Origin: Verrucomicrobiota bacterium
GTDB lineage: Bacteria > Verrucomicrobiota > Verrucomicrobiia > Limisphaerales > Palsa-1400
Length of the DNA stretch: 64,000 nucleotides
Reading direction: 5' to 3'
Assembly: GCA_049510745.1 (NCBI GenBank)
Contig: JBEKYR010000012.1
Span: forward strand, 32,001-96,000
Shown: in pieces, positions 1-64,000 of the stretch
Numbering within the stretch: position 1 is the first letter of the stretch
Layout: each line of letters opens with the position of its first letter
Notes under the pieces: generated by a model
The model's database searches: none
Told to the model about the DNA's origin: nothing
The model's input: only the letters and a program-made list of their open reading frames with translations
Position numbers and translations under genes: made by a program

Positions 1-31
1 TGTGAAGGGGTCATTATCGCGCCATTCTTGG

Positions 32-1402
32 ATGAAAACCGCCTTGCTGATCGACGAGGACCGGGTCATGCGTCACTCGCTGGCTCAGTGGTTGCGCCAG
101 GCGGGATGGAACGTCCTCGAAGCCGATGAGGGGGCCACGGGCCTGTCCCTGGCCCTGGAACAAAAGCCCGCCCTCATCCTGTGCGATTTGCTGGCGCCGC
201 TTTACACCGGATTTCAGCTCTGCCGCTTTCTCCGCACCAAACCCGAAAAGCTCCCCGGCACCAGAATCGTCGTCACCGCCAGCAGCGGGTACGGCGTGGA
301 CCGGGAGACGGCCTTCCAGGCGGGCGCCGATGACTGCATGGTCAAACCGATTCTGCAATCCGACCTGCTCCGCCTGCTCAAAACGCTCGAAAGCGCGCCC
401 GGCGAAACACAATCGACCGCCCGCCCCGCCCAGGCGGAGCGCGGCGCGGGGGATTTTTCGCCGTTGCCGCTCGAAGCGGCGCCCGAGGGCCAGGCGCTGG
501 TGCGATTCTGGGGTGTGCGCGGCTCCATCGCCACGCCGGGCGCCTCGACCCTGCATTATGGCGGCAACACGGCCTGCGTGGAGGTCCGGGCCGACGGCCA
601 GTTGGTTGTGTTGGACGCCGGCACGGGGATTCGGCCGCTGGGCTTGCGCCTGGCGGGGGAATTCAAGGACGTGCCGCTGTGCTTGACGCTGCTGATCAGT
701 CACACCCATTGGGACCACATCCAGGGCCTGCCGTTCTTCGGCGCGGCTTACAATCCAAGAAACCGGCTGCAGATTCTGGGCTACGAGGGCGCGCGGGCGG
801 GGTTGCAGGCCGCCTTGTCCAGCCAGATGGAAAGCCCCTATTTTCCGGTCGGCTGGCAGCAATTGCCCGGCAACATCGTCCTGCAAGAACTCAAGCAGCC
901 GCAATTCTACATCGGTCCCATCCGCGTGGATACCATGTACCTCAATCATCCGGGCGTCTGTGTCGGTTACCGTCTCAACACCAGCGCGGGGTCCGTCGCC
1001 TACCTGCCGGACAACGAACCGTTTCAGCGTTACAAGTATCACGCCGACCCGAAGGCCCAGCACGGTTCGACGGAAATCCTGCAATTCGCGCGGCGCATGG
1101 ACCAAAAGCTGGGCGATTTCATCCACGGCGCCGATGTCCTCATCATCGACGCGCAATACGATTTGGAGGAATACCAAACGCGCGTCGGCTGGGGCCACGG
1201 CTGCGTCGATGACGTGGTGGCGCTGGCCTTGAACGCCAACGTCAAACGCCTCTATCTCTTTCACCACGATCCGAGCCACGACGACGCCAAAATTTCCAGC
1301 ATGGTGGAGTGGGCGCGGCAATTTGTGGCCGCCTTGGGCGAAAAGCTGACGGTGGAAGCCGCCCGCGAAGGACAGGAATGCGTTTTGAAGGCGGCCCGGT
1401 AA
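32..1402 (+). CDS. Response-regulator receiver domain fused to an MBL-fold metallo-hydrolase
   Basis: N-terminal REC motifs (LLIDED, LCDLLAP, VKP). C-terminal WGVRGS...GGNTACV, LDAGTG, SHTHWDHIQG (HxHxDH) and FHHDP. ATG at 32 preferred; the frame is open from 2. Confidence 0.85.
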   Translation: MKTALLIDEDRVMRHSLAQWLRQAGWNVLEADEGATGLSLALEQKPALILCDLLAPLYTGFQLCRFLRTKPEKLPGTRIVVTASSGYGVDRETAFQAGADDCMVKPILQSDLLRLLKTLESAPGETQSTARPAQAERGAGDFSPLPLEAAPEGQALVRFWGVRGSIATPGASTLHYGGNTACVEVRADGQLVVLDAGTGIRPLGLRLAGEFKDVPLCLTLLISHTHWDHIQGLPFFGAAYNPRNRLQILGYEGARAGLQAALSSQMESPYFPVGWQQLPGNIVLQELKQPQFYIGPIRVDTMYLNHPGVCVGYRLNTSAGSVAYLPDNEPFQRYKYHADPKAQHGSTEILQFARRMDQKLGDFIHGADVLIIDAQYDLEEYQTRVGWGHGCVDDVVALALNANVKRLYLFHHDPSHDDAKISSMVEWARQFVAALGEKLTVEAAREGQECVLKAAR

Positions 1403-1414
1403 CGGGCCGTTTTT
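1391..1414 (+). terminator. Intrinsic terminator overlapping the stop codon
   Basis: GCGGCCCG-GTAA-CGGGCCGT hairpin followed by a T run. Confidence 0.6.
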
Positions 1415-1747
1415 AGGGCTTCCGGGACATTGGCGGATTTCGCGTGGTTCGGGTATTTCGCGGTTGACCCGGTTTGCCCGCTGCTGCGCTCGTCAGAAAA
1501 GGACAATCAAATACGACGATGCCATTAACCAAGCCCTTTATCCTTCACGGTTAGCATATCTGGACGCGGTGTGAAACGAAGCGGCTGCCCTGGCCTCCAA
1601 GGGTTGCTTGAAGATGAACTGTGGCCGGATGAAATTGAAGGAAGGACAGTCAAATACGTCGCCCCTGCGCTGTTCTGCGGACCTTTGAGATAATGCGTTG
1701 GAGCTTGACTTTGGGGGCTGGCAGCGACATTGTCACAGTACAAGTTT

Positions 1748-2044
1748 ATGCGTACACTCCAAGAACATATTGATGATCTCGACCGTATGGTTGATGGCGG
1801 CGCTGAGAAACCAAAAGTGCGAAGCCAGATTGCCTTCATTGGGCGCGAGGTAGCCGCGCTTGAGGCAGATTATGCTCGTCTTGCAGAGGCGCATTCGAAG
1901 CTCCAAGCAACCCATTCTGAACTTGAGGCACAGCACACGGCACTCAAGGACGGGAAGCGCAAGGCCGGTTGGGATGCCCTTCAGAAGCAGGCGGATGATT
2001 ATGAGCGAATTGTCCGTAGCAAGGACTTGGACTATGGTGCGTAA
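1748..2044 (+). CDS. Hypothetical coiled-coil protein in an AT-richer patch
   Basis: 98-aa ORF with heptad-like segment (LEADYARLAEAHSKLQATHSELEAQHTALK); no family recognised. Confidence 0.55.
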   Translation: MRTLQEHIDDLDRMVDGGAEKPKVRSQIAFIGREVAALEADYARLAEAHSKLQATHSELEAQHTALKDGKRKAGWDALQKQADDYERIVRSKDLDYGA

Positions 2045-2074
2045 TAATTATTAGGACTGCTGGAGGACTTCAGC

Positions 2075-2524
2075 ATGAGCGCAATAACACTACAACCGTC
2101 GAACAAGACAGTGGGAGGCTGGCTAATCGCGCTCATTCTCTGGTTCGGCTTTTGGATACCTGCCGGTGTTCAAGGGGATACGGCGACCATTAAGATGTTT
2201 TTTGCTCCTGTTGTCAACCAGTCTCCAAGGTTGCGCACAGTGTCCAGCATATGCAGTTTGCTGTTATGGCTTACTGCAATTGTCAGCGTTTGTTCCGCGT
2301 ACGTTTTGGCTTTCAGGAAGCCAGCAGCCGTCATTATTGCGAAACGCGGCTTGATTGTAATAACGGTTGCGCGGTTGTGCTTAATGGTAGGCGTTCTACT
2401 ATTGGCGCAGCCTGCTTTACGGGACATTCCATTTGGTGTTTTGGCTAGTCCGCTGATCTGGCTGGCAATCTGGTACACTTATCTGGTTCGTTCCAAAAGA
2501 GTAAAGGAAACATATGTGCTTTAA
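2075..2524 (+). CDS. DUF2569-like membrane protein
   Basis: GGAGGA RBS; N-terminal GGWL, four hydrophobic segments, C-terminal WYTYLVRSKRVKETY typical of DUF2569. Confidence 0.7.
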   Translation: MSAITLQPSNKTVGGWLIALILWFGFWIPAGVQGDTATIKMFFAPVVNQSPRLRTVSSICSLLLWLTAIVSVCSAYVLAFRKPAAVIIAKRGLIVITVARLCLMVGVLLLAQPALRDIPFGVLASPLIWLAIWYTYLVRSKRVKETYVL

Positions 2525-2613
2525 GACCGCCCTGGAGCCAACGCCGATTGGGCCTTGCGTTCAGTTTTTGGGGCGTTGCGTTTTGTCGCGGTGTGGCTCA
2601 ACTGTGGTTTATA
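2519..2613 (+). other. Degenerate integron attC-like site
   Basis: Begins at the upstream stop. CTGGAGCCAACGC...GCGGTGTGGCTCAAC imperfect palindrome, GTT at 2607, next ATG 20 nt later. The AAC core is decayed to AAG. Confidence 0.45.
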
Positions 2614-2626
2614 ACTCTTTGCCACC

Positions 2627-3223
2627 ATGCCACAAACTTTAAGTACAGTGAAGCAGGATGAATTCCTTGAAGACATTGTCCAAACGACGCTGGACAATTT
2701 CAGCATGGCTTGGCATTTGGTTTCTTTGCTCATTGCCTATAAGAGAGCGAATCTTCCGCTCCCGGCCGCGACAATCTATTTACAGGGTCAAGGGCCTCCG
2801 GCCCATATACCCGGTACGAATTGCGGGTTCTTTGCTATACCCGTTATTCATATGGCGATTTTTGATTGCCGACGCTCTTTGGAGTTTTTCGGTTTGACAT
2901 GCAATCACGACACGAATCGGCTAACGGCGATCAGACGCCGTCGCTCCGATGACCTTGGGATTGAACATTTCGCATTAGCTCGGGTGACTCCCTCGCAGTT
3001 CGTTGAGGCAACGTCCACGGTGATTTGTGGTCAAGTTGAGCCGATTGTTGTGGACGTTCACAAATATGGCAACAAGCGCCTTGCACATTCCACGATGTCA
3101 GAATCCACCGTCATGCTTCCGGCCATTCGTGACATGTCAATTGTCCTGATTGAAGCCCACATGCGACTCCTCTTCGAGGCACTCGGACGGCCACGGCCAA
3201 GTATCAACCCATCTCCGATTTAA
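2627..3223 (+). CDS. Hypothetical protein (cassette-like ORF)
   Basis: 198-aa ORF with atypical AT-richer codon use directly after the attC-like site. Confidence 0.6.
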   Translation: MPQTLSTVKQDEFLEDIVQTTLDNFSMAWHLVSLLIAYKRANLPLPAATIYLQGQGPPAHIPGTNCGFFAIPVIHMAIFDCRRSLEFFGLTCNHDTNRLTAIRRRRSDDLGIEHFALARVTPSQFVEATSTVICGQVEPIVVDVHKYGNKRLAHSTMSESTVMLPAIRDMSIVLIEAHMRLLFEALGRPRPSINPSPI

Positions 3224-3289
3224 AACACACAATCCAAAATGAGGGGTCAAGCCCGGAATTCGCGGTACGTTTACGGGGTCAAATTTGCG

Positions 3290-3601
3290 TCAGACGCGCT
3301 CATACACGGGAAACAACTCGTCCTTGACGCGGCCAAGAAGCAGCGGATGCAACCGCGAACAAAAATCCACCTTGCGTCCGATGATGGCCGCCAGTTCCTC
3401 GCCATAGCCGAAGTATTGGAAGCCGACGCTTTTCAATACCCCCGGCTCAAATTCCGCCAGCACGTCCACGTCGCTGCGCCGCGGATCGAAATCCGGGTGC
3501 AACACCGAACCGAACAAGCTCAATTTGCGAATACCGCGTTCCCGACAGAAACGCGCGATTTGCTCGCGGTCAATCTGAATGGGCAATTCGGCAACACTCA
3601 T
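3290..3601 (-). CDS. Minimal nucleotidyltransferase (MNT/MntA-type antitoxin)
   Basis: LSLFGSVLHPDF...SDVDVLAEF (GS..DxD) and GRKVDF; 103 aa from the ATG at 3601. Confidence 0.85.
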   Translation of the reverse strand: MSVAELPIQIDREQIARFCRERGIRKLSLFGSVLHPDFDPRRSDVDVLAEFEPGVLKSVGFQYFGYGEELAAIIGRKVDFCSRLHPLLLGRVKDELFPVYERV

Positions 3602-3687
3602 GCGGACACGGTCGCTGAAATAAGAGAATTTGGCAACTGCTGAACCGGTTCCCTGATCCTCGCGGAACGAAAGGACGGCTGCGGATC

Positions 3688-3826
3688 GGGGAGCACACGC
3701 GCCCTCGCGTGTCGCCATTGGCGCCCTCGCCGATGGCATCAGCAAATTCCATAGGAAGTGTATAAGATTCAAAGATGTGGCCGGCGAGGGCGCCAGCCAC
3801 GACACGCGAGGGCGCGTGTACTCCCC
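3688..3826. repeat. Inverted pair of ~45-bp REP-like units (3688-3732, 3782-3826)
   Basis: GGGGAGCACACGCGCCCTCGCGTGTCG..TGGCGCCCTCGCCG and its near-exact reverse complement, about 49 bp apart. Confidence 0.85.
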
Positions 3827-3867
3827 TGCATGTTTCGCGCCCGTCTTAGCCGAGGATTTGGGCGGTT

Positions 3868-4803
3868 TTAGAGCGAGGCGAAGATCTTCTCCAGGAAAAT
3901 GCGGTTGGCGCGCGCCCCGCCGGTCACTTCCTGGAACGTCCGGCCCCCCGCCCCTTCGACGAAGGTCGGGCCGTTGAAACCGGCTTTCTTCAATTCCTTA
4001 TACACGGCGGAAAAATCGACCTTGCCCGTCCCGAATTGGATCATCACGTCGCCCTTGGGCTGCGCGCAATCCTTGGCGCAAAAGCCGGTCACGTGCCCGG
4101 CGATGGGTTTCAATTCCTCAACCGGGTCTTTGCCGGTGTAATAGATGATGTTGCCGGCGTCGTACCAGATTTTAAAATTGGGCCGGTTGACTTCCTTGAG
4201 GCAGCGCAGGATTTCCCCGGACGCCCCGCTGCCGCCCCCGTGGGGCTTGAGCACCAGCTTGATTTTCCGTTCCTGCGCGTAATCGGCGGCATCGGCCATC
4301 GTCCGGTAAAATTTCCCGTAGTCCTCCTCGTGATCGGCGCCGAAGGTCAGCAGCCATTGCAGGTTCAGGAACCGGGCGTGCTCGATTTGCCGCCGCACCT
4401 GCCGGATGGCGTCCGGCAGCGACAGGGCAAAGTCAATGCGCAGCGCCCCCATCGTCGCCGTCAAACCGGCGGCGGCGACGCGCCTCTTGAGGTCCGCCAG
4501 ATAAGTGTCGGTCGCGTCGGCGGCGATGAACGGTTCTTCGGGCATGCTGGTCAACAAGCCCGCCACCGCGTAGCCGGCTTCCCGCATGCCTTTGAGCGCG
4601 GCGTCAAACCCCCAATTCGCCGGTTGCGGAGTCGTGACCGGCTGCGGTTGGTGGCCGAACTTCTGCATCCAGGGCCGGTTGAAACATCCAATGGGCCAGG
4701 AAACCCCCGCCGCGGAAGCGTCCAGCAGACTTATCGTGGCGGTGGCGGCCGCGGCCGCGGCGGATTTGACAAACGTTCGACGGGACAAATTGGATGCATT
4801 CAT
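3868..4803 (-). CDS. Tat-exported sugar-phosphate isomerase/epimerase (xylose-isomerase-like TIM barrel)
   Basis: SRRTFVK twin-arginine signal; WYDAGN, CAKD, GTGKVDF, GFNGPTFVE. Confidence 0.8.
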   Translation of the reverse strand: MNASNLSRRTFVKSAAAAAATATISLLDASAAGVSWPIGCFNRPWMQKFGHQPQPVTTPQPANWGFDAALKGMREAGYAVAGLLTSMPEEPFIAADATDTYLADLKRRVAAAGLTATMGALRIDFALSLPDAIRQVRRQIEHARFLNLQWLLTFGADHEEDYGKFYRTMADAADYAQERKIKLVLKPHGGGSGASGEILRCLKEVNRPNFKIWYDAGNIIYYTGKDPVEELKPIAGHVTGFCAKDCAQPKGDVMIQFGTGKVDFSAVYKELKKAGFNGPTFVEGAGGRTFQEVTGGARANRIFLEKIFASL

Positions 4804-5050
4804 CTTTCAGGCGCGCCATAGTGCCAAAGCGCGGGACAAAGGCCACATTATTCGAATACTTCTATAATTGACAACACGGTATCTCCTCCAGGCGGGAAGA
4901 TTGGCATGGCGGATGCTCACTTTGAAGCATGGACACGAAACACGCTGAAAAGGGCAGGAATTGGATGGATTGGGGCAGAGAACGTCTGGATTTGGGACGT
5001 TGCCCGAAGACGCGAGGCTGGGCGGCCACTGGCACTCAGGGGAGGTCACT

Positions 5051-5713
5051 ATGAGTTACTCCATCGTCATGAGCTCCATCGCCGGGGTGCTGCAATTCAT
5101 CGTGGCGGGTTATGCCCTCCGTCTGAACCGGCTCTTTGGGACGGCCCGCGTGGGCTGGTCGCTCTTCTGCGCCTTCGCGCTGCTGGCGCTGCTCCATCTG
5201 TTTCAAGCCGTCCATTTGCCCGGTGGCGGAGAGCAATTCCCCCTTGGGATTGAGGTCATCTACTCGCTCATTTCTTTTCTGTTGCTGACCGGCATGCTGC
5301 ACATGGAAGCCTTGCTCAAAGAGCGGCTGCGGCTGGAGCGGGTCGAAAAGGAAGTGCGCTCGGAACTGGAATCCATGGTCAAACAGAAGACGGCGCACCT
5401 GACCAGGGCGATTGAGGAATTGATGCGCGAGATGGATGAACGCGGACGCGTCGAGGCCGAAGTCGCGCAAACGCACGAAAGACTTCTCGCCGCCTTGCGT
5501 CAAGCCACGATGGCGGAGGTCGCCACGAGCGAGTCGCAAAACGCGGGCCTCACGCTGGCCGGCGCTGAAATGCCCGCCCGTCTGGTTTCCGACCAGGTGA
5601 AGCCATCCAAAATCGCGACTGCCGTCCCATCGTCTTCCCCTGCCGTCCAGGCGCAACGAAAGCGCCCCTCTTGTTGTTCCGCGCCCTGGCATCGCGCCGG
5701 ATTGACGTGTTGA
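5051..5713 (+). CDS. Membrane protein resembling a truncated, degenerate sensor histidine kinase
   Basis: GGAGG RBS; three TM helices, a coiled coil, then RQATMAEVATSESQNAG (H-box-like, His absent); no HATPase domain. Confidence 0.55.
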   Translation: MSYSIVMSSIAGVLQFIVAGYALRLNRLFGTARVGWSLFCAFALLALLHLFQAVHLPGGGEQFPLGIEVIYSLISFLLLTGMLHMEALLKERLRLERVEKEVRSELESMVKQKTAHLTRAIEELMREMDERGRVEAEVAQTHERLLAALRQATMAEVATSESQNAGLTLAGAEMPARLVSDQVKPSKIATAVPSSSPAVQAQRKRPSCCSAPWHRAGLTC

Positions 5714-5738
5714 AGGAACAAGGGCGGTTGGTTAATCC

Positions 5739-5960
5739 TCATTTGCCCTCAAACGCCTGGAATACGTCTTCCGACAACGGAGCGTTGAAGTCATCCGGCA
5801 CGATGAACTGGCCCTTTGCCAAACCAATCGGGCGCGGCTGGGAAGGCGGCGGCGGATTCAGAATGGTGAGCAGGCCGGATGCTTTCTCCGGCAGGGCCTC
5901 GGCGCCTTTCGGTAAAACGCGCCCGTGGTCGATTTCGACTTCCAGTGTCCGATAGCTCAT
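5739..5960 (-). CDS. Type II TA antitoxin (VapB/DUF2281-like), orphan
   Basis: C-terminal RPIGLAKGQFIVPDDFNAPLSEDVFQAFEG, typical of antitoxins of PIN toxins. Confidence 0.75.
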   Translation of the reverse strand: MSYRTLEVEIDHGRVLPKGAEALPEKASGLLTILNPPPPSQPRPIGLAKGQFIVPDDFNAPLSEDVFQAFEGK

Positions 5961-6156
5961 GGCATGAAGTTACACTTGGACTCGCATGGCTGCAAGATCG
6001 CTTCTGGGCCGTTGGCGCCCGGCTTCAACGGTTATGCGCCCACACTGACTCCCCCGGCGCCGGAGGGCCGCTTTGCGATTGCCGTTGTTTTGCCTTTTGA
6101 CTTTTTGCCTCTCCGGGGCAACGCTCAGTCAGGACATCGGAATAATTGACAACGTC

Positions 6157-6792
6157 ATGAAGATCGAAACCCGCTCCGAATACACGCGCGGTGCATTGGA
6201 CCGGGCCAGCCTCAAGCCCAGCCCGCTGGACCAGTTTGCCCTTTGGTTTCAGCAGGCGATGGACGCCAACATCGTTGAGCCAAACGCCATGAGCCTGGCC
6301 ACAACGGGGGCCGATCAGCGGCCCCTGGCACGCACGGTCCTGCTGAAAATCTACGATGAGCGCGGTTTCGTCTTTTTCACCAATCTCGAAAGCCGCAAGG
6401 CCCGCCAGATCGCGGAGAACCCCAACGTTTCCCTGCTTTTTCCCTGGCTGGCTCTGGAACGCCAGGTCATCGTCTGCGGCTCGGCGGAGAAGGTCTCCAC
6501 CGCCGAAACGCTGGCCTATTTCATCACCCGCCCGCGCGGCAGCCAACTGGGCGCCTGGGTCTCGGCGCAAAGCTCGGTCATCACGACCCGTTCGCTGCTG
6601 GAGCAGAAATGGGAGGAAATGAAGCGCAAATTCGGCGAGGGCGAGGTGCCCCTTCCCTCCTTTTGGGGCGGCTACCGCGTCGTCCCCCGCGAAATCGAGT
6701 TCTGGCAAGGCCGTCCCAGCCGCTTGCACGACCGCTTTCTTTACACCCGCCAACCCGACGGCTCCTGGACCATCGACCGCCTGGCCCCGTGA
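6157..6792 (+). CDS. pdxH: Pyridoxamine 5'-phosphate oxidase
   Basis: [48 protein letters not shown]. Confidence 0.95.
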
Positions 6793-6990
6793 GCGGGCTG
6801 TCTGTGATTCCTAATCCGTTATGAAAGAAACGGATGGGACGGAAGGGACAAAAAGGACGAAAGGGACATCGTACGCAACACAAGCCTCCACGACAACTTA
6901 CGGATTGTGTGTCTTGAGAGGCTGGAAGCCGCTCGGAATTTGGATGGGTAAAACCTGTCGTTTTAGCCAAGGTCCTGCTTAATCTGGGGT

Positions 6991-8016
6991 ATGAAGTTGG
7001 TCCACTGTGCTTGTCTTGCGCTCGTTTTGGCGCTGCTGGGCGGCTCCTGCGTTTCGACGCGGACTGACGTGGCGGCGCCGGGCCGTTACGAGTTTCAACA
7101 GCCGGAAATGGGTGTGCCGTTCCGCATCGTCCTGTATGCGCCGTCGGAGAACGCGGCCCAGGGAGCGGCGGCGGCGGCTTTTCAGCGGGTCAAACAACTG
7201 AACGACATTATGACGGATTACGATTCGGACAGCGAATTGAGCCGTCTGTCGCAAACTTCCGGGCAGGACAAGGAAGTGGAGGTCAGCCCTGATCTTTGGG
7301 TGGTGCTGGAGCGGGCGCAGCAATTGGCCGAACGCAGCCACGGCGCGTTCGATGTGACCGTCGGGCCTTTGGTGAACCTGTGGCGTTTCGCCCGGCGCCA
7401 GGGCGCGCTGCCCGATCCCGCCCGCCTGGCCCGAGCGCGCCTGGCCGTCGGCCACACCAAAATGCGGCTGGACCCGCTGCGCCACAGCGTCAAACTGCTG
7501 GCACCCGAGATGCGGCTGGACTTGGGCGGGATTGCCAAGGGCTACGCGGTCGATCAAGCGCTCCGGACATTGGGCCGCCGCGGCATCACCAGCGCGCTGG
7601 TTTCCGGCGGCGGCGACCTGGCCGTGAGCGGCCCGCCGCCCGGAAAGGACGGCTGGCGCATCGAATTGCCGCCGCTGGACGCGAGCAACGCGCCGCCCGC
7701 GCGATTTGTGCTGTTGTCGCATGCGGGTCTCTCGACGTCCGGGGATCTTTTTCAACGGCTGGAGAGCGGGGGCAAGCGGTATTCGCACATCGTTGATCCG
7801 CGCACAGGGGTGGGGTTGACCGATCACAGCTTGGTGACGGTGATCGCGCCGGACGATTTCACGGCGGACGGGCTGACGAAAGTGGCGAGCGTGCTGCCGC
7901 CGAAAGAAGCGTTGAAATTCATCCGCCAGACGCCGGGGGCCGCCGTGCGGATCGTGCGCCAACCCGGGGCGAAGGTGGAGGTGTACGAAGCGCGTTTCCG
8001 GCGATATTACGAATAG
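6991..8016 (+). CDS. apbE: FAD:protein FMN transferase (lipoprotein)
   Basis: Lipoprotein-like signal (LLGGSC); AFDVTVGPLV, DLGGIAKGYAVD, STSGD, HIVDPRTG. Confidence 0.92.
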   Translation: MKLVHCACLALVLALLGGSCVSTRTDVAAPGRYEFQQPEMGVPFRIVLYAPSENAAQGAAAAAFQRVKQLNDIMTDYDSDSELSRLSQTSGQDKEVEVSPDLWVVLERAQQLAERSHGAFDVTVGPLVNLWRFARRQGALPDPARLARARLAVGHTKMRLDPLRHSVKLLAPEMRLDLGGIAKGYAVDQALRTLGRRGITSALVSGGGDLAVSGPPPGKDGWRIELPPLDASNAPPARFVLLSHAGLSTSGDLFQRLESGGKRYSHIVDPRTGVGLTDHSLVTVIAPDDFTADGLTKVASVLPPKEALKFIRQTPGAAVRIVRQPGAKVEVYEARFRRYYE

Positions 8017-8164
8017 ATTTTTGAAACAATTTCGCCTCCCGCCGGGTTTTCCAGACAGCCAGACAACGAGAAATGAATGAGGATGTTGTCAATGAAAGTG
8101 GAACTGTTTTGCTTCCGGCCAGGGGCCGGGCGTAAGGTGCGTTCTCGACGGTCGAGCATCGGCC

Positions 8165-8719
8165 ATGACAGACGCCCAACAATTCGAAGCGTTCATGCGA
8201 AAGTACCAAAATATGGTTTTTAGCACCGCCATGCGCTTGGTGGCCCAAACGGCCGAAGCGGAGGACATCTCGCAGGAGGTGTTTCTGCGGGCCTTCGAAC
8301 ACTTCGACGAATTGCGCGAGAACCCGCGCGCGCCGGGCTGGCTCAAAACGGTGGCCGTCAACCTGAGCCTCAATCATCTCTCGCGCTACCGCTCGCGCTG
8401 GAGCTTTTTCTCCGATTTTTTTCATGCCAGCGAATCCGGCGAGACGGCGGAGATCGAGTTTGCCGCGCCGGACAACGTCGAGCAGGACCTGGAGAGGTCG
8501 GAACAGCGCCGGTTGATCGAGCAGGCCCTGCGCCAATTGCCCGCCGCCCAGCGCGTGCCGCTGGCGCTCTTTCATCTGGAGGGCCTGAGATACGAGGAAA
8601 TCGCCGCGCGCCTGGGCGCTTCGCTGGGAAAAGTGAAGACCGATATTTTCCGCGGACGGGAAGCGTTGCGCAAGAGGCTGGAGCCGACGCTGGGCAGAGA
8701 TTGGAGGGGGCAAGCATGA
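8165..8719 (+). CDS. ECF RNA polymerase sigma factor
   Basis: Region 2 (AEDISQEVFLRAF, WLKTVAVN) and region 4 (LRYEEIAARLGASLGKVKTDIFRGR). Confidence 0.92.
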   Translation: MTDAQQFEAFMRKYQNMVFSTAMRLVAQTAEAEDISQEVFLRAFEHFDELRENPRAPGWLKTVAVNLSLNHLSRYRSRWSFFSDFFHASESGETAEIEFAAPDNVEQDLERSEQRRLIEQALRQLPAAQRVPLALFHLEGLRYEEIAARLGASLGKVKTDIFRGREALRKRLEPTLGRDWRGQA

Positions 8720-9192
8720 AACCCGAATTCGACGCGGAGCTGGAGGCGCAAATCGACCGCCACTTGAAAGACCTGCCGGACCTGGCCGCCCCGCCCGGAT
8801 TGGTCGCGCGGACGATGAACGCCCTGGCGCGGCCGGCCCCGGCGCGGTGGCAGGCGCGGCCGTGGCCGGAGTGGCCCGCCGGGTGGCGCGTGGCGTTTTT
8901 AGTTTTGACTTGCGGCGTCCTGGGGACGGTGTTCCTGGGCTGGCGGGCGGCGGCCCCGCAACTGGCGGCCGTCACGCTGCCCCGGCTCTCGCATTGGGCG
9001 GCCGCCGCCGGGTGTGTTTGGAACACCCTGGGCGCGCTGGCGGGGGCGGTCACGCTGGTGGCGCGGCATTTCGGCAACGGCTTCGTGCTGGCCTGCCTGG
9101 TGGCGGGGGCGATGGCCTACGCGGCCTGCATCGGATTCGGCACATTGGTAATCCGCTTCGCATTCGCGCCGGCGGGAAGATATCGCTTATGA
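8716..9192 (+). CDS. Putative membrane anti-sigma factor
   Basis: ATGA overlap with the sigma gene; short soluble N-terminus followed by TM helices. Confidence 0.65.
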   Translation: MKPEFDAELEAQIDRHLKDLPDLAAPPGLVARTMNALARPAPARWQARPWPEWPAGWRVAFLVLTCGVLGTVFLGWRAAAPQLAAVTLPRLSHWAAAAGCVWNTLGALAGAVTLVARHFGNGFVLACLVAGAMAYAACIGFGTLVIRFAFAPAGRYRL

Positions 9193-10691
9193 AAATCGCG
9201 AAAATGATTCACTCATCGCTGGCCGCGGCGCTCGGCCTGCTGCTCGTGGCTCCCGGCGCCCTGAACGCGGCGGAAACCGTAGAGGCCGAGGCGTCCACCA
9301 ACGGTCCCGCCGCCGCGCCAACGAAAACAAAAATCCATCATGACGCGCTGGTGTTCATTGGGCAGGACGCCGAGTTGAAGGCCGGAGAATCGGCGGAAGC
9401 CGTGGTCGTCATCGGCGGCTCGGCCAAAGTGCTCGGGGATGTGGATGAGAATGTGGTTGTCATTGGCGGCGATGCGGAGGTGCGGGGCGATGTCGGCGGC
9501 AACGTCGTGACCATCATGGGCAACGCGCATCTCGGCCCGAAGGCGGCGGTGCATGGGGATTTGGTGTCCGTGGGAGGCAGATTCACTTTGGCCGACGGCG
9601 CGACGGTCGGGGGACACACGCAGGAAGTGGGCATTGGCGCCGGGCCGGCCGGTGTTCTGCGGGCGCAATGGCTGAGGACATGGTTCCGGGATTGCGTGAT
9701 GGAACTGCGCCCGCTGGCGCCCGGTGTGGGGTGGCTCTGGTGGATCGCCGGGACATTATTCCTGGTCTATTGGTTGATTGCCGTCCTGTTTCCCCATCCG
9801 GTGCAATGTTGCGTCAACCAGCTCTCGGCCCGTCCGGCCACGACGCTGGCCGTGGGCATCCTGGCGAAGTTGGCGATGCCGTTCGTCTTTGTGCTTTTGT
9901 TGTTTACATGCGTCGGCATCTTGGTGATTCCGTTTGTCGTCGCGGCGGGGTTGTTGGCGCTGCTGGTGGGGAAGGTGGCGATATTGCAATACCTGGGCGG
10001 CAGGCTGGGGAGTCCTTTTGGCCTGAAACCCGCCCAAGCGCCCGTGTTCGCGTTTGTCATCGGGGCAGTTTTAATCACGTTACTCTACATGGTGCCGATC
10101 ATAGGGCTGCTCACACTGATAGGCGTGAGCCTCTGGGGATATGGGGCGGCGGTGACGGCCATCTGCGTGGCAATGCGGCGCGAGACGCCGCCCCCCGCGC
10201 CCATGCCGCCGCTGGGATTTGTTGCGCCCGGCCCGGGCGAGGGCTTCTCCGCGCAGGCAGCGCCGCCCGTGGGGGCGGCGGCGGCCGGGCCGGCCATCAG
10301 CCTGCCCCAGGCGCTGGCCTTTCCGCGGGCGGGATTTTGGGAACGGATGGGGGCCGGTTTTCTTGACATGGCTGTGATCTGTTTGAGCGCGGCCCTAGCC
10401 GGCCCGTTTGCCTCCCTGGTGGGCGTGGCCTATTTCACCGGGATGTGGGCGTGGAAGGGAACGACGGTGGGAGGGATCGTGCTCAATTTGCAAGTGGTGC
10501 GGCAGGATGGGCAGCCGCTGAGTTTTCTGGCCGCTTTTGTGCGGTGTGTGGCGGCGGTGTTTTCAGCCCTGGTGCTCTTCCTGGGCTTCTTCTGGATAGG
10601 TTGGGATCGTGAAAAGCAGGGCTGGCACGACAAGATCGCGGGCACGGTCGTGGTCCGCCTGCCCAGACCGATCTCCCTGGTCTGCCTCTGA
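9189..10691 (+). CDS. Membrane protein with beta-helical (bactofilin-like) repeats and a C-terminal RDD domain
   Basis: ATGA overlap; signal peptide; VVVIGG..V.GDV repeats; TM block; AGFWERMGAGFLD...QGWHDKIAGTVVV. Confidence 0.8.
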   Translation: MKIAKMIHSSLAAALGLLLVAPGALNAAETVEAEASTNGPAAAPTKTKIHHDALVFIGQDAELKAGESAEAVVVIGGSAKVLGDVDENVVVIGGDAEVRGDVGGNVVTIMGNAHLGPKAAVHGDLVSVGGRFTLADGATVGGHTQEVGIGAGPAGVLRAQWLRTWFRDCVMELRPLAPGVGWLWWIAGTLFLVYWLIAVLFPHPVQCCVNQLSARPATTLAVGILAKLAMPFVFVLLLFTCVGILVIPFVVAAGLLALLVGKVAILQYLGGRLGSPFGLKPAQAPVFAFVIGAVLITLLYMVPIIGLLTLIGVSLWGYGAAVTAICVAMRRETPPPAPMPPLGFVAPGPGEGFSAQAAPPVGAAAAGPAISLPQALAFPRAGFWERMGAGFLDMAVICLSAALAGPFASLVGVAYFTGMWAWKGTTVGGIVLNLQVVRQDGQPLSFLAAFVRCVAAVFSALVLFLGFFWIGWDREKQGWHDKIAGTVVVRLPRPISLVCL

Positions 10692-10725
10692 ACCTGCGAT
10701 CACGGCTTGGCGGGGACCCGCCTCG

Positions 10726-13700
10726 TCAGTCGGATTTCACCCGGATGAAGAGGGCGCGGGTGTTGGGCGGAATCGGCGTCGAAATGGTCTGAGTGGAGTT
10801 GCTGCCCATGACCGTGCCGGAAACACTCCAGGAACGGGAGGCCAGATTGGTGCTGGTCTGGATCGTATAAAGAACACTGGAGGCGCCAAAGAAGGAAAAC
10901 TGGACGTTCGTTCCGACCCGCTGCGGGTTGAGCAGGGTGACGGGTGAGGCCACCGGCGATTCGGTGATTTTAGCCAGCAGTCCGCCCGTGGTGGAGAAGA
11001 ACGCGACGCCGGTGCCGTAGTAATACAAGTAACCGTCGCTGTAAACGGAGTTGGTGCCGAATTGGGCCGGCAGATTGACTTGAACGATTTTGTTGAAACC
11101 ACTGGCCCAGACGCCGTCGGACGCGGCCGCGATGCCGCGGAAGTTGGCCTCGTAAGGGGAAACTCCATTGAGCGCCCAAAGCGGGTTGCCGTTGCGGTCA
11201 AACTTGGCCACAAAGGGCTGGGAGAAATAATTGGAGCCGAGGTCGTTTTGGTAGTACTCCGGAGCGGCGATGAGATCGTTGCCGAAGTAGGAGAAATTGT
11301 CAAAGTCGCCGCTGACGTAAACGCCGGAGGCGTTGGCGGCCGAAGCCCAGGGCATGGTGGTGGCGCCGCCGAAGGTGGAGGCCACCTGAGCGTTGCCGTT
11401 GGTGTCGTAACGCGCGAAGTATTGCGCGCGTCCGCCCGGCAAGGAAACGGAAAGGCTGCCGAAGACGGCGGTGGAGCCGTAAGCGGTGCCGGTGAGGAAG
11501 ACATCCGATCCCGCCACAGAAAGCAGCGGAAAATCGTCGTCGATGCCAGCTTGTTTTGCGGCGTACTGCTCGCCGACGCCGCGCAGCCAGAGCGGCTGGC
11601 CGGTGGAGGCGTTGAGGGCAGCCAGTCCGTAGGCGCGATCGGTGAGGTTGGAAAGAGAGCCGATGCTGAGGTTGGTCACGCCGCCGGAGGAGGAAGCGAT
11701 CATGGAAAGGTAAATTTGTCCGCCGCCGCAAGCCAGATTCACCGGGAAATCGGGCAGGACCGATGCCCAGCGGACCACGCCGTTGGCATCGTATTGAGCG
11801 AGGAATCCCATCTGACCGGGGGCCGTAAGATTGGTTCCGCCGAAATCGACGGTTCCGGACATGATGCCCGCGACGGTGACATTGCCGGCGGCGTCGGAAA
11901 CGAGGGTGTTGTAGAGGTCGAAGACGCCGTTGGTTTTGCCAATGAATCTGGACCAGATGTTGCTGCCGCCGGCATCGAAGCGGGAGAGCAGAAGGGAGGC
12001 GCCGCCAGTGTTGGAGAATTGGTTGGATCCCAGCCAGTTGGTGCCGAAGAGAACAGCGGCCAAATAAGCGCCGTTTGCGGGAGCCGGCGCGACGCAGAGG
12101 GCATAGCTGTAGCTGGCAAGCTGGTTATTGGTCAGGCCAGCGACCCAGAGCGGTTTGCCATCGGGGTCGTATTTGACCAGCGCGGCGCCGCCGTAGGTTC
12201 CAAGCGCGGTCAGAGTATTGAGGGTGACGAAGTTGGTTTCGACGTTCACATTTCCAATATACTGGTCGGCGGCATAGACATCTCCCGCCGAATCCACCGC
12301 GCAGCCGCCATAGTAATCGCTGATCACGTTGGTCCCGTCGTCGGCGGCATAGAGCGGAGACTTGACGGCGACCGACCAGCCGGGCGGCAACGGGGCGCTG
12401 ACGAAAGTGACAGCGGCCGTGAGGGTGGTGGCCGAGCCGGCCAGATTGGTGGCCACGGCGTAATAGCTTCCGGCCACTCCGGGAGCGCCGGAGTTGGTGG
12501 GAATGTAGAAGGAACTGGTCGCGCCGGAGATCGCGCCGACGCCGACTTGGTACCATTGCCAGGTTGGAGGGGGATTGCCGGTGGCGCTGGCGGAAAGCCA
12601 GACCGGGTATCCGGAATAGTTGGTCTGGCTGAACGGATTCAAGGTAATAACGGGAAGCGTGTCGGGGGCATAACTCACTTCATCCAAAAATGCCGCTTGG
12701 GTGGGATCGGTGTCACCATCGGCGAAGACCGTCCAGTCCAACGTATGCTGGCCGGCGGGAATGGGGAAAGGACCGTCCTGATACCAGGAATTATCGCCGT
12801 AAATCGAATCCACATTATTATTGAGAGCATCGCCGTCCAGGTAGAATTCGCAATAGAAGCCGCTGCTGGGGTCGTTGGCGATGCTCGACCAATAAAAGGT
12901 AAGCGTTCCCGGTCCGGTGACGGTGGCTGAGATGGTCGAAGATTGAGAATTGGTCACACTGCCGCTTTGCGCGGCGGAGACGCCGTCTTGCGTGTTGGTG
13001 GTTTCAACGAACCAGGAGGCATCGCCGAAGGTGGCCCAGTTGAGATTGGTCGCATTGAGCGCCTGCCCCAGCAAATTGAGAGGCGAGACCGGGATATTGG
13101 TGACGATTTGGCCGGGATTCTGGAAAAGATAAAGCGCGTTGCTGTCGCCGATCGCCCCGTCGTAGATTTGCAGGTCGTCCACGACGCCGACGAATCCGGC
13201 AAAGGAACTCCAGTTGAAATCGAGGGTCAGCCCGCCGCAGTTGGCCAGCAGATTGGTCCCGCCGAGGTCCTGGTTGTCCAAGACGCCGTTGACGTAGATT
13301 TTGCGCGTGCCCGATGGCAGGTCGCGCGTGACCACCAGATGGACGAACGAGCCGGTGTTGATGGACGCCGTGGAATGCAGCGTCGTCTGGCTGTCGCCGG
13401 TGTAAAAAGCCAGTTTGCCGCCCGTTTGTGCCATGGGAATGCAATCATTGGTGCTGTCGCCGTTGTTGACGGCCGAAAAGAGGCCCGCGCCGCTGGTGGC
13501 GGCGTCGGTGTCGTTGCCGAAGAGGTTGGTCGTCTCCAGCCAGACGGCGACGGAAAAGCTTCCCTCGATGGCCGACACAACCGGCTGCGGCAGGTCCAGC
13601 CAATTGTCGCCGGGGCAGAGCAGCGCCTCGCCGCCCTCGACGCTGTAGTTGGTGTAAGTCAGCGCGGCGGGGCCATCCCAAGCGCTGCCGTTGGAATCAT

Positions 13701-14523
13701 TTCCGTTGCCAGAACTGTCAGCGCCGAGATTATTCGTGTTATCGAAGGTGTAACGGGCGACCAGCGGGGGCGGTGCGCCGACAAAAAAGCGGGACGAATC
13801 GGACACGTGCAACCCGCCGGTGCCGTCCCAATTGGTCATCGGCTGGCCCAGGGAGTTGGTCGGGGTGGAGAGCACGATTTTGGCCGTGGGAGCATAATAA
13901 TTGACATCCAGGCTGTTGAAGCCGTAGGGCAATAGGTCGTAAGGCGTCCAATTGTTGGTTGTCAGCGGCAGGTCGGCCCCGTCATAGAACGAGTAGTTGT
14001 CATTATGCGCATCGACCTGCAGGTCGGAGAAATTGGTCGGGCCGGTCCAGACACACAACGGCTGCGAGGCAACGTCCACCGCGCCATTGGCCGGGGAGGA
14101 AATCAGCACATCGGGCAGGTCATTGGTCGTCAGGCCGTTGAGAGAAACGGTGAAGTAATTGGTTTGTGGCGAGCCGGAGCCTGCATTGATGACGAGGGTC
14201 CAAAGGCCGTTGGTAAACTCAGTGAGGACGTTGCTGATGTTGTTGGGAAAAGCCCATCCGCCGCTGGTGCCGCCCGGGCCGATGCTCGCGGTGTAGAGGC
14301 CGTTGGGGGAGGTTATTTGGTCGTAGGTGATGGGTGTGTTGGTGCTGCTCAAATCCAAGTCGGCGCCAAAAAACAAATTGCCTTCCTGAGTCGAGCCGGA
14401 TTTGCTCGCGCGCAACAGAAAGCTGATCTGGTCGGCCCGGACGCATTGCGCCAGGACAAAAATGAGGATGGGGAGAAGGAACGAGCGCCAACCGGCGCCA
14501 GTTCCGCGGAGGGAATGCTTCAT
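10726..14523 (-). CDS. Large secreted protein: LamG-like, Ig-like and beta-propeller-like repeats plus a PVC-type C-terminal domain
   Basis: Signal peptide; ARYTFD..DSSGNGN, HLVVTRD..KIYVNG, GVVDDLQIY (LamG); ATGNPPPTWQWY (Ig); VKYDPDGKPLW-type repeats. Confidence 0.75.
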   Translation of the reverse strand: MKHSLRGTGAGWRSFLLPILIFVLAQCVRADQISFLLRASKSGSTQEGNLFFGADLDLSSTNTPITYDQITSPNGLYTASIGPGGTSGGWAFPNNISNVLTEFTNGLWTLVINAGSGSPQTNYFTVSLNGLTTNDLPDVLISSPANGAVDVASQPLCVWTGPTNFSDLQVDAHNDNYSFYDGADLPLTTNNWTPYDLLPYGFNSLDVNYYAPTAKIVLSTPTNSLGQPMTNWDGTGGLHVSDSSRFFVGAPPPLVARYTFDNTNNLGADSSGNGNDSNGSAWDGPAALTYTNYSVEGGEALLCPGDNWLDLPQPVVSAIEGSFSVAVWLETTNLFGNDTDAATSGAGLFSAVNNGDSTNDCIPMAQTGGKLAFYTGDSQTTLHSTASINTGSFVHLVVTRDLPSGTRKIYVNGVLDNQDLGGTNLLANCGGLTLDFNWSSFAGFVGVVDDLQIYDGAIGDSNALYLFQNPGQIVTNIPVSPLNLLGQALNATNLNWATFGDASWFVETTNTQDGVSAAQSGSVTNSQSSTISATVTGPGTLTFYWSSIANDPSSGFYCEFYLDGDALNNNVDSIYGDNSWYQDGPFPIPAGQHTLDWTVFADGDTDPTQAAFLDEVSYAPDTLPVITLNPFSQTNYSGYPVWLSASATGNPPPTWQWYQVGVGAISGATSSFYIPTNSGAPGVAGSYYAVATNLAGSATTLTAAVTFVSAPLPPGWSVAVKSPLYAADDGTNVISDYYGGCAVDSAGDVYAADQYIGNVNVETNFVTLNTLTALGTYGGAALVKYDPDGKPLWVAGLTNNQLASYSYALCVAPAPANGAYLAAVLFGTNWLGSNQFSNTGGASLLLSRFDAGGSNIWSRFIGKTNGVFDLYNTLVSDAAGNVTVAGIMSGTVDFGGTNLTAPGQMGFLAQYDANGVVRWASVLPDFPVNLACGGGQIYLSMIASSSGGVTNLSIGSLSNLTDRAYGLAALNASTGQPLWLRGVGEQYAAKQAGIDDDFPLLSVAGSDVFLTGTAYGSTAVFGSLSVSLPGGRAQYFARYDTNGNAQVASTFGGATTMPWASAANASGVYVSGDFDNFSYFGNDLIAAPEYYQNDLGSNYFSQPFVAKFDRNGNPLWALNGVSPYEANFRGIAAASDGVWASGFNKIVQVNLPAQFGTNSVYSDGYLYYYGTGVAFFSTTGGLLAKITESPVASPVTLLNPQRVGTNVQFSFFGASSVLYTIQTSTNLASRSWSVSGTVMGSNSTQTISTPIPPNTRALFIRVKSD

Positions 14524-14802
14524 AGGCAAGGGATGTGATATTGGTTTATTCAAAACGACGCGATACACAATTCCGATTTTAACTCCCCTCTGTAACCTGG
14601 AATCGCCCGTTTGTCAATGAAAATGCCCTCTGTCGGCGCTCATGACTGCCACCACCGTCAGAGGGGTCGAGCCTGGCCTGCAAGAACCCTCGCTCCCTCA
14701 AGAAACTCCGGAGGCTGCGCCACTCCCTCGTTCATCGCAAACCCAGCGCCGCAAACAAATCTTGCTCAGAAGCCGGCAGAGGCCTTATCGTTGCCTTGGT
14801 TT

Positions 14803-14896
14803 TGCCAGGGCCCATGGAATGTGGACTTACGAACCCCGCGAGGGCAGGAATGCAGCAACGGCAGTTTGCTCCGCATCCGCCGTGGTCACCCTGGCA
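14803..14896 (+). ncRNA. ffs: Small bacterial SRP RNA (4.5S)
   Basis: Helix-8 motif GAGG-GCA-GGAA-TGC-AGCA at 14840-14857; ends pair (TGCCAGGG/CCCTGGCA); directly upstream of dnaX, a common synteny. Confidence 0.85.
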
Positions 14897-14917
14897 TTTC
14901 CCCTGTTTTCAAGTGAC

Positions 14918-16588
<1,671 letters not shown>

Positions 16589-16608
16589 ACCGCAAACCCA
16601 AAACCCCT

Positions 16609-16920
16609 ATGTCCAGCATCGGAAAACTCGTCAAGCAGGCTGCCCGGATGCAGCAACAGATGGAACAAATCCAGGCCCAACTGGCCCTTCGCACCGTCGA
16701 AGCCGCCAGCGGCGGCGGCGCCGTCAAGGTCGTGGCCAAGTGCGACGGCTCGATCGCGTCGATCAAGATAAACCCGCAAGCCATCAACCCCGCCGACGCC
16801 CAATTGCTCGAAGATATGATTGTCACAGCCGCCAATTCCGCCCTCGACCAGGCCCGGCAGATTTCGTCGGCGGAAATGGGCAAAGCCACCCAGGGTTTTA
16901 ATCTGCCTGGGATGATGTGA
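16609..16920 (+). CDS. ybaB: YbaB/EbfC nucleoid-associated protein
   Basis: KQAARMQQQME, SGGGAVKV, LEDMIVTAAN; lies between dnaX and recR. Confidence 0.93.
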   Translation: MSSIGKLVKQAARMQQQMEQIQAQLALRTVEAASGGGAVKVVAKCDGSIASIKINPQAINPADAQLLEDMIVTAANSALDQARQISSAEMGKATQGFNLPGMM

Positions 16921-16924
16921 TCGC

Positions 16925-17521
16925 GTGCCGCTGCCCGAAGCCATCACCACGTTGAGCGAAGCCCTGGGCCGCCTGCCAGGAATCGGCCCGCGCTCGGCCG
17001 AGCGCCTGGCATTGCATATCGCGCAAAGCGATGCCGACGCCGTCCGCCAACTGGCCCAGGCTCTTGTCCAGGCGCGGGAACGCATCCGGGCCTGTTCGGT
17101 TTGCGGGGCGCTGACCGAGGGGCAGACCTGCGCGATCTGCGCCGACCCGCGCCGCGATGGCTCCATTCTGTGCGTGGTCGAACGGCCGCTCGATGTGTTC
17201 GCCCTCGAAAAAGCGGGCAGTTTCCGCGGCAAGTACCATGTCCTGGGCGGAAAAATTTCGCCGCTCAACGGAGTCGAACCGGAAGACCTGCGGCTGGCGG
17301 AATTGGAAGCGCGCCTGGCCGGCGTGCAAGAGGTGATCGTGGCCTTGAGCACCGACGTAGAGGGCGACGCCACCAGTTTTTATCTCGGCAAACGCCTGGC
17401 CGGAAAAGGGCCGAAACTGACCCGCATCGCCCACGGTCTTCCGGCGGGCGCCGGGGTGGAGTTCGCCGACGAAGTCACCCTCAGCCTGGCCCTGGAGGGC
17501 CGGCGCGAATTGGCCCCGTGA
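16925..17521 (+). CDS. recR: Recombination mediator RecR
   Basis: LPGIGPRSAERLA, C4 finger, CVVE, YHVLGG, EGDAT. Confidence 0.97.
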   Translation: MPLPEAITTLSEALGRLPGIGPRSAERLALHIAQSDADAVRQLAQALVQARERIRACSVCGALTEGQTCAICADPRRDGSILCVVERPLDVFALEKAGSFRGKYHVLGGKISPLNGVEPEDLRLAELEARLAGVQEVIVALSTDVEGDATSFYLGKRLAGKGPKLTRIAHGLPAGAGVEFADEVTLSLALEGRRELAP

Positions 17522-17534
17522 GAATTCAGCCAGC

Positions 17535-18158
17535 ATGAAAGAGTCGCCGGCCGTGGTTTTTGATTTGGGCAAAGTGTTGGTCGATTTCGATTACACCATC
17601 TCGGCCGCCAGGTTCGCCCGCCGCAGCCGGTTCACCCCGCCGCAGGTGCGGCAATTGCTGGACCATTCGCCCCTGCTCTACCGCTTCGAGACCGGCGTGC
17701 TGTCCGAGACGGAATTCTTCGGCGAAGTTTGCGCAGCCTGCGGATTTTCAGGCAGTTTGTCCGAATTTTGCGAGATTTTTGCCGACATTTTTTCGGAAAT
17801 CAAACCCATGACCGCGATGCAGGCCGCGCTCCGGTCCAACAAGGTCCCCACTTACATCTTCTCCAACACCAACGGCATCGCCGTCCGGCACATTCGCAAA
17901 AAGTTTCCGTTCTTCGCCCATTTCGACGGCTACATTTTCTCCTACGAGCAGGGCGCGATGAAGCCCGAGGCGAAAATCTACCAAGCCCTCGAGCACCTGA
18001 CCGGCCGGACCGCAGAGGGGATCATCTATCTGGACGACCGGGCCGAAAATGTCCAGGCGGGTCTGGCCCGGGGCTGGCGCGCGATGTTGCACCAAACGCC
18101 GGAACAAACCATTGCGGCCCTGCGCCAGTTGGGCCTGCCCGTGGACCTCAACCCTTGA
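17535..18158 (+). CDS. HAD-family phosphatase
   Basis: VVFDLGKVLVD, FSNTN, MKPEAKIY, YLDD. Confidence 0.88.
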   Translation: MKESPAVVFDLGKVLVDFDYTISAARFARRSRFTPPQVRQLLDHSPLLYRFETGVLSETEFFGEVCAACGFSGSLSEFCEIFADIFSEIKPMTAMQAALRSNKVPTYIFSNTNGIAVRHIRKKFPFFAHFDGYIFSYEQGAMKPEAKIYQALEHLTGRTAEGIIYLDDRAENVQAGLARGWRAMLHQTPEQTIAALRQLGLPVDLNP

Positions 18159-18852
18159 GAAAGAGCGGCCACTCCGGGTCGCCCAGGGACAGGACCCGTT
18201 CGGCCAGATCGTTCAACGCCAGGCGGGCCGGCTCGAAACGCTCGGCCAGGGTGTCAAACACAGACGCCAGATCATACCGCGCCGCCAGCCTGTGGGTGCT
18301 GGCCGCGCGGTAGTTTGCGCGTCCCAATTCCTGATAATAGCTCAGACCCGGCGCCCCGCTCCGTTCGGCGCGGTGGCGGATGTGCTCCGGGAACACGCCT
18401 GACAAAAACAAGGAATGATTGCCGATGTGCGCCCGGATGCAGAAGGCGGTGTGATCATCGGCCGTTTGCAGGGCGGTGAGCATTTCGAAAAAGTATTGCA
18501 GGCGCGCCGGCTGCCCGGGGACGACGCACTGCGTCCGTTCCAGGCGCGAGAATTCCGTCAACAATTCCGCCACATAATCGGCCACGTTCCGGTCCTCCAG
18601 GCCCGAGCGGCGCAAGACGTGCCGCACCAGCACGTAGAAGTACAGGTGCGGGGAGACCCGAAGACACCCGCGCTGCTCGAGCAAGGCACGAAAGAGCGTG
18701 TCATCATCAAGAATCAAATCCCGGGAATCAGGGTCCGCCAAAAGCGCGACGAGTGAAGCCGCCTCGCCTTTGTTGCGTCCAAGCACGGTCAGGATGAAAT
18801 CGACGTCATCCGCCGTGAACTGGACCCGGCAATTGGCCTGAATCACTCTCAT
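18148..18852 (-). CDS. Conserved-looking hypothetical protein
   Basis: Host-like codon use; helical protein with VADYVAELL and HIGNHSLFLSGVFP; start uncertain. Confidence 0.7.
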   Translation of the reverse strand: MRVIQANCRVQFTADDVDFILTVLGRNKGEAASLVALLADPDSRDLILDDDTLFRALLEQRGCLRVSPHLYFYVLVRHVLRRSGLEDRNVADYVAELLTEFSRLERTQCVVPGQPARLQYFFEMLTALQTADDHTAFCIRAHIGNHSLFLSGVFPEHIRHRAERSGAPGLSYYQELGRANYRAASTHRLAARYDLASVFDTLAERFEPARLALNDLAERVLSLGDPEWPLFLKG

Positions 18853-19049
18853 ACGCTGCCTCCGAGCATTTTTGATTCCAAACTCAACACTGACCGCATA
18901 ATTCTTTATCGGCCGGAACCCGGCTGCGCTCAAGCGGGAACCGGCGCGGAAAGACGTGATCGCTTCACGGTCAAGGAGATTGGCTGCAAAACGCTTTTTC
19001 TTTGGACGATTTGGGGCGGCGAAGGCATGATAGGGGAGACGCATTTCGC

Positions 19050-22000
19050 ATGGCCGATTTTGATGACAGGTTCTCGGTGACGCTGCCGCCAGCACTCCGC
19101 CAGCAGTTCGCCGAGGTCGAACGCCGCCTCTGGCGGGCCGAATCGACCATCGCCGTGTGCGGCGCGGCGGGCGGGCTGATGGTTTCGTTTCTGGCGCTGT
19201 TTGTCTCGGATCGATTGTGGGAGACGCCGGCCTGGCTGCGGTGGACGCTGTTCCTGCTGGGCTTGGCGGCGGCGGGGGCGGCCGGCGCAAGTTGGGCCAG
19301 GCGCTGGATTTGGCGCCGGCGCGATCTCAAGGCGCTGGCCAATCTGGTGCAAAAGAAACACCGCCGCCTGGGCGACCGCCTGCTGGGGATTGTCGAACTG
19401 GCCAACGAGGAGCGCCATTTCGTCGATTTCTCCCCTGCCCTCTATCACGCGGCCATCCACCAGGTGGCCGCCGAGGCCAAAGAACTCGACTTCCGGCAAA
19501 GCGTCAGCATGGCGGGCGCGAAAAGAGTCGCGCTCGGCGCGGGGATTGTGGCGGGTTGCGTGCTGCTGGTTTTTGCGGTGCTGCCCAGGCCGGGCTGGAA
19601 TGCGTTTGTGCGTTGGGCGCTTCCGGGCGCCGGCCTGGCGCGCTATGCGCTGGTGACGTTGGAGGGTCTGCCCGGCGAATTAATTGTCGCGCATGGCGAA
19701 CCGTTCGAGATTTCCGCCTCCGTTCATTACCGCTCTTTTTGGCAGCCGCGGCGGGTCTTGGGTCTGTGGCCGCGCCAGCCGCGGATTGAAAGCGCCGTCG
19801 AAGGGGGCCGGATTCGTTTGCGCGTTCCCGGCCAGGTCGAGCGCGGGGTGTTGGAAGTGCGGGTGGGCGATGCCCGGGCCGAAGTGAAGGTGCGGCCCAC
19901 GCATCGGCCCTCCTTGCAGGAGTTGGCGGCGGTGGTGCATCTGCCCGATTATTTGCGGTATCCCGAGCAAGAGCAACTGGTGCTTAACGGCGCTCTGCTG
20001 GCCGTGGAAGGCAGCCGGATCGCCTTTCGCGGCAAAGTCAGCCGCCCTCTTGCCGCCGCCCGGATGCAAAACGGCGGCGGGGAACCGGCGCCCCTGAAAA
20101 TTGACGGGGAAAATTTCCTCAGCGACCCGGCCCAGCCGGAGGGCGTCGCGGAGTTCACGTTCCACTGGCAGGACACTCTTGGCCTGACCAATTCCGCGCC
20201 CCTGCGGCTTTCGGTCCAAATGCAGCCCGACGCTCCGCCGGTCCCGGAAATTCCCGATTTGCCCCGGGACGTCGCCGTCCTAGATTCCGACGTGCTGCGC
20301 ATCCGCCTGCAGGCGCGCGACGATTTCGGCGTGCGCGATTTCGGTTTGACTTGGGAAATGACGGAAGATTCGCCGCGGATGGCGGTCGCGACGACGGAGA
20401 TCAAGACCCAACCCCCGTCGGCCCGCGCCAGGACGGTCGAAAAGACCTTTCTCTGGAGTCCGTCGCTCTTTCGCATCCCGGCCGGCGCGACGGTGGAGTT
20501 GCAGGGGTACGCGCGGGATTATTATCCGGAACGGGAGCGCGCGCGCACGGCGCCGCACCGGATTCACGTGTTAAGCCCCGAGGAGCACGCCGAAGCGGTG
20601 CGTCAACAATTGGAATCGGTCCTGGCGCAAGTCGAAGAAGTCACCCGCCTCCAGGAAAAAGTGGTGGCCGGCCTGGCCGAGGTCAAGGACGCCGACAAGA
20701 TGGCGGAAGCGCAGAAGTCCTCGCGTCTGGGCCAGAGCAAGGACGAGCAAATGGAGAACGCGGCGCACCTGGACCAATTGTCCCAGCAAGGCGAGCAGAC
20801 CGTGCGGGAGGCGATGAAAAATCCGCTCTTAAGCGAGGAGACCATCCGGCAATGGAGCCAGTCGATGCAACAATGGCGGCAGTTGTCGCGGGAGCAGATG
20901 CCGGCGGCCGCCCAGTCGATGCAGCAGGCGCGGCAGAACCCCGGAGCGGACAAGGAACCGCTGGCCGAGGCCTTGCGCAAGGCCGAGGAAATTCTCCGGG
21001 CGCTGGAAAAGATGGAAAGGAAAGCCAACCAGCACATGGATGACCTGCAGGCGCTGACCCTCTCGCAGCGGTTGCGCAAGGTGAGCGGGGAGGAGAAGGA
21101 CATCGCCGGCCAACTGCTGGCCAGCGCGCCGGAAACCATCGGGTTGGCGGCGCGGGATTTGCCGGAAAAACTCAAGCTCCTCGAACAGGGGCTGAGCCGG
21201 GACCAGGGCGGCGCCCAAAAGGAAACCCAAATGTTGCAGGGCGAAATCAGCCGGTTCTTCGAGCGAACGCAGAAGACGAACTACGGCCAGGTGAGCCGGG
21301 AAATGAAGGACACGCACGCGACCGACGAATTGGACCGGCTCGGCGAGTTGATCGAGAACAATATCGGGATCGAGGCATCGGACAACCTGGGCCAGTGGTC
21401 GGGGCGTTTGCAGAAGTGGAGCGAAAAACTGGAGCCACCCACTTCGAGCCAGAGCGGCGGCGGCAATTCCGGGGGCAGTCAAAAAAAGACCGATCTCACC
21501 GAACAATTGATCGCGTTGTTGCGCCTGCGGGAGAGCGAGATGAACCTGCGCGACCAAACCAGCGTTTTGGACCAGGACAAAGGCGAGCCGGCCAGTTACA
21601 AAGAGCGGGCCACCGCCCTTTCCGGCAGCCAGGAGAAGCTGGCGGGGGACTTGGATGGCATTCACCAGAAAACGCCGATCAAGGAGCTCGACCCGGCTTT
21701 TGCCGACACCGGCGGCGACATGAAGGCAGTGGCCGCGACGTTGCGGCAGCCGCAGACCGGCCCACCGGCCGACGCCGCCGAAGTGAAGACCATCGAGACG
21801 TTGTCGGATTTGATTAACTTGATTAACGAACAAGCCCAACGTCCCGGCCAACAGCCCTCGCCGTCGCAAGGCAACAATGGTACCGACGAGGAGATGCAGT
21901 TTTTGCTGCAAATGATGCGCCAATCGTCCCAGGGCAAGGCGATGGCCACGCGGCCCGCCACCGGGCTGAACAACGCGGGCGGGACGACGGACCGCGCCGG

Positions 22001-22145
22001 CGGGCGGGCGGGCGGCAACGCTGTGGGAAAAGGCGCCGCCGCGCGCGACGTGCGCAGGGCCGGCGGGATGACGGAGGAGGCGCCGGCGGAATTTCGGGAG
22101 GCGCTGGAGAATTATTTTCATGCCATTGAACAAAGCGGGCAATAG
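19050..22145 (+). CDS. DUF4175-like membrane-anchored coiled-coil protein
   Basis: N-terminal TMs, LGDRLLGIVEL, ARDDFGV, long Q/E-rich coiled coil, C-terminal PAEFREALENYF. Confidence 0.7.
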   Translation: MADFDDRFSVTLPPALRQQFAEVERRLWRAESTIAVCGAAGGLMVSFLALFVSDRLWETPAWLRWTLFLLGLAAAGAAGASWARRWIWRRRDLKALANLVQKKHRRLGDRLLGIVELANEERHFVDFSPALYHAAIHQVAAEAKELDFRQSVSMAGAKRVALGAGIVAGCVLLVFAVLPRPGWNAFVRWALPGAGLARYALVTLEGLPGELIVAHGEPFEISASVHYRSFWQPRRVLGLWPRQPRIESAVEGGRIRLRVPGQVERGVLEVRVGDARAEVKVRPTHRPSLQELAAVVHLPDYLRYPEQEQLVLNGALLAVEGSRIAFRGKVSRPLAAARMQNGGGEPAPLKIDGENFLSDPAQPEGVAEFTFHWQDTLGLTNSAPLRLSVQMQPDAPPVPEIPDLPRDVAVLDSDVLRIRLQARDDFGVRDFGLTWEMTEDSPRMAVATTEIKTQPPSARARTVEKTFLWSPSLFRIPAGATVELQGYARDYYPERERARTAPHRIHVLSPEEHAEAVRQQLESVLAQVEEVTRLQEKVVAGLAEVKDADKMAEAQKSSRLGQSKDEQMENAAHLDQLSQQGEQTVREAMKNPLLSEETIRQWSQSMQQWRQLSREQMPAAAQSMQQARQNPGADKEPLAEALRKAEEILRALEKMERKANQHMDDLQALTLSQRLRKVSGEEKDIAGQLLASAPETIGLAARDLPEKLKLLEQGLSRDQGGAQKETQMLQGEISRFFERTQKTNYGQVSREMKDTHATDELDRLGELIENNIGIEASDNLGQWSGRLQKWSEKLEPPTSSQSGGGNSGGSQKKTDLTEQLIALLRLRESEMNLRDQTSVLDQDKGEPASYKERATALSGSQEKLAGDLDGIHQKTPIKELDPAFADTGGDMKAVAATLRQPQTGPPADAAEVKTIETLSDLINLINEQAQRPGQQPSPSQGNNGTDEEMQFLLQMMRQSSQGKAMATRPATGLNNAGGTTDRAGGRAGGNAVGKGAAARDVRRAGGMTEEAPAEFREALENYFHAIEQSGQ

Positions 22146-23133
22146 AGGCAATAGAGTCTGTCTGCTGGCGGTGACGCTGGCGCTGTGCGGCGCCGTGGCG
22201 CCAGCCCAGCAATTGTACACCGGCTCGACCGGCGTGGTGGCCCGGGAGGTCGATCAAATGTACCTCAAGGGGCTGCGCTACTTGGCGCGGACGCAGGCGG
22301 CGGAAGGGAATTGGCCCGATGAGCCGCGCAACACCGAGCGGGCGATAACCGCCCTGGCGGTCCTCAGCATTTTGGCCCATGGCGACGACCCCAATTTCGG
22401 CCCGTACAGCAAGACGGTCCATCAGGGGCTGGACTACCTTTTGAAGAGCATGGACCCGGTCACGGGCTACATCGGCCCGTCGATGTACAATCACGGTTTT
22501 TCCACCCTGGCATTGGCGGAGGCTTACGGGGCGGTGGACGACCCGCGGTTGGGACCGGCCTTGGAGAAGGCGGTGCGGCTGATTGTGAACGCGCAGGCGG
22601 AAAACAGCCTGCACGCCTGGCGCTACTCGCCGGATTCGAAGGACGCCGACACGACGGTAACCGGGGCGCAAATGGTGGCGCTGCTGGCGGCGCGCAACGG
22701 GGGCGTCGCCGTGCCGGAAAAGGTCATTGAAAACGGACTGAGTTTCTTCCGCTCCTGCCAGACGCCCGACGGCGGCATCGGCTACATTTCGCCCATTGCG
22801 CCCAACGCGACGCGCACGGCCATAGGCTGCGTGGTCTTTGCCCTGGCCAAGGAGAAGAATTCGCCCGCGTTCAAAGCCGCCTTCGCGTTCCTGAAAAACG
22901 CGCCGCCGGACCCTCAATATCCGCAGTACTTTCTGTATTACGTGTCGCAGGCCTTTTTCCACGGCTCGCCCGAGTTGTGGCAAAGTTGGAACCGGGACAA
23001 CATCCGATCCCTGCGCGCCACGCAGGCCGCGGAGGGCAATTGGGAGGGACAATTCGGCGCGACCTTTGGCACGGCCGGCTCGCTGTTGTCGCTGGCCCTG
23101 AACTATCGCTACCTGCCCATTTATGAGAGATAA
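22120..23133 (+). CDS. Prenyltransferase/squalene-oxidase repeat protein (exported)
   Basis: QW-like repeats GLRYLARTQ..EGNW, MYNHGFSTLALAE, WRY...DADTTVT, Q..EGNW. Confidence 0.85.
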   Translation: MPLNKAGNRGNRVCLLAVTLALCGAVAPAQQLYTGSTGVVAREVDQMYLKGLRYLARTQAAEGNWPDEPRNTERAITALAVLSILAHGDDPNFGPYSKTVHQGLDYLLKSMDPVTGYIGPSMYNHGFSTLALAEAYGAVDDPRLGPALEKAVRLIVNAQAENSLHAWRYSPDSKDADTTVTGAQMVALLAARNGGVAVPEKVIENGLSFFRSCQTPDGGIGYISPIAPNATRTAIGCVVFALAKEKNSPAFKAAFAFLKNAPPDPQYPQYFLYYVSQAFFHGSPELWQSWNRDNIRSLRATQAAEGNWEGQFGATFGTAGSLLSLALNYRYLPIYER

Positions 23134-24526
23134 CGCCGTCAGGGCCGGCCTGCTGTGGCTGCGCTGGCTGCCGGTCAGCCTGGCCGTTGCGGCCGCGCCG
23201 GGAGAGGCGCCCGCTGCCGCGCTCCCGGACAGCGCATCGGGCGGCAGCGTGCTGGAGTTTGTGGATGGCTCGGCCTTGCACGGGCAGTTGGAGCGGATGG
23301 ACCTGGAACACGGGCTTTGCTGGGTTTGCGCGCCAGCCCGGAGCGCGATTCATTTCCAGCCGGCGCACGTCGATGTCATCCGCTTCGCCCATGCCGACCA
23401 GGTCAACCTGGCGCCGAAGTGCCATCTGCGCTTCGCCAACGGAGATGATTTGTTCGGGGCGATCTCCAGTCTGGAAGGCGGGCAGCTTGGGTTCAGCACC
23501 TGGTTCGGAGGGACGATGAGCATTCCGAAGGCGGCGGTGCGCACCATTACGTTTCTTTCCCGCAATTACCGGATCGTTTACGAGGGTCCCTACGATGGCA
23601 ACGGCTGGGTTATCGGCAACAATGCGCCCCAAAGCTGGAGCTATCGGGATGGCTGCTTCATCGGCGCCGGTTCGGGCACACTGGGCCGCGATCTCTCCCT
23701 GACCAACTCCTCGACGGTGGAATTTGACCTTGCCTGGAACGGGTCCTACCTCTTGCTGGTGAACGTGTATAGCCGCCCGCTTGATCATCTGGAGTACAAC
23801 AGCGGATCCTATGTGGTGGAGTTTTCCCCCAAACAAGTCACCCTCCGCCACGTCCACTCGGGCGGGCTGCCCCGCAGTTTCGGGGGCGCGCCGCTCCCGG
23901 TGGACGGTGACAAAAATAAATTTCACGCGACCATCCAGTGCAACAAGGACGAGGGGACTGTGGCGGTGTTTATCAACAATCTGTTGGTGAAAAGCTGGAA
24001 GGATGAGGACGGTTTTCACGGCTCCGGCTCCGGTCTGCTCTTCGAGGAGGGATCGGCGCCGGGCACGACGGTGAAGTTGAGCAATCTCAAAGTCGCGCAG
24101 TGGGAGGGCCGTTACGAGCCGGACACAACGCTCGCGGCGACCAACGGCGACGCCATTCACTTCGTCAATCACGACCGGGCGGGAGGAAAGATCGCCGGCA
24201 TCAAAGACGGCAAGGTGACGCTGGCTTTGGAAGGGACGGTTCTGGAGGTGCCGTTGGAGCGGGTGACGCAGATCAGCTTTGCCGAGGGCAGCGCCCCGGC
24301 CGAGCCATCCGGGCCTTGGGACGTGCGCGCCTATTTTCCCGGCGGCGGCAACCTATCGTTTCAATTGGAGAAATGGGACGACAAGATGATTTCCGGCAGA
24401 AGCGCGATCTTCGGCCCGCTCGCCTTCCAGCCCGGTGCCATCCGCCAGATGGAATTCAACCTGAACCGTTCCAAGGACGACGCGGCGGCCGTGGCGGGCA
24501 AGGATTTCGAGGAACTCGATGAATAA
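23123..24526 (+). CDS. Secreted hypothetical protein (paralog of the next gene)
   Basis: Signal peptide; F.NGD.L.G repeats, WSYRDG, EFDLAWNG, NLKVAQWEG. Confidence 0.75.
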   Translation: MRDNAVRAGLLWLRWLPVSLAVAAAPGEAPAAALPDSASGGSVLEFVDGSALHGQLERMDLEHGLCWVCAPARSAIHFQPAHVDVIRFAHADQVNLAPKCHLRFANGDDLFGAISSLEGGQLGFSTWFGGTMSIPKAAVRTITFLSRNYRIVYEGPYDGNGWVIGNNAPQSWSYRDGCFIGAGSGTLGRDLSLTNSSTVEFDLAWNGSYLLLVNVYSRPLDHLEYNSGSYVVEFSPKQVTLRHVHSGGLPRSFGGAPLPVDGDKNKFHATIQCNKDEGTVAVFINNLLVKSWKDEDGFHGSGSGLLFEEGSAPGTTVKLSNLKVAQWEGRYEPDTTLAATNGDAIHFVNHDRAGGKIAGIKDGKVTLALEGTVLEVPLERVTQISFAEGSAPAEPSGPWDVRAYFPGGGNLSFQLEKWDDKMISGRSAIFGPLAFQPGAIRQMEFNLNRSKDDAAAVAGKDFEELDE

Positions 24527-25895
24527 TTGTCGATGTCAGATCGCAGCCGGGCTGGCGGCGCTCTTTGTTGCGGTCGCGCCGGGGCGCGCGCAGCCGGCGG
24601 CCCAGGCGCTTGCCGACAGCCTGGTCTTTCGCAACGGGGATGTCCTCTATGGCAAGTTGCTGGCCATCCAACCCCGCAGCGTGGTCCGCTGGCAGCATCC
24701 GGACGCGGCGGAGCCGATCGACTTCAGTCCGGAGAGCATTGCGCAGATAGATTTTCCCGCGCACAAAGCCCTCGCCAGCCCGGCCAATGATTCCTGCCGC
24801 ATCACCTGCGCCAACGGCGACGCGCTCAATGGCAGCCTCGTGGCGGGAGATCGCGACACGGTGACGCTCGAAACGTGGTATGCGGGCAAATTGAAGCTGC
24901 CGCGCAAGGCGCTGCAATCGGTGGTGTTCACCCCTCGCGCGCCGGTTTTTTTCGCCGGCATCGAGGGCCTGGAAGGATGGACGCAGGGCAATGCGGTCAA
25001 GGCCTTTGCCGGCGAGGCCGGCGAGTGGACGTATCGCAACGGCGCGTTCTACGCGGACAAACCGGCTTCGATCGCGCGGGATTTGAAATTGCCGGACGTG
25101 GCGGAGATTCAATTTGACTTGGCTTGGAAAGGCATGCTCAACCTGGCCATCGCCTTTTACACCGATTCCCTCCAACCGATTCTCCTGACCGCCAAGGATG
25201 ACGGCCCCGACTTCGGCGGTTTTTACAGCCTCCGTTTCAACAGCACCGTCTTCATCAGCCTCATGCCCATCCGGAAAAAGGAACCGCTCCGTTCCCTCGG
25301 CGACGTGATCGTCCCGTCCCTCAACCAAAAGGACCGCGTCCATGTCGATCTGCGGGTCAGCAAGCCGGACCACCGGCTTGTTCTGTTCTTTGACGGCACG
25401 CTCGTCAAGGAGTGGAACGACCCCGGCGGCTTCGTCGGCGCGGGGACGGGCGTGCGGTTTGTCCAGAACGTCGGCAGCGCGATCAAGCTGGGAAATCTCC
25501 GCGTCGCCCAATGGAACGGCGTGCTGGATGAAGGCGCCGCCGCCCCGCCGGATGGCTCCCGCGACACGGTGTCGCTGGAATCCGGCGTCAAAATCACCGG
25601 CGACATCGAAGCCATCGCCGATGGACAATTGTCCGTCCACACCACCAGCGGCACGGTGGAGGTCCCGCTGGCCAAGGCGACCGGCATCGAATTTGCCCGT
25701 CTGGCTGGCGAGCCGTTCAAATCAGCCGCCAACACAGTCCACGCGACTTTCGTGCAAGGGGGCGCCGTCACGATGGAATTGCTGAGTTGGCGGCCCGACG
25801 CGGTCGTGGTTGCCAGCCCGGACTTCGGCAAGGCTTCGTTTGATCCCGCCGCCTTTTCACGCCTCAAATTCCTGTCGGTTGAACCGAAAAGCTGA
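24519..25895 (+). CDS. Secreted hypothetical protein (paralog of the previous gene)
   Basis: Signal peptide; FRNGDVLYG, WTYRNG, QFDLAWKG, NLRVAQWNG. Confidence 0.75.
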   Translation: MNNCRCQIAAGLAALFVAVAPGRAQPAAQALADSLVFRNGDVLYGKLLAIQPRSVVRWQHPDAAEPIDFSPESIAQIDFPAHKALASPANDSCRITCANGDALNGSLVAGDRDTVTLETWYAGKLKLPRKALQSVVFTPRAPVFFAGIEGLEGWTQGNAVKAFAGEAGEWTYRNGAFYADKPASIARDLKLPDVAEIQFDLAWKGMLNLAIAFYTDSLQPILLTAKDDGPDFGGFYSLRFNSTVFISLMPIRKKEPLRSLGDVIVPSLNQKDRVHVDLRVSKPDHRLVLFFDGTLVKEWNDPGGFVGAGTGVRFVQNVGSAIKLGNLRVAQWNGVLDEGAAAPPDGSRDTVSLESGVKITGDIEAIADGQLSVHTTSGTVEVPLAKATGIEFARLAGEPFKSAANTVHATFVQGGAVTMELLSWRPDAVVVASPDFGKASFDPAAFSRLKFLSVEPKS

Positions 25896-26037
25896 AGCCT
25901 CACCCCTTTGGGGGTCTGGACGCTTCCCCTTTTATGGTGATAATTGCACGAGAAACGGAAATGCGATGTCATTTTGCCCTTCATTGCCGGTGACGACGTT
26001 CCTTGCCCGTCCCTTGCTGGCAGCGGGCGGGCGAGGG

Positions 26038-28626
26038 ATGAATCTGGGGTGGTGCGGCTTGGTCTGGCTGGGGTTGAGCTTCCCGCTTGACGCCGCCAAT
26101 GCGCCCACCGGATTGCTGTGCGACTTGCTGGAAGACCCGGAGCTGACCGTCATCACCACGGCCACGCCTCAATTTGGCTGGATCTACAATCCGTCGCTTC
26201 GCAATGACATTCAGAGCGGCTATCGAATCATTGTGGCGTCGAGCCAGACGCTCGCCAACGAAGGCCAGGGTGATTTGTGGGACACCGGCTGGGTCGGGAG
26301 TTCGGCCTCGATCAACGTGCCCTATGCCGGGGCCGCCTTGCGGACGAGCACGGATTATTACTGGAGCGTGCAAACGCAGGACAGCGCCGGCCAAATCAGC
26401 CCGCTTTCAGCAGTGCAGCACTTTCGCACGGACACGCAGTTCACCACCGGCCCGAACCTGATCTACAATGTGTCAACGAACACCTGGGCCAATCGCTATC
26501 CGATAGGGTTTGTGAGCGCGGCGCCCGCGCTCCTCACGAACACAGCGCCGGGACGTTGGTTCGCTGACTTCGGCCAGGACGCCTTCGGCTACGCGACGGT
26601 GCATCTGAACGGTTTGTTCAACGGCAGCAATGTCCAGGCGCGCTTTGGCGAGATGGCCAACGGAACGGCCGTGAACCCCAGCCCGCCGTCCGGCAGCACG
26701 GTGCGCTACGGGACCTCCGCTTTGACGCTCCAGAATGGCGACGTCGTTTATTCCGTCCGCCCGCCGTCGTACAGCGGCCAGACCATCAGCCCGCCCGCCT
26801 CCTACGGGGTGGTGATGCCGTTCCGTTACTTTGAGTTGAGCAACTGCCCCCCCGGCGCCGTCCTCACCGCGGGGGACGTGACGCAACAGCGGTTGCTTTA
26901 CCAATTCAACACGAATGCCGCCGCGTTCAGCAGTTCCAGCGCGGCGTTGAACCGGGTCTGGAATCTGTGCCGGAACTCGATGCAGGTGTTGGGTTTCGAC
27001 GGCGTCTATGTGGATGGCGACCGCGAACGCACGCCTTACGAGGCGGATTCCTACATTCACCAGTTAAGCTCCTACGCGGTGGACCGCGAATTCACGATGG
27101 CGCGCTACAGCTTCGAGTATCTGCTCTCGCACCCCACCTGGCCGACGGAATGGAAGTTCCACATGATTTTCATCGCCTGGGCGGACTATCTCCAGACGGG
27201 CAACACGGATTTGCTCGGCGCGCATTACGCCGCGCTCCAACCCGACGCCTTCACCTGGGCCGCGACCGGCAACGGCCTGATGAAAGGGTTTCCGAACTAT
27301 CCGCAAACGACCAATTCCGACATCGTGGACTGGCCGGCGGGTGACCGGGACGGATTTGTCATCACCAGCGGCAGCTACTTGAATTGGACCAATTCCGTCA
27401 ATAACGCCTTTTACTATCGGGCACTGCAAACGATGGCGAACATCGCGGCGGTCCTTGGCCGCGGCAGCGACGCGGCCACTTACAGCGCCGCCGCCGCCCA
27501 GGTTTACAGCGCCTACAACACGACGTTTTGGACCAACAGTTCGCAGAGTTACGTGGACGGCGCCGGCACCACCCATTCCGCGGCGCACGCCAACTTCTTT
27601 CCGCTCGCCTTTGGGCTGGTGCCGGCCACCAACCAGGCCGCGGCGCTGAACTACATTCACGGGCGCATCGCGGCCAATGGCGGCATGCCGCCCAGTGTCT
27701 ATGGCGCGCAATATCTGTTGGAAGCGTTGTTCGGGCAGGGCGACGCGGACACCGCGCTGGGCTTGCTGGCCACCAACGGACCGCGCGGCTGGCTGAACAT
27801 GCTCAACCTGGGTTCCACCCTAACGACCGAGGCGTGGAATTTCACCGACAAACCCAACATGGACTGGAACCACGCGTGGGGAGCGGCGGCGGGAAACCTG
27901 ATCCAACGTTTCGTCATCGGCGTGCGTCCGATCACCGCCGGTTACAGCCAATTCCTCATCCAGCCGCAGCTCGGCCAGACGCTCTCCTTTGTGCAAGGGG
28001 TCGTGCCCACCATCCGCGGGCCGGTGTCCATCCAGGCCAGCAATGGGCCGGGACTGTTTCAACTCCTGGCGACCCTTCCCGGCAACACCGCCGCCATCGT
28101 CCTGCTGCCCGCTCAGGGCGCCACCAGCCCGGCCGCCCTCCTCGACGGCGGCGTGGCGTCCGCCGTGCTGTCCAACAACTGGCTCATCGTCAGCAACGTC
28201 GGTTCAGGGCAGCACGCGCTGTGGCTGAACACCAACAACACGCCCTCGCAGAGCACGCTCTACAGCAATTGGGCGGCCGCCTGGTTCGGCACCAACGCGG
28301 CCAACCCCGCCATCGCCGGCATGGCGGCCGACCCGGACGGGGACGGGCAGAGCAACTACAGCGAATTCATTGCCGGGACCGACCCGACCAACCCGCAGTC
28401 GAAGTTTCAAATTGGCGGGGTTATCCAGTCCAACGCGCTGTCGGTCTCGCTGTCCGGGGTGGCCGGGCGCGCCTACGCCCTGCAACGGACGGCCAGCCTC
28501 GCCGCCGCCGTCTGGAGCGGCGTCGCGACCAACGGGCCGCTGGCGGCGAGCCAGACAATTGTGTTGACCGATCCGCACACGCCATCACCGGGCGCTTTTT
28601 ACCGTGTGGCCGTCAGCCTGCCGTGA
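26038..28626 (+). CDS. GH78 alpha-L-rhamnosidase-like secreted glycoside hydrolase
   Basis: LWDTGWV, DFGQDAF, YVDGDRERTPYEAD, IVDWP, TTEAW...WNHAWG; C-terminal DPDGDG.SN..EF.AGTDP. Alternative start at 25966. Confidence 0.85.
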   Translation: MNLGWCGLVWLGLSFPLDAANAPTGLLCDLLEDPELTVITTATPQFGWIYNPSLRNDIQSGYRIIVASSQTLANEGQGDLWDTGWVGSSASINVPYAGAALRTSTDYYWSVQTQDSAGQISPLSAVQHFRTDTQFTTGPNLIYNVSTNTWANRYPIGFVSAAPALLTNTAPGRWFADFGQDAFGYATVHLNGLFNGSNVQARFGEMANGTAVNPSPPSGSTVRYGTSALTLQNGDVVYSVRPPSYSGQTISPPASYGVVMPFRYFELSNCPPGAVLTAGDVTQQRLLYQFNTNAAAFSSSSAALNRVWNLCRNSMQVLGFDGVYVDGDRERTPYEADSYIHQLSSYAVDREFTMARYSFEYLLSHPTWPTEWKFHMIFIAWADYLQTGNTDLLGAHYAALQPDAFTWAATGNGLMKGFPNYPQTTNSDIVDWPAGDRDGFVITSGSYLNWTNSVNNAFYYRALQTMANIAAVLGRGSDAATYSAAAAQVYSAYNTTFWTNSSQSYVDGAGTTHSAAHANFFPLAFGLVPATNQAAALNYIHGRIAANGGMPPSVYGAQYLLEALFGQGDADTALGLLATNGPRGWLNMLNLGSTLTTEAWNFTDKPNMDWNHAWGAAAGNLIQRFVIGVRPITAGYSQFLIQPQLGQTLSFVQGVVPTIRGPVSIQASNGPGLFQLLATLPGNTAAIVLLPAQGATSPAALLDGGVASAVLSNNWLIVSNVGSGQHALWLNTNNTPSQSTLYSNWAAAWFGTNAANPAIAGMAADPDGDGQSNYSEFIAGTDPTNPQSKFQIGGVIQSNALSVSLSGVAGRAYALQRTASLAAAVWSGVATNGPLAASQTIVLTDPHTPSPGAFYRVAVSLP

Positions 28627-28637
28627 CGGTTTTTTTT
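28609..28637 (+). terminator. Intrinsic terminator overlapping the GH78 stop
   Basis: GCCGTCA-8 nt-TGACGGT followed by a T run. Confidence 0.65.
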
Positions 28638-28700
28638 GGTGTGAAATTGGTGTTTTAACTTTCGGGGGAAGCAGCTATACTGCGGGCGTACAGTTCCAAT

Positions 28701-29594
28701 ATGTCAACGACGCAATGGCAGAAAACCTTGGAAATTCCGGGCCGGGTCCTGTTCTCGGAAGGCAACGGGGATATGGCGCGGCTGGAAATCAACACCGCCT
28801 GGAGCAGCGCGGAAATTTATTTGCATGGCGCGCATGTCACGCACTTCCAAAAGAAGGGCGAGCCGCCGCTCTTGTTCCTGAGCCATCTGAGCCGCTTTGC
28901 CGAAGGGGTGCCCATTCGGGGAGGCATCCCCGTGATCTTTCCCTGGTTCGGGGCGCGGGAGGGACAAAGCGCGCACGGCTTCGCCCGGCTGCAAATCTGG
29001 GAATTGCGCGAGGTGATGCAATTGTCCACCGGCGAAGTGACGGTGCATTTCTCTCTGCCGGATTCGCCGGCGGCCGCGCTGTTCGGCAAGTTTTCCGCCG
29101 ATTACTGGGTGACCGTCGGCAAGACGCTGTCGGCCCAACTGAACATCGCCAACACGTCGGAGGACCAGGATTTCCGGTTCGAGGATTGCCTGCACGCCTA
29201 TTTCAAGGTGGGGGATATCGGGGCCATTTCGATCACGGGCTTGAAAGGGGCCGATTACCTGGATAAGACGGAGAATTTCGTGCGCAAAACCGAGCGGGCC
29301 GAGCACATCAAAATCTCGCAGGAAACCGACCGCATCTATCTGGATACGGCCGCGCCGGTGGAAATACATGACTCAAGGCTGGGGCGGCGCATCCGCATCG
29401 AGAAATCCGGCTCGCTTTCCACCGTGGTGTGGAATCCGTGGGTGGACAAGGCGGAGCAGATGCCGGACTTCGGCGGGGACGAATTTCATCAGATGGTGTG
29501 CGTGGAGTCCGGCAACGTGGCGGACAGCCAGTTGACGTTGCCGGCGGGCAAGAGCAGCACGTTGAAAGTGGAATGGAGCACGCTGCCGCTGTAG
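28701..29594 (+). CDS. D-hexose-6-phosphate mutarotase (aldose 1-epimerase family)
   Basis: IRGGIPVIFPWFG, HGFAR, LHAYF, VVWNPW, MVCVE. Confidence 0.92.
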   Translation: MSTTQWQKTLEIPGRVLFSEGNGDMARLEINTAWSSAEIYLHGAHVTHFQKKGEPPLLFLSHLSRFAEGVPIRGGIPVIFPWFGAREGQSAHGFARLQIWELREVMQLSTGEVTVHFSLPDSPAAALFGKFSADYWVTVGKTLSAQLNIANTSEDQDFRFEDCLHAYFKVGDIGAISITGLKGADYLDKTENFVRKTERAEHIKISQETDRIYLDTAAPVEIHDSRLGRRIRIEKSGSLSTVVWNPWVDKAEQMPDFGGDEFHQMVCVESGNVADSQLTLPAGKSSTLKVEWSTLPL

Positions 29595-29701
29595 GGGTGT
29601 GGGGGGCGTGAGTATGGAATTGACAGACCGCTGAAAATCTCTACGGTGGGGGCGGTGGGCGTCGTATTTCAAAGTTGGTTGGAAAACAGGAGTTTTCCAA
29701 A

Positions 29702-31942
29702 ATGAATATCTCGAACACGATGGGTTACAACCTGGAGTTTTCGGGCGATCATCTCAAGCCCGCCTTGCTGGTGTCCCTGTTGAGCGTCTGGGTGCTGGTT
29801 TCCGTCTTCTATTATTTGAACACCTATACCCGGCGGCGCTATTTCACCATCTGGACGGCGGCCTGGTTGTTTTACGCGTTGTGGCTGACGCTCTTTTTTT
29901 GCGGGCGATCGGCGACGAAGGTGGAGCCGCCTTGGCTGGTGTGGCTGAAGCTGTGGTGCATCAGTGTTTCGGCGGTGTTCTTGCTGTGGGGCAGCCTGCG
30001 GTTTCTGGGCGAGCGGGTCAAGCAACGGCTCATCGGGTTCTGCCTGGTATTTCTGCTGGCGTGGAGTTACGTGGGCAGCCATTGGGCGGGAGCGACGCGG
30101 AATCAGATGCAATGGCCGGTCTTCGCGTTCTTCGGGCTGGCCAGCATGTTGACGGCGTTTTCCTTTTATCGGTACCGCCGGCTGCGGCGTTTTTTGGGGG
30201 GGACGTTGCTGGGCATCGGCTTTTTCAGTTGGGGAGTGTACCTGGGGTGCTTTCCGCTGTTTGAATCGGCGGCGATGGAGGCAACGGGCTTCATTGTTTC
30301 GACGGTGCTGCAACTGCTCATTGCCGTCGGCATGATCATCCTGGTCCTGGAACAGGTGCGCTATAATCACCTGCGGCAGGACTTGTATCAGAGGGAAAAA
30401 CTGCAGAGCAAGGTGTGGTTCACCGAAGAACGCTACCAGCGGCTGTTCGAGCAGGCGCACGAGGGGATTGTCATTGCCGCGCGGACGGACCTGCGCATCC
30501 TGGAACTCAACCGGGCCGCCGAGGCGATGTTGGGCGTGACGCTCCAGGAGGCCACCTCGCAATCGCTGGCGTCGTTTTGCCAGATTAAACCGCTGCCGGA
30601 CCCGGCGCCCAAGTCGGGGCGCGACTGGTTCGAGTTGATCTGCACGCAGCGGCCGCTCCACCTGGTGCATAAGAACGGCGCCCTGATTCCGGCGGAAACG
30701 ACGGGCGCGCCGATCGAATTCGGGGGACAATCGGCCTACCAGTTTTTTTTCCGGGAGTTGACCGATCAATCGCGTCTGGCGGAGCAGTTGCGGCAGGCGG
30801 AAAAGCTTTCCTCGCTCGGCCAGATGATCTCCGGTGTGGCGCACGAACTGAACAACCCGCTGGCGATCATCGGCGGCTACGTGGAACTGATCCTGCGCAC
30901 CCACGATCTGCCGCCCAAGACGCGGCTGGACCTGGAGAAGGTGGCCACCGAGAGCAACCGGGCGGCCCGCCTGGTGCGCAATTTCCTGACTTTCGCCCGC
31001 TCCCAGCCGGTCCATCGGGAAATGATCCACCTCAACGATCTCATCACCGGCGTGATCGACCTGCGCAAGTTCGATTTGTCGCTGGCCCACGTCCAGATCG
31101 AGGCGGCGTTGGATTGGACACTGCCCGCCACCAGCGTCAGTCGGGACCAAATCCAGCAGGTGCTGATCGTCTTGATCAATAATGCGATGCAGGCCATGGC
31201 CAAGGCGCCCGAACCGCGCTTGATCCGGGTCGTCACGGCGCTCAAAGGGGGCCGCATTTGGATCACCGTCGAGGACAACGGCCCCGGCGTGCCGGCGGAA
31301 ATCCAGTCGCGCATCTTCGAGCCGTTTTTCACGACCAAGGAAGTGGGAGTGGGCACCGGCCTGGGGCTGTCCATTGCGCACGGCATCATGAGCGAGCACA
31401 GGGGGCATATCCACTATGAAAAAGCGTCGCTGGGGGGAGCGGCCTTCGTGCTGGACCTGCCGATCGTCTCGATCGAGGTGCCGCGGGGCGCGACCACGCA
31501 ATTCGTCACCGCGCCCGACGGGAGGCTGACGCAGGCCGCGCCCCGGCCGGAAAAAATCCTGGTGGTGGATGACGAGAAGGCGATCGTGGAGGTGCTGGGC
31601 GAGATGCTCGGCCTGCTGGGCTACCAAACGTCTCTTTGCTACTCGGCCCGCGAGGGGCTGGAAAGGATCAGCGAGACGGCCTTCGACCTGGTGCTGTCCG
31701 ATCTGCGCATGCCGGAGATCGACGGGCCGGCCTTTTACCGCCTGGCGCTGGAGAAGGACGCGCGGCTGGAGCGGCGTTTTATATTTTTGACAGGAGACAC
31801 GGTGAACGAGGACACGAAGACGTTTTTGAGGGCCTCCGGCAAGCCGTGCCTGGCCAAGCCCTTCCGCCTGGCCGGCATCGAGGAAATCACGCGCCAGGCG
31901 CTGGCGGGACTAGGCGGGGCGCCCGACGAAATTTCGATTTGA
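29702..31942 (+). CDS. Hybrid sensor histidine kinase (multi-TM, PAS, HisKA, HATPase, REC)
   Basis: GVAHELNNPL, DNGPG, FEPFFTTK, GTGLGLSI, ILVVDDE, SDLRMP. Confidence 0.93.
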   Translation: MNISNTMGYNLEFSGDHLKPALLVSLLSVWVLVSVFYYLNTYTRRRYFTIWTAAWLFYALWLTLFFCGRSATKVEPPWLVWLKLWCISVSAVFLLWGSLRFLGERVKQRLIGFCLVFLLAWSYVGSHWAGATRNQMQWPVFAFFGLASMLTAFSFYRYRRLRRFLGGTLLGIGFFSWGVYLGCFPLFESAAMEATGFIVSTVLQLLIAVGMIILVLEQVRYNHLRQDLYQREKLQSKVWFTEERYQRLFEQAHEGIVIAARTDLRILELNRAAEAMLGVTLQEATSQSLASFCQIKPLPDPAPKSGRDWFELICTQRPLHLVHKNGALIPAETTGAPIEFGGQSAYQFFFRELTDQSRLAEQLRQAEKLSSLGQMISGVAHELNNPLAIIGGYVELILRTHDLPPKTRLDLEKVATESNRAARLVRNFLTFARSQPVHREMIHLNDLITGVIDLRKFDLSLAHVQIEAALDWTLPATSVSRDQIQQVLIVLINNAMQAMAKAPEPRLIRVVTALKGGRIWITVEDNGPGVPAEIQSRIFEPFFTTKEVGVGTGLGLSIAHGIMSEHRGHIHYEKASLGGAAFVLDLPIVSIEVPRGATTQFVTAPDGRLTQAAPRPEKILVVDDEKAIVEVLGEMLGLLGYQTSLCYSAREGLERISETAFDLVLSDLRMPEIDGPAFYRLALEKDARLERRFIFLTGDTVNEDTKTFLRASGKPCLAKPFRLAGIEEITRQALAGLGGAPDEISI

Positions 31943-31976
31943 CAGTTCCAAATTTTCAATTCCCGTTGCCGCGCGG

Positions 31977-32597
31977 TTACGGCGGGCGGGAATGATCCCG
32001 GCTCGCGCGGTCGTCCGAGAATTGCTTCCTCCGAAGGATCATGGCGGCCAGGCCGATGATCGTGCCGGCGTACAAGCCGGTGTGGGTCCACCACACTTGT
32101 CTAAAACGGGCGAGTTGGTCCGCGTTGAGCAGGGAATTCAAGTCGGCCGAAAAACCCAGTGGATCAAAGCGGCCGGCGATCCGAGGCAGGGCCACGCCCA
32201 TGAGAACAGCCCCCGTCAGGGGCATCCACAGCGCGCCGAGGAGGCGGCGCGCCTGGGCCGGAGACATGGGTGATTTTCCGGCGCAGGCGAACAGGCAAAC
32301 CGCGCCGCCGATAATGCCGGCGGAAAACCCTTCCTTCAATCCGAACACGCCCGCCCGCCACCGCAAATCGCCGCCCTCCGCCAGCCCCTTTCCCAACGTA
32401 AAGTAATCCGGAGAAATGGAGGAAGTAATCAAGTCATTGGCCCATCCGAGAAGGGCGCCGGCGACGCCGGCAATCAACACGAAGGCGTACTCGCGGTATT
32501 TCGCGCCGCGCGCCCGGTTTCGCCAAAAATCAACGCCCGCGACCACCGCCATCAGGCCGAGCAGCAGCAAAACGCGATTGAGAAACGGGTCCCGCAC
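31977..32597 (-). CDS. Hypothetical membrane protein
   Basis: 206-aa hydrophobic ORF directly downstream of lpxB; NDLITSSISPDYF motif. Confidence 0.7.
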   Translation of the reverse strand: MRDPFLNRVLLLLGLMAVVAGVDFWRNRARGAKYREYAFVLIAGVAGALLGWANDLITSSISPDYFTLGKGLAEGGDLRWRAGVFGLKEGFSAGIIGGAVCLFACAGKSPMSPAQARRLLGALWMPLTGAVLMGVALPRIAGRFDPLGFSADLNSLLNADQLARFRQVWWTHTGLYAGTIIGLAAMILRRKQFSDDRASRDHSRPP

Positions 32598-32599
32598 GG

Positions 32600-33859
32600 T
32601 CAGGGAGAATTCGCCGCATCTGTCAACTTCAAAATGGCGGCGGCGGCGCGGGCGGCGGCCCCGGGGCCGCCCAGGGCGGAGACGACCTGGCGCAGTCTGG
32701 CCCGGATTTCCGCGCGGCGGGCGGGGTTTTCCAACAACTCCAGCGCGGCTTGGGCGATGTTTTGGGCGGTCGCCCGCCCCTGGATGAATTCCGGGCAGAG
32801 CGCCTCGCCGGCCAGAAGGTTCGGCATGGCCAGGAATTTCACGGTGACAATCCGGCGCGCGATCAAATAGGTGAGGAGCGACGTCTTATAGAGGGCGACG
32901 ACCGGGACTCCGAAGCGGGCGCATTCCAGCGTCACGGTGCCGGTGGAAGCGATGGCCAGAGTCGCGCGCGCGAGCGCCTCTTCCAATTGGCCGGTCTGGA
33001 TTTCAACCTGAGCTGCGCCAGCGATCACGGCGATGTGAGCCCGGTTGGCCACGTCATCGTTGGGGACAACGGGTTTGAATCGAACGGGCTGTCGGGCGGG
33101 GGTCAGAGTGCGGGCTGCAAGTATTACGGGAATAGAGAGGCTGGCCAATGTCTCGTTTGGGGCGACGAGTTTGAATCGAACGGGCTGCAGGGCGGCGATC
33201 ATGTCGGCGGCCGCCAGCATCACGGGGAGATGGCGCCGCAGTTCGCCCCGACGGCTGCCGGGGAGAAGAAGGATGGTCGGAATCGGGTCCGCGTTTTCCG
33301 GTTCGCCGCCGGGGGGCGGGCCGGTGTCAAACATTGGATGGCCGACGCATTCGACGCGCAGTTGCGGCAGGCGCCGGGCATACCACTCCTTTTCAAAGGG
33401 AAAGAGGCACAGGAGCAAGTCGAAGTCCCTGACCATTTTTTCGGCGCGGCCGGGACGGGAGGCCCAGACTTGGGGGGAGACGTATTTGACGATGCGCGGC
33501 CGCCAGGGCGGGGCGGCGCTCCGGCGGGCGGCCGCGCGAAGGGCGCGGGCCAGGCGGCGGTTGAAAAACTCGAAATCGACCAGGATGACCAGATCGGGCT
33601 TTTCGGCGGCAGCCAGGCGGACCAGTTGGCGCAGGCGGCGGCAGAAGAGGGGCAGTTTCCTGATGACAGCGCTCAGGCCGATGACGGCGTCAGCAGTCAA
33701 GTCGAATGACAAGGCGACGCCCGCCCCCGCCATCTTCGGTCCGCCCGCGCCGATGAAGCGGGCGGCGGGCAGAGCGGCGGCCAGGGCTTGGACCAGGGCG
33801 GCGGCGTGGGCGTCGCCGCTGGGTTCGCCCGCCACCAGCATGATGGTTCGGGGGTTCAT
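32600..33859 (-). CDS. lpxB: Lipid-A-disaccharide synthase
   Basis: MLVAGEPSGD, YVSPQVWASR, LFPFE, VGHP, LLPGSR, STGTVTLE, MPNLLAG. Confidence 0.93.
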   Translation of the reverse strand: MNPRTIMLVAGEPSGDAHAAALVQALAAALPAARFIGAGGPKMAGAGVALSFDLTADAVIGLSAVIRKLPLFCRRLRQLVRLAAAEKPDLVILVDFEFFNRRLARALRAAARRSAAPPWRPRIVKYVSPQVWASRPGRAEKMVRDFDLLLCLFPFEKEWYARRLPQLRVECVGHPMFDTGPPPGGEPENADPIPTILLLPGSRRGELRRHLPVMLAAADMIAALQPVRFKLVAPNETLASLSIPVILAARTLTPARQPVRFKPVVPNDDVANRAHIAVIAGAAQVEIQTGQLEEALARATLAIASTGTVTLECARFGVPVVALYKTSLLTYLIARRIVTVKFLAMPNLLAGEALCPEFIQGRATAQNIAQAALELLENPARRAEIRARLRQVVSALGGPGAAARAAAAILKLTDAANSP

Positions 33860-34203
33860 TTCAACTCCGCTTTCACTTCCTTGAGGAAGCCGGCGATTTT
33901 GAACGGAATGAAAGGGGCGGCCAGGCCGGTGAGAAAATCGGCGGCGGCGCCAAGGCGGGTGACGGCGGCGGGCAATCTGGTGTGCGCCCAGGGAATGGGG
34001 AAGCCTTTGAGGAGATCGGGTCCGCTGTGATATTGGAGGAAGAAGGTGAGCCAGACGGCCAGAAGGAGGCCGGCGGCGGCCACGGCGGCGATGGGGCGCC
34101 AGTCCTTGCGGGCGCGCCAAAGGGAGAGTTGGCGGCGGCCCGTGGTACAGGCCAGCCAGAGATCGAAGGCGACAACCGGGACGATGAGAAGCAAGCCGCC
34201 CAT
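33856..34203 (-). CDS. Hypothetical small membrane protein
   Basis: GGAG-poor but in operon; ATGA overlap with lpxB; hydrophobic segments. Confidence 0.65.
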   Translation of the reverse strand: MGGLLLIVPVVAFDLWLACTTGRRQLSLWRARKDWRPIAAVAAAGLLLAVWLTFFLQYHSGPDLLKGFPIPWAHTRLPAAVTRLGAAADFLTGLAAPFIPFKIAGFLKEVKAELK

Positions 34204-34209
34204 AGGAGG

Positions 34210-35229
34210 TTAACGGGCCGATTGAATCTGGCGTGTGATCTCGAAGGCGAGGTCGAGGGCGCGTTTGGCGACGGCGCCGCTGACTTTGGGAGTCTGGCGG
34301 GACTGGACGCAGCGGATGAAATCGCGCAATTCGAGCTTGAGCGGCTCGTCCTTTTCAATCGGCACCGGTTCGCGCACGATTTTGCGCCCAGCGAATTCGC
34401 TGACGATGGCGGAGTCCTTGCCGCGGAGGAGTTTTTTGAGCAACGACGATTGCTCCTCGCCGTCGCGGGCGACGCGATAAATGAAGCCTTCCTGGGCGCG
34501 GTAATCGAGGGAGACATAACTGGTGATCGCGCCGCCGCTAAAGACGCGGATTTTGCGCGTGCGCTCCGGGCTGATGCGGCTGGCGGTGAGATTGGCCACG
34601 CAGCCGTTGGCGAAGCGGAGCCGGGCATTGGCGATGTCCTCGGTCTGGCTGAGGACGGGAATGCCGACGGCCTCGACACTGGCCACAGTGGAGCGCACCA
34701 AACTGAGCACGACATCCAGATCGTGAATCATCAGGTCCAGCACAACGCCGATGTCGGTGCTGCGATTGGGGAAGGGGGAAAGGCGATTGGTTTCAATGAA
34801 GCGCGGATCGGTGGCGACTTGCTCCAGGTAGGCCAGGACGGGATTGAAGCGTTCGACGTGCCCGACCTGTAGGACGACGGAGCTTGCCTGCGCCAGTTCC
34901 ACCAATTGACCGGCCTGGGCGGCGTTGTCGGTCATCGGTTTTTCCACCAAGGCATGTTTGCCGGCGGCAAGGATGCGTTTGGCCAGGTCGAAATGGGTGT
35001 GGGTGGGGGTCACGACGCTGAAGGCTTCGGCGGCGGCAAGGGCGTCGTCGAGCGAGGCGAAGACGGGGACGCGGTATTTGGCGGCGATTTTGGCGGCTTG
35101 GGCGGGGGAAAGGTCATGGACGCCGGCGAAATGGATTTGGCCGGCGGCGGCGAGTTGGGCGTAGATGCGGGCGTGTTCCTTGCCCAGGGAGCCAACGCCG
35201 AGCACCGCGACATTAAGTAGTGAGTTCAA
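34210..35229 (-). CDS. Gfo/Idh/MocA oxidoreductase (GnnA-like)
   Basis: GVGSLG, VEKPM, VGHVERFNP, DLMIHDLD; in an operon with lpxB. Confidence 0.88.
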   Translation of the reverse strand: MNSLLNVAVLGVGSLGKEHARIYAQLAAAGQIHFAGVHDLSPAQAAKIAAKYRVPVFASLDDALAAAEAFSVVTPTHTHFDLAKRILAAGKHALVEKPMTDNAAQAGQLVELAQASSVVLQVGHVERFNPVLAYLEQVATDPRFIETNRLSPFPNRSTDIGVVLDLMIHDLDVVLSLVRSTVASVEAVGIPVLSQTEDIANARLRFANGCVANLTASRISPERTRKIRVFSGGAITSYVSLDYRAQEGFIYRVARDGEEQSSLLKKLLRGKDSAIVSEFAGRKIVREPVPIEKDEPLKLELRDFIRCVQSRQTPKVSGAVAKRALDLAFEITRQIQSAR

Positions 35230-35406
35230 AGTTCAAGGCCTGCTGCTCTTAATCCTAGTCTCCCTCCGTCCTCCCACGCAACCAACTTTGAGGAAGAAGG
35301 ATGAAGGATGAAGTGAGCGGGCGGCGCGGGCGGTTACGGCTTGGGGTTGGCGGGCTGGCCGGGAAAAGGATTAAGATAAAGGGCAGGCTTAGGAGCAGGA
35401 GAAAGA

Positions 35407-36099
35407 TTAGCTCAGGTCAAAAAGAAGGACTTGCGAGGGTTCGATTGCGCTCAATTCCAGGGAGGTTTCTTCGCTGACAGCCGCCGCGTCGCCGCCGCAC
35501 AGTTTTTCCCCGTTGAGAGATACTTGGCCTTCGGCCACGTGAATCCAGGCATGGCGTCCTTTGGCCAATTTATGGGTGGCGTGATTCCTGGCGCTGAATC
35601 TGGCCAGCCAGAGATCGGCGTCCTGATGAATGGCGATGGAGCCGTCGCGGCCCGTCTTGCTCGTGACCAGGAGCAGCGTTCCGACCGGCGCGTCCGCCAG
35701 CGATTTCTCCGCGTAACGCGGCGTGACACCTTTGCGATCCGGTTGAATCCAGATTTGGAGGAGATGCACCGGCTCGTCCTTTGACGGGTTGAATTCGCTG
35801 TGTTGCACGCCGGTCCCGGCAGCCATGTATTGCACCTCGCCTGGGCGGATGACGCGGCCGTTGCCCATCGAATCCTTGTGCTGCAGCGCGCCGCTGAGGA
35901 TGTAGGTGATGATCTCCATGTCGCGATGCGGATGCGTCCCGAAACCCATCCCCGGCATCACCAGATCGTCGTTGATGACGCGGAGGCTGCGGAAGCCCAT
36001 CCATTGCGGGTCGTAATAATCCGCGAAGCTGAAAGTGTGATAAGTGTCGAGCCACCCGTGTGCGGCGTGGCCCCGTTCGTTTGCTTTTCGAATTTTCAT
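35407..36099 (-). CDS. Pirin-family protein (YhhW-like)
   Basis: HTFSFADYYDP, FGTHPHRDMEI, HKDSMGN, HSEFN, LQIWI. Confidence 0.95.
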   Translation of the reverse strand: MKIRKANERGHAAHGWLDTYHTFSFADYYDPQWMGFRSLRVINDDLVMPGMGFGTHPHRDMEIITYILSGALQHKDSMGNGRVIRPGEVQYMAAGTGVQHSEFNPSKDEPVHLLQIWIQPDRKGVTPRYAEKSLADAPVGTLLLVTSKTGRDGSIAIHQDADLWLARFSARNHATHKLAKGRHAWIHVAEGQVSLNGEKLCGGDAAAVSEETSLELSAIEPSQVLLFDLS

Positions 36100-36143
36100 T
36101 TTGAAGAACGGGATTTATTGGAGAGGGCGCAGGTCCTGGGCCG

Positions 36144-38786
36144 TTATTCGGGCGGGCGGATGATGGCGATGACGGCACGGCCGGGCGTCAAGTACTTTTC
36201 AGCCACTTCCTTGATTTGCTCCAGCCGGACGGCTTCGTAGCGGGCGTCCTCGGTGTCGATGTGGCCGTAGCCAAGGCCGTAAAGTTCGTCCAGCGCGACG
36301 GAGACGGCCAGGCCGCCGAGGTCCTGGCGGGCGATTTTCTTCTGGCCAATGACTTTGGCCTTGCAGCGCGCCAACTCCTCCGCGGTAAATCCTTCCGTGC
36401 GCAACAATTCCGTCTCCTTGAGCAATTCCTTTTCGACCTCGGCCAGTTTCTCCGGGGCGGTGCCGACGTAAAACGCGAAGTAGCCGGGATTCAATCCGAG
36501 GAAATTCTGCGCGCCCACATAGTAGGCCAGGCCGAGTTTTTCGCGGACGCGCAGGAACAGGCGCGATCCCAGGTCGCTGCACCCTTCCTGCAACAGTTCC
36601 AGGGCGTATCGGTCAGGGTCGTGGATGGTGAGGCCCGGAAAACCAATGATGATGACGGCTTGTTTTTTGTCGCGGGTTTCGGTGACGCGCTTGATTTCGG
36701 AGAGGGACGGCGGCGCCGTCCGCAGCGGAGGGACGGCCGGCCTTTCTTTCCAAGGTCCGAAGGCCCTCTCGACGGCGGCTCTGAGTTGATCGGTGTGAAC
36801 GTCGCCAAAAGCCGCCAGCACGGCGTTGTTGGGGACGACCTTCTCTTTGTAAAAGGCAGCCAAGTCCTGCGGACGCAAGGCGGCCACGCTCGATTCGGCG
36901 CCCAGCGGGTCCAAACCGTAGCCGGTGTCGCCGAAAAGGCCGCGGCGCATGGCCTGGTTGCAGGATTGCAGCAACTGGTCCCGTTGGGCGCGGATGAGAT
37001 CGAGTTGGATGGCCCGTTCGCGCTCGAAGGCCGCCGCCGGAAAGGAGGGATTGAGCACGACATCGGCAAAAACGTCCAGGCCGGTATCGAGGTCGCTGCT
37101 GAGCACTTCGGCGGTGACGCCGAAACTGTTGTTGCCGCCAAAAGAGTCGATGCTGCCGCCGACCGACTCGATGGCGAGGGCGATTTGCTCCGCGCTGCGG
37201 CGGCGGGTGCCCTGGAGCAACATCTTTGAAACCAACTGGGTGAGGCCGCTGGTGGAAAGGGACTCGGCCAGGACGCCGCCCCGGAAGACGGCGCGCAATT
37301 CGACGAAGGGCAGGCGGTGGTCTTCTTTGACCAGCAACCGGAGGCCGTTGGGGAAAACAATCTTCCGCACCGCCGAATCGGCGGAAACGGGCAGGGTCTC
37401 CGCGGCTTTGGGCGCCGCGCCCGCCGGCAACAGGGCGTAGAAGGTGCGATTGGCGGGAGTCAAATAGTCGCGCGCCGCCCGTTGGAGGGCGGCGGGGGTG
37501 ACCTGGCGGGCGGCGGCGAGGTAACGCTCGGAAAAATTCAGGTCGCTGGCGGCGACCCAGTTTGCGCCGAGGTCCTGGGCCTGGCCTTGCATGGTTTTGC
37601 GGGTGGCCAGAGTGCCGGCGACGAATTGCTTGATGACTTTGGCCAATTCAGCCGGGGCCGGCGGTTTGTTCTGGATGCGCCGCACCTCGGCCAGGAGGGC
37701 GTCGCGGGCGGCGGCAAATTTGTCCGCCGTTGTCACGGCGCTCATGCCAAAGAGACCCTGTTCGCCCGGATTGTAGGTCCAGGCTTCGGCGGAAGTGACC
37801 AGGCCGAGCTTTTCGCGCACTTGGCGGAACAAGCGCGAACTGCGGCCGCTGCCCAAAAGGGAGGCCAACAGGTCCAGCGCCGGGGTGTCGGGGTGCCGGA
37901 CATCCGGGATGTGCCAGGCGAAATGAAAATAGGCCAGCTCGACGGCGCCTTCCTCGATGATTTCGCGCGGGGCGGTCTGGCGCGGTTCGAGGGGAAGCAC
38001 CTGGGGCGGCAACGCCTTGGCCTTGCATTGGGCAAAGGCCGAACCAATCTGCCCGATCACGTCGTCCGGCTTGATGTCGCCGGCGACCACGAAGAAAATG
38101 TTGTTGGGCACATATTTTTCGCGGTAATAGCCCAGAATGTCGTCCGGCGTGAGGGTGTCAAAAATATCCGGGTAGCCGATGATGGTGAAGCGATAAGGGC
38201 TTTTGGTGAAGGCGCACTCGAACAAGCGGCGGCCGGCGCGCCGGCCGGGATCGTCCTGGTTCATGTCCATTTCGCGGCGGATGACGTCCAGTTCCTTGCT
38301 CAATTCCTCGGGGGGCAAGGTGGCGTTTTGCATGATGTCGCAGAGAATGTCGATGGCGACAGTGGCGCCGGTGTTGGGGACGTTGATGTGATAGACGGTG
38401 CGGTCAAAGGAGGTGAAGGCGTTCATGTAACCGCCGGCCGACTGCACTTCCTGATCGATGCGGCTGCCGGGGCGGGTGGTGGTGCCCTTGAAGAGCATGT
38501 GCTCCAGCACGTGGGACAAGCCGGCCCCAAGCCATTTACCCTCCGAAATGCTCCCGGTCAGGCACCAGGCCTGCGCGGAAACGACGGGCGCGCTGTGGTC
38601 TTCGCGCGTGATGACCACCAAACCATTGTCCAAAGTTGTCAGCCGCGTTCCCGGCGGCATGGGAGGAATGTCGATGGCGGCGGGGCGCGCCCGACGCTTG
38701 GCCGGGACGCGCTTGCCGGTCGCGCCGAGGGTCGGACGTGCCGTCGGCGCGAGCAGGCCGAGCCTTTTCTTTTCACCGTTCTTCAT
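36144..38786 (-). CDS. M16 (pitrilysin-family) zinc peptidase
   Basis: HVLEHMLFKGT (HxxEH), NAFTS, second inactive M16 half; start uncertain. Confidence 0.92.
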   Translation of the reverse strand: MKNGEKKRLGLLAPTARPTLGATGKRVPAKRRARPAAIDIPPMPPGTRLTTLDNGLVVITREDHSAPVVSAQAWCLTGSISEGKWLGAGLSHVLEHMLFKGTTTRPGSRIDQEVQSAGGYMNAFTSFDRTVYHINVPNTGATVAIDILCDIMQNATLPPEELSKELDVIRREMDMNQDDPGRRAGRRLFECAFTKSPYRFTIIGYPDIFDTLTPDDILGYYREKYVPNNIFFVVAGDIKPDDVIGQIGSAFAQCKAKALPPQVLPLEPRQTAPREIIEEGAVELAYFHFAWHIPDVRHPDTPALDLLASLLGSGRSSRLFRQVREKLGLVTSAEAWTYNPGEQGLFGMSAVTTADKFAAARDALLAEVRRIQNKPPAPAELAKVIKQFVAGTLATRKTMQGQAQDLGANWVAASDLNFSERYLAAARQVTPAALQRAARDYLTPANRTFYALLPAGAAPKAAETLPVSADSAVRKIVFPNGLRLLVKEDHRLPFVELRAVFRGGVLAESLSTSGLTQLVSKMLLQGTRRRSAEQIALAIESVGGSIDSFGGNNSFGVTAEVLSSDLDTGLDVFADVVLNPSFPAAAFERERAIQLDLIRAQRDQLLQSCNQAMRRGLFGDTGYGLDPLGAESSVAALRPQDLAAFYKEKVVPNNAVLAAFGDVHTDQLRAAVERAFGPWKERPAVPPLRTAPPSLSEIKRVTETRDKKQAVIIIGFPGLTIHDPDRYALELLQEGCSDLGSRLFLRVREKLGLAYYVGAQNFLGLNPGYFAFYVGTAPEKLAEVEKELLKETELLRTEGFTAEELARCKAKVIGQKKIARQDLGGLAVSVALDELYGLGYGHIDTEDARYEAVRLEQIKEVAEKYLTPGRAVIAIIRPPE

Positions 38787-38857
38787 CTGGCCGGGAACGG
38801 TAAGGAGTTTCCCCTGCGGACGCAAGAAATGCCGTGCAGTTCCTTCGCCCTTCGATC

Positions 38858-40069
38858 TTAGAGCATTGCGGGAAAGACGCGGGCGAAGACGTTGCTTTGA
38901 TCGACTTGAAACGACGCGGGAGGATTGCCATTGTCCCGCAGCGCAGCCTGAGCGAGAGCAATGCCGACGCCGAAACGCTGGACCAGATTCAACACCCGCA
39001 TGGCTTCGGCCAAATGAGGGTTGCGATAATCGGCGATGCCCGGTTGACCGAAGTTGGCGACGGTGACATTGCCGAAGGGGCCGCCGGGACTCATGATTTC
39101 AATGCGGTCGTCAAACCAATAAGCGCGCACGGGGGCATTGGTGGACTCGTAGGCGCGGTGCATCACAGCATTGCGGGTCAGTTGTTGAAGGGCAACAGGC
39201 GGGTAAAGGAAGCGCCGGACCTCGCGATCCTGCGAAGTGAAGTCCACAGTCACGCGATTATGCGCGGCCATCTTTTCATCCAGGCGGCGGATCATGGAGG
39301 AAAGATGGCCGTCCAAGACTGCTTCATCCACGATGGGATCACTCCATTGGGTGCCCTGCACGCGCAGAAACTGAACGTAGGCGCCCGGCAGCCAGCGCGA
39401 AGGCGCGCGGGACAAAGCCAGCAGCCCGAGCACGGTGGGAATGGGTTCATCCTCAGCAACAATCATGCGGCAGGCCGAGAGACGTTGTTCGTAACTGCGG
39501 TCGTTGGCGGCGAGAATTTCCGGCGCGAATGCTCCCGGGAGATACTCCTCCTCAAAGAAGGTGCGGCTGAGGTCGCCAATCTTGGCGGAGGGACGCGGCG
39601 AGATGTCGAATGGAATATCGCGGTGCCGGCGCTTTTCATTGAGGATGCGCTCATCCTGGGCCGTAGCGATGCGGCGGCTGGGGCCAACGCGAATCCATAT
39701 CCTGCCTTTGTAACGAACCGGAGGCGCATCGGCCGGCCAGACCATAACGACGGCGACTTCAGCGCCTTTGAAAACGCGCTTTTCGACAGTCATCGTTGGC
39801 GGCGGAAGGATATTGCCATTTGACCTCGTGTCAGCCAGGGTCGTCAGCAATTGGTCAGTGATTGTCGCCTTAATCGGATTCCCGTCGTCATCGACGCCGA
39901 CAAAAAGCACGCCCGGCTGCTGATGATTAGGCAGGTCGTTGGCAAACGCGCAAATCGCCTGGCATCCTTTGTCCGGCGCGTCCCCTGTCCACGTCTGCTT
40001 GCGCTCGGCTCTGTCCGATTCGAGATCGTTGAGCAGTGCTTCAAGTTCGTTGTTTGTCAAGCGCGTCAT
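38858..40069 (-). CDS. Schlafen/AlbA_2 domain + HATPase_c_4 (RecG-C-like) protein
   Basis: ESDRAERK, AICAFAN..GVLFVGVDD, NAVMHRAY, DRIEIMSPGG, RNPHLAE, FGVGI. Confidence 0.85.
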   Translation of the reverse strand: MTRLTNNELEALLNDLESDRAERKQTWTGDAPDKGCQAICAFANDLPNHQQPGVLFVGVDDDGNPIKATITDQLLTTLADTRSNGNILPPPTMTVEKRVFKGAEVAVVMVWPADAPPVRYKGRIWIRVGPSRRIATAQDERILNEKRRHRDIPFDISPRPSAKIGDLSRTFFEEEYLPGAFAPEILAANDRSYEQRLSACRMIVAEDEPIPTVLGLLALSRAPSRWLPGAYVQFLRVQGTQWSDPIVDEAVLDGHLSSMIRRLDEKMAAHNRVTVDFTSQDREVRRFLYPPVALQQLTRNAVMHRAYESTNAPVRAYWFDDRIEIMSPGGPFGNVTVANFGQPGIADYRNPHLAEAMRVLNLVQRFGVGIALAQAALRDNGNPPASFQVDQSNVFARVFPAML

Positions 40070-40163
40070 CGCGGCGAAGTCTGCTCGCAATTGTGAGATT
40101 GTTCAACCCGATAACGGCATTGCCGGCCTGCGTGCCCCAAAAGTCCCCGCCCGCCATGCCGGC

Positions 40164-40598
40164 TCAGTCCCCGACGGTGATTTTCGGCTTGGGGGCTTTG
40201 GGGGCGGAGGCAGCCGTCTTGGTGGGGAGGAAGGGCTTGCGGAAGGCGTCGTCGAAACTGAAGTGGCCTTTGAAATCTGCGCGGCTGTCGGTCTCGGTTT
40301 TGGAGGCGACGCCGTGCTCGATCATGTTGAAGACGATTTCGCCAATGTCTTCGCAGGAATGAATGCCCCATTCGCCCAGAACGGTCGGCACCATGGGACC
40401 GAAGGAGTCGAGGGCGTATTGGCGGAGGCCGTCCAGGAGTTCCTTGCCGGCGACGTGCTTGTGCTCGGATTTGGTGCGGCCCAGGGCGCGCTGGGTGTAT
40501 TGCAGGGCTTCCTGGACAAAAATGTAGGCTTCATAGGGGAAACGGGGATCCGCCGCCACTATTTTTCTGATGTCGTCTTCGAGATTCGCAGGCCGCAT
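40164..40598 (-). CDS. Minf_1886-family (Planctomycete/Verrucomicrobia) conserved protein
   Basis: DPRF..EAY.FV.EAL, HVAGKELL, FGPM, WGIHSCEDIGEIVFNM. Confidence 0.85.
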   Translation of the reverse strand: MRPANLEDDIRKIVAADPRFPYEAYIFVQEALQYTQRALGRTKSEHKHVAGKELLDGLRQYALDSFGPMVPTVLGEWGIHSCEDIGEIVFNMIEHGVASKTETDSRADFKGHFSFDDAFRKPFLPTKTAASAPKAPKPKITVGD

Positions 40599-40599
40599 A

Positions 40600-40731
40600 T
40601 CAGGATTTCTGCCGCAACAACGCCGGAGCGGATGGATGAGCCGTGCGGTAATCCTTCACGGCCCATCCAAATAACACCAACGCAAGTATGAGACACAGCA
40701 CAATCTGTTCCTGTCTTGTCAGGTATCTCAC
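40600..40731 (-). CDS. Small single-TM protein (43 aa), not in the ORF track
   Basis: GTG start; MRYLTRQEQIVLCLILALVLFGWAVKDYRTAHPSAPALLRQKS; stop is 1 nt before the next ATG. Confidence 0.6.
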   Translation of the reverse strand: MRYLTRQEQIVLCLILALVLFGWAVKDYRTAHPSAPALLRQKS

Positions 40732-40772
40732 GCAATCACTATACAGCAGATTCCCTAATTTCAAATTTAAAA

Positions 40773-43496
40773 TCAAACCACGATATTTACCAGGCGTCCG
40801 GGCACAATAATGACCTTTTTGACCGGTTTGCCATCCATAAACTGCCGGACTTTCCCGCTGGCCAGGGCCGCCGCCTCAATATCGGCCTGCGGCGCCGCGG
40901 CCGGCACGACGATTTTGTCGCGGAGTTTGCCGTTGACCTGCACGGGCAATTCGAGGGTTTCCTCGGCCAGGATGGCCGGGTCAAACGCGGGCCACGGCTC
41001 ATAGGCGATAGTGGTGGCGGCTTTGGCGGAGGCCAGTTTGGCGTGGAGTTCCTCGGCCAGGTGGGGCGCAAACGGATGGAGCAAAACCAGGAACGCGCGC
41101 AAGACCGACGCCGGCTTGGTTTCCCAGGTGATGGCGTCGTTGACAAAAATCATCAGGGCGGAAATGGCGGTGTTGAAGCGGAAGCCGTCCAGGTCTTCGG
41201 TGACTTTTTTTATACAGGCGTGCAGAGTTTTGAGCTGGGTGGGCGAGGCGGGGACATCCCGGATGGCGCGGCTGAGTTCGAGCCGGGCGAGGCTTTCGGG
41301 GTCGTCGTGGCCGTGGGCGGTTTGATGCTGCTCGAAATCCGTTTCGCTTTGCTCATCGACGAACAAGCGCCAGACGCGGCCCAGGAAACGATAGACGCCC
41401 TCGACGCCCTTGGTGCTCCAGGGTTTGACCATCTCCAGAGGGCCCATGAACATTTCGTAAAGGCGGAAGGCGTCCGCGCCGTATTCGCGCAGGATGTCGT
41501 CGGGATTGACGACGTTGCCGCGGGATTTGGACATTTTCTGGCCGTCCTCGCCCAGGATGAGGCCCTGGTTGACGAGTTTGAAGAACGGCTCCGGGGTCGA
41601 GACGCAACCCAGATCGAAGAGGACATTGTGCCAGAAGCGCGAGTAAAGCAGATGGAGGACGGCGTGTTCGATGCCGCCGACGTAGAGGTCCACGCCGGGT
41701 TTGGCGGCGTCCTGGCCGGGGCCGGTTCCCATCCAATAACGCTCCGGGCCGGGGCCGCAGAATTGGGAGTCATTGCGGGCGTCGGTGAAGCGGAGGTAAT
41801 ACCAGCAACTGCCGGCCCATTGGGGCATGGTGTTGGTCTCGCGTTTGCAGCCGTCGGGCAGTTGCACCCACTGAGTGGCGCGGGCCAGGGGCGGTTCGCC
41901 GGTGGGGGCGGGCTTGAAATCGGTCAAGTCGGGCGGTGAGAGGGGCAGAGCGGATTCGGGCAGGGCTTCGTGATAAAGATTCCCGCTCGCGTCGCGCTTC
42001 CAAACAATCGGAAACGGCTCACCCCAATAACGCTGACGGCTGAAGAGCCAGTCGCGCAGTTTGTAATTGATGGTCTTGCGGCCCAGGCCGTTTTCCTCCA
42101 GCCACGCGTTGATCCTAATCTTGGCTTCGGGCGTGGGCAGGCCGGAGAGGAAAGCGGAGTTGACGCTGACGCCATCGCCGACGAAGCCGATGGAATCGGC
42201 GCCCACGGGCGCCTGGACGACCAGGCGGACGGGCAGATCGAACTTGCGGGCGAACTCCAGATCGCGGGTGTCGTGGGCGGGAACGGCCATGATGGCGCCG
42301 GTGCCGTAAGAGGCCAAAACGTAGTCGGCGATCCAGATGGGGATTTTCTCATTATTGACAGGATTGACGGCAAAGGCGCCGGTGAAGACGCCGGTTTTTT
42401 GCCGGGCCAACTCGGTGCGTTCGAGGTCGCTCTTTTTGGCCATCTCGGCTTTGTAAGCGGCAACGGCGGCGCGGTGCTCCGGCGTGGTGATGAGATCGAC
42501 CAGCTTGTGTTCGGGCGAGAGCACCATGTAGGTCGCGCCAAACAAGGTGTCCGGGCGGGTGGTGAAAACCAGGATGGTGCGGTCGGCCTGGGCGACGGCG
42601 GGAGGGGGTTCAGCGAGGCGGAAATGAACCTGCGCGCCCTCGCTGCGGCCGATCCAGTTGCGCTGCATTTCCTTGAGCGATTCGCTCCAGTCGATTTGCT
42701 CCAGGCCGCGCAGCAGGCGCTCGGCATAGGCGGTGATGCGGAGCATCCACTGGCGCATCGGTCTGCGCGTGACGGGGAAACCACCGACCTCGCTTTTGCC
42801 CTCGATGACCTCTTCGTTGGCCAGGACGGTGCCCAATTGCTCGCACCACCAGACGGGAGCTTCGCTGACGTAAGCCAGCCGCTTGCTGTCGCGGTACTGG
42901 CGGAGAGCTTCCGGGGAAGCGGCGCATTCCGGGGGGCACGGGAGGGTGTCAATGGGTTCGGCTTTGCCGGCGGCGGGATTGAACCAGGAATTGTAGAGCT
43001 TGAGGAAAATCCATTGGGTCCATTTGAAATAGCCGGGGTCGGTGGTGTCAATTTCGCGGCTCCAATCGTAGCTGAAACCGAGCGCCTTGATCTGGCGCTT
43101 GAACACGGCGATGTTGGCCTCGGTCGTCACGCGGGGATGCTGGCCGGTGCGGATGGCGTACTGCTCGGCGGGCAGGCCGAAGGCGTCCCAGCCGATGGGG
43201 TGGAGGACGTTGAAGCCGCGGGCGCGCTGGTAACGGGCCAGGATGTCGGTGGCGGTGTAGCCTTCCGGGTGGCCGACGTGCAGGCCGGCGCCGGAGGGGT
43301 AAGGGAACATGTCAAGGATATAGAATTTGCGGGGCAGGCGTTCCGCCGCAACTTGGCCCGCCAGGCCGTGGCGCCGGGCGAAGGGATGCGCCTCGGGCAG
43401 CGTGTCGCCGGGATTCCAGGCGCGGAAGATTTCGCCCGCCTCCCAGAGGCGCTGCCACTTCGGCTCGATCAAATGAAACGGATATTGTCGCCGCAT
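40773..43496 (-). CDS. leuS: Leucine--tRNA ligase
   Basis: [45 protein letters not shown]. Confidence 0.98.
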
Positions 43497-43612
43497 AAAG
43501 AGCGCGGGGATATTGCGGAAAGCGGGGGCGCGGGGCAAGGAGTTTGGGAGGCGCCAAAGCTGAGGCACGCCCTGGCTCGCCGGCTTTATCGGCATCCTCG
43601 CAGGGGTGATCT

Positions 43613-43873
43613 TCAAATGCCTTTCAGCAGGCGTTCGTATTCGTCATGATTGCCAATCCAGAACCAATACATGACTCCGTCTTGAATTCGACCCAAGGCG
43701 CGATAGCCGGGGGATATGCGGGCCGACCAATAATGGCCTTTCTTCTCAAACCGCAAAGAAGGATGGCGCGGATTCACCAGCCACAACCGATACGCTTTGC
43801 GGGCCTGCGACCGCGCCGAAGGGGGCAGGCCTCGATAACCGGCCCAGAAATCACTGGTCGTTGATGATTTCAT
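43613..43873 (-). CDS. RelE/ParE-superfamily toxin
   Basis: 86 aa, basic; [36 protein letters not shown]. Confidence 0.85.
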
Positions 43874-44072
43874 CCAGCGGCTTCACGCGGCCGGCGGCAA
43901 TGTCGGTCCTGGCCTTCTCCCAGAGTTTGTCCAGCCGTCCGGCAGCGATGTCACCGTCAATCTGCTTGTCCCATGTCTCGTCAAGATACTGCTGCAACCA
44001 GCCGGCAACTTTCCTGGCGTCTTCGACTGGAAGTGTCTGCAATGCCTTTTCAATTTCAACAACCGTGCTCAT
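43851..44072 (-). CDS. Cognate antitoxin
   Basis: Acidic, 73 aa; MSTVVEIEKAL, WDKQIDGDIAAGRLDKL; overlaps the toxin start. Confidence 0.8.
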   Translation of the reverse strand: MSTVVEIEKALQTLPVEDARKVAGWLQQYLDETWDKQIDGDIAAGRLDKLWEKARTDIAAGRVKPLDEIINDQ

Positions 44073-44184
44073 GGTGGAAATATAGTGGTTGAGGCGGAAA
44101 AGTAAACAAATCAAACCCAAATCCTAACGCGGCCTTACCGCCGAGCGATGACCTATACAATTTGGATAGGAGAGCGAAGAAGCG

Positions 44185-44230
44185 GTCGGCGGGGGCGCCG
44201 ACCGCCGCACGCGAGGGCGCGCGCGCTCCC
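44185..44230. repeat. Third copy of the REP-like unit
   Basis: GTCGGCGGGGGCGCCGAC..GCACGCGAGGGCGCGCGCGCTCCC matches 3782-3826. Confidence 0.75.
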
Positions 44231-44273
44231 GGGATGTACTGCAACGGTTCTTAGGCGAGAGTTCTGGGGCGCG

Positions 44274-44936
44274 CTATTTTTTGTCGGCGGGGATGACGCC
44301 CTTGTCGATGAGCTTTTGCAATTTCGGACGGATGGTGAACTGGCAATACCCCTGGCCGGGATGGAGGTTGTAAAAGTTCTGGTGGTACTGTTCGGCCGGG
44401 TAAAACGCGGTCAGCGGCACGATTTGGGTGACGATGGGAGAGGAGAAATGGCGGGCGGCATCGGCCCGGGCTTTTTCGGCGGCGGCTTTTTGGGCCGGGG
44501 TGCTGTAAAGAATGATGGAGCGATATTGGGTGCCGACGTCGTTGCCCTGGCGGTTGAGGGTGGTCGGATCGTGCTCCTCGAAAAAGACTTCCAGAAGCTT
44601 GTCGAAGGAGATGACGGCGGGATCGAACTGAATCTGGATGACCTCGGCGTGGCCGGTCTGGCCGGTGCAGACCTCTTCATAGGAAGGATGGGGGGTCGTG
44701 CCGCCGGCAAAACCGGAAGTGACGGATTTGACGCCGGGAATGCGTTGGAAAACGGCTTCGCCGCACCAAAAGCAGCCGCCGCCGAAGGTGGCCGTTTCAA
44801 GTTTTGCGGGGGCGTTGGTGGAAACTGGCGCGGCATTCATAATGGGAACAAGGAAAAGACAACCCAGCAGCAGGCTGGCCGTCTGGAAGCATCGGGCCAG
44901 TCCGCGCGATGTCAATGCGATGCGGGAATTCTTCAT
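44274..44936 (-). CDS. msrA: Peptide-methionine (S)-S-oxide reductase, probably exported
   Basis: GGGCFWC, YEEVCTGQTGHAE, HDPT..NRQGND.GTQYRS, FYPAEQYHQ; N-terminal signal-like segment. Confidence 0.95.
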   Translation of the reverse strand: MKNSRIALTSRGLARCFQTASLLLGCLFLVPIMNAAPVSTNAPAKLETATFGGGCFWCGEAVFQRIPGVKSVTSGFAGGTTPHPSYEEVCTGQTGHAEVIQIQFDPAVISFDKLLEVFFEEHDPTTLNRQGNDVGTQYRSIILYSTPAQKAAAEKARADAARHFSSPIVTQIVPLTAFYPAEQYHQNFYNLHPGQGYCQFTIRPKLQKLIDKGVIPADKK

Positions 44937-45012
44937 GCGAACCGAGATAAGATGGCCGTCCGGCGGCAGATTTTCAATCGAATCTTCAAGAGATGTCTTC
45001 AAAAGGTGTCGC

Positions 45013-45091
45013 GTCGGCGTGTCGGCGTGTCGGCGTGTCGGCGTGTCGGCGTGTCGGCGTGTCGGCGTGTCGGCGTGTCGGCGTGTCGGCG
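45013..45091. repeat. 8-bp microsatellite (GTCGGCGT) x9 plus a partial copy
   Basis: Perfect tandem copies read directly. Confidence 0.95.
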
Positions 45092-45163
45092 CTGAAGGCA
45101 GTCCGGCAAGACATGCTGTCATATGACAGTATGACATTCCATATCGGGGTTTCGTTCTTTTCG

Positions 45164-45203
45164 CCATTCTGTTCAGCATTCTGTTCACCGTTCTGTTCAC
45201 CGT
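45164..45203. repeat. 12-bp tandem repeat (nCnTTCTGTTCA) x3
   Basis: CCATTCTGTTCA GCATTCTGTTCA CCGTTCTGTTCA. Confidence 0.85.
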
Positions 45204-45384
45204 ACGGTGAATCTCGCTGCGGGACGAATTCCGCCGGCGGTGGAGAGGTCAGTGGACGCGGGGCACCGTCCCCGAATTAGGGGTTCCGTCGGCGAGATGA
45301 GGGCGGGTGTGCCTCCGGCGCCATTTGTGTCTGGCGCCATTTGTGGCTTTCCGTTCCGGGGGGAATTCGCCAGACTGGGCGGCG

Positions 45385-48300
45385 ATGAAACGCCTGTATC
45401 TGTTTTTCGGTGTCTGGTTCCTGCTCGTAGTGTTCAGGGCCGGCGCCGTGACGCCCACCATCCTCTCCCCACCGGAAAGCGTCACCGTCAACAACGCTTC
45501 GGCCGCCGCCTTCACGGTCGTGGCGACCAACGCGGCCAGCTACCAGTGGCAGTTTCCGGGCACCAACAATCTGCCCGCAGCCACCAACGCCACGCTGAGC
45601 CTGGATAATGTGACCAGCAACCAGGCGGGGAGCTACACTGTGGTCGTGACCTCGTCGGACAGCAATTCCATCAGCGCGACAGCGGTGTTGACGATTGTGC
45701 CCGGAACGATCGTCCAGTTGACCATCTCGACTTACCCGGACGGGAGCAGCAACAGTTTTTTGGTGCAGTTGTTTGACCATGACAAGCCGGCCACGGTGGA
45801 GAACTTCATTCATTACATCAGTTCCGGGGCTTATTCGAATATGTTCTTTGACCGGGACGTGACGAATTTTGTTCTGCAAGGGGGCGATTATGTCACCACC
45901 GATCGAACGAGCAATTATCTGTACGGCGGGCCAGTTTCGGCGGGGGAACCCAGTTTTCCATCGCAAGTGGATAGCGAATTGAACGTGGGGCCGCTGATTC
46001 ACAACACATTTGGCACGTTGGCCATGGCCTTGGCTACGGGAAAACCGGACTCGGCCAGCAGCGCGTTCTTCATCAGTTTGACGAACAATTCCCCGTACCT
46101 GGACACGAACAACGGCGGTTTCACCGTCTTCGGGCGGGTCATATCCAATGCCAATGTCCTGCAGTATTTCAACACCTTGAGCGCGCCGAGCAACGGGATT
46201 TTGGATTACAGTTCGAGTATTCCGACGCTGCCGGTCAATTACGACGGGACCAATACTCCGAATAACGCCAATTTATTCTACTGCGATTTTGCGTTCCAAA
46301 CCACGCCGCCGGTGGATACGAACCCGCCGACGGTTTCGATTGCCTTTCCAGCGCCGAACGCGGCCTTCACCAACGGCAGCCCGTTGACAGTGCAAGGGAC
46401 AGCGCAGGATAATGTCGGATTGGCCGAGGTGTTTTGTGTTTTGACCTCGAGCACGGGCGCCTATGGCGGCAAGAGCCAGACCAATGCCGCGCTGGGCACA
46501 ACCAATTGGTCGCTGGATCTGGTCAGTCAACTCGGAACGATTGAGCCGGGGGTTTACCAGTTGACGGCCTACGCCCAGGACGGGGCGGGCAACCTGAGCG
46601 CGCCGGCAACGGAGTATTTCACCAATCTGGCGCAATTGACCATCATCACCAACGTGGAGGGGAACCTGACAACCAACGCGCCGCAGTACCTGGTGCCGGG
46701 ACAGCAGTACTCGGTGGCGGCGGCGCCGGGACCCGGACAACAGTTTGACACTTGGCAATATCAAGGGGTGGTGTCGATTAACCCGGTGCAAACGTTGACG
46801 GTGGAATCCAACCTGACGTTGACGGTGACGTATCTATCCAACACCCTGCCCGCCGGCCTGGCCATAACTAATCCTGCCGCCGGTTCCCAGGTGCCAAGGA
46901 CCAACACCGGCCTGACCGTTAGTGGAACTCTTCCGCCGTCGGATATAGTAACGCAATTGACCTGCCAGCTTTTTTCCCAATCCAACGCCGTGACCGCCGC
47001 GAAATCCCCAAAGCTCAACGGCACCAACTGGACGCTGGCCGTAAGCAACCTTGTGGGCGGGCCTTACACGATAGTGGTTGTGGCGGAGGATTCGTCGGGC
47101 CGATTCGGATTGGTTTCGGAAAATTTCACGCTCCTCGCGCCGCCTATCATCATCTCGCAACCCTCCAGCCCGACCGTCAATAACGGTTCCGCGGCGGACT
47201 TCACCGTCGTGGCGACCAACGCGGTCGCCTACCAATGGCAGTTTGCGGGCACCAATAATCTGCCCGGAGCCACCAACGCCACCCTGGCCCTCGACGACGT
47301 GAGCACCAACCAGGAGGGTTCTTACACGGTCGTCATCACCGCCCCGGATGGCGAGACGTTGAGCAGCCAGCCGGCGGTCCTGACCGTGGTGCAAGGGACG
47401 ATTGTGCAATTGACAATCTCGACTTACCCGGATGGGAGCAGCAACAGTTTTTTGGTGGAGTTGTTTGACCATGACAAGCCGGCCACGGTGGAAAACTTCG
47501 TCCATTACATCAACTCCGGGGCGTACTCGAATATGTTCTTTGACCGGGACGTGACAAATTTTGTTTTGCAAGGGGGCGATTATGTCACCACTGATCGAAC
47601 GAACAATCATCTGTCCGGCGGGCCGGTTTCGGCGGGGGAACCCAATTTTCCGTCGCAAGTGGATAGCGAATTGAACGTGGGGCCGCTGATTCACAATACA
47701 TTTGGCACGTTGGCCATGGCCCTGGTTTCGGGAAAACCGGACTCGGCCAGCAGCGCGTTCTTCATCAGTTTGACGAACAATTCCCCGTACCTGGACACGA
47801 ACAACGGCGGTTTCACCGTTTTCGGGCGGGTCATATCCAATGCCAACGCCCTGCAGTACTTCAACACCTTGAGCGCGCCGAGCAACGGCATTTTCAATTA
47901 CAGTTCGGGTATTCCGACGCTGCCGGTTAATTACGACGGGACCGGCTTGCCCGCCAACAGTAATGTGTTCTACTGCGATTTTGTGTTCCAAACCACGCCG
48001 GTAGTCGATACGAACCCGCCGACGGTCGTGATGACCTATCCGGCGCCAAACGCGGTTTTCAGCAACGGCAGCCCGTTGACAGTGCAAGGGACAGCGCAGG
48101 ATAACATCGGATTGGCCGAGGTGTTTTGTATTTTGACCTCGAGCACGGGCGCCTATAACAACAAGAGCCAGACCAATGCCGCGCTGGGCACAACCAATTG
48201 GTCACTGAATCTGGTCAGCAAACTGGGAACCATTCAGCCGGGGGTTTACCAGTTGACAGCCTACGCCCAGGACGGGGCGGGCAACCTGAGCACGCCGGCA

Positions 48301-51300
48301 ACGGAGTATTTCACCAATCTGACGCGACTGACGATCATCACGAACGTGGAAGGGAACCGGACAACCAACGCGCCGCAGTACCTGGTGCCGGGACAACAGT
48401 ATTCCGTGACGGCGGCGCCGGGACCCGGACAAGAGTTTGACACTTGGACCTCCAACGGTGTGGCGTCGCTTAACCCGGAGCAAACGTTCACGGCGAACGG
48501 CAACCTCACTCTGATGGTGACGTATCTTTCCAACACGCTGCCCGCCGGCCTGGCCATTAGCAGTCCTGCCGCCGGTTCCCAGGTGCCACGGACCAACACC
48601 GGCCTGACCATTAGTGGAACTCTCCCGTCATCGACCACAGTGACGCAACTGACCTGCCAGCTTTTTTCCCAATCCAACGCCGTGACCGCCGCGCAATCGG
48701 CGAGCCTCAGTGGCGCCACCAACTGGTCGCTGGCCGTGAGCAATCTCGTGGGCGGCCCTTACACGATAGTGGTTGTGGCGGAGGATTCGTCGGGCCGTTT
48801 TGGATTGGTTTCGGAAGATTTCACGCTCCTCGCGCCGCCTGTCATCATCTCGCAACCCGCCAGCCTGACCGCCAATAGCGGTTCGGGGGCGGCTTTCACC
48901 GTCGTGGCGACCAACGCGGTCGCCTACCAGTGGCAGTTTCCGGGCACAAACAATCTGCCCGGCGCCACCAACGCCACCTTGACCCTTGACGACGTGAGCA
49001 CCAACCAGGCGGGTTCTTACGTGGTCGTCATCACTGCCCCGGATGGCGAGACGTTGAGCAGCCAGCCGGCGGTCCTGACCGTAGTGCAAGGGACGATTGT
49101 GCAATTGACCATCTCGACTTACCCGGACGGGAGCAGCAGCAATTTGGTGGTGGAGTTGTTTGACAATGACAAGCCGGCCACGGTGGAGAACTTCATCCAT
49201 TGCATTAAGTACGGGGCGTACTCGAATATGTTCTTCGACCTGGATAAGGCCGGGTTTATTCTGCAAGGAGGGACTGACGGCGCCGTGGACCGCACGAATT
49301 CCACTCCCGGTCTGACCGGGTGGGGCATCTATAGTCAGTACATCGCGGGAAACACTAATTTTCCGTCGCAAGTCGATAGCGAATTCAAGGTGGGGCCGTT
49401 GCTGCACAATACATTTGGCACGCTGGCCATGAGCTTGACTACCGGAAAGCCGGACTCGGCCTCAAGCTCGTTCCTCATTAATTTGGCGGACAATTCGGCG
49501 AACCTCGATTATCAAAACGGCGGCTTCACCGTTTTCGGGCGGGTCATATCCAACGCCAACGTCCTGCAGTATTTCAACACCTTGAGCGCGCCGAGCAATG
49601 GCATTTCCAGCAATGTCATCACAGGTTTTGCGGCGCTGCCCGTCAATTACGACGGGACCAACGAACCCGCCAACAGCAACCTGTTCTTCTGCGATTTCAA
49701 GTTCCTGACACCGCCGCCGGTGGATACAAGCCCGCCGACGGTCGCGATTGCTTTTCCGGCGCCGAACGCGGTTTTCACCAACGGCAGTCCGTTGACCGTG
49801 CAAGGGACGGCGCACGACGATGTCGGATTGGCCGAGGTGTTCTGTGTTTTGACCTCGAGCACGGGCGCTTATGGTAACAAGAGCCTGACCAATGCCGCGC
49901 TGGGCACAACCAACTGGTCGCTGAATCCGGCCAGTCAACTCGGAACCATCGAGCCGGGGGTTTACCAGTTGACGGCCTACGCCCAGGACGGGGCGGGAAA
50001 TCTGAGCGCGCCGGCGGCGATTCAGTTCTTCACCAATCTGACGCGACTGACGATCATAACGAACGTTGCCGGCCACCTGACAACCAATGCGCCGCAGTAC
50101 CTGGTGCCGGGACAGCAGTATTCCGTGACGGCGGCGCCCGGAGCGGGACAACAGTTTTACAGTTGGACCTCCAACGGGGTGACGTCGATCAACCCGGAGC
50201 AAACGTTCACGGCGAACGGCAACCTCACGCTGACGGTGACATATCTCTCGAACAATCTTGCGGCAGGCGTGACCATTACAAACCCCGTGACCGGCACGCA
50301 GGCTTTCGCCATCCAGTCGCTGCTGACGGTGAGCGGCACCCTATTTTCTTCGAGCACGGTCACGCAACTGACCTGCCAGTTTTTTGTCAACTCCAATTCC
50401 ATCTCGACCGCGCAGCCCGTCAACCTCGCCGGCACAAACTGGTCGCTGGCCGTGACCAATTTGGGCAACGGCGCCTACACGGTGGTGGCTGTGGCGAGCG
50501 ACACGGCGGGCGACACGTTTTTCGCCGCGGCCAACTTCACGCTGCTGAACGTGGAGCAATTGACACTCAACGTCGTCGGAGGGGGAACCATCGCCAGCAA
50601 TCCGGGACCCTACGTTGTGCCCGGCACCTACACAGTCAAGGCGGTGCCCAACGCCGGGCAGGTCTTTTACAGTTGGAGCGACGGAGTCACCACCACGCTG
50701 AACCCTTCCAAGAAGTTTACGGTCGTGTCGAACCTGACGCTGACGGCGACGTTCGCCGGCGAGGACAAGTCGTTGAAGGGCATCGCGTTCACCTATCCAT
50801 CGGCGAACGCCAACGTGCCCAGTAATACATTCAACCGGGTGGAGGTAAAAGCTCCGGCATCGCTGAGTGTCACGCAGATGACGTGCCAGTTTTTTTTGCA
50901 ATCCAACGGCGTCACGGCATCGCCTCAATTCCTGAACTTCGATGCCGCCACCAAAAAATGGACGTTGCCCGTGACCAATTTCACGCCGGGGCCTTATGTG
51001 GTCATGGCAGTGGCGTATGACAAGGAGGGCAAGAGCAGGCTGGTGTCGGAGAAGTTTAATCTGCTGGCGAAGCTGGCGGTCGGCGTCCAGGGCAAAGGGA
51101 CCGTGACCGCCGGCTTGAACGGGAAGTACCTGCAGGTCGGCAAGAGCTACCGTATTTCCGCCACGCCGACCGCGGGGGAGGTGTTTGCGTTCTGGACCGG
51201 CGCGGTGGCAAACTCAAACAGCCCGGCGACCACGTTTGTCATGTCAAGCAATACGGTGTTGACGGCGACTTTTACAAACAACCCGTTTCCGTCGGTGGCA

Positions 51301-52278
51301 GGCACTTACAACGGGCTGTTCTTCAATGCGACCAATCCGTCGCCGACCAGCTCCGGGTTTGTCACCTTGACCGTGGCCCGTTCCGGCGTGTTCAGCGGAA
51401 AACTGGTGATGCCCACGCTGACGCTGCCCATTTATCCAAGCAAGTTCCCTTACGCCGGCTCCGTCGAGTTTCGAGCGACGAAGGCATCGGATGACTTGGA
51501 CCTCATCTTCGAGATCGATCTGACGGGCGGCACGGACCAACTGATCGGGGAGGTGAGTCATCGGGGCGCCTGGACAAACCTGCTGATTGCCTATCGCGCC
51601 GCCACCAATCTTTCCAGTTCCAACATGCCCGCACCCGGAAAATACGTGCTGACTCTGCAACCAACCAACGGAAGCGCCGGCAGCCCGACCTCCCCCGGTT
51701 ACGCCGCCGTCACGGTGGAAAAGAGCGGGACGGTGGTTTTGGGCGGGGTGTTGCCGGACAATACCGGCATTTCCAAATCCGTCGGAATGTCAAAGGAGGG
51801 CCTATGGCCGCTCTTCATAGCGCCGGCCGGCTACAAGGGCCGCGGGCTGATCATCGGCTGGCAAACCAACCTGTCGTCGCTTGGCCAACTGGCGTGGATC
51901 AAACCGGCGGCCGGCGGGACCTATTATCCCCGCGGCTTTACGACGAGACTGGATGTCACCGGCGCCGGCCACGTCCCGCCCGAGGCCGGCACAAACTACG
52001 AAATCGTTTTCGGCGGGGGCAGCCTGGGGACCAACGCCGCCGTGACCGACCTTCTGACTGTCAACAATTCCAAACAGTTCGTCCCGGAAGGCGCCACGAA
52101 CAAACTGGAGATTTCGCTCCTGCCCGGCGGCGCGCTGACGGGGCATTTTCTCAATGAGGTCGATGGCAGGACGCTGTCGTTCAAGGGCGCTTTCACCAGC
52201 CCGTCGCAAGGAGGTTCGGGTTTCACGCTGGATACCAACGGCGAGAGCGGCTATTTCAACCTGAGCTTGAAGCCGTGA
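45385..52278 (+). CDS. Giant secreted protein with three tandem [Ig - cyclophilin-like - Ig/B-repeat] modules
   Basis: Signal peptide; three copies of LFD.DKPATVENF..Y...GAY.NMFF....F.LQGG, GTLAM and FTVFGRV; periods 1692 and 1695 bp. Confidence 0.88.
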   Translation: MKRLYLFFGVWFLLVVFRAGAVTPTILSPPESVTVNNASAAAFTVVATNAASYQWQFPGTNNLPAATNATLSLDNVTSNQAGSYTVVVTSSDSNSISATAVLTIVPGTIVQLTISTYPDGSSNSFLVQLFDHDKPATVENFIHYISSGAYSNMFFDRDVTNFVLQGGDYVTTDRTSNYLYGGPVSAGEPSFPSQVDSELNVGPLIHNTFGTLAMALATGKPDSASSAFFISLTNNSPYLDTNNGGFTVFGRVISNANVLQYFNTLSAPSNGILDYSSSIPTLPVNYDGTNTPNNANLFYCDFAFQTTPPVDTNPPTVSIAFPAPNAAFTNGSPLTVQGTAQDNVGLAEVFCVLTSSTGAYGGKSQTNAALGTTNWSLDLVSQLGTIEPGVYQLTAYAQDGAGNLSAPATEYFTNLAQLTIITNVEGNLTTNAPQYLVPGQQYSVAAAPGPGQQFDTWQYQGVVSINPVQTLTVESNLTLTVTYLSNTLPAGLAITNPAAGSQVPRTNTGLTVSGTLPPSDIVTQLTCQLFSQSNAVTAAKSPKLNGTNWTLAVSNLVGGPYTIVVVAEDSSGRFGLVSENFTLLAPPIIISQPSSPTVNNGSAADFTVVATNAVAYQWQFAGTNNLPGATNATLALDDVSTNQEGSYTVVITAPDGETLSSQPAVLTVVQGTIVQLTISTYPDGSSNSFLVELFDHDKPATVENFVHYINSGAYSNMFFDRDVTNFVLQGGDYVTTDRTNNHLSGGPVSAGEPNFPSQVDSELNVGPLIHNTFGTLAMALVSGKPDSASSAFFISLTNNSPYLDTNNGGFTVFGRVISNANALQYFNTLSAPSNGIFNYSSGIPTLPVNYDGTGLPANSNVFYCDFVFQTTPVVDTNPPTVVMTYPAPNAVFSNGSPLTVQGTAQDNIGLAEVFCILTSSTGAYNNKSQTNAALGTTNWSLNLVSKLGTIQPGVYQLTAYAQDGAGNLSTPATEYFTNLTRLTIITNVEGNRTTNAPQYLVPGQQYSVTAAPGPGQEFDTWTSNGVASLNPEQTFTANGNLTLMVTYLSNTLPAGLAISSPAAGSQVPRTNTGLTISGTLPSSTTVTQLTCQLFSQSNAVTAAQSASLSGATNWSLAVSNLVGGPYTIVVVAEDSSGRFGLVSEDFTLLAPPVIISQPASLTANSGSGAAFTVVATNAVAYQWQFPGTNNLPGATNATLTLDDVSTNQAGSYVVVITAPDGETLSSQPAVLTVVQGTIVQLTISTYPDGSSSNLVVELFDNDKPATVENFIHCIKYGAYSNMFFDLDKAGFILQGGTDGAVDRTNSTPGLTGWGIYSQYIAGNTNFPSQVDSEFKVGPLLHNTFGTLAMSLTTGKPDSASSSFLINLADNSANLDYQNGGFTVFGRVISNANVLQYFNTLSAPSNGISSNVITGFAALPVNYDGTNEPANSNLFFCDFKFLTPPPVDTSPPTVAIAFPAPNAVFTNGSPLTVQGTAHDDVGLAEVFCVLTSSTGAYGNKSLTNAALGTTNWSLNPASQLGTIEPGVYQLTAYAQDGAGNLSAPAAIQFFTNLTRLTIITNVAGHLTTNAPQYLVPGQQYSVTAAPGAGQQFYSWTSNGVTSINPEQTFTANGNLTLTVTYLSNNLAAGVTITNPVTGTQAFAIQSLLTVSGTLFSSSTVTQLTCQFFVNSNSISTAQPVNLAGTNWSLAVTNLGNGAYTVVAVASDTAGDTFFAAANFTLLNVEQLTLNVVGGGTIASNPGPYVVPGTYTVKAVPNAGQVFYSWSDGVTTTLNPSKKFTVVSNLTLTATFAGEDKSLKGIAFTYPSANANVPSNTFNRVEVKAPASLSVTQMTCQFFLQSNGVTASPQFLNFDAATKKWTLPVTNFTPGPYVVMAVAYDKEGKSRLVSEKFNLLAKLAVGVQGKGTVTAGLNGKYLQVGKSYRISATPTAGEVFAFWTGAVANSNSPATTFVMSSNTVLTATFTNNPFPSVAGTYNGLFFNATNPSPTSSGFVTLTVARSGVFSGKLVMPTLTLPIYPSKFPYAGSVEFRATKASDDLDLIFEIDLTGGTDQLIGEVSHRGAWTNLLIAYRAATNLSSSNMPAPGKYVLTLQPTNGSAGSPTSPGYAAVTVEKSGTVVLGGVLPDNTGISKSVGMSKEGLWPLFIAPAGYKGRGLIIGWQTNLSSLGQLAWIKPAAGGTYYPRGFTTRLDVTGAGHVPPEAGTNYEIVFGGGSLGTNAAVTDLLTVNNSKQFVPEGATNKLEISLLPGGALTGHFLNEVDGRTLSFKGAFTSPSQGGSGFTLDTNGESGYFNLSLKP

Positions 52279-52301
52279 TCCCGGCGCCCGGCCCCGCAGG
52301 C

Positions 52302-52982
52302 ATGACCACGATCCTCATTGCGACGCGCAACGCCCACAAGGTGGCTGAAATCCGGCAGATTCTTTCCGGGAACCTGCGCTGCCTCAGCCAGAACGAGGTG
52401 CCCGGCGCGCCGGCGGCGGCGGAAGACGCGGACTCCTTTGCCGGAAACGCCCGGAAAAAGGCCGAAGGACTGGCCGATTGGCTGGCCGCGCATCCCGATG
52501 CGTTGCCGGACACGATCGACCCGGAGAGCGATCCTTTCTACATTCTGGCCGATGATTCCGGATTGGAAGTGGACGCGCTCGGGGGCGCGCCCGGGGTCCA
52601 CTCGGCGCGGTTTGCCGCCTGGGACGCGCCCGGAGCGGCCAACGCTCCGGATGCGGCCAACAACGCCAGGCTGCTTCGGCTGCTGGACGGCGTCCCGCCG
52701 GAACGCCGGACGGCGCGGTTCCGCTGCGTGCTGGCGCTGCTGCGGCTGCGGCCGCTGGCAACGCCCTGGAAGACCGTGACGCTGGAAGGGATTTGCGAGG
52801 GCCGCATTGCCTTCGCCCCCGCCGGGACGGGAGGTTTTGGCTACGACCCGCTGTTTGTCCCGGAGGGCTGGGCGCAGTCTTTGGCCGAACTGGGGGAGGC
52901 TGTCAAGAATACCTTGAGCCATCGCGCCCGCGCGCTGGAAAAGCTCCGGCTGTTTTTGCTGGACAACGGCCCGGCGGCCTAA
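52302..52982 (+). CDS. rdgB: Non-canonical purine NTP pyrophosphatase (RdgB/HAM1)
   Basis: ATRNAHK, ADDSGL, PGVHSARFA, GFGYDPLF, SHR. Confidence 0.95.
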   Translation: MTTILIATRNAHKVAEIRQILSGNLRCLSQNEVPGAPAAAEDADSFAGNARKKAEGLADWLAAHPDALPDTIDPESDPFYILADDSGLEVDALGGAPGVHSARFAAWDAPGAANAPDAANNARLLRLLDGVPPERRTARFRCVLALLRLRPLATPWKTVTLEGICEGRIAFAPAGTGGFGYDPLFVPEGWAQSLAELGEAVKNTLSHRARALEKLRLFLLDNGPAA

Positions 52983-53536
52983 TCCTTCTCCTCCCGCCAG
53001 CGGGGCACCAGCGAGTGGCTGATGCCGAGATGATCGAGCACCCGCCCCACCACGGAATCGACGAGTTGCTCGATGGTGGCGGGCCGGTGATAAAAGGAGG
53101 GGTTGGCGGGAAGAATCGTGGCGCCGGCCAGCAGCAGCAGCTCAAAATTCCGGACATGCACCAGGTTCAACGGGGTTTCGCGCGGCACCAGGATGAGTTT
53201 CTTCTTTTCCTTCAAGACAACGTCGGCGGCGCGCAGCAAAAGGTCCTCGCTGATTCCGTGCGCGATGCGGCCCAGCGTGCCCATGGTGCAGGGGATGACC
53301 ACCATCGCGTCCGGCGGATTGGAGCCGCTGGCAAAGGGGGCGTTCATGCTGCGCAAGCCGTGGGTGAAAGCGCCTTCGGGCAGGCGCAGCCCGCCGGGCA
53401 GTTCTTCCGCCAGCACGGCCTGGGCGTAGTGGCTGAGGACGACGTGGATTTCGTGCCGGCGCGGGTCCAAATGGTCCAGCAGCCTTTGGGCGTAGAGCGC
53501 CCCGCTGGCTCCGGTGATGGCGACGAGAATCCGCAC
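52979..53536 (-). CDS. ubiX: Flavin prenyltransferase
   Basis: ILVAITGASG, ASGS, PCTMGTL, RAADV.LKE, VPRETP, PSFY. Confidence 0.95.
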   Translation of the reverse strand: MRILVAITGASGALYAQRLLDHLDPRRHEIHVVLSHYAQAVLAEELPGGLRLPEGAFTHGLRSMNAPFASGSNPPDAMVVIPCTMGTLGRIAHGISEDLLLRAADVVLKEKKKLILVPRETPLNLVHVRNFELLLLAGATILPANPSFYHRPATIEQLVDSVVGRVLDHLGISHSLVPRWREEKD

Positions 53537-53541
53537 AAACT

Positions 53542-54402
53542 CTATCCGTTGAGGCCGCGCAAATAGGCCAGGACCAGCTCCGGCAGATCGGCGCTGTAGC
53601 CGCCTTCCAAAACGCTGAAGGCCGGGACCTGCAATTGCCGCACGCTCTCCCCCAGCCAATAATAATCTTCCGCCTCCAGCGTCCCGTGCGCCAGGGGATC
53701 GCCCCGGTAGGCGTCAAACCCCGCCGAGACCGCGACCAAATCGGGGCGGAAGTTTTTCAACTCGCCCAAGGCGCGCGCGAGGATGGCGCGGTACTGGTCG
53801 CGGGGGAGATCAGGGCGGACGGGAAAATTAAAACAGTTGCCGCCCCGGTTCCCCTGCCCCGTTCCGGGATAGGCGGGATATTGATGGATGGAAAAAAAGG
53901 CCAGCCCCGGTTTGTCAAGCAAAATATCCTCCGTGCCGTTGCCGTGATGCACGTCGAAATCGAACACCGCCACGCGCCTGGCCCCGGCCGCCTGGGCCTC
54001 CAGCGCCGCGATGGCAATGGAGTTGAGGTAGCAGAACCCCATCGCCCGCTCCGGCGTGGCGTGGTGGCCCGGGGGGCGCAACAGGCTGAAGGCCGCTTGT
54101 CCCGCCCGCGCGGCGGCCAGGGCGCGCAAGGCGCCGCCCACGGAGCGGCGGGCATGGTCGGCAATGCGCGGATAGGCCGGGGTATCGCCGTCGAAATCGT
54201 AGGGAAGCTGCAATTGTTGCAGATGCCGCGGGGTGTGGGCGCGGAGGATGGCGGAGTCGGCGGCGGCCGGAGGCAGTTCCCAGGACAAGGGCAGTTGATC
54301 CTGGGCCTTGAGCCAATCGACCGTCCGGCTGACGCGCTCGGGGCCTTCGGGATGGCCCGGGGCGGAGAACTCCGTGCAGCGGGAATCGGTGATGATCGTC
54401 AC
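53542..54402 (-). CDS. Histone-deacetylase-family amidohydrolase
   Basis: HPEGPER, RPPGHHA, GFCYLN, DFDVHHGNGT, SAGFD, LEGGY. Confidence 0.93.
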   Translation of the reverse strand: MTIITDSRCTEFSAPGHPEGPERVSRTVDWLKAQDQLPLSWELPPAAADSAILRAHTPRHLQQLQLPYDFDGDTPAYPRIADHARRSVGGALRALAAARAGQAAFSLLRPPGHHATPERAMGFCYLNSIAIAALEAQAAGARRVAVFDFDVHHGNGTEDILLDKPGLAFFSIHQYPAYPGTGQGNRGGNCFNFPVRPDLPRDQYRAILARALGELKNFRPDLVAVSAGFDAYRGDPLAHGTLEAEDYYWLGESVRQLQVPAFSVLEGGYSADLPELVLAYLRGLNG

Positions 54403-54412
54403 AGCCGGGGCT

Positions 54413-54835
54413 TCAGAGGCGTTTCTCGTCCGCGTCGATGTAATCGACGAAGGTTTGAATATCGTCACGGAGGGCCAGGCCGGACTCTTCCTTGCGCATC
54501 TTCAAGCGCGCCTTGCCGGCGTCGTCGTCGCGTCCGCGATTGAGGACGAAATCGGCAAAGGCCTTTTTCTCCGCCTCGGATTTCTTGACATTGTGGGCGA
54601 CCCAATCGGCGACCTGGCCGTCGGTGATGGAGTTTTTGACCACGTCGATAAAGGTGTCGGCGGAAAGGCCGGCGGCTTTGAGCCAGGCGCCGTCAAAGCC
54701 CTTGGTGAAATTCTCCTGGTAGTCCCGGTGGAGTTTGCCGGCCAGATGAAGCCGAATCTTATCGACAAAGCGGGGCAAATAAACCCAGCCGGACATCATT
54801 TCGCGCGGGCTGCGCGGGTAAATAATCGTTTCCAT
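54413..54835 (-). CDS. DUF5069-like protein
   Basis: PRSPRE...G.VYLPRFVDKIR, C-terminal FVDYIDADEKR. Confidence 0.75.
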   Translation of the reverse strand: METIIYPRSPREMMSGWVYLPRFVDKIRLHLAGKLHRDYQENFTKGFDGAWLKAAGLSADTFIDVVKNSITDGQVADWVAHNVKKSEAEKKAFADFVLNRGRDDDAGKARLKMRKEESGLALRDDIQTFVDYIDADEKRL

Positions 54836-54877
54836 GAGGGCATCTTCTCGCAAGGCGGCCCGGCTGTCAATGCGTCT

Positions 54878-56011
54878 TTAGACGAGCTTCTTGTACTGCC
54901 TGGTTTCCGCCAGCTTTTTGACCAGTTCCTTGACTTTCTGCGCCTGGCTCTTGTGGGCCAGCAAGACGGCGTCGTCGGTCTGCACCAGGATGGCGTCCCG
55001 CAGCCCGACGACCGCGATGGGGGTGCGGTGGCGGGTCCTGGCGTCAAAAATAATGTTTCGCGCGCCATCGATATGGATGAAGTCTCCGACCGCGCAGTTG
55101 CCTTCGGGGTCGGCTTTGAGGTGGCGGGCCAGGGCGGTCCAGGAACCCACATCGTCCCAGGCAAAGGCGCCGTCGGCCACGACGACGTTGTGAGCGCGCT
55201 CCATCAGGGCGTAGTCGATGGAGATTTTTTTGGTTTCGGGGTATTCCCTGGCCAGGACTTTGGCGAGCCTGGGGGTGCCGGCGGCCTGGAACCAGCGCCG
55301 GCAGGCGGCGGCCAGCTCCGGTTGGTGCATTTCCAACCCCTGCGTGATGGTGACGAAGGACCAGATGAACATCCCGGCGTTCCACCGGTATTGGCCGCTG
55401 TTGACGTATTCGAGCGCCTTATCAAAGAGCGGTTTTTCCACAAATTGTTCCGCCTTGAAGAACGCTGTTTTGTAAGGCTTGACCCCTTGCGGCGGGGGCA
55501 GGAGGTTGCCGACGCGAATGTAACCGTAGCCCGTGGCCGGCTCGGTGGGTTTGATGCCGATGGTCACAATAACCTGGCCGCGCGCGGCCAGATCAAACGA
55601 ATCAGCAAGCACCTGCTGGAATTTTTTCTCCTCCGGAATGACCTGGTCGGCGGGCAGGACGGCCATGACGGCGCTGGTCGAGCGCTGCCCGACAATGGCC
55701 GCGCCCAGGGTGACGGCGGCGCAGGTGTCGCGCCCGATTGGCTCGGCCACGACGTTTTCCCTGGGCAGCCTGGGCAACTGACGACGGACTTCGGGGGCCT
55801 GGACGGCGTTGGTGATGACGAGGATGTTTTTGAGCGGGACCAGCGGCAGGACGCGCTCGACGGCCTGTTGCAAAAAGGAGCGGCCGCCCAGCAGGCTGAC
55901 CAGTTGTTTGGGCGTCTTCTCGCGGCTGACGGGCCAGAACCGTTCGCCGCGCCCGCCCGCCATGATGATGACAAAACGGTTGTTGCCGGTTGACTTTGAT
56001 TGTATTCTCAT
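54878..56011 (-). CDS. manC: Mannose-1-phosphate guanylyltransferase
   Basis: IMAGGRGERFWPVSR..PKQ, EPIGRDT, TGYGYI, FVEKP, WNAGMF, ISIDYALME, WDDVGSW; start could be 56035. Confidence 0.93.
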   Translation of the reverse strand: MRIQSKSTGNNRFVIIMAGGRGERFWPVSREKTPKQLVSLLGGRSFLQQAVERVLPLVPLKNILVITNAVQAPEVRRQLPRLPRENVVAEPIGRDTCAAVTLGAAIVGQRSTSAVMAVLPADQVIPEEKKFQQVLADSFDLAARGQVIVTIGIKPTEPATGYGYIRVGNLLPPPQGVKPYKTAFFKAEQFVEKPLFDKALEYVNSGQYRWNAGMFIWSFVTITQGLEMHQPELAAACRRWFQAAGTPRLAKVLAREYPETKKISIDYALMERAHNVVVADGAFAWDDVGSWTALARHLKADPEGNCAVGDFIHIDGARNIIFDARTRHRTPIAVVGLRDAILVQTDDAVLLAHKSQAQKVKELVKKLAETRQYKKLV

Positions 56012-56098
56012 ATTGATGAATTCACCATAGTGCATTCAATTTGGCGGTCAAAGCGAAAGAGGCAGCGGTAGTTCTAATTCGGGGAATTATATACATCG

Positions 56099-56509
56099 TT
56101 ACCCTAAGCCTTGATTTTTTGCGCGTGTCTCGGCGGCTTTTAAGCCAGCGAGCCGCCACTTGCGGCGGAAAGAAGTTTGCCGTTTTTTGCGACTCAAGGC
56201 CGCCTTTATACCGGCATCCTTCATGCGTTTTGACCACTTGACCACTTTTGGGCGATCGCGCATTTCGATGATTGTAGCTGTTGAGATCAAGTCGAGATCA
56301 TGCATCTTGTGGCAATTAGGGCAGAGGATGACTAGGTTTGATGCTGCGCTATTGGCTCGATTTCCGTCAATGTGGGCCACTTCCAGAACGTCTTTAATTC
56401 CGAATCCGCAATGAGCGCACAAGGCGGGATAGGTTGCGAAGGCCAACTTGCGGTAATTGACGCGCTTGGCACTCACGTTACTTGGAGAATTTGTATATTC
56501 ATAAGTCAT
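56099..56509 (-). CDS. HNH endonuclease
   Basis: CAHC...EVAHID.NR.N....NLVILCPNCHKMHD; basic C-terminal tail; stop codon lies inside the left TIR. Confidence 0.9.
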   Translation of the reverse strand: MTYEYTNSPSNVSAKRVNYRKLAFATYPALCAHCGFGIKDVLEVAHIDGNRANSAASNLVILCPNCHKMHDLDLISTATIIEMRDRPKVVKWSKRMKDAGIKAALSRKKRQTSFRRKWRLAGLKAAETRAKNQGLG

Positions 56510-57360
56510 TGACTAGTATTATGTTGTGAACGTTTATCCTCTTGCTCTCTGAGTTTACTGCAATCTTCTTCCCATTGTTTCTCGGCTTGCCGCGACTTTT
56601 CGAACGCTTCGTCTATTTCTTTGTAAATATCGGCGATAACTCTCTCGTATGCTTGCGTTCTAGCCACTCCAAGTTGATTGTTTTCGGCGTTAAGTTTTTT
56701 GCAAATTCGTTCCGTGAAGTGATTCGGGAATGGCATGGTGCGTTTTCGACCACGCTCTACAACCGCAACGCTGACAGGGCCACCGCAAAAAGCGTCAATG
56801 CCCTTGACGTGCTCAATTGTATCTATCGCCAAAGTCAGCCCTGTTTGCCATGTCATGCGGCTGGCGTCTATTTGACTGAGAAAGAACTTCGATATTCTAG
56901 AGGCAATTCCAATCGCCGCAAATCGGGAACACGGCTGGGCTTGGGCCGTGATTGAGTCAATGGTATAAAGATAGGCTTTATACCTGTAAAAATGGGCGAT
57001 CATCAATTGAAAAAAATTCTCGTCTCGTTCAAATAAAGCCCGCTGCCGATCTTCTGGCATGTCTGGAAGATTATATAAGCCCAACACATTACGATGGAAA
57101 TTTTTGATTGATTTTTGTGCTAAATTTACCGCTGCCCATTCGCTATCTAGGGATTTGCCATTAGCCTCTCTTTTAATGTCATCAATAACCCGGAAGGCAG
57201 GCGCAATTCCACCACAGAATGCAATCAAAGCCCCATTATCTTCAAAATCAATGCTGTATATTTTCAACGCATCGAGTTCTTTCATGCTGCCAGCGGTCGC
57301 TTGACTCTCTCCCGCCATGACAACCGTATCTTTACAGATGACACCCACAATCTGGCTCAT
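56506..57360 (-). CDS. Proteasome-beta/Ntn-hydrolase-like protein with Ser1 and a coiled-coil tail
   Basis: GGAGG RBS; MSQIVGVICKDTVVMAGESQAT, LKI, IAFCG, YLYTID, FAAIG, D.FCGGPVSVAVV follow the beta-subunit motif order. Confidence 0.7.
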   Translation of the reverse strand: MSQIVGVICKDTVVMAGESQATAGSMKELDALKIYSIDFEDNGALIAFCGGIAPAFRVIDDIKREANGKSLDSEWAAVNLAQKSIKNFHRNVLGLYNLPDMPEDRQRALFERDENFFQLMIAHFYRYKAYLYTIDSITAQAQPCSRFAAIGIASRISKFFLSQIDASRMTWQTGLTLAIDTIEHVKGIDAFCGGPVSVAVVERGRKRTMPFPNHFTERICKKLNAENNQLGVARTQAYERVIADIYKEIDEAFEKSRQAEKQWEEDCSKLREQEDKRSQHNTSQ

Positions 57361-57592
57361 TGGCACCCTCCATTTCTTAAAAAAGGGCGGCGGCTTTGGT
57401 TGCGGAAACCTGTAAGGAGTGAATGGACGTTTTTAACGGAGTCATTCATACCGCCAATGGTAAACGCTGGAATCGCTGCGACAAGACTGAATATCTGATA
57501 GCGGGGCATTATTCATCGCAACACACTAATCCGCAGCGACTTCCGCAGAGGTAACGTTGTATATAATTCCCCTAATTTGAATTGCGGTTAGC

Positions 57593-58048
57593 TCATGCTT
57601 CAGGCTGCCATTCCGTTTCCGCAAATATGGTGTAAAGAAGACTCTGCCCGCTGTCTATTGCCATCCCTTCCAGCCGGGAGGAGATAACCACATTGAGAAA
57701 CCTGCTCAGAGCGAAAGGGGTGTGTCGCTCATCGACGGAGATGATTTGCGCCAACTTGTTCGCAGAAAGGCAAGCCAGAATGCGGTAATACTCCTCTAAT
57801 GCAGGCGCATCCGCGAGCGCCTGTGGATGGGCGAACACTTCGCTGGGTACGAAGTCAAGGAGTTGCGCGGTCTGGCGAGCCAGATTGGAAATGCAAAGTT
57901 CATCCCAATCCCAAACAAGGTTTCTCCACATTGCGCGCTGGGCTATCTCTCGCAGTTGCTCAAACCGGGATGCTTGGATGCAGTGCCAGAAACTGCGAGA
58001 CCGCGCCAGGAATTGCTCCTGGAGCGCAGAGGTAATGTCTTGAGTCAT
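57593..58048 (-). pseudogene. Hypothetical protein, possibly the N-terminal part of an XcyI-like restriction endonuclease
   Basis: ATGA overlap with trpA; AT-richer; WD..ELCIS, VFAHP..L, YYRILACLS; family assignment is from memory only. Confidence 0.4.
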
Positions 58049-58860
58049 ATCTCTTCTGCTGGAATGCCTTTCACCGCTCTGGCCAGCCCAGCGGCGAAGC
58101 CGCTGACGCGGGCGGGCAGATCGGTGTCGCGGCCATGCAGGGCGATTTGGTTGACGATGGCGCTGCCCACGACCACTGCGTCGGCGTTTTCCGCCACCTG
58201 GCGCGCTTGTTCGGGGGTGGAAATGCCAAAGCCGACGGCCACGGGCAAGCTGGTGTGGGCGCGGATTTTGGCGGTCATCTCGCCGATGGTTTCGGAAACT
58301 TTCTTTTGCATCCCGGTGACGCCCTCGCGGGAGACGTAGTAGATAAAGCCGGCGCCGCGCCGGACGATGAGTTCGATGCGGGAGTCGGGCGTGGTGGGCG
58401 CGACCAGGTAGATGGCGCAAAGGCCCGCCCTGGTCATGAGCGCCTCGTAATTCTCCGATTCCTCCGGCGGCAAATCGAGCACCAGCAGGCCGTCCACGCC
58501 GGCGGCGGCGGCGGCGGCCACGAATTTCTCCAAGCCGTGGCGGTGGATGAGGTTGAAATAGATGTAGAGAACGATGGGGATTTGGGAATCGCGGCGGATG
58601 GCGGCGACGGTTTGCAGGACTTTGACGGGCGTAGTGCCCGACTCCAGCCCGCGTTGGGCCGCCAACTGGTTGACCAGGCCGTCGGCGAGGGGATCGCTGA
58701 AGGGCACGCCCAGTTCGAGAACATCGACGCCGGCTTGATCGAGGGCCAGGGCCAGGCGGCGGGTCATTTCGAGGTTGGGATCGCCCGCGCCGATATAGAC
58801 AATGAACCCTTTTTGTCCGTCTCTCTTCAGCCGCGCAAATCGTTCTGCGATGCGGTTCAT
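58045..58860 (-). CDS. trpA: Tryptophan synthase alpha subunit
   Basis: AGDP, LELGVPFSDPLADG, DLPPEE, YYVSREGVTG, VGFGIS, VVGSA. Confidence 0.97.
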   Translation of the reverse strand: MNRIAERFARLKRDGQKGFIVYIGAGDPNLEMTRRLALALDQAGVDVLELGVPFSDPLADGLVNQLAAQRGLESGTTPVKVLQTVAAIRRDSQIPIVLYIYFNLIHRHGLEKFVAAAAAAGVDGLLVLDLPPEESENYEALMTRAGLCAIYLVAPTTPDSRIELIVRRGAGFIYYVSREGVTGMQKKVSETIGEMTAKIRAHTSLPVAVGFGISTPEQARQVAENADAVVVGSAIVNQIALHGRDTDLPARVSGFAAGLARAVKGIPAEEI

Positions 58861-58909
58861 CGGAGGTAAAAAGGTGGGCGGTGGCTGCGGCCAGCCCGGC
58901 GGCGAGGCC

Positions 58910-59323
58910 TTAGTGGTGGCGGCGGCGGCGTTTGACGGTGATCTGGGCCAGGGAATTGGCCAGGGCGGCGTGGACGGTCGCGGCCTCTTCGTCATCGAGT
59001 TGGTCGGCCAGGCGGGCTTCGGCCCGGCGCCGGGCTTCCTCGGCTTTGGTTTCGTCAATTTGCTCGGCCGGGATGGCCATGTCGGTCAACACCGCCACGT
59101 GGTCGCCCGTGATTTCGACAAAGCCGTCGCCGACGGCGAGGTAGAATTCCTGCCCGTCCTTGCGCACGACGATTTCGCCGGCGACCAATTGAGTCATCAA
59201 GGGGACGTGGTTGGGATAAACGCCCATCTCGCCTTCCGCGCCCGGCAAGGTGACCATCTCGACTTGATCGGAGAAGGCCTGGGAGTCGGGCGTGACGATT
59301 TCAAGCTGGAGTGTGTTCGCCAT
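58910..59323 (-). CDS. atpC: ATP synthase F1 epsilon subunit
   Basis: LEIVTP, PGAEGEMGVYPNHVP, GFVEI; follows atpD. Confidence 0.95.
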   Translation of the reverse strand: MANTLQLEIVTPDSQAFSDQVEMVTLPGAEGEMGVYPNHVPLMTQLVAGEIVVRKDGQEFYLAVGDGFVEITGDHVAVLTDMAIPAEQIDETKAEEARRRAEARLADQLDDEEAATVHAALANSLAQITVKRRRRHH

Positions 59324-60793
<1,470 letters not shown>

Positions 60794-60859
60794 TCAAGGG
60801 CGCATTGCGTAACTTTGCGCTTTGAATTTGGGCCGGTTGCCGCCATTTTGGCGGTTGAC

Positions 60860-61648
60860 ATGAAGAAACTATTTCGCACCGCTCTCCTGGCGCTGGCGGC
60901 GGCCGCGGTGACGGGTTGCGCGTCCAAGACCAGGGTGCCTTACCACGCGGGCGATGAGGCCCCGCCCGATTTTCTGGCGGGTCCGGTGGCGGTCTTGCTC
61001 ACGAACTTCGAGGGCTTTAGCGCCAGTCTGACCGCGTCGCTGCCCCGGCGCACCGGCGAGCAACGCTTCGTTTCCGGCGACCTGCTGGAACGGGAAGGGC
61101 GGCTGATCTTCCAGCCCTCGACCGCCGTCAAGGGCAAACGCAAGCGCAGCGAAGGGGGGATGTTTTTCATCTGGCACGAGGACAGGAACGCGGGTTTTGT
61201 CTTGAGCGATCCGTTGCAGGCCTACGCGCAGATCGCGTGCAGCGTCCAGGTGACCAACCTGGTCTGGAAAACCAGCGGCGCGGTCGCGGAGGCGGCGGGC
61301 GGGCATCCGTGCCGGCGGGTCGAGGCCGTGGTCGAGTCCAGCGACGGTTTGTCGGCGCGGTATCTGGTCTGGCAGGCGGAGGACGCCAAATGGTTTCCGG
61401 TGCGGATTGCGTCGGCGGACGGGGTGCGGGGGTTGACGCTGGATTTCACCAATATCCGGCTGGAACTGCCGCCGCCGGAACTATTCTATCCGCCGGACGG
61501 CTTTACCAAGTATGAATCTCCCACTGCCTTGATGAACGAACTGATCGTGCGCCAAAGCACGTACGTGAAGGGGTCGGGCGGGGAGAGGGAAGGAGAACCG
61601 GTGCCGGCGGTCGGTCCCGCAAACTGGCGTCCGGGCCAAGCCCGCTAG
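60860..61648 (+). CDS. Hypothetical lipoprotein
   Basis: MKK + hydrophobic stretch + AVTGC lipobox; GHPC, W.A.D...FPVRI, LF.PPDGFTKY. Confidence 0.7.
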   Translation: MKKLFRTALLALAAAAVTGCASKTRVPYHAGDEAPPDFLAGPVAVLLTNFEGFSASLTASLPRRTGEQRFVSGDLLEREGRLIFQPSTAVKGKRKRSEGGMFFIWHEDRNAGFVLSDPLQAYAQIACSVQVTNLVWKTSGAVAEAAGGHPCRRVEAVVESSDGLSARYLVWQAEDAKWFPVRIASADGVRGLTLDFTNIRLELPPPELFYPPDGFTKYESPTALMNELIVRQSTYVKGSGGEREGEPVPAVGPANWRPGQAR

Positions 61649-61724
61649 TGATGCCGGGGGAGTAATTCAATGAATCAATTCCCGGCGTCCTGTGTCTAAG
61701 CAATACTGAAAAGCTGACTCAACT

Positions 61725-63062
61725 ATGCCAACCAACCAGCCGCCCACTGGGCCGCCTTTACCTCAAGCCAACCCCTCGTCCCGCCCAGCTCCGGAAACTT
61801 CCGCGGCGCCGAAGCCGCGCCGTGGCTTTGGGTTTGTCATCATCGTTGTGGCTGTGCTCTGCGTGGCCGGCCTGGTTTGGCTGGTCAAATACCGCCAGGC
61901 CGAAGCGGCAGCCAAAACGAGCGCCCGCGGGCGGGCCGATATGGCCATTCCCGTCACCGCCGGACGGGTGACGCGCAAGGATGTGCCCATTTACCTGGAT
62001 GGCCTGGGGACGGCCCAGGCGTATAACACCGTGACGGTCAAGACGCGTGTCGATGGCCAATTGGTGCGGGTGGCGTTTACGGAGGGGCAGGACGTGCATC
62101 CGGGGGACTTGCTGGCGCAGATCGATCCACGTCCGTTCAAGGCGGCGCTGGAACAGGCGCAAGCGAAGAAGAAACAAGATGAAGCGCAATTGGCCAACGC
62201 CAAAGTGGATTTGCAGCGCGATCAGGACCTGGTCAAAGACAAGATTGTGACCGAGCAGGCGCTGGCGACCCAACAGTCGCTGGTCGATCAATTGGAGGGA
62301 ACCGTCCAGGCCGACCAAGCCGGCATCGACAGCGCCCAGGTGCAACTGGATTACACGACCATCAGCTCGCCGCTGGAGGGCCGGTGCGGCGTGCGCCTGG
62401 TTGATCAGGGCAACATCGTTCATGCCACCGACACCAACGGCTTGGTGGTCATCACCCAATTGCGTCCCATTTTTGTCGTGTTCACCCTGCCGGAGCAAGA
62501 TGTTGGCATCATCTCCCGCCAAATGGCCCAAGGCCCGGTCACTGTTCTGGCCCTGGATCACGACAACAAAACGGTCCTGGACACGGGAACGGTGGCGGTG
62601 ATGGACAACCAGATTGACACCACGACGGGCACGATCAAACTCAAGGCGGCGTTTCCCAACCAGGACCTGCGCCTTTGCCCCGGCCAATTCGTCAATCCGC
62701 GCGTCCTGGTCGAAAAGACCAACGGATTGGTCGTGCCCGAAAACGTCATTCAGCGCGGTCCCGAGGGCGAGTACGTCTTCACCATCGTCGGGCAGGGAAG
62801 CAATCTGACAGTGAAATTGACGCCGGTGACAGTGGGACGGATGCAAGACGACTGGGCGTTGGTCGCAAAAGGACTGACCAACGGGCAGGAAGTGGTGGTG
62901 GACGGGCAATACCGATTGGAAGACGGATCGAAAGTCAATGTCCAGGATGCCGAGCATCCTGCCGGTTCGGCGGGCGATCTGGGGCACGGCACCCGGCGCG
63001 GGAGCGGCGGCGGAACCAACCACCCGCCGGCCAATCACCCGCCCAAAGAATCCGGCGCGTGA
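61725..63062 (+). CDS. RND efflux periplasmic adaptor (MdtA/MuxA-like)
   Basis: GLGT..A.NTVTV..RVDG.L, IDPRP, G.RLVDQGN, DNQIDTTTGTIKLKA. Confidence 0.93.
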   Translation: MPTNQPPTGPPLPQANPSSRPAPETSAAPKPRRGFGFVIIVVAVLCVAGLVWLVKYRQAEAAAKTSARGRADMAIPVTAGRVTRKDVPIYLDGLGTAQAYNTVTVKTRVDGQLVRVAFTEGQDVHPGDLLAQIDPRPFKAALEQAQAKKKQDEAQLANAKVDLQRDQDLVKDKIVTEQALATQQSLVDQLEGTVQADQAGIDSAQVQLDYTTISSPLEGRCGVRLVDQGNIVHATDTNGLVVITQLRPIFVVFTLPEQDVGIISRQMAQGPVTVLALDHDNKTVLDTGTVAVMDNQIDTTTGTIKLKAAFPNQDLRLCPGQFVNPRVLVEKTNGLVVPENVIQRGPEGEYVFTIVGQGSNLTVKLTPVTVGRMQDDWALVAKGLTNGQEVVVDGQYRLEDGSKVNVQDAEHPAGSAGDLGHGTRRGSGGGTNHPPANHPPKESGA

Positions 63063-64000
63063 GCATTTCCGAGCCATTCATCCGCCGACCGATCGCCACG
63101 TCGCTGCTCATGGCGGGGGTGCTTCTGATGGGATTCCTGGGCTATGAACTGTTGCCGATCTCGGCCCTGCCCCCGGTTGATTTCCCCACCATCCAGATCG
63201 TGGCGCAATATCCCGGCGCCAGCCCGGACGTCATGGCCTCGTCGGTCACCACGCCGTTGGAGCGGCAATTCGGCCAGATCAGCGGGCTTTCGCAGATGAC
63301 TTCCATCAGTTCGTTCGGCACGACGACCATCACCCTCCAGTTCACGCTGGATCGGAACATAGATTCCGCCGCCCAAGACGTGCAGGCGGCCATCAACGCG
63401 GCCAGCGGCGTGCTGCCCACCGGCATGCCCAACCCGCCGATCTTTAACAAAGTCAACCCCGCCGACACCCCAATCCTGACCCTCCAACTGACGTCCAAGG
63501 AACTCCCGCTGGCCAAAGTCAACGACCTGGCCGACACGGTTCTGGCCCAAAAATTGAGCGAAGTCACCGGCGTGGGGCTGGTCACCATCGAGGGCAATCA
63601 GAAACCGGCCGTTCGAGTGCGGATCAATCCGGCGGTCCTCGCCACTCTGGGACTGGGGATGGAAGACGTGCGCAGCGCCCTGATGTTGAACAACATCAAT
63701 CTGCCCAAAGGCAGTTTCGACGGCCGCCAGCAGGCCTATGCCATCGGCGCCAACGACCAGCTTTTCTCCGCCGCCGATTTCGGCAACGTCATCGTCAAAG
63801 TGGTCAACGGAGCGCCGATCCGCCTCAAGGACATCGGCGAGGTGGTGGACGACGTGGAGAACGTGCATCTCGCGGGATGGGTCAACAATAAGTCTGCCGT
63901 GATCGTGGACATCCAGCGCCAGCCCGGGGCCAACATCATCCAGACGGCCGACCGGGTCAAGGCCTTGCTGCCCCGGCTGCGCACGAGCATCCCGCCCTCC
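63059..64000 (+). CDS. RND efflux permease (MdtB/MdtC-like), truncated by the window end
   Basis: GTGA overlap; MSISEPFIRRPIATSLLM, LPPVDFPTIQ, MASSVTTPLERQFGQI, KVNPADTPIL. Confidence 0.93.
   Translation, partial: MSISEPFIRRPIATSLLMAGVLLMGFLGYELLPISALPPVDFPTIQIVAQYPGASPDVMASSVTTPLERQFGQISGLSQMTSISSFGTTTITLQFTLDRNIDSAAQDVQAAINAASGVLPTGMPNPPIFNKVNPADTPILTLQLTSKELPLAKVNDLADTVLAQKLSEVTGVGLVTIEGNQKPAVRVRINPAVLATLGLGMEDVRSALMLNNINLPKGSFDGRQQAYAIGANDQLFSAADFGNVIVKVVNGAPIRLKDIGEVVDDVENVHLAGWVNNKSAVIVDIQRQPGANIIQTADRVKALLPRLRTSIPPS

Follow-up and report, generated by a model that had tools for sequence, protein, structure and literature searches.

At positions 56082-57571 of the window (the whole 64,000-nucleotide stretch of DNA that was analysed) lies a 1,490-bp unit whose gene content consists of two minus-strand genes, encoding a proteasome-like protease and a small HNH nuclease, which overlap at an ATGA (Table 1). 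The unit is bounded by 22-bp inverted ends identical at 21 of 22 positions, the identity ceasing beyond these, and is flanked by the 8-mers CTAATTCG and CTAATTTG, which agree at 7 of 8 positions. The GC content of its interior was 46.5%, relative to 60.3% for the whole genome. These features had all been listed in the original prediction and were confirmed, as was the lack of a transposase, no trace of which was detected in the unit by tblastn with five IS1595 transposases of related elements (best E 0.18). The proposed coupling of the two genes through the ATGA held for the overlap itself and not for the conserved HNH start: the start common to relatives is a GTG at 56476, 33 bases past the overlap, the overlapping ATG lengthens the HNH frame by 11 codons, and it is only from around the GTG onward that the DNA resembles other HNH loci. 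The HNH stop codon falls within the left inverted repeat of the unit, as it does in several relatives. A search of the leader for a sigma-70 promoter gave no match above chance, and the terminator scan likewise stayed at chance level. A single contig of a public run (possibly the genome's own source) covers 55943-58483 with 0 differences, which rules out a chimera produced in this assembly, and identical pieces of its interior were present in three further public runs. The runs containing the unit's DNA are peat and wetland metagenomes, and no RNA runs were among those listed.

Table 1. Features at the locus (window positions) and protease paralogs elsewhere in the same genome
Feature	Position	Strand	Remark
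Target-site duplication, left copy CTAATTCG	56074..56081	.	1 mismatch to right copy
Terminal inverted repeat, HNH end (right end in gene sense)	56082..56103	+	contains HNH stop codon
Small HNH nuclease gene, 136 aa (ATG) / 125 aa (conserved GTG 56476)	56099..56509	-	
Proteasome-beta-like Ntn hydrolase gene, 284 aa	56506..57360	-	without propeptide
Non-coding leader	57361..57549	-	GGAGG ribosome-binding site 57371-57367, 6 bases 5' of ATG
Terminal inverted repeat, protease end	57550..57571	-	
Target-site duplication, right copy CTAATTTG	57572..57579	.	
N-terminal remnant, XcyI-family restriction endonuclease, 151 aa	57593..58048	-	outside element
Protease paralog in autonomous IS1595, 8/8 duplication	G000:C24:31734-33984		
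Protease paralog in 3.3-kb transposase-less unit, GGTTTGACCC ends, with repeat-rich 686-aa gene	G000:C1:188119-191393		
Protease paralog near integrase-like and replication-like genes	G000:C5:111749-112594		

Elsewhere, ends of the same type enclose complete IS1595 elements flanked by 8/8 duplications, which argues that those of the unit are not a chance resemblance. An end-motif scan of one genome per species gave 28 loci, to which three from relatives were added, and these contained 12 distinct paired elements, nine with an IS1595 transposase or a fragment of one and three without; the latter carried a methylase only, TnpB only, and PemK with a small gene, respectively. Same-type ends, 8/8 duplications and an IS1595 transposase were found together in 11 elements (L018, L020, L036, L041, L044, L052, L054, L055, L070, L073 and L079), and the duplication is 8/8 in most paired relatives compared with 7/8 at the unit. 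The ends of L018 and L020, both of which encode IS1595 transposases, differ from those of the unit at 1-3 of 22 bases; L018, whose ends are one base off, has an 8/8 duplication, the passengers beside its transposase being a methylase-Mrr gene and a protease belonging to the family of the unit's own. Units with these ends that contain no transposase or only a fragment include L032 (methylase), L050 (TnpB) and L056 (PemK), as well as L063, L075 and L108, which carry HNH genes. This survey establishes the ends as IS1595 ends between which passengers vary freely and from which transposase-less derivatives commonly arise and, since relatives with near-identical ends encode IS1595 transposases, the unit is a non-autonomous derivative of an IS1595-family transporter IS, in agreement with the origin and non-autonomous state first proposed for it. 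The label ISNwi1 for the ends rests on the end motif and is our assumption. Complete HNH-bearing IS1595 elements have the order passenger - transposase - HNH, with a different passenger each time, and the general build of the lineage is left end, variable passenger, DDE transposase, HNH and right end, the HNH stop often lying within the end repeat. When 27 other passengers were compared with the PADLOC models, only a type IIG restriction-modification protein matched. The end motif was also present at 16 loci on viral contigs. A search for the unit's repeat and a matching transposase had been suggested, and succeeded in relatives and not in the genome itself: the 5.6-Mb assembly (94% complete, 85 contigs) contains no further copy of the 22-mer end at up to 5 mismatches, and its two IS1595 transposases belong to elements with other ends and are 34-39% identical to the matching type, which makes the present mobility of the unit doubtful. 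No direct autonomous parent was found among the elements examined.

The IS1595 lineage with these ends has a strong CWAATTWG target preference. The target CAAATTAG/CTAATTTG is the commonest for this end type, with an exact CAAATTAG or CTAATTTG flank at 12 of 58 distinct ends and a single mismatch at four more, against a background of 6.5e-5 among AT-rich 8-mers of the genome. In a hand-collapsed, chosen subset of 22 insertion events, drawn from HNH-bearing or family-level loci and including kin that are not independent, the same target was used in 11. The 8-mer occurs within terminal repeats of the IS1 family, as seen in the IS1 element G000:C2:212027-214677, and one of the elements (L020) is nested in an IS1-type end next to an IS1 transposase remnant. 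The left flank of the unit resembles, at the sequence level, a worn copy of this IS1-family-end target. Several other targets lie outside any IS1 context, so the preference is for the sequence and does not amount to exclusive IS1 targeting. The preference for this target, which gives rise to nested insertions, was noted at the unit flanks (56067-56081 and 57572-57584), L020, L074, L080 and L019. Three of the runs hold other contigs with the same end and the same target and with different flanks.

The unit lies between trpA and manC. Among 40 relatives, matches to these two genes were less than 250 bases apart in 25, leaving no insert (these relatives being too distant to define an empty site at base level), 0.7-3.6 kb apart in seven and 376 bases apart in one, and were unlinked or gave no match in seven. 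No joint skipping the unit, as expected of an exact empty allele, occurred in four runs. In two relatives (G016 and G014) the gap holds a methylase and a 310-aa endonuclease, assigned to the XcyI family by Pfam in G016, and in a third (G002) an EcoO109I-type restriction system. The product of the 151-aa gene beside the unit aligns with the 310-aa RE_XcyI protein that G016 encodes at this locus (47% identity across 150 aa) and, as judged by this alignment, is the N-terminal half of an XcyI-type endonuclease. It was considered as a possible part of the unit and rejected, as it is a restriction-gene remnant sitting beyond the repeats. Restriction genes were seen in the gap in G016, G014, G002, G008 and G023, either truncated or complete, the complete ones pairing a methylase with an XcyI-type or EcoO109I-type gene, and remnants of XcyI-type genes form frames of 150-230 aa in three genomes. 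The restriction genes and remnants in relatives mark the gap as a site of restriction-modification turnover.

The larger gene product matched the Pfam Proteasome family (PF00227, E 8e-13) and, after removal of Met, has Ser1, Glu17 and Lys32 together with the oxyanion residue Gly49 and a conserved CGG. Across 149 relatives, position 1 was Thr in 130 and Ser in 11, position 17 was Asp in 120 and Glu in 27, the Lys was kept in 147 and the Gly in 144, and a near-invariant Cys was found in 140. A Gly-Ile-Ala stands at the position of the proteasome motif Gly-Ser-Gly, and its Ile is present in 28 of the 149. A dead enzyme, as might be read from Ser1, Glu17 and this motif, was rejected because all three are within family variation. 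The structure model (pLDDT 96.4) has the proteasome-beta fold, with an extra helix after H2 (residues 103-111) and a 69-residue C-terminal helix (213-281), and matched 1j2q_H in Foldseek (E 2e-12) and 20S subunits and Anbu with Z of 22-24, at 9-21% identity to solved proteasome and Anbu chains. NCBIfam equivalog cut-offs were not reached (39 versus 224 bits for TIGR03634, 22 versus 137 bits for HslV). Using HMMER, 405 family representatives were recovered at E <=0.001, the best 39% identical, while a word-based search found the unit's protease alone. Of 15 protease loci in other genomes, eight adjoin an IS1595 transposase, two an IS1 transposase and one an integrase-like gene (taken to be such from its sequence), with nothing recognisable at four; 34 IS1595 matches were present in 31 genomes of the host family, which places the adjacency of protease and IS1595 far above chance. 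Three further paralogs are encoded in the genome, on three kinds of mobile unit (Table 1), and an HNH gene accompanies none of them. In a phylum-wide sample of 400 genomes the family was found in this genome only, viral contigs gave one weak match, and the plasmid collection gave no match to either this family or that of the HNH. The unit's protease belongs to a 13-row SQ/TQ-ESQ subclade (SH-aLRT 100), three members of which could be placed in context, two of them (the unit and L070) sharing an element with an HNH gene. A second, more distant proteasome-like type, a 388-aa frame with E 1e-12 to the family model, is a passenger of an IS1595 with these ends at L020:6191-7357.

The smaller product matched Pfam HNH (PF01844) at E 7e-5, above the cut-off, and has two CxxC pairs, the motif H46-D48...N58...H67/H70 and a long basic C-terminal helix; C31, C34, H46, D48, N58, C63, C66 and H67 were invariant in 58 family sequences. 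Together with the fold models and the conserved catalytic residues, the Pfam matches upheld both identities initially given to the two proteins (a proteasome-like Ntn hydrolase and an HNH). The HNH model (pLDDT 88.5) consists of a confident core and the long basic tail helix, its nearest folds being EcoKMcrA and Cap5 (weak, E 3e-3 to 1e-2); further weak matches were to ZorE and HEase models and PHROG HNH families, and every NCBIfam match was far under the curated cut-off. There were 868 homologs, with 65-84% identity among the 120 listed, the close ones being named Verrucomicrobiae. Relative to six relatives dN was 0.10-0.15 and dS about 2 or saturated, by which measure the gene is under purifying selection. 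Both proteins of the unit look intact from their sequences and models, Ser1/Glu17/Lys32 being set on a proteasome-beta/Anbu fold and the HNH being conserved in this way. The 83 HNH loci examined (the best 80 of 469 metagenome matches, many of them on short contigs, plus one viral and two genome loci) represented 71 distinct ones. Of these, 16 lay at an IS1595 right end, four at an IS1 end and 17 at attC-like sites (by a rough pattern; two adjoin an integron-type integrase), with 34 in other contexts. Lone inserts without recognisable ends were observed in NADH-dehydrogenase (nuo) operons or the lepA/signal peptidase gap (L021/L095, L077, L119 and L116). On the HNH tree (72 rows, duplicates omitted, few columns) four or more changes are required to account for the IS1595-end label, and the unit's HNH groups with two IS1-end HNHs (98/90), apart from that of L070. 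Two HNH loci were found on viral contigs, and a class-wide search found the family in one of 400 genomes.

The original prediction saw in the two genes a dedicated sensor/effector module and proposed co-occurrence as a check. Searched for in the same 400 genomes of the order, the two families were found in 10 (protease) and five (HNH), and together in none (4-10 candidates were scored per genome, and many genomes are incomplete). A protease relative was present at one of the 71 distinct HNH loci (the best 80 of 469 metagenome matches plus three), or one of the 45 with at least 1 kb upstream, and an HNH partner at none of the 15 protease loci, for which 6-11 kb were fetched. The sole other co-occurrence (L070, identical to L071) has the order protease - transposase - HNH, so that the genes are not adjacent, and its protease, of the same subfamily as that of the unit and 33% identical to it, occupies the variable-passenger slot. 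Descent of the unit from L070 by direct deletion was rejected on account of this identity and of the HNHs belonging to different clades. Of 12 IS1595 ends that bear an HNH and have 1 kb or more of upstream sequence, one had the protease beside it, compared with three of the 29 distinct IS1595 elements of the host family (30 loci from 34 matches, with 1.5-kb flanks), most of which carry neither gene; pairing is thus not enriched and stays at background level. Since each gene usually travels without the other, the pair in the unit resemble separate passengers sharing a vehicle more than the parts of a single new defence system. The sensor/effector module is not supported, and the earlier interpretation is, overall, partly supported. 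In a full-text literature search, with most subscription papers outside its scope, no paper on a proteasome-like IS1595 passenger or on this pair was found.

The unit is therefore read, with good though not complete confidence, as a non-autonomous IS1595 transporter-IS derivative carrying two independently acting cargo genes that were joined by transposase loss. An ancestor of the order passenger - transposase - HNH would have lost its transposase, leaving the protease abutting the HNH with the ATGA overlap at or near the seam, and an IS1595 transposase would have placed the unit between trpA and manC at CTAATTTG, a preferred target; renewed movement would require a matching transposase in trans, which the present assembly does not hold. 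The L070 protease being only 33% identical and no transposase remnant being found at the seam, it is also conceivable that the cargo was captured by a unit which was non-autonomous already. The two proteins would act independently of each other, and from sequence both cargo genes probably serve conflict or defence. The spread of the HNH through integron cassettes and the restriction and toxin genes on sister elements make a single-gene defence nuclease its most likely role; that it is a beta-beta-alpha DNase with bound Zn, would grip DNA by its basic tail helix and is retained for single-gene action against phages or plasmids, is given a little short of an even chance. The protease may use Ser1 as nucleophile after Met removal, with Glu17 and Lys32, probably self-associates through its long C-terminal helix, as Anbu does, and probably works without an ATPase to cut a specific protein. 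A conflict or defence protein is our best, tentative guess for the substrate, and a transposition-related one, ranked below it, seems rather unlikely.

Three other explanations were weighed. That the unit is a decaying relic, fixed, silent and losing function, is improbable: the single mismatches in the duplication and in the repeats, the single copy in an assembly without a matching transposase, the truncated restriction gene next door and the lack of a promoter match above chance would suit decay, whereas both frames are intact, the catalytic residues fall within the family range, the ribosome-binding site is good and dN for the HNH is far below dS against relatives, though this reflects long-term history. 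Slightly less credit is due to a dedicated two-gene system, in which the protease would sense infection or process the HNH, freeing the nuclease for abortive defence or addiction. The genes are co-oriented and overlapping, make up the whole cargo and encode proteins that by sequence look catalytically intact, yet the overlap relies on an ATG upstream of the conserved HNH start and no PADLOC model matches the protease. The second, distant element with both families, and the two of three placed subclade members that share an element with an HNH, speak for such a system; the transposase between the genes in L070, the lack of overlap in 400 genomes, the absence of the partner at 70 of 71 HNH and all 15 protease loci and a co-occurrence equal to background speak against it. 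In a more specific and very doubtful form, the SQ/TQ-ESQ subclade would have been recruited as HNH trigger, making a translationally coupled, protease-gated anti-phage DNase with a proteasome-fold sensor; that the two genes would then have come together on two or more occasions within one IS1595 lineage (the unit and L070), with selection removing the transposase, is a similarly long shot. Were it true, a protease-gated DNase would be spread by a transposon preferring one 8-base target found in IS1-family ends.

It is also very unlikely that the passengers serve the transposon, the HNH as a homing-type or retention nuclease and the protease as a regulator of the transposase or a counter to a host factor, both being leftovers here. 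TnpB plays such a homing-type or retention role for IS200/IS605, and TnpB-only units with the same ends exist (L050 and, by resemblance of its gene, L189). In many elements the HNH has a fixed place at the right end and its stop codon falls in the repeat, and an IS transposase is the neighbour at 10 of the 15 protease loci. Such service is at odds with the use of unrelated vehicles by both genes: the HNH is also an integron cassette, a neighbour of IS1 ends or a lone insert in the nuo and lepA operons, and the protease rides IS1595 and IS1 or lies beside an integrase-like gene. Most host-family IS1595 elements have neither gene.

As a derivative carrying independent cargo, the unit is of an element type already known, a transporter IS without its transposase. 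Transporter IS (tIS) of the IS1595 family are defined in TnCentral (10.1101/2021.05.26.445724; PMC9330008), examples being MTnSag1 and tISCpe8 (PMC5704250). The unit has in common with these the inverted ends of about 22-25 bp, the 8-bp duplication and the passengers, its relatives with the same ends encoding PF12762/PF12760 transposases, and differs in lacking a transposase, in carrying a proteasome-like hydrolase and an HNH instead of resistance genes and in the strong CWAATTWG target preference of its lineage. The orphan proteasome homologs PHI and WPH, together with Anbu, were treated by Fuchs, Alva and Lupas in 2021 (PMC8665760), and share with the unit's protease the proteasome-beta fold, Thr/Ser1-Asp/Glu17-Lys33 and the lack of a propeptide, the long C-terminal helix of Anbu, WPH and some PHI and, for PHI, a helix inserted after H2, the likeness to PHI being one to its published description. 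The authors saw no informative genomic context for the orphan homologs, and the text consulted contains no word starting with 'transpos', in contrast to the present family, which rides insertion sequences. The HNH has the Zn-finger beta-beta-alpha core of McrA, Cap5, ZorE effector domains and phage HNH endonucleases; unlike McrA, Cap5 and ZorE it has no reader, SAVED or partner domain, consisting of 125-136 aa with a basic C-terminal helix. Integron cassettes are described as rich in small defence genes, single-gene anti-phage cassettes including HNH-related ones (10.1101/2024.07.02.601686), and the unit's HNH resembles these as a small stand-alone mobile gene whose family forms a cassette beside integron-type integrases; the host group is another and the vehicle an IS derivative, and the likeness is one of context.

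What is new is the HNH as a right-end passenger common to IS1 ends and integrons, the negative outcome for the pair, and the 8-base target preference, which is unusually sharp. A family resembling the orphan proteasome homologs, which the 2021 survey could place in no genomic context, is found to ride insertion sequences. A conserved 125-aa HNH moving alone among IS1595 ends, IS1 ends and integron cassettes has the profile of a single-gene defence nuclease. The unit by itself defines no new two-gene system, and supplies two compact, apparently intact candidates for phage-challenge screening.

Elsewhere in the window, 45307-52278 encodes a predicted secreted protein of 2,323 aa that, as read from its sequence, contains three repeats of a unit combining an Ig-like and a cyclophilin-like part. 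Three further elements were noted. At L050:4646-6022, 1,377 bp with IS1595 ends and an 8/8 duplication contain one long gene, TnpB by Pfam, and at L189:2260-3494, on a viral contig, 1,235 bp with ends of 24/24 identity and a 4/8 duplication contain one 390-aa gene whose sequence resembles TnpB; it would be unusual for TnpB to be mobilised by ends of the IS1595 type. At G000:C35:34882-37801 a long reading frame is interrupted by an IS1595 element of 2.9 kb, which has CGGAA-type ends and an 8/8 duplication and carries several small passengers.
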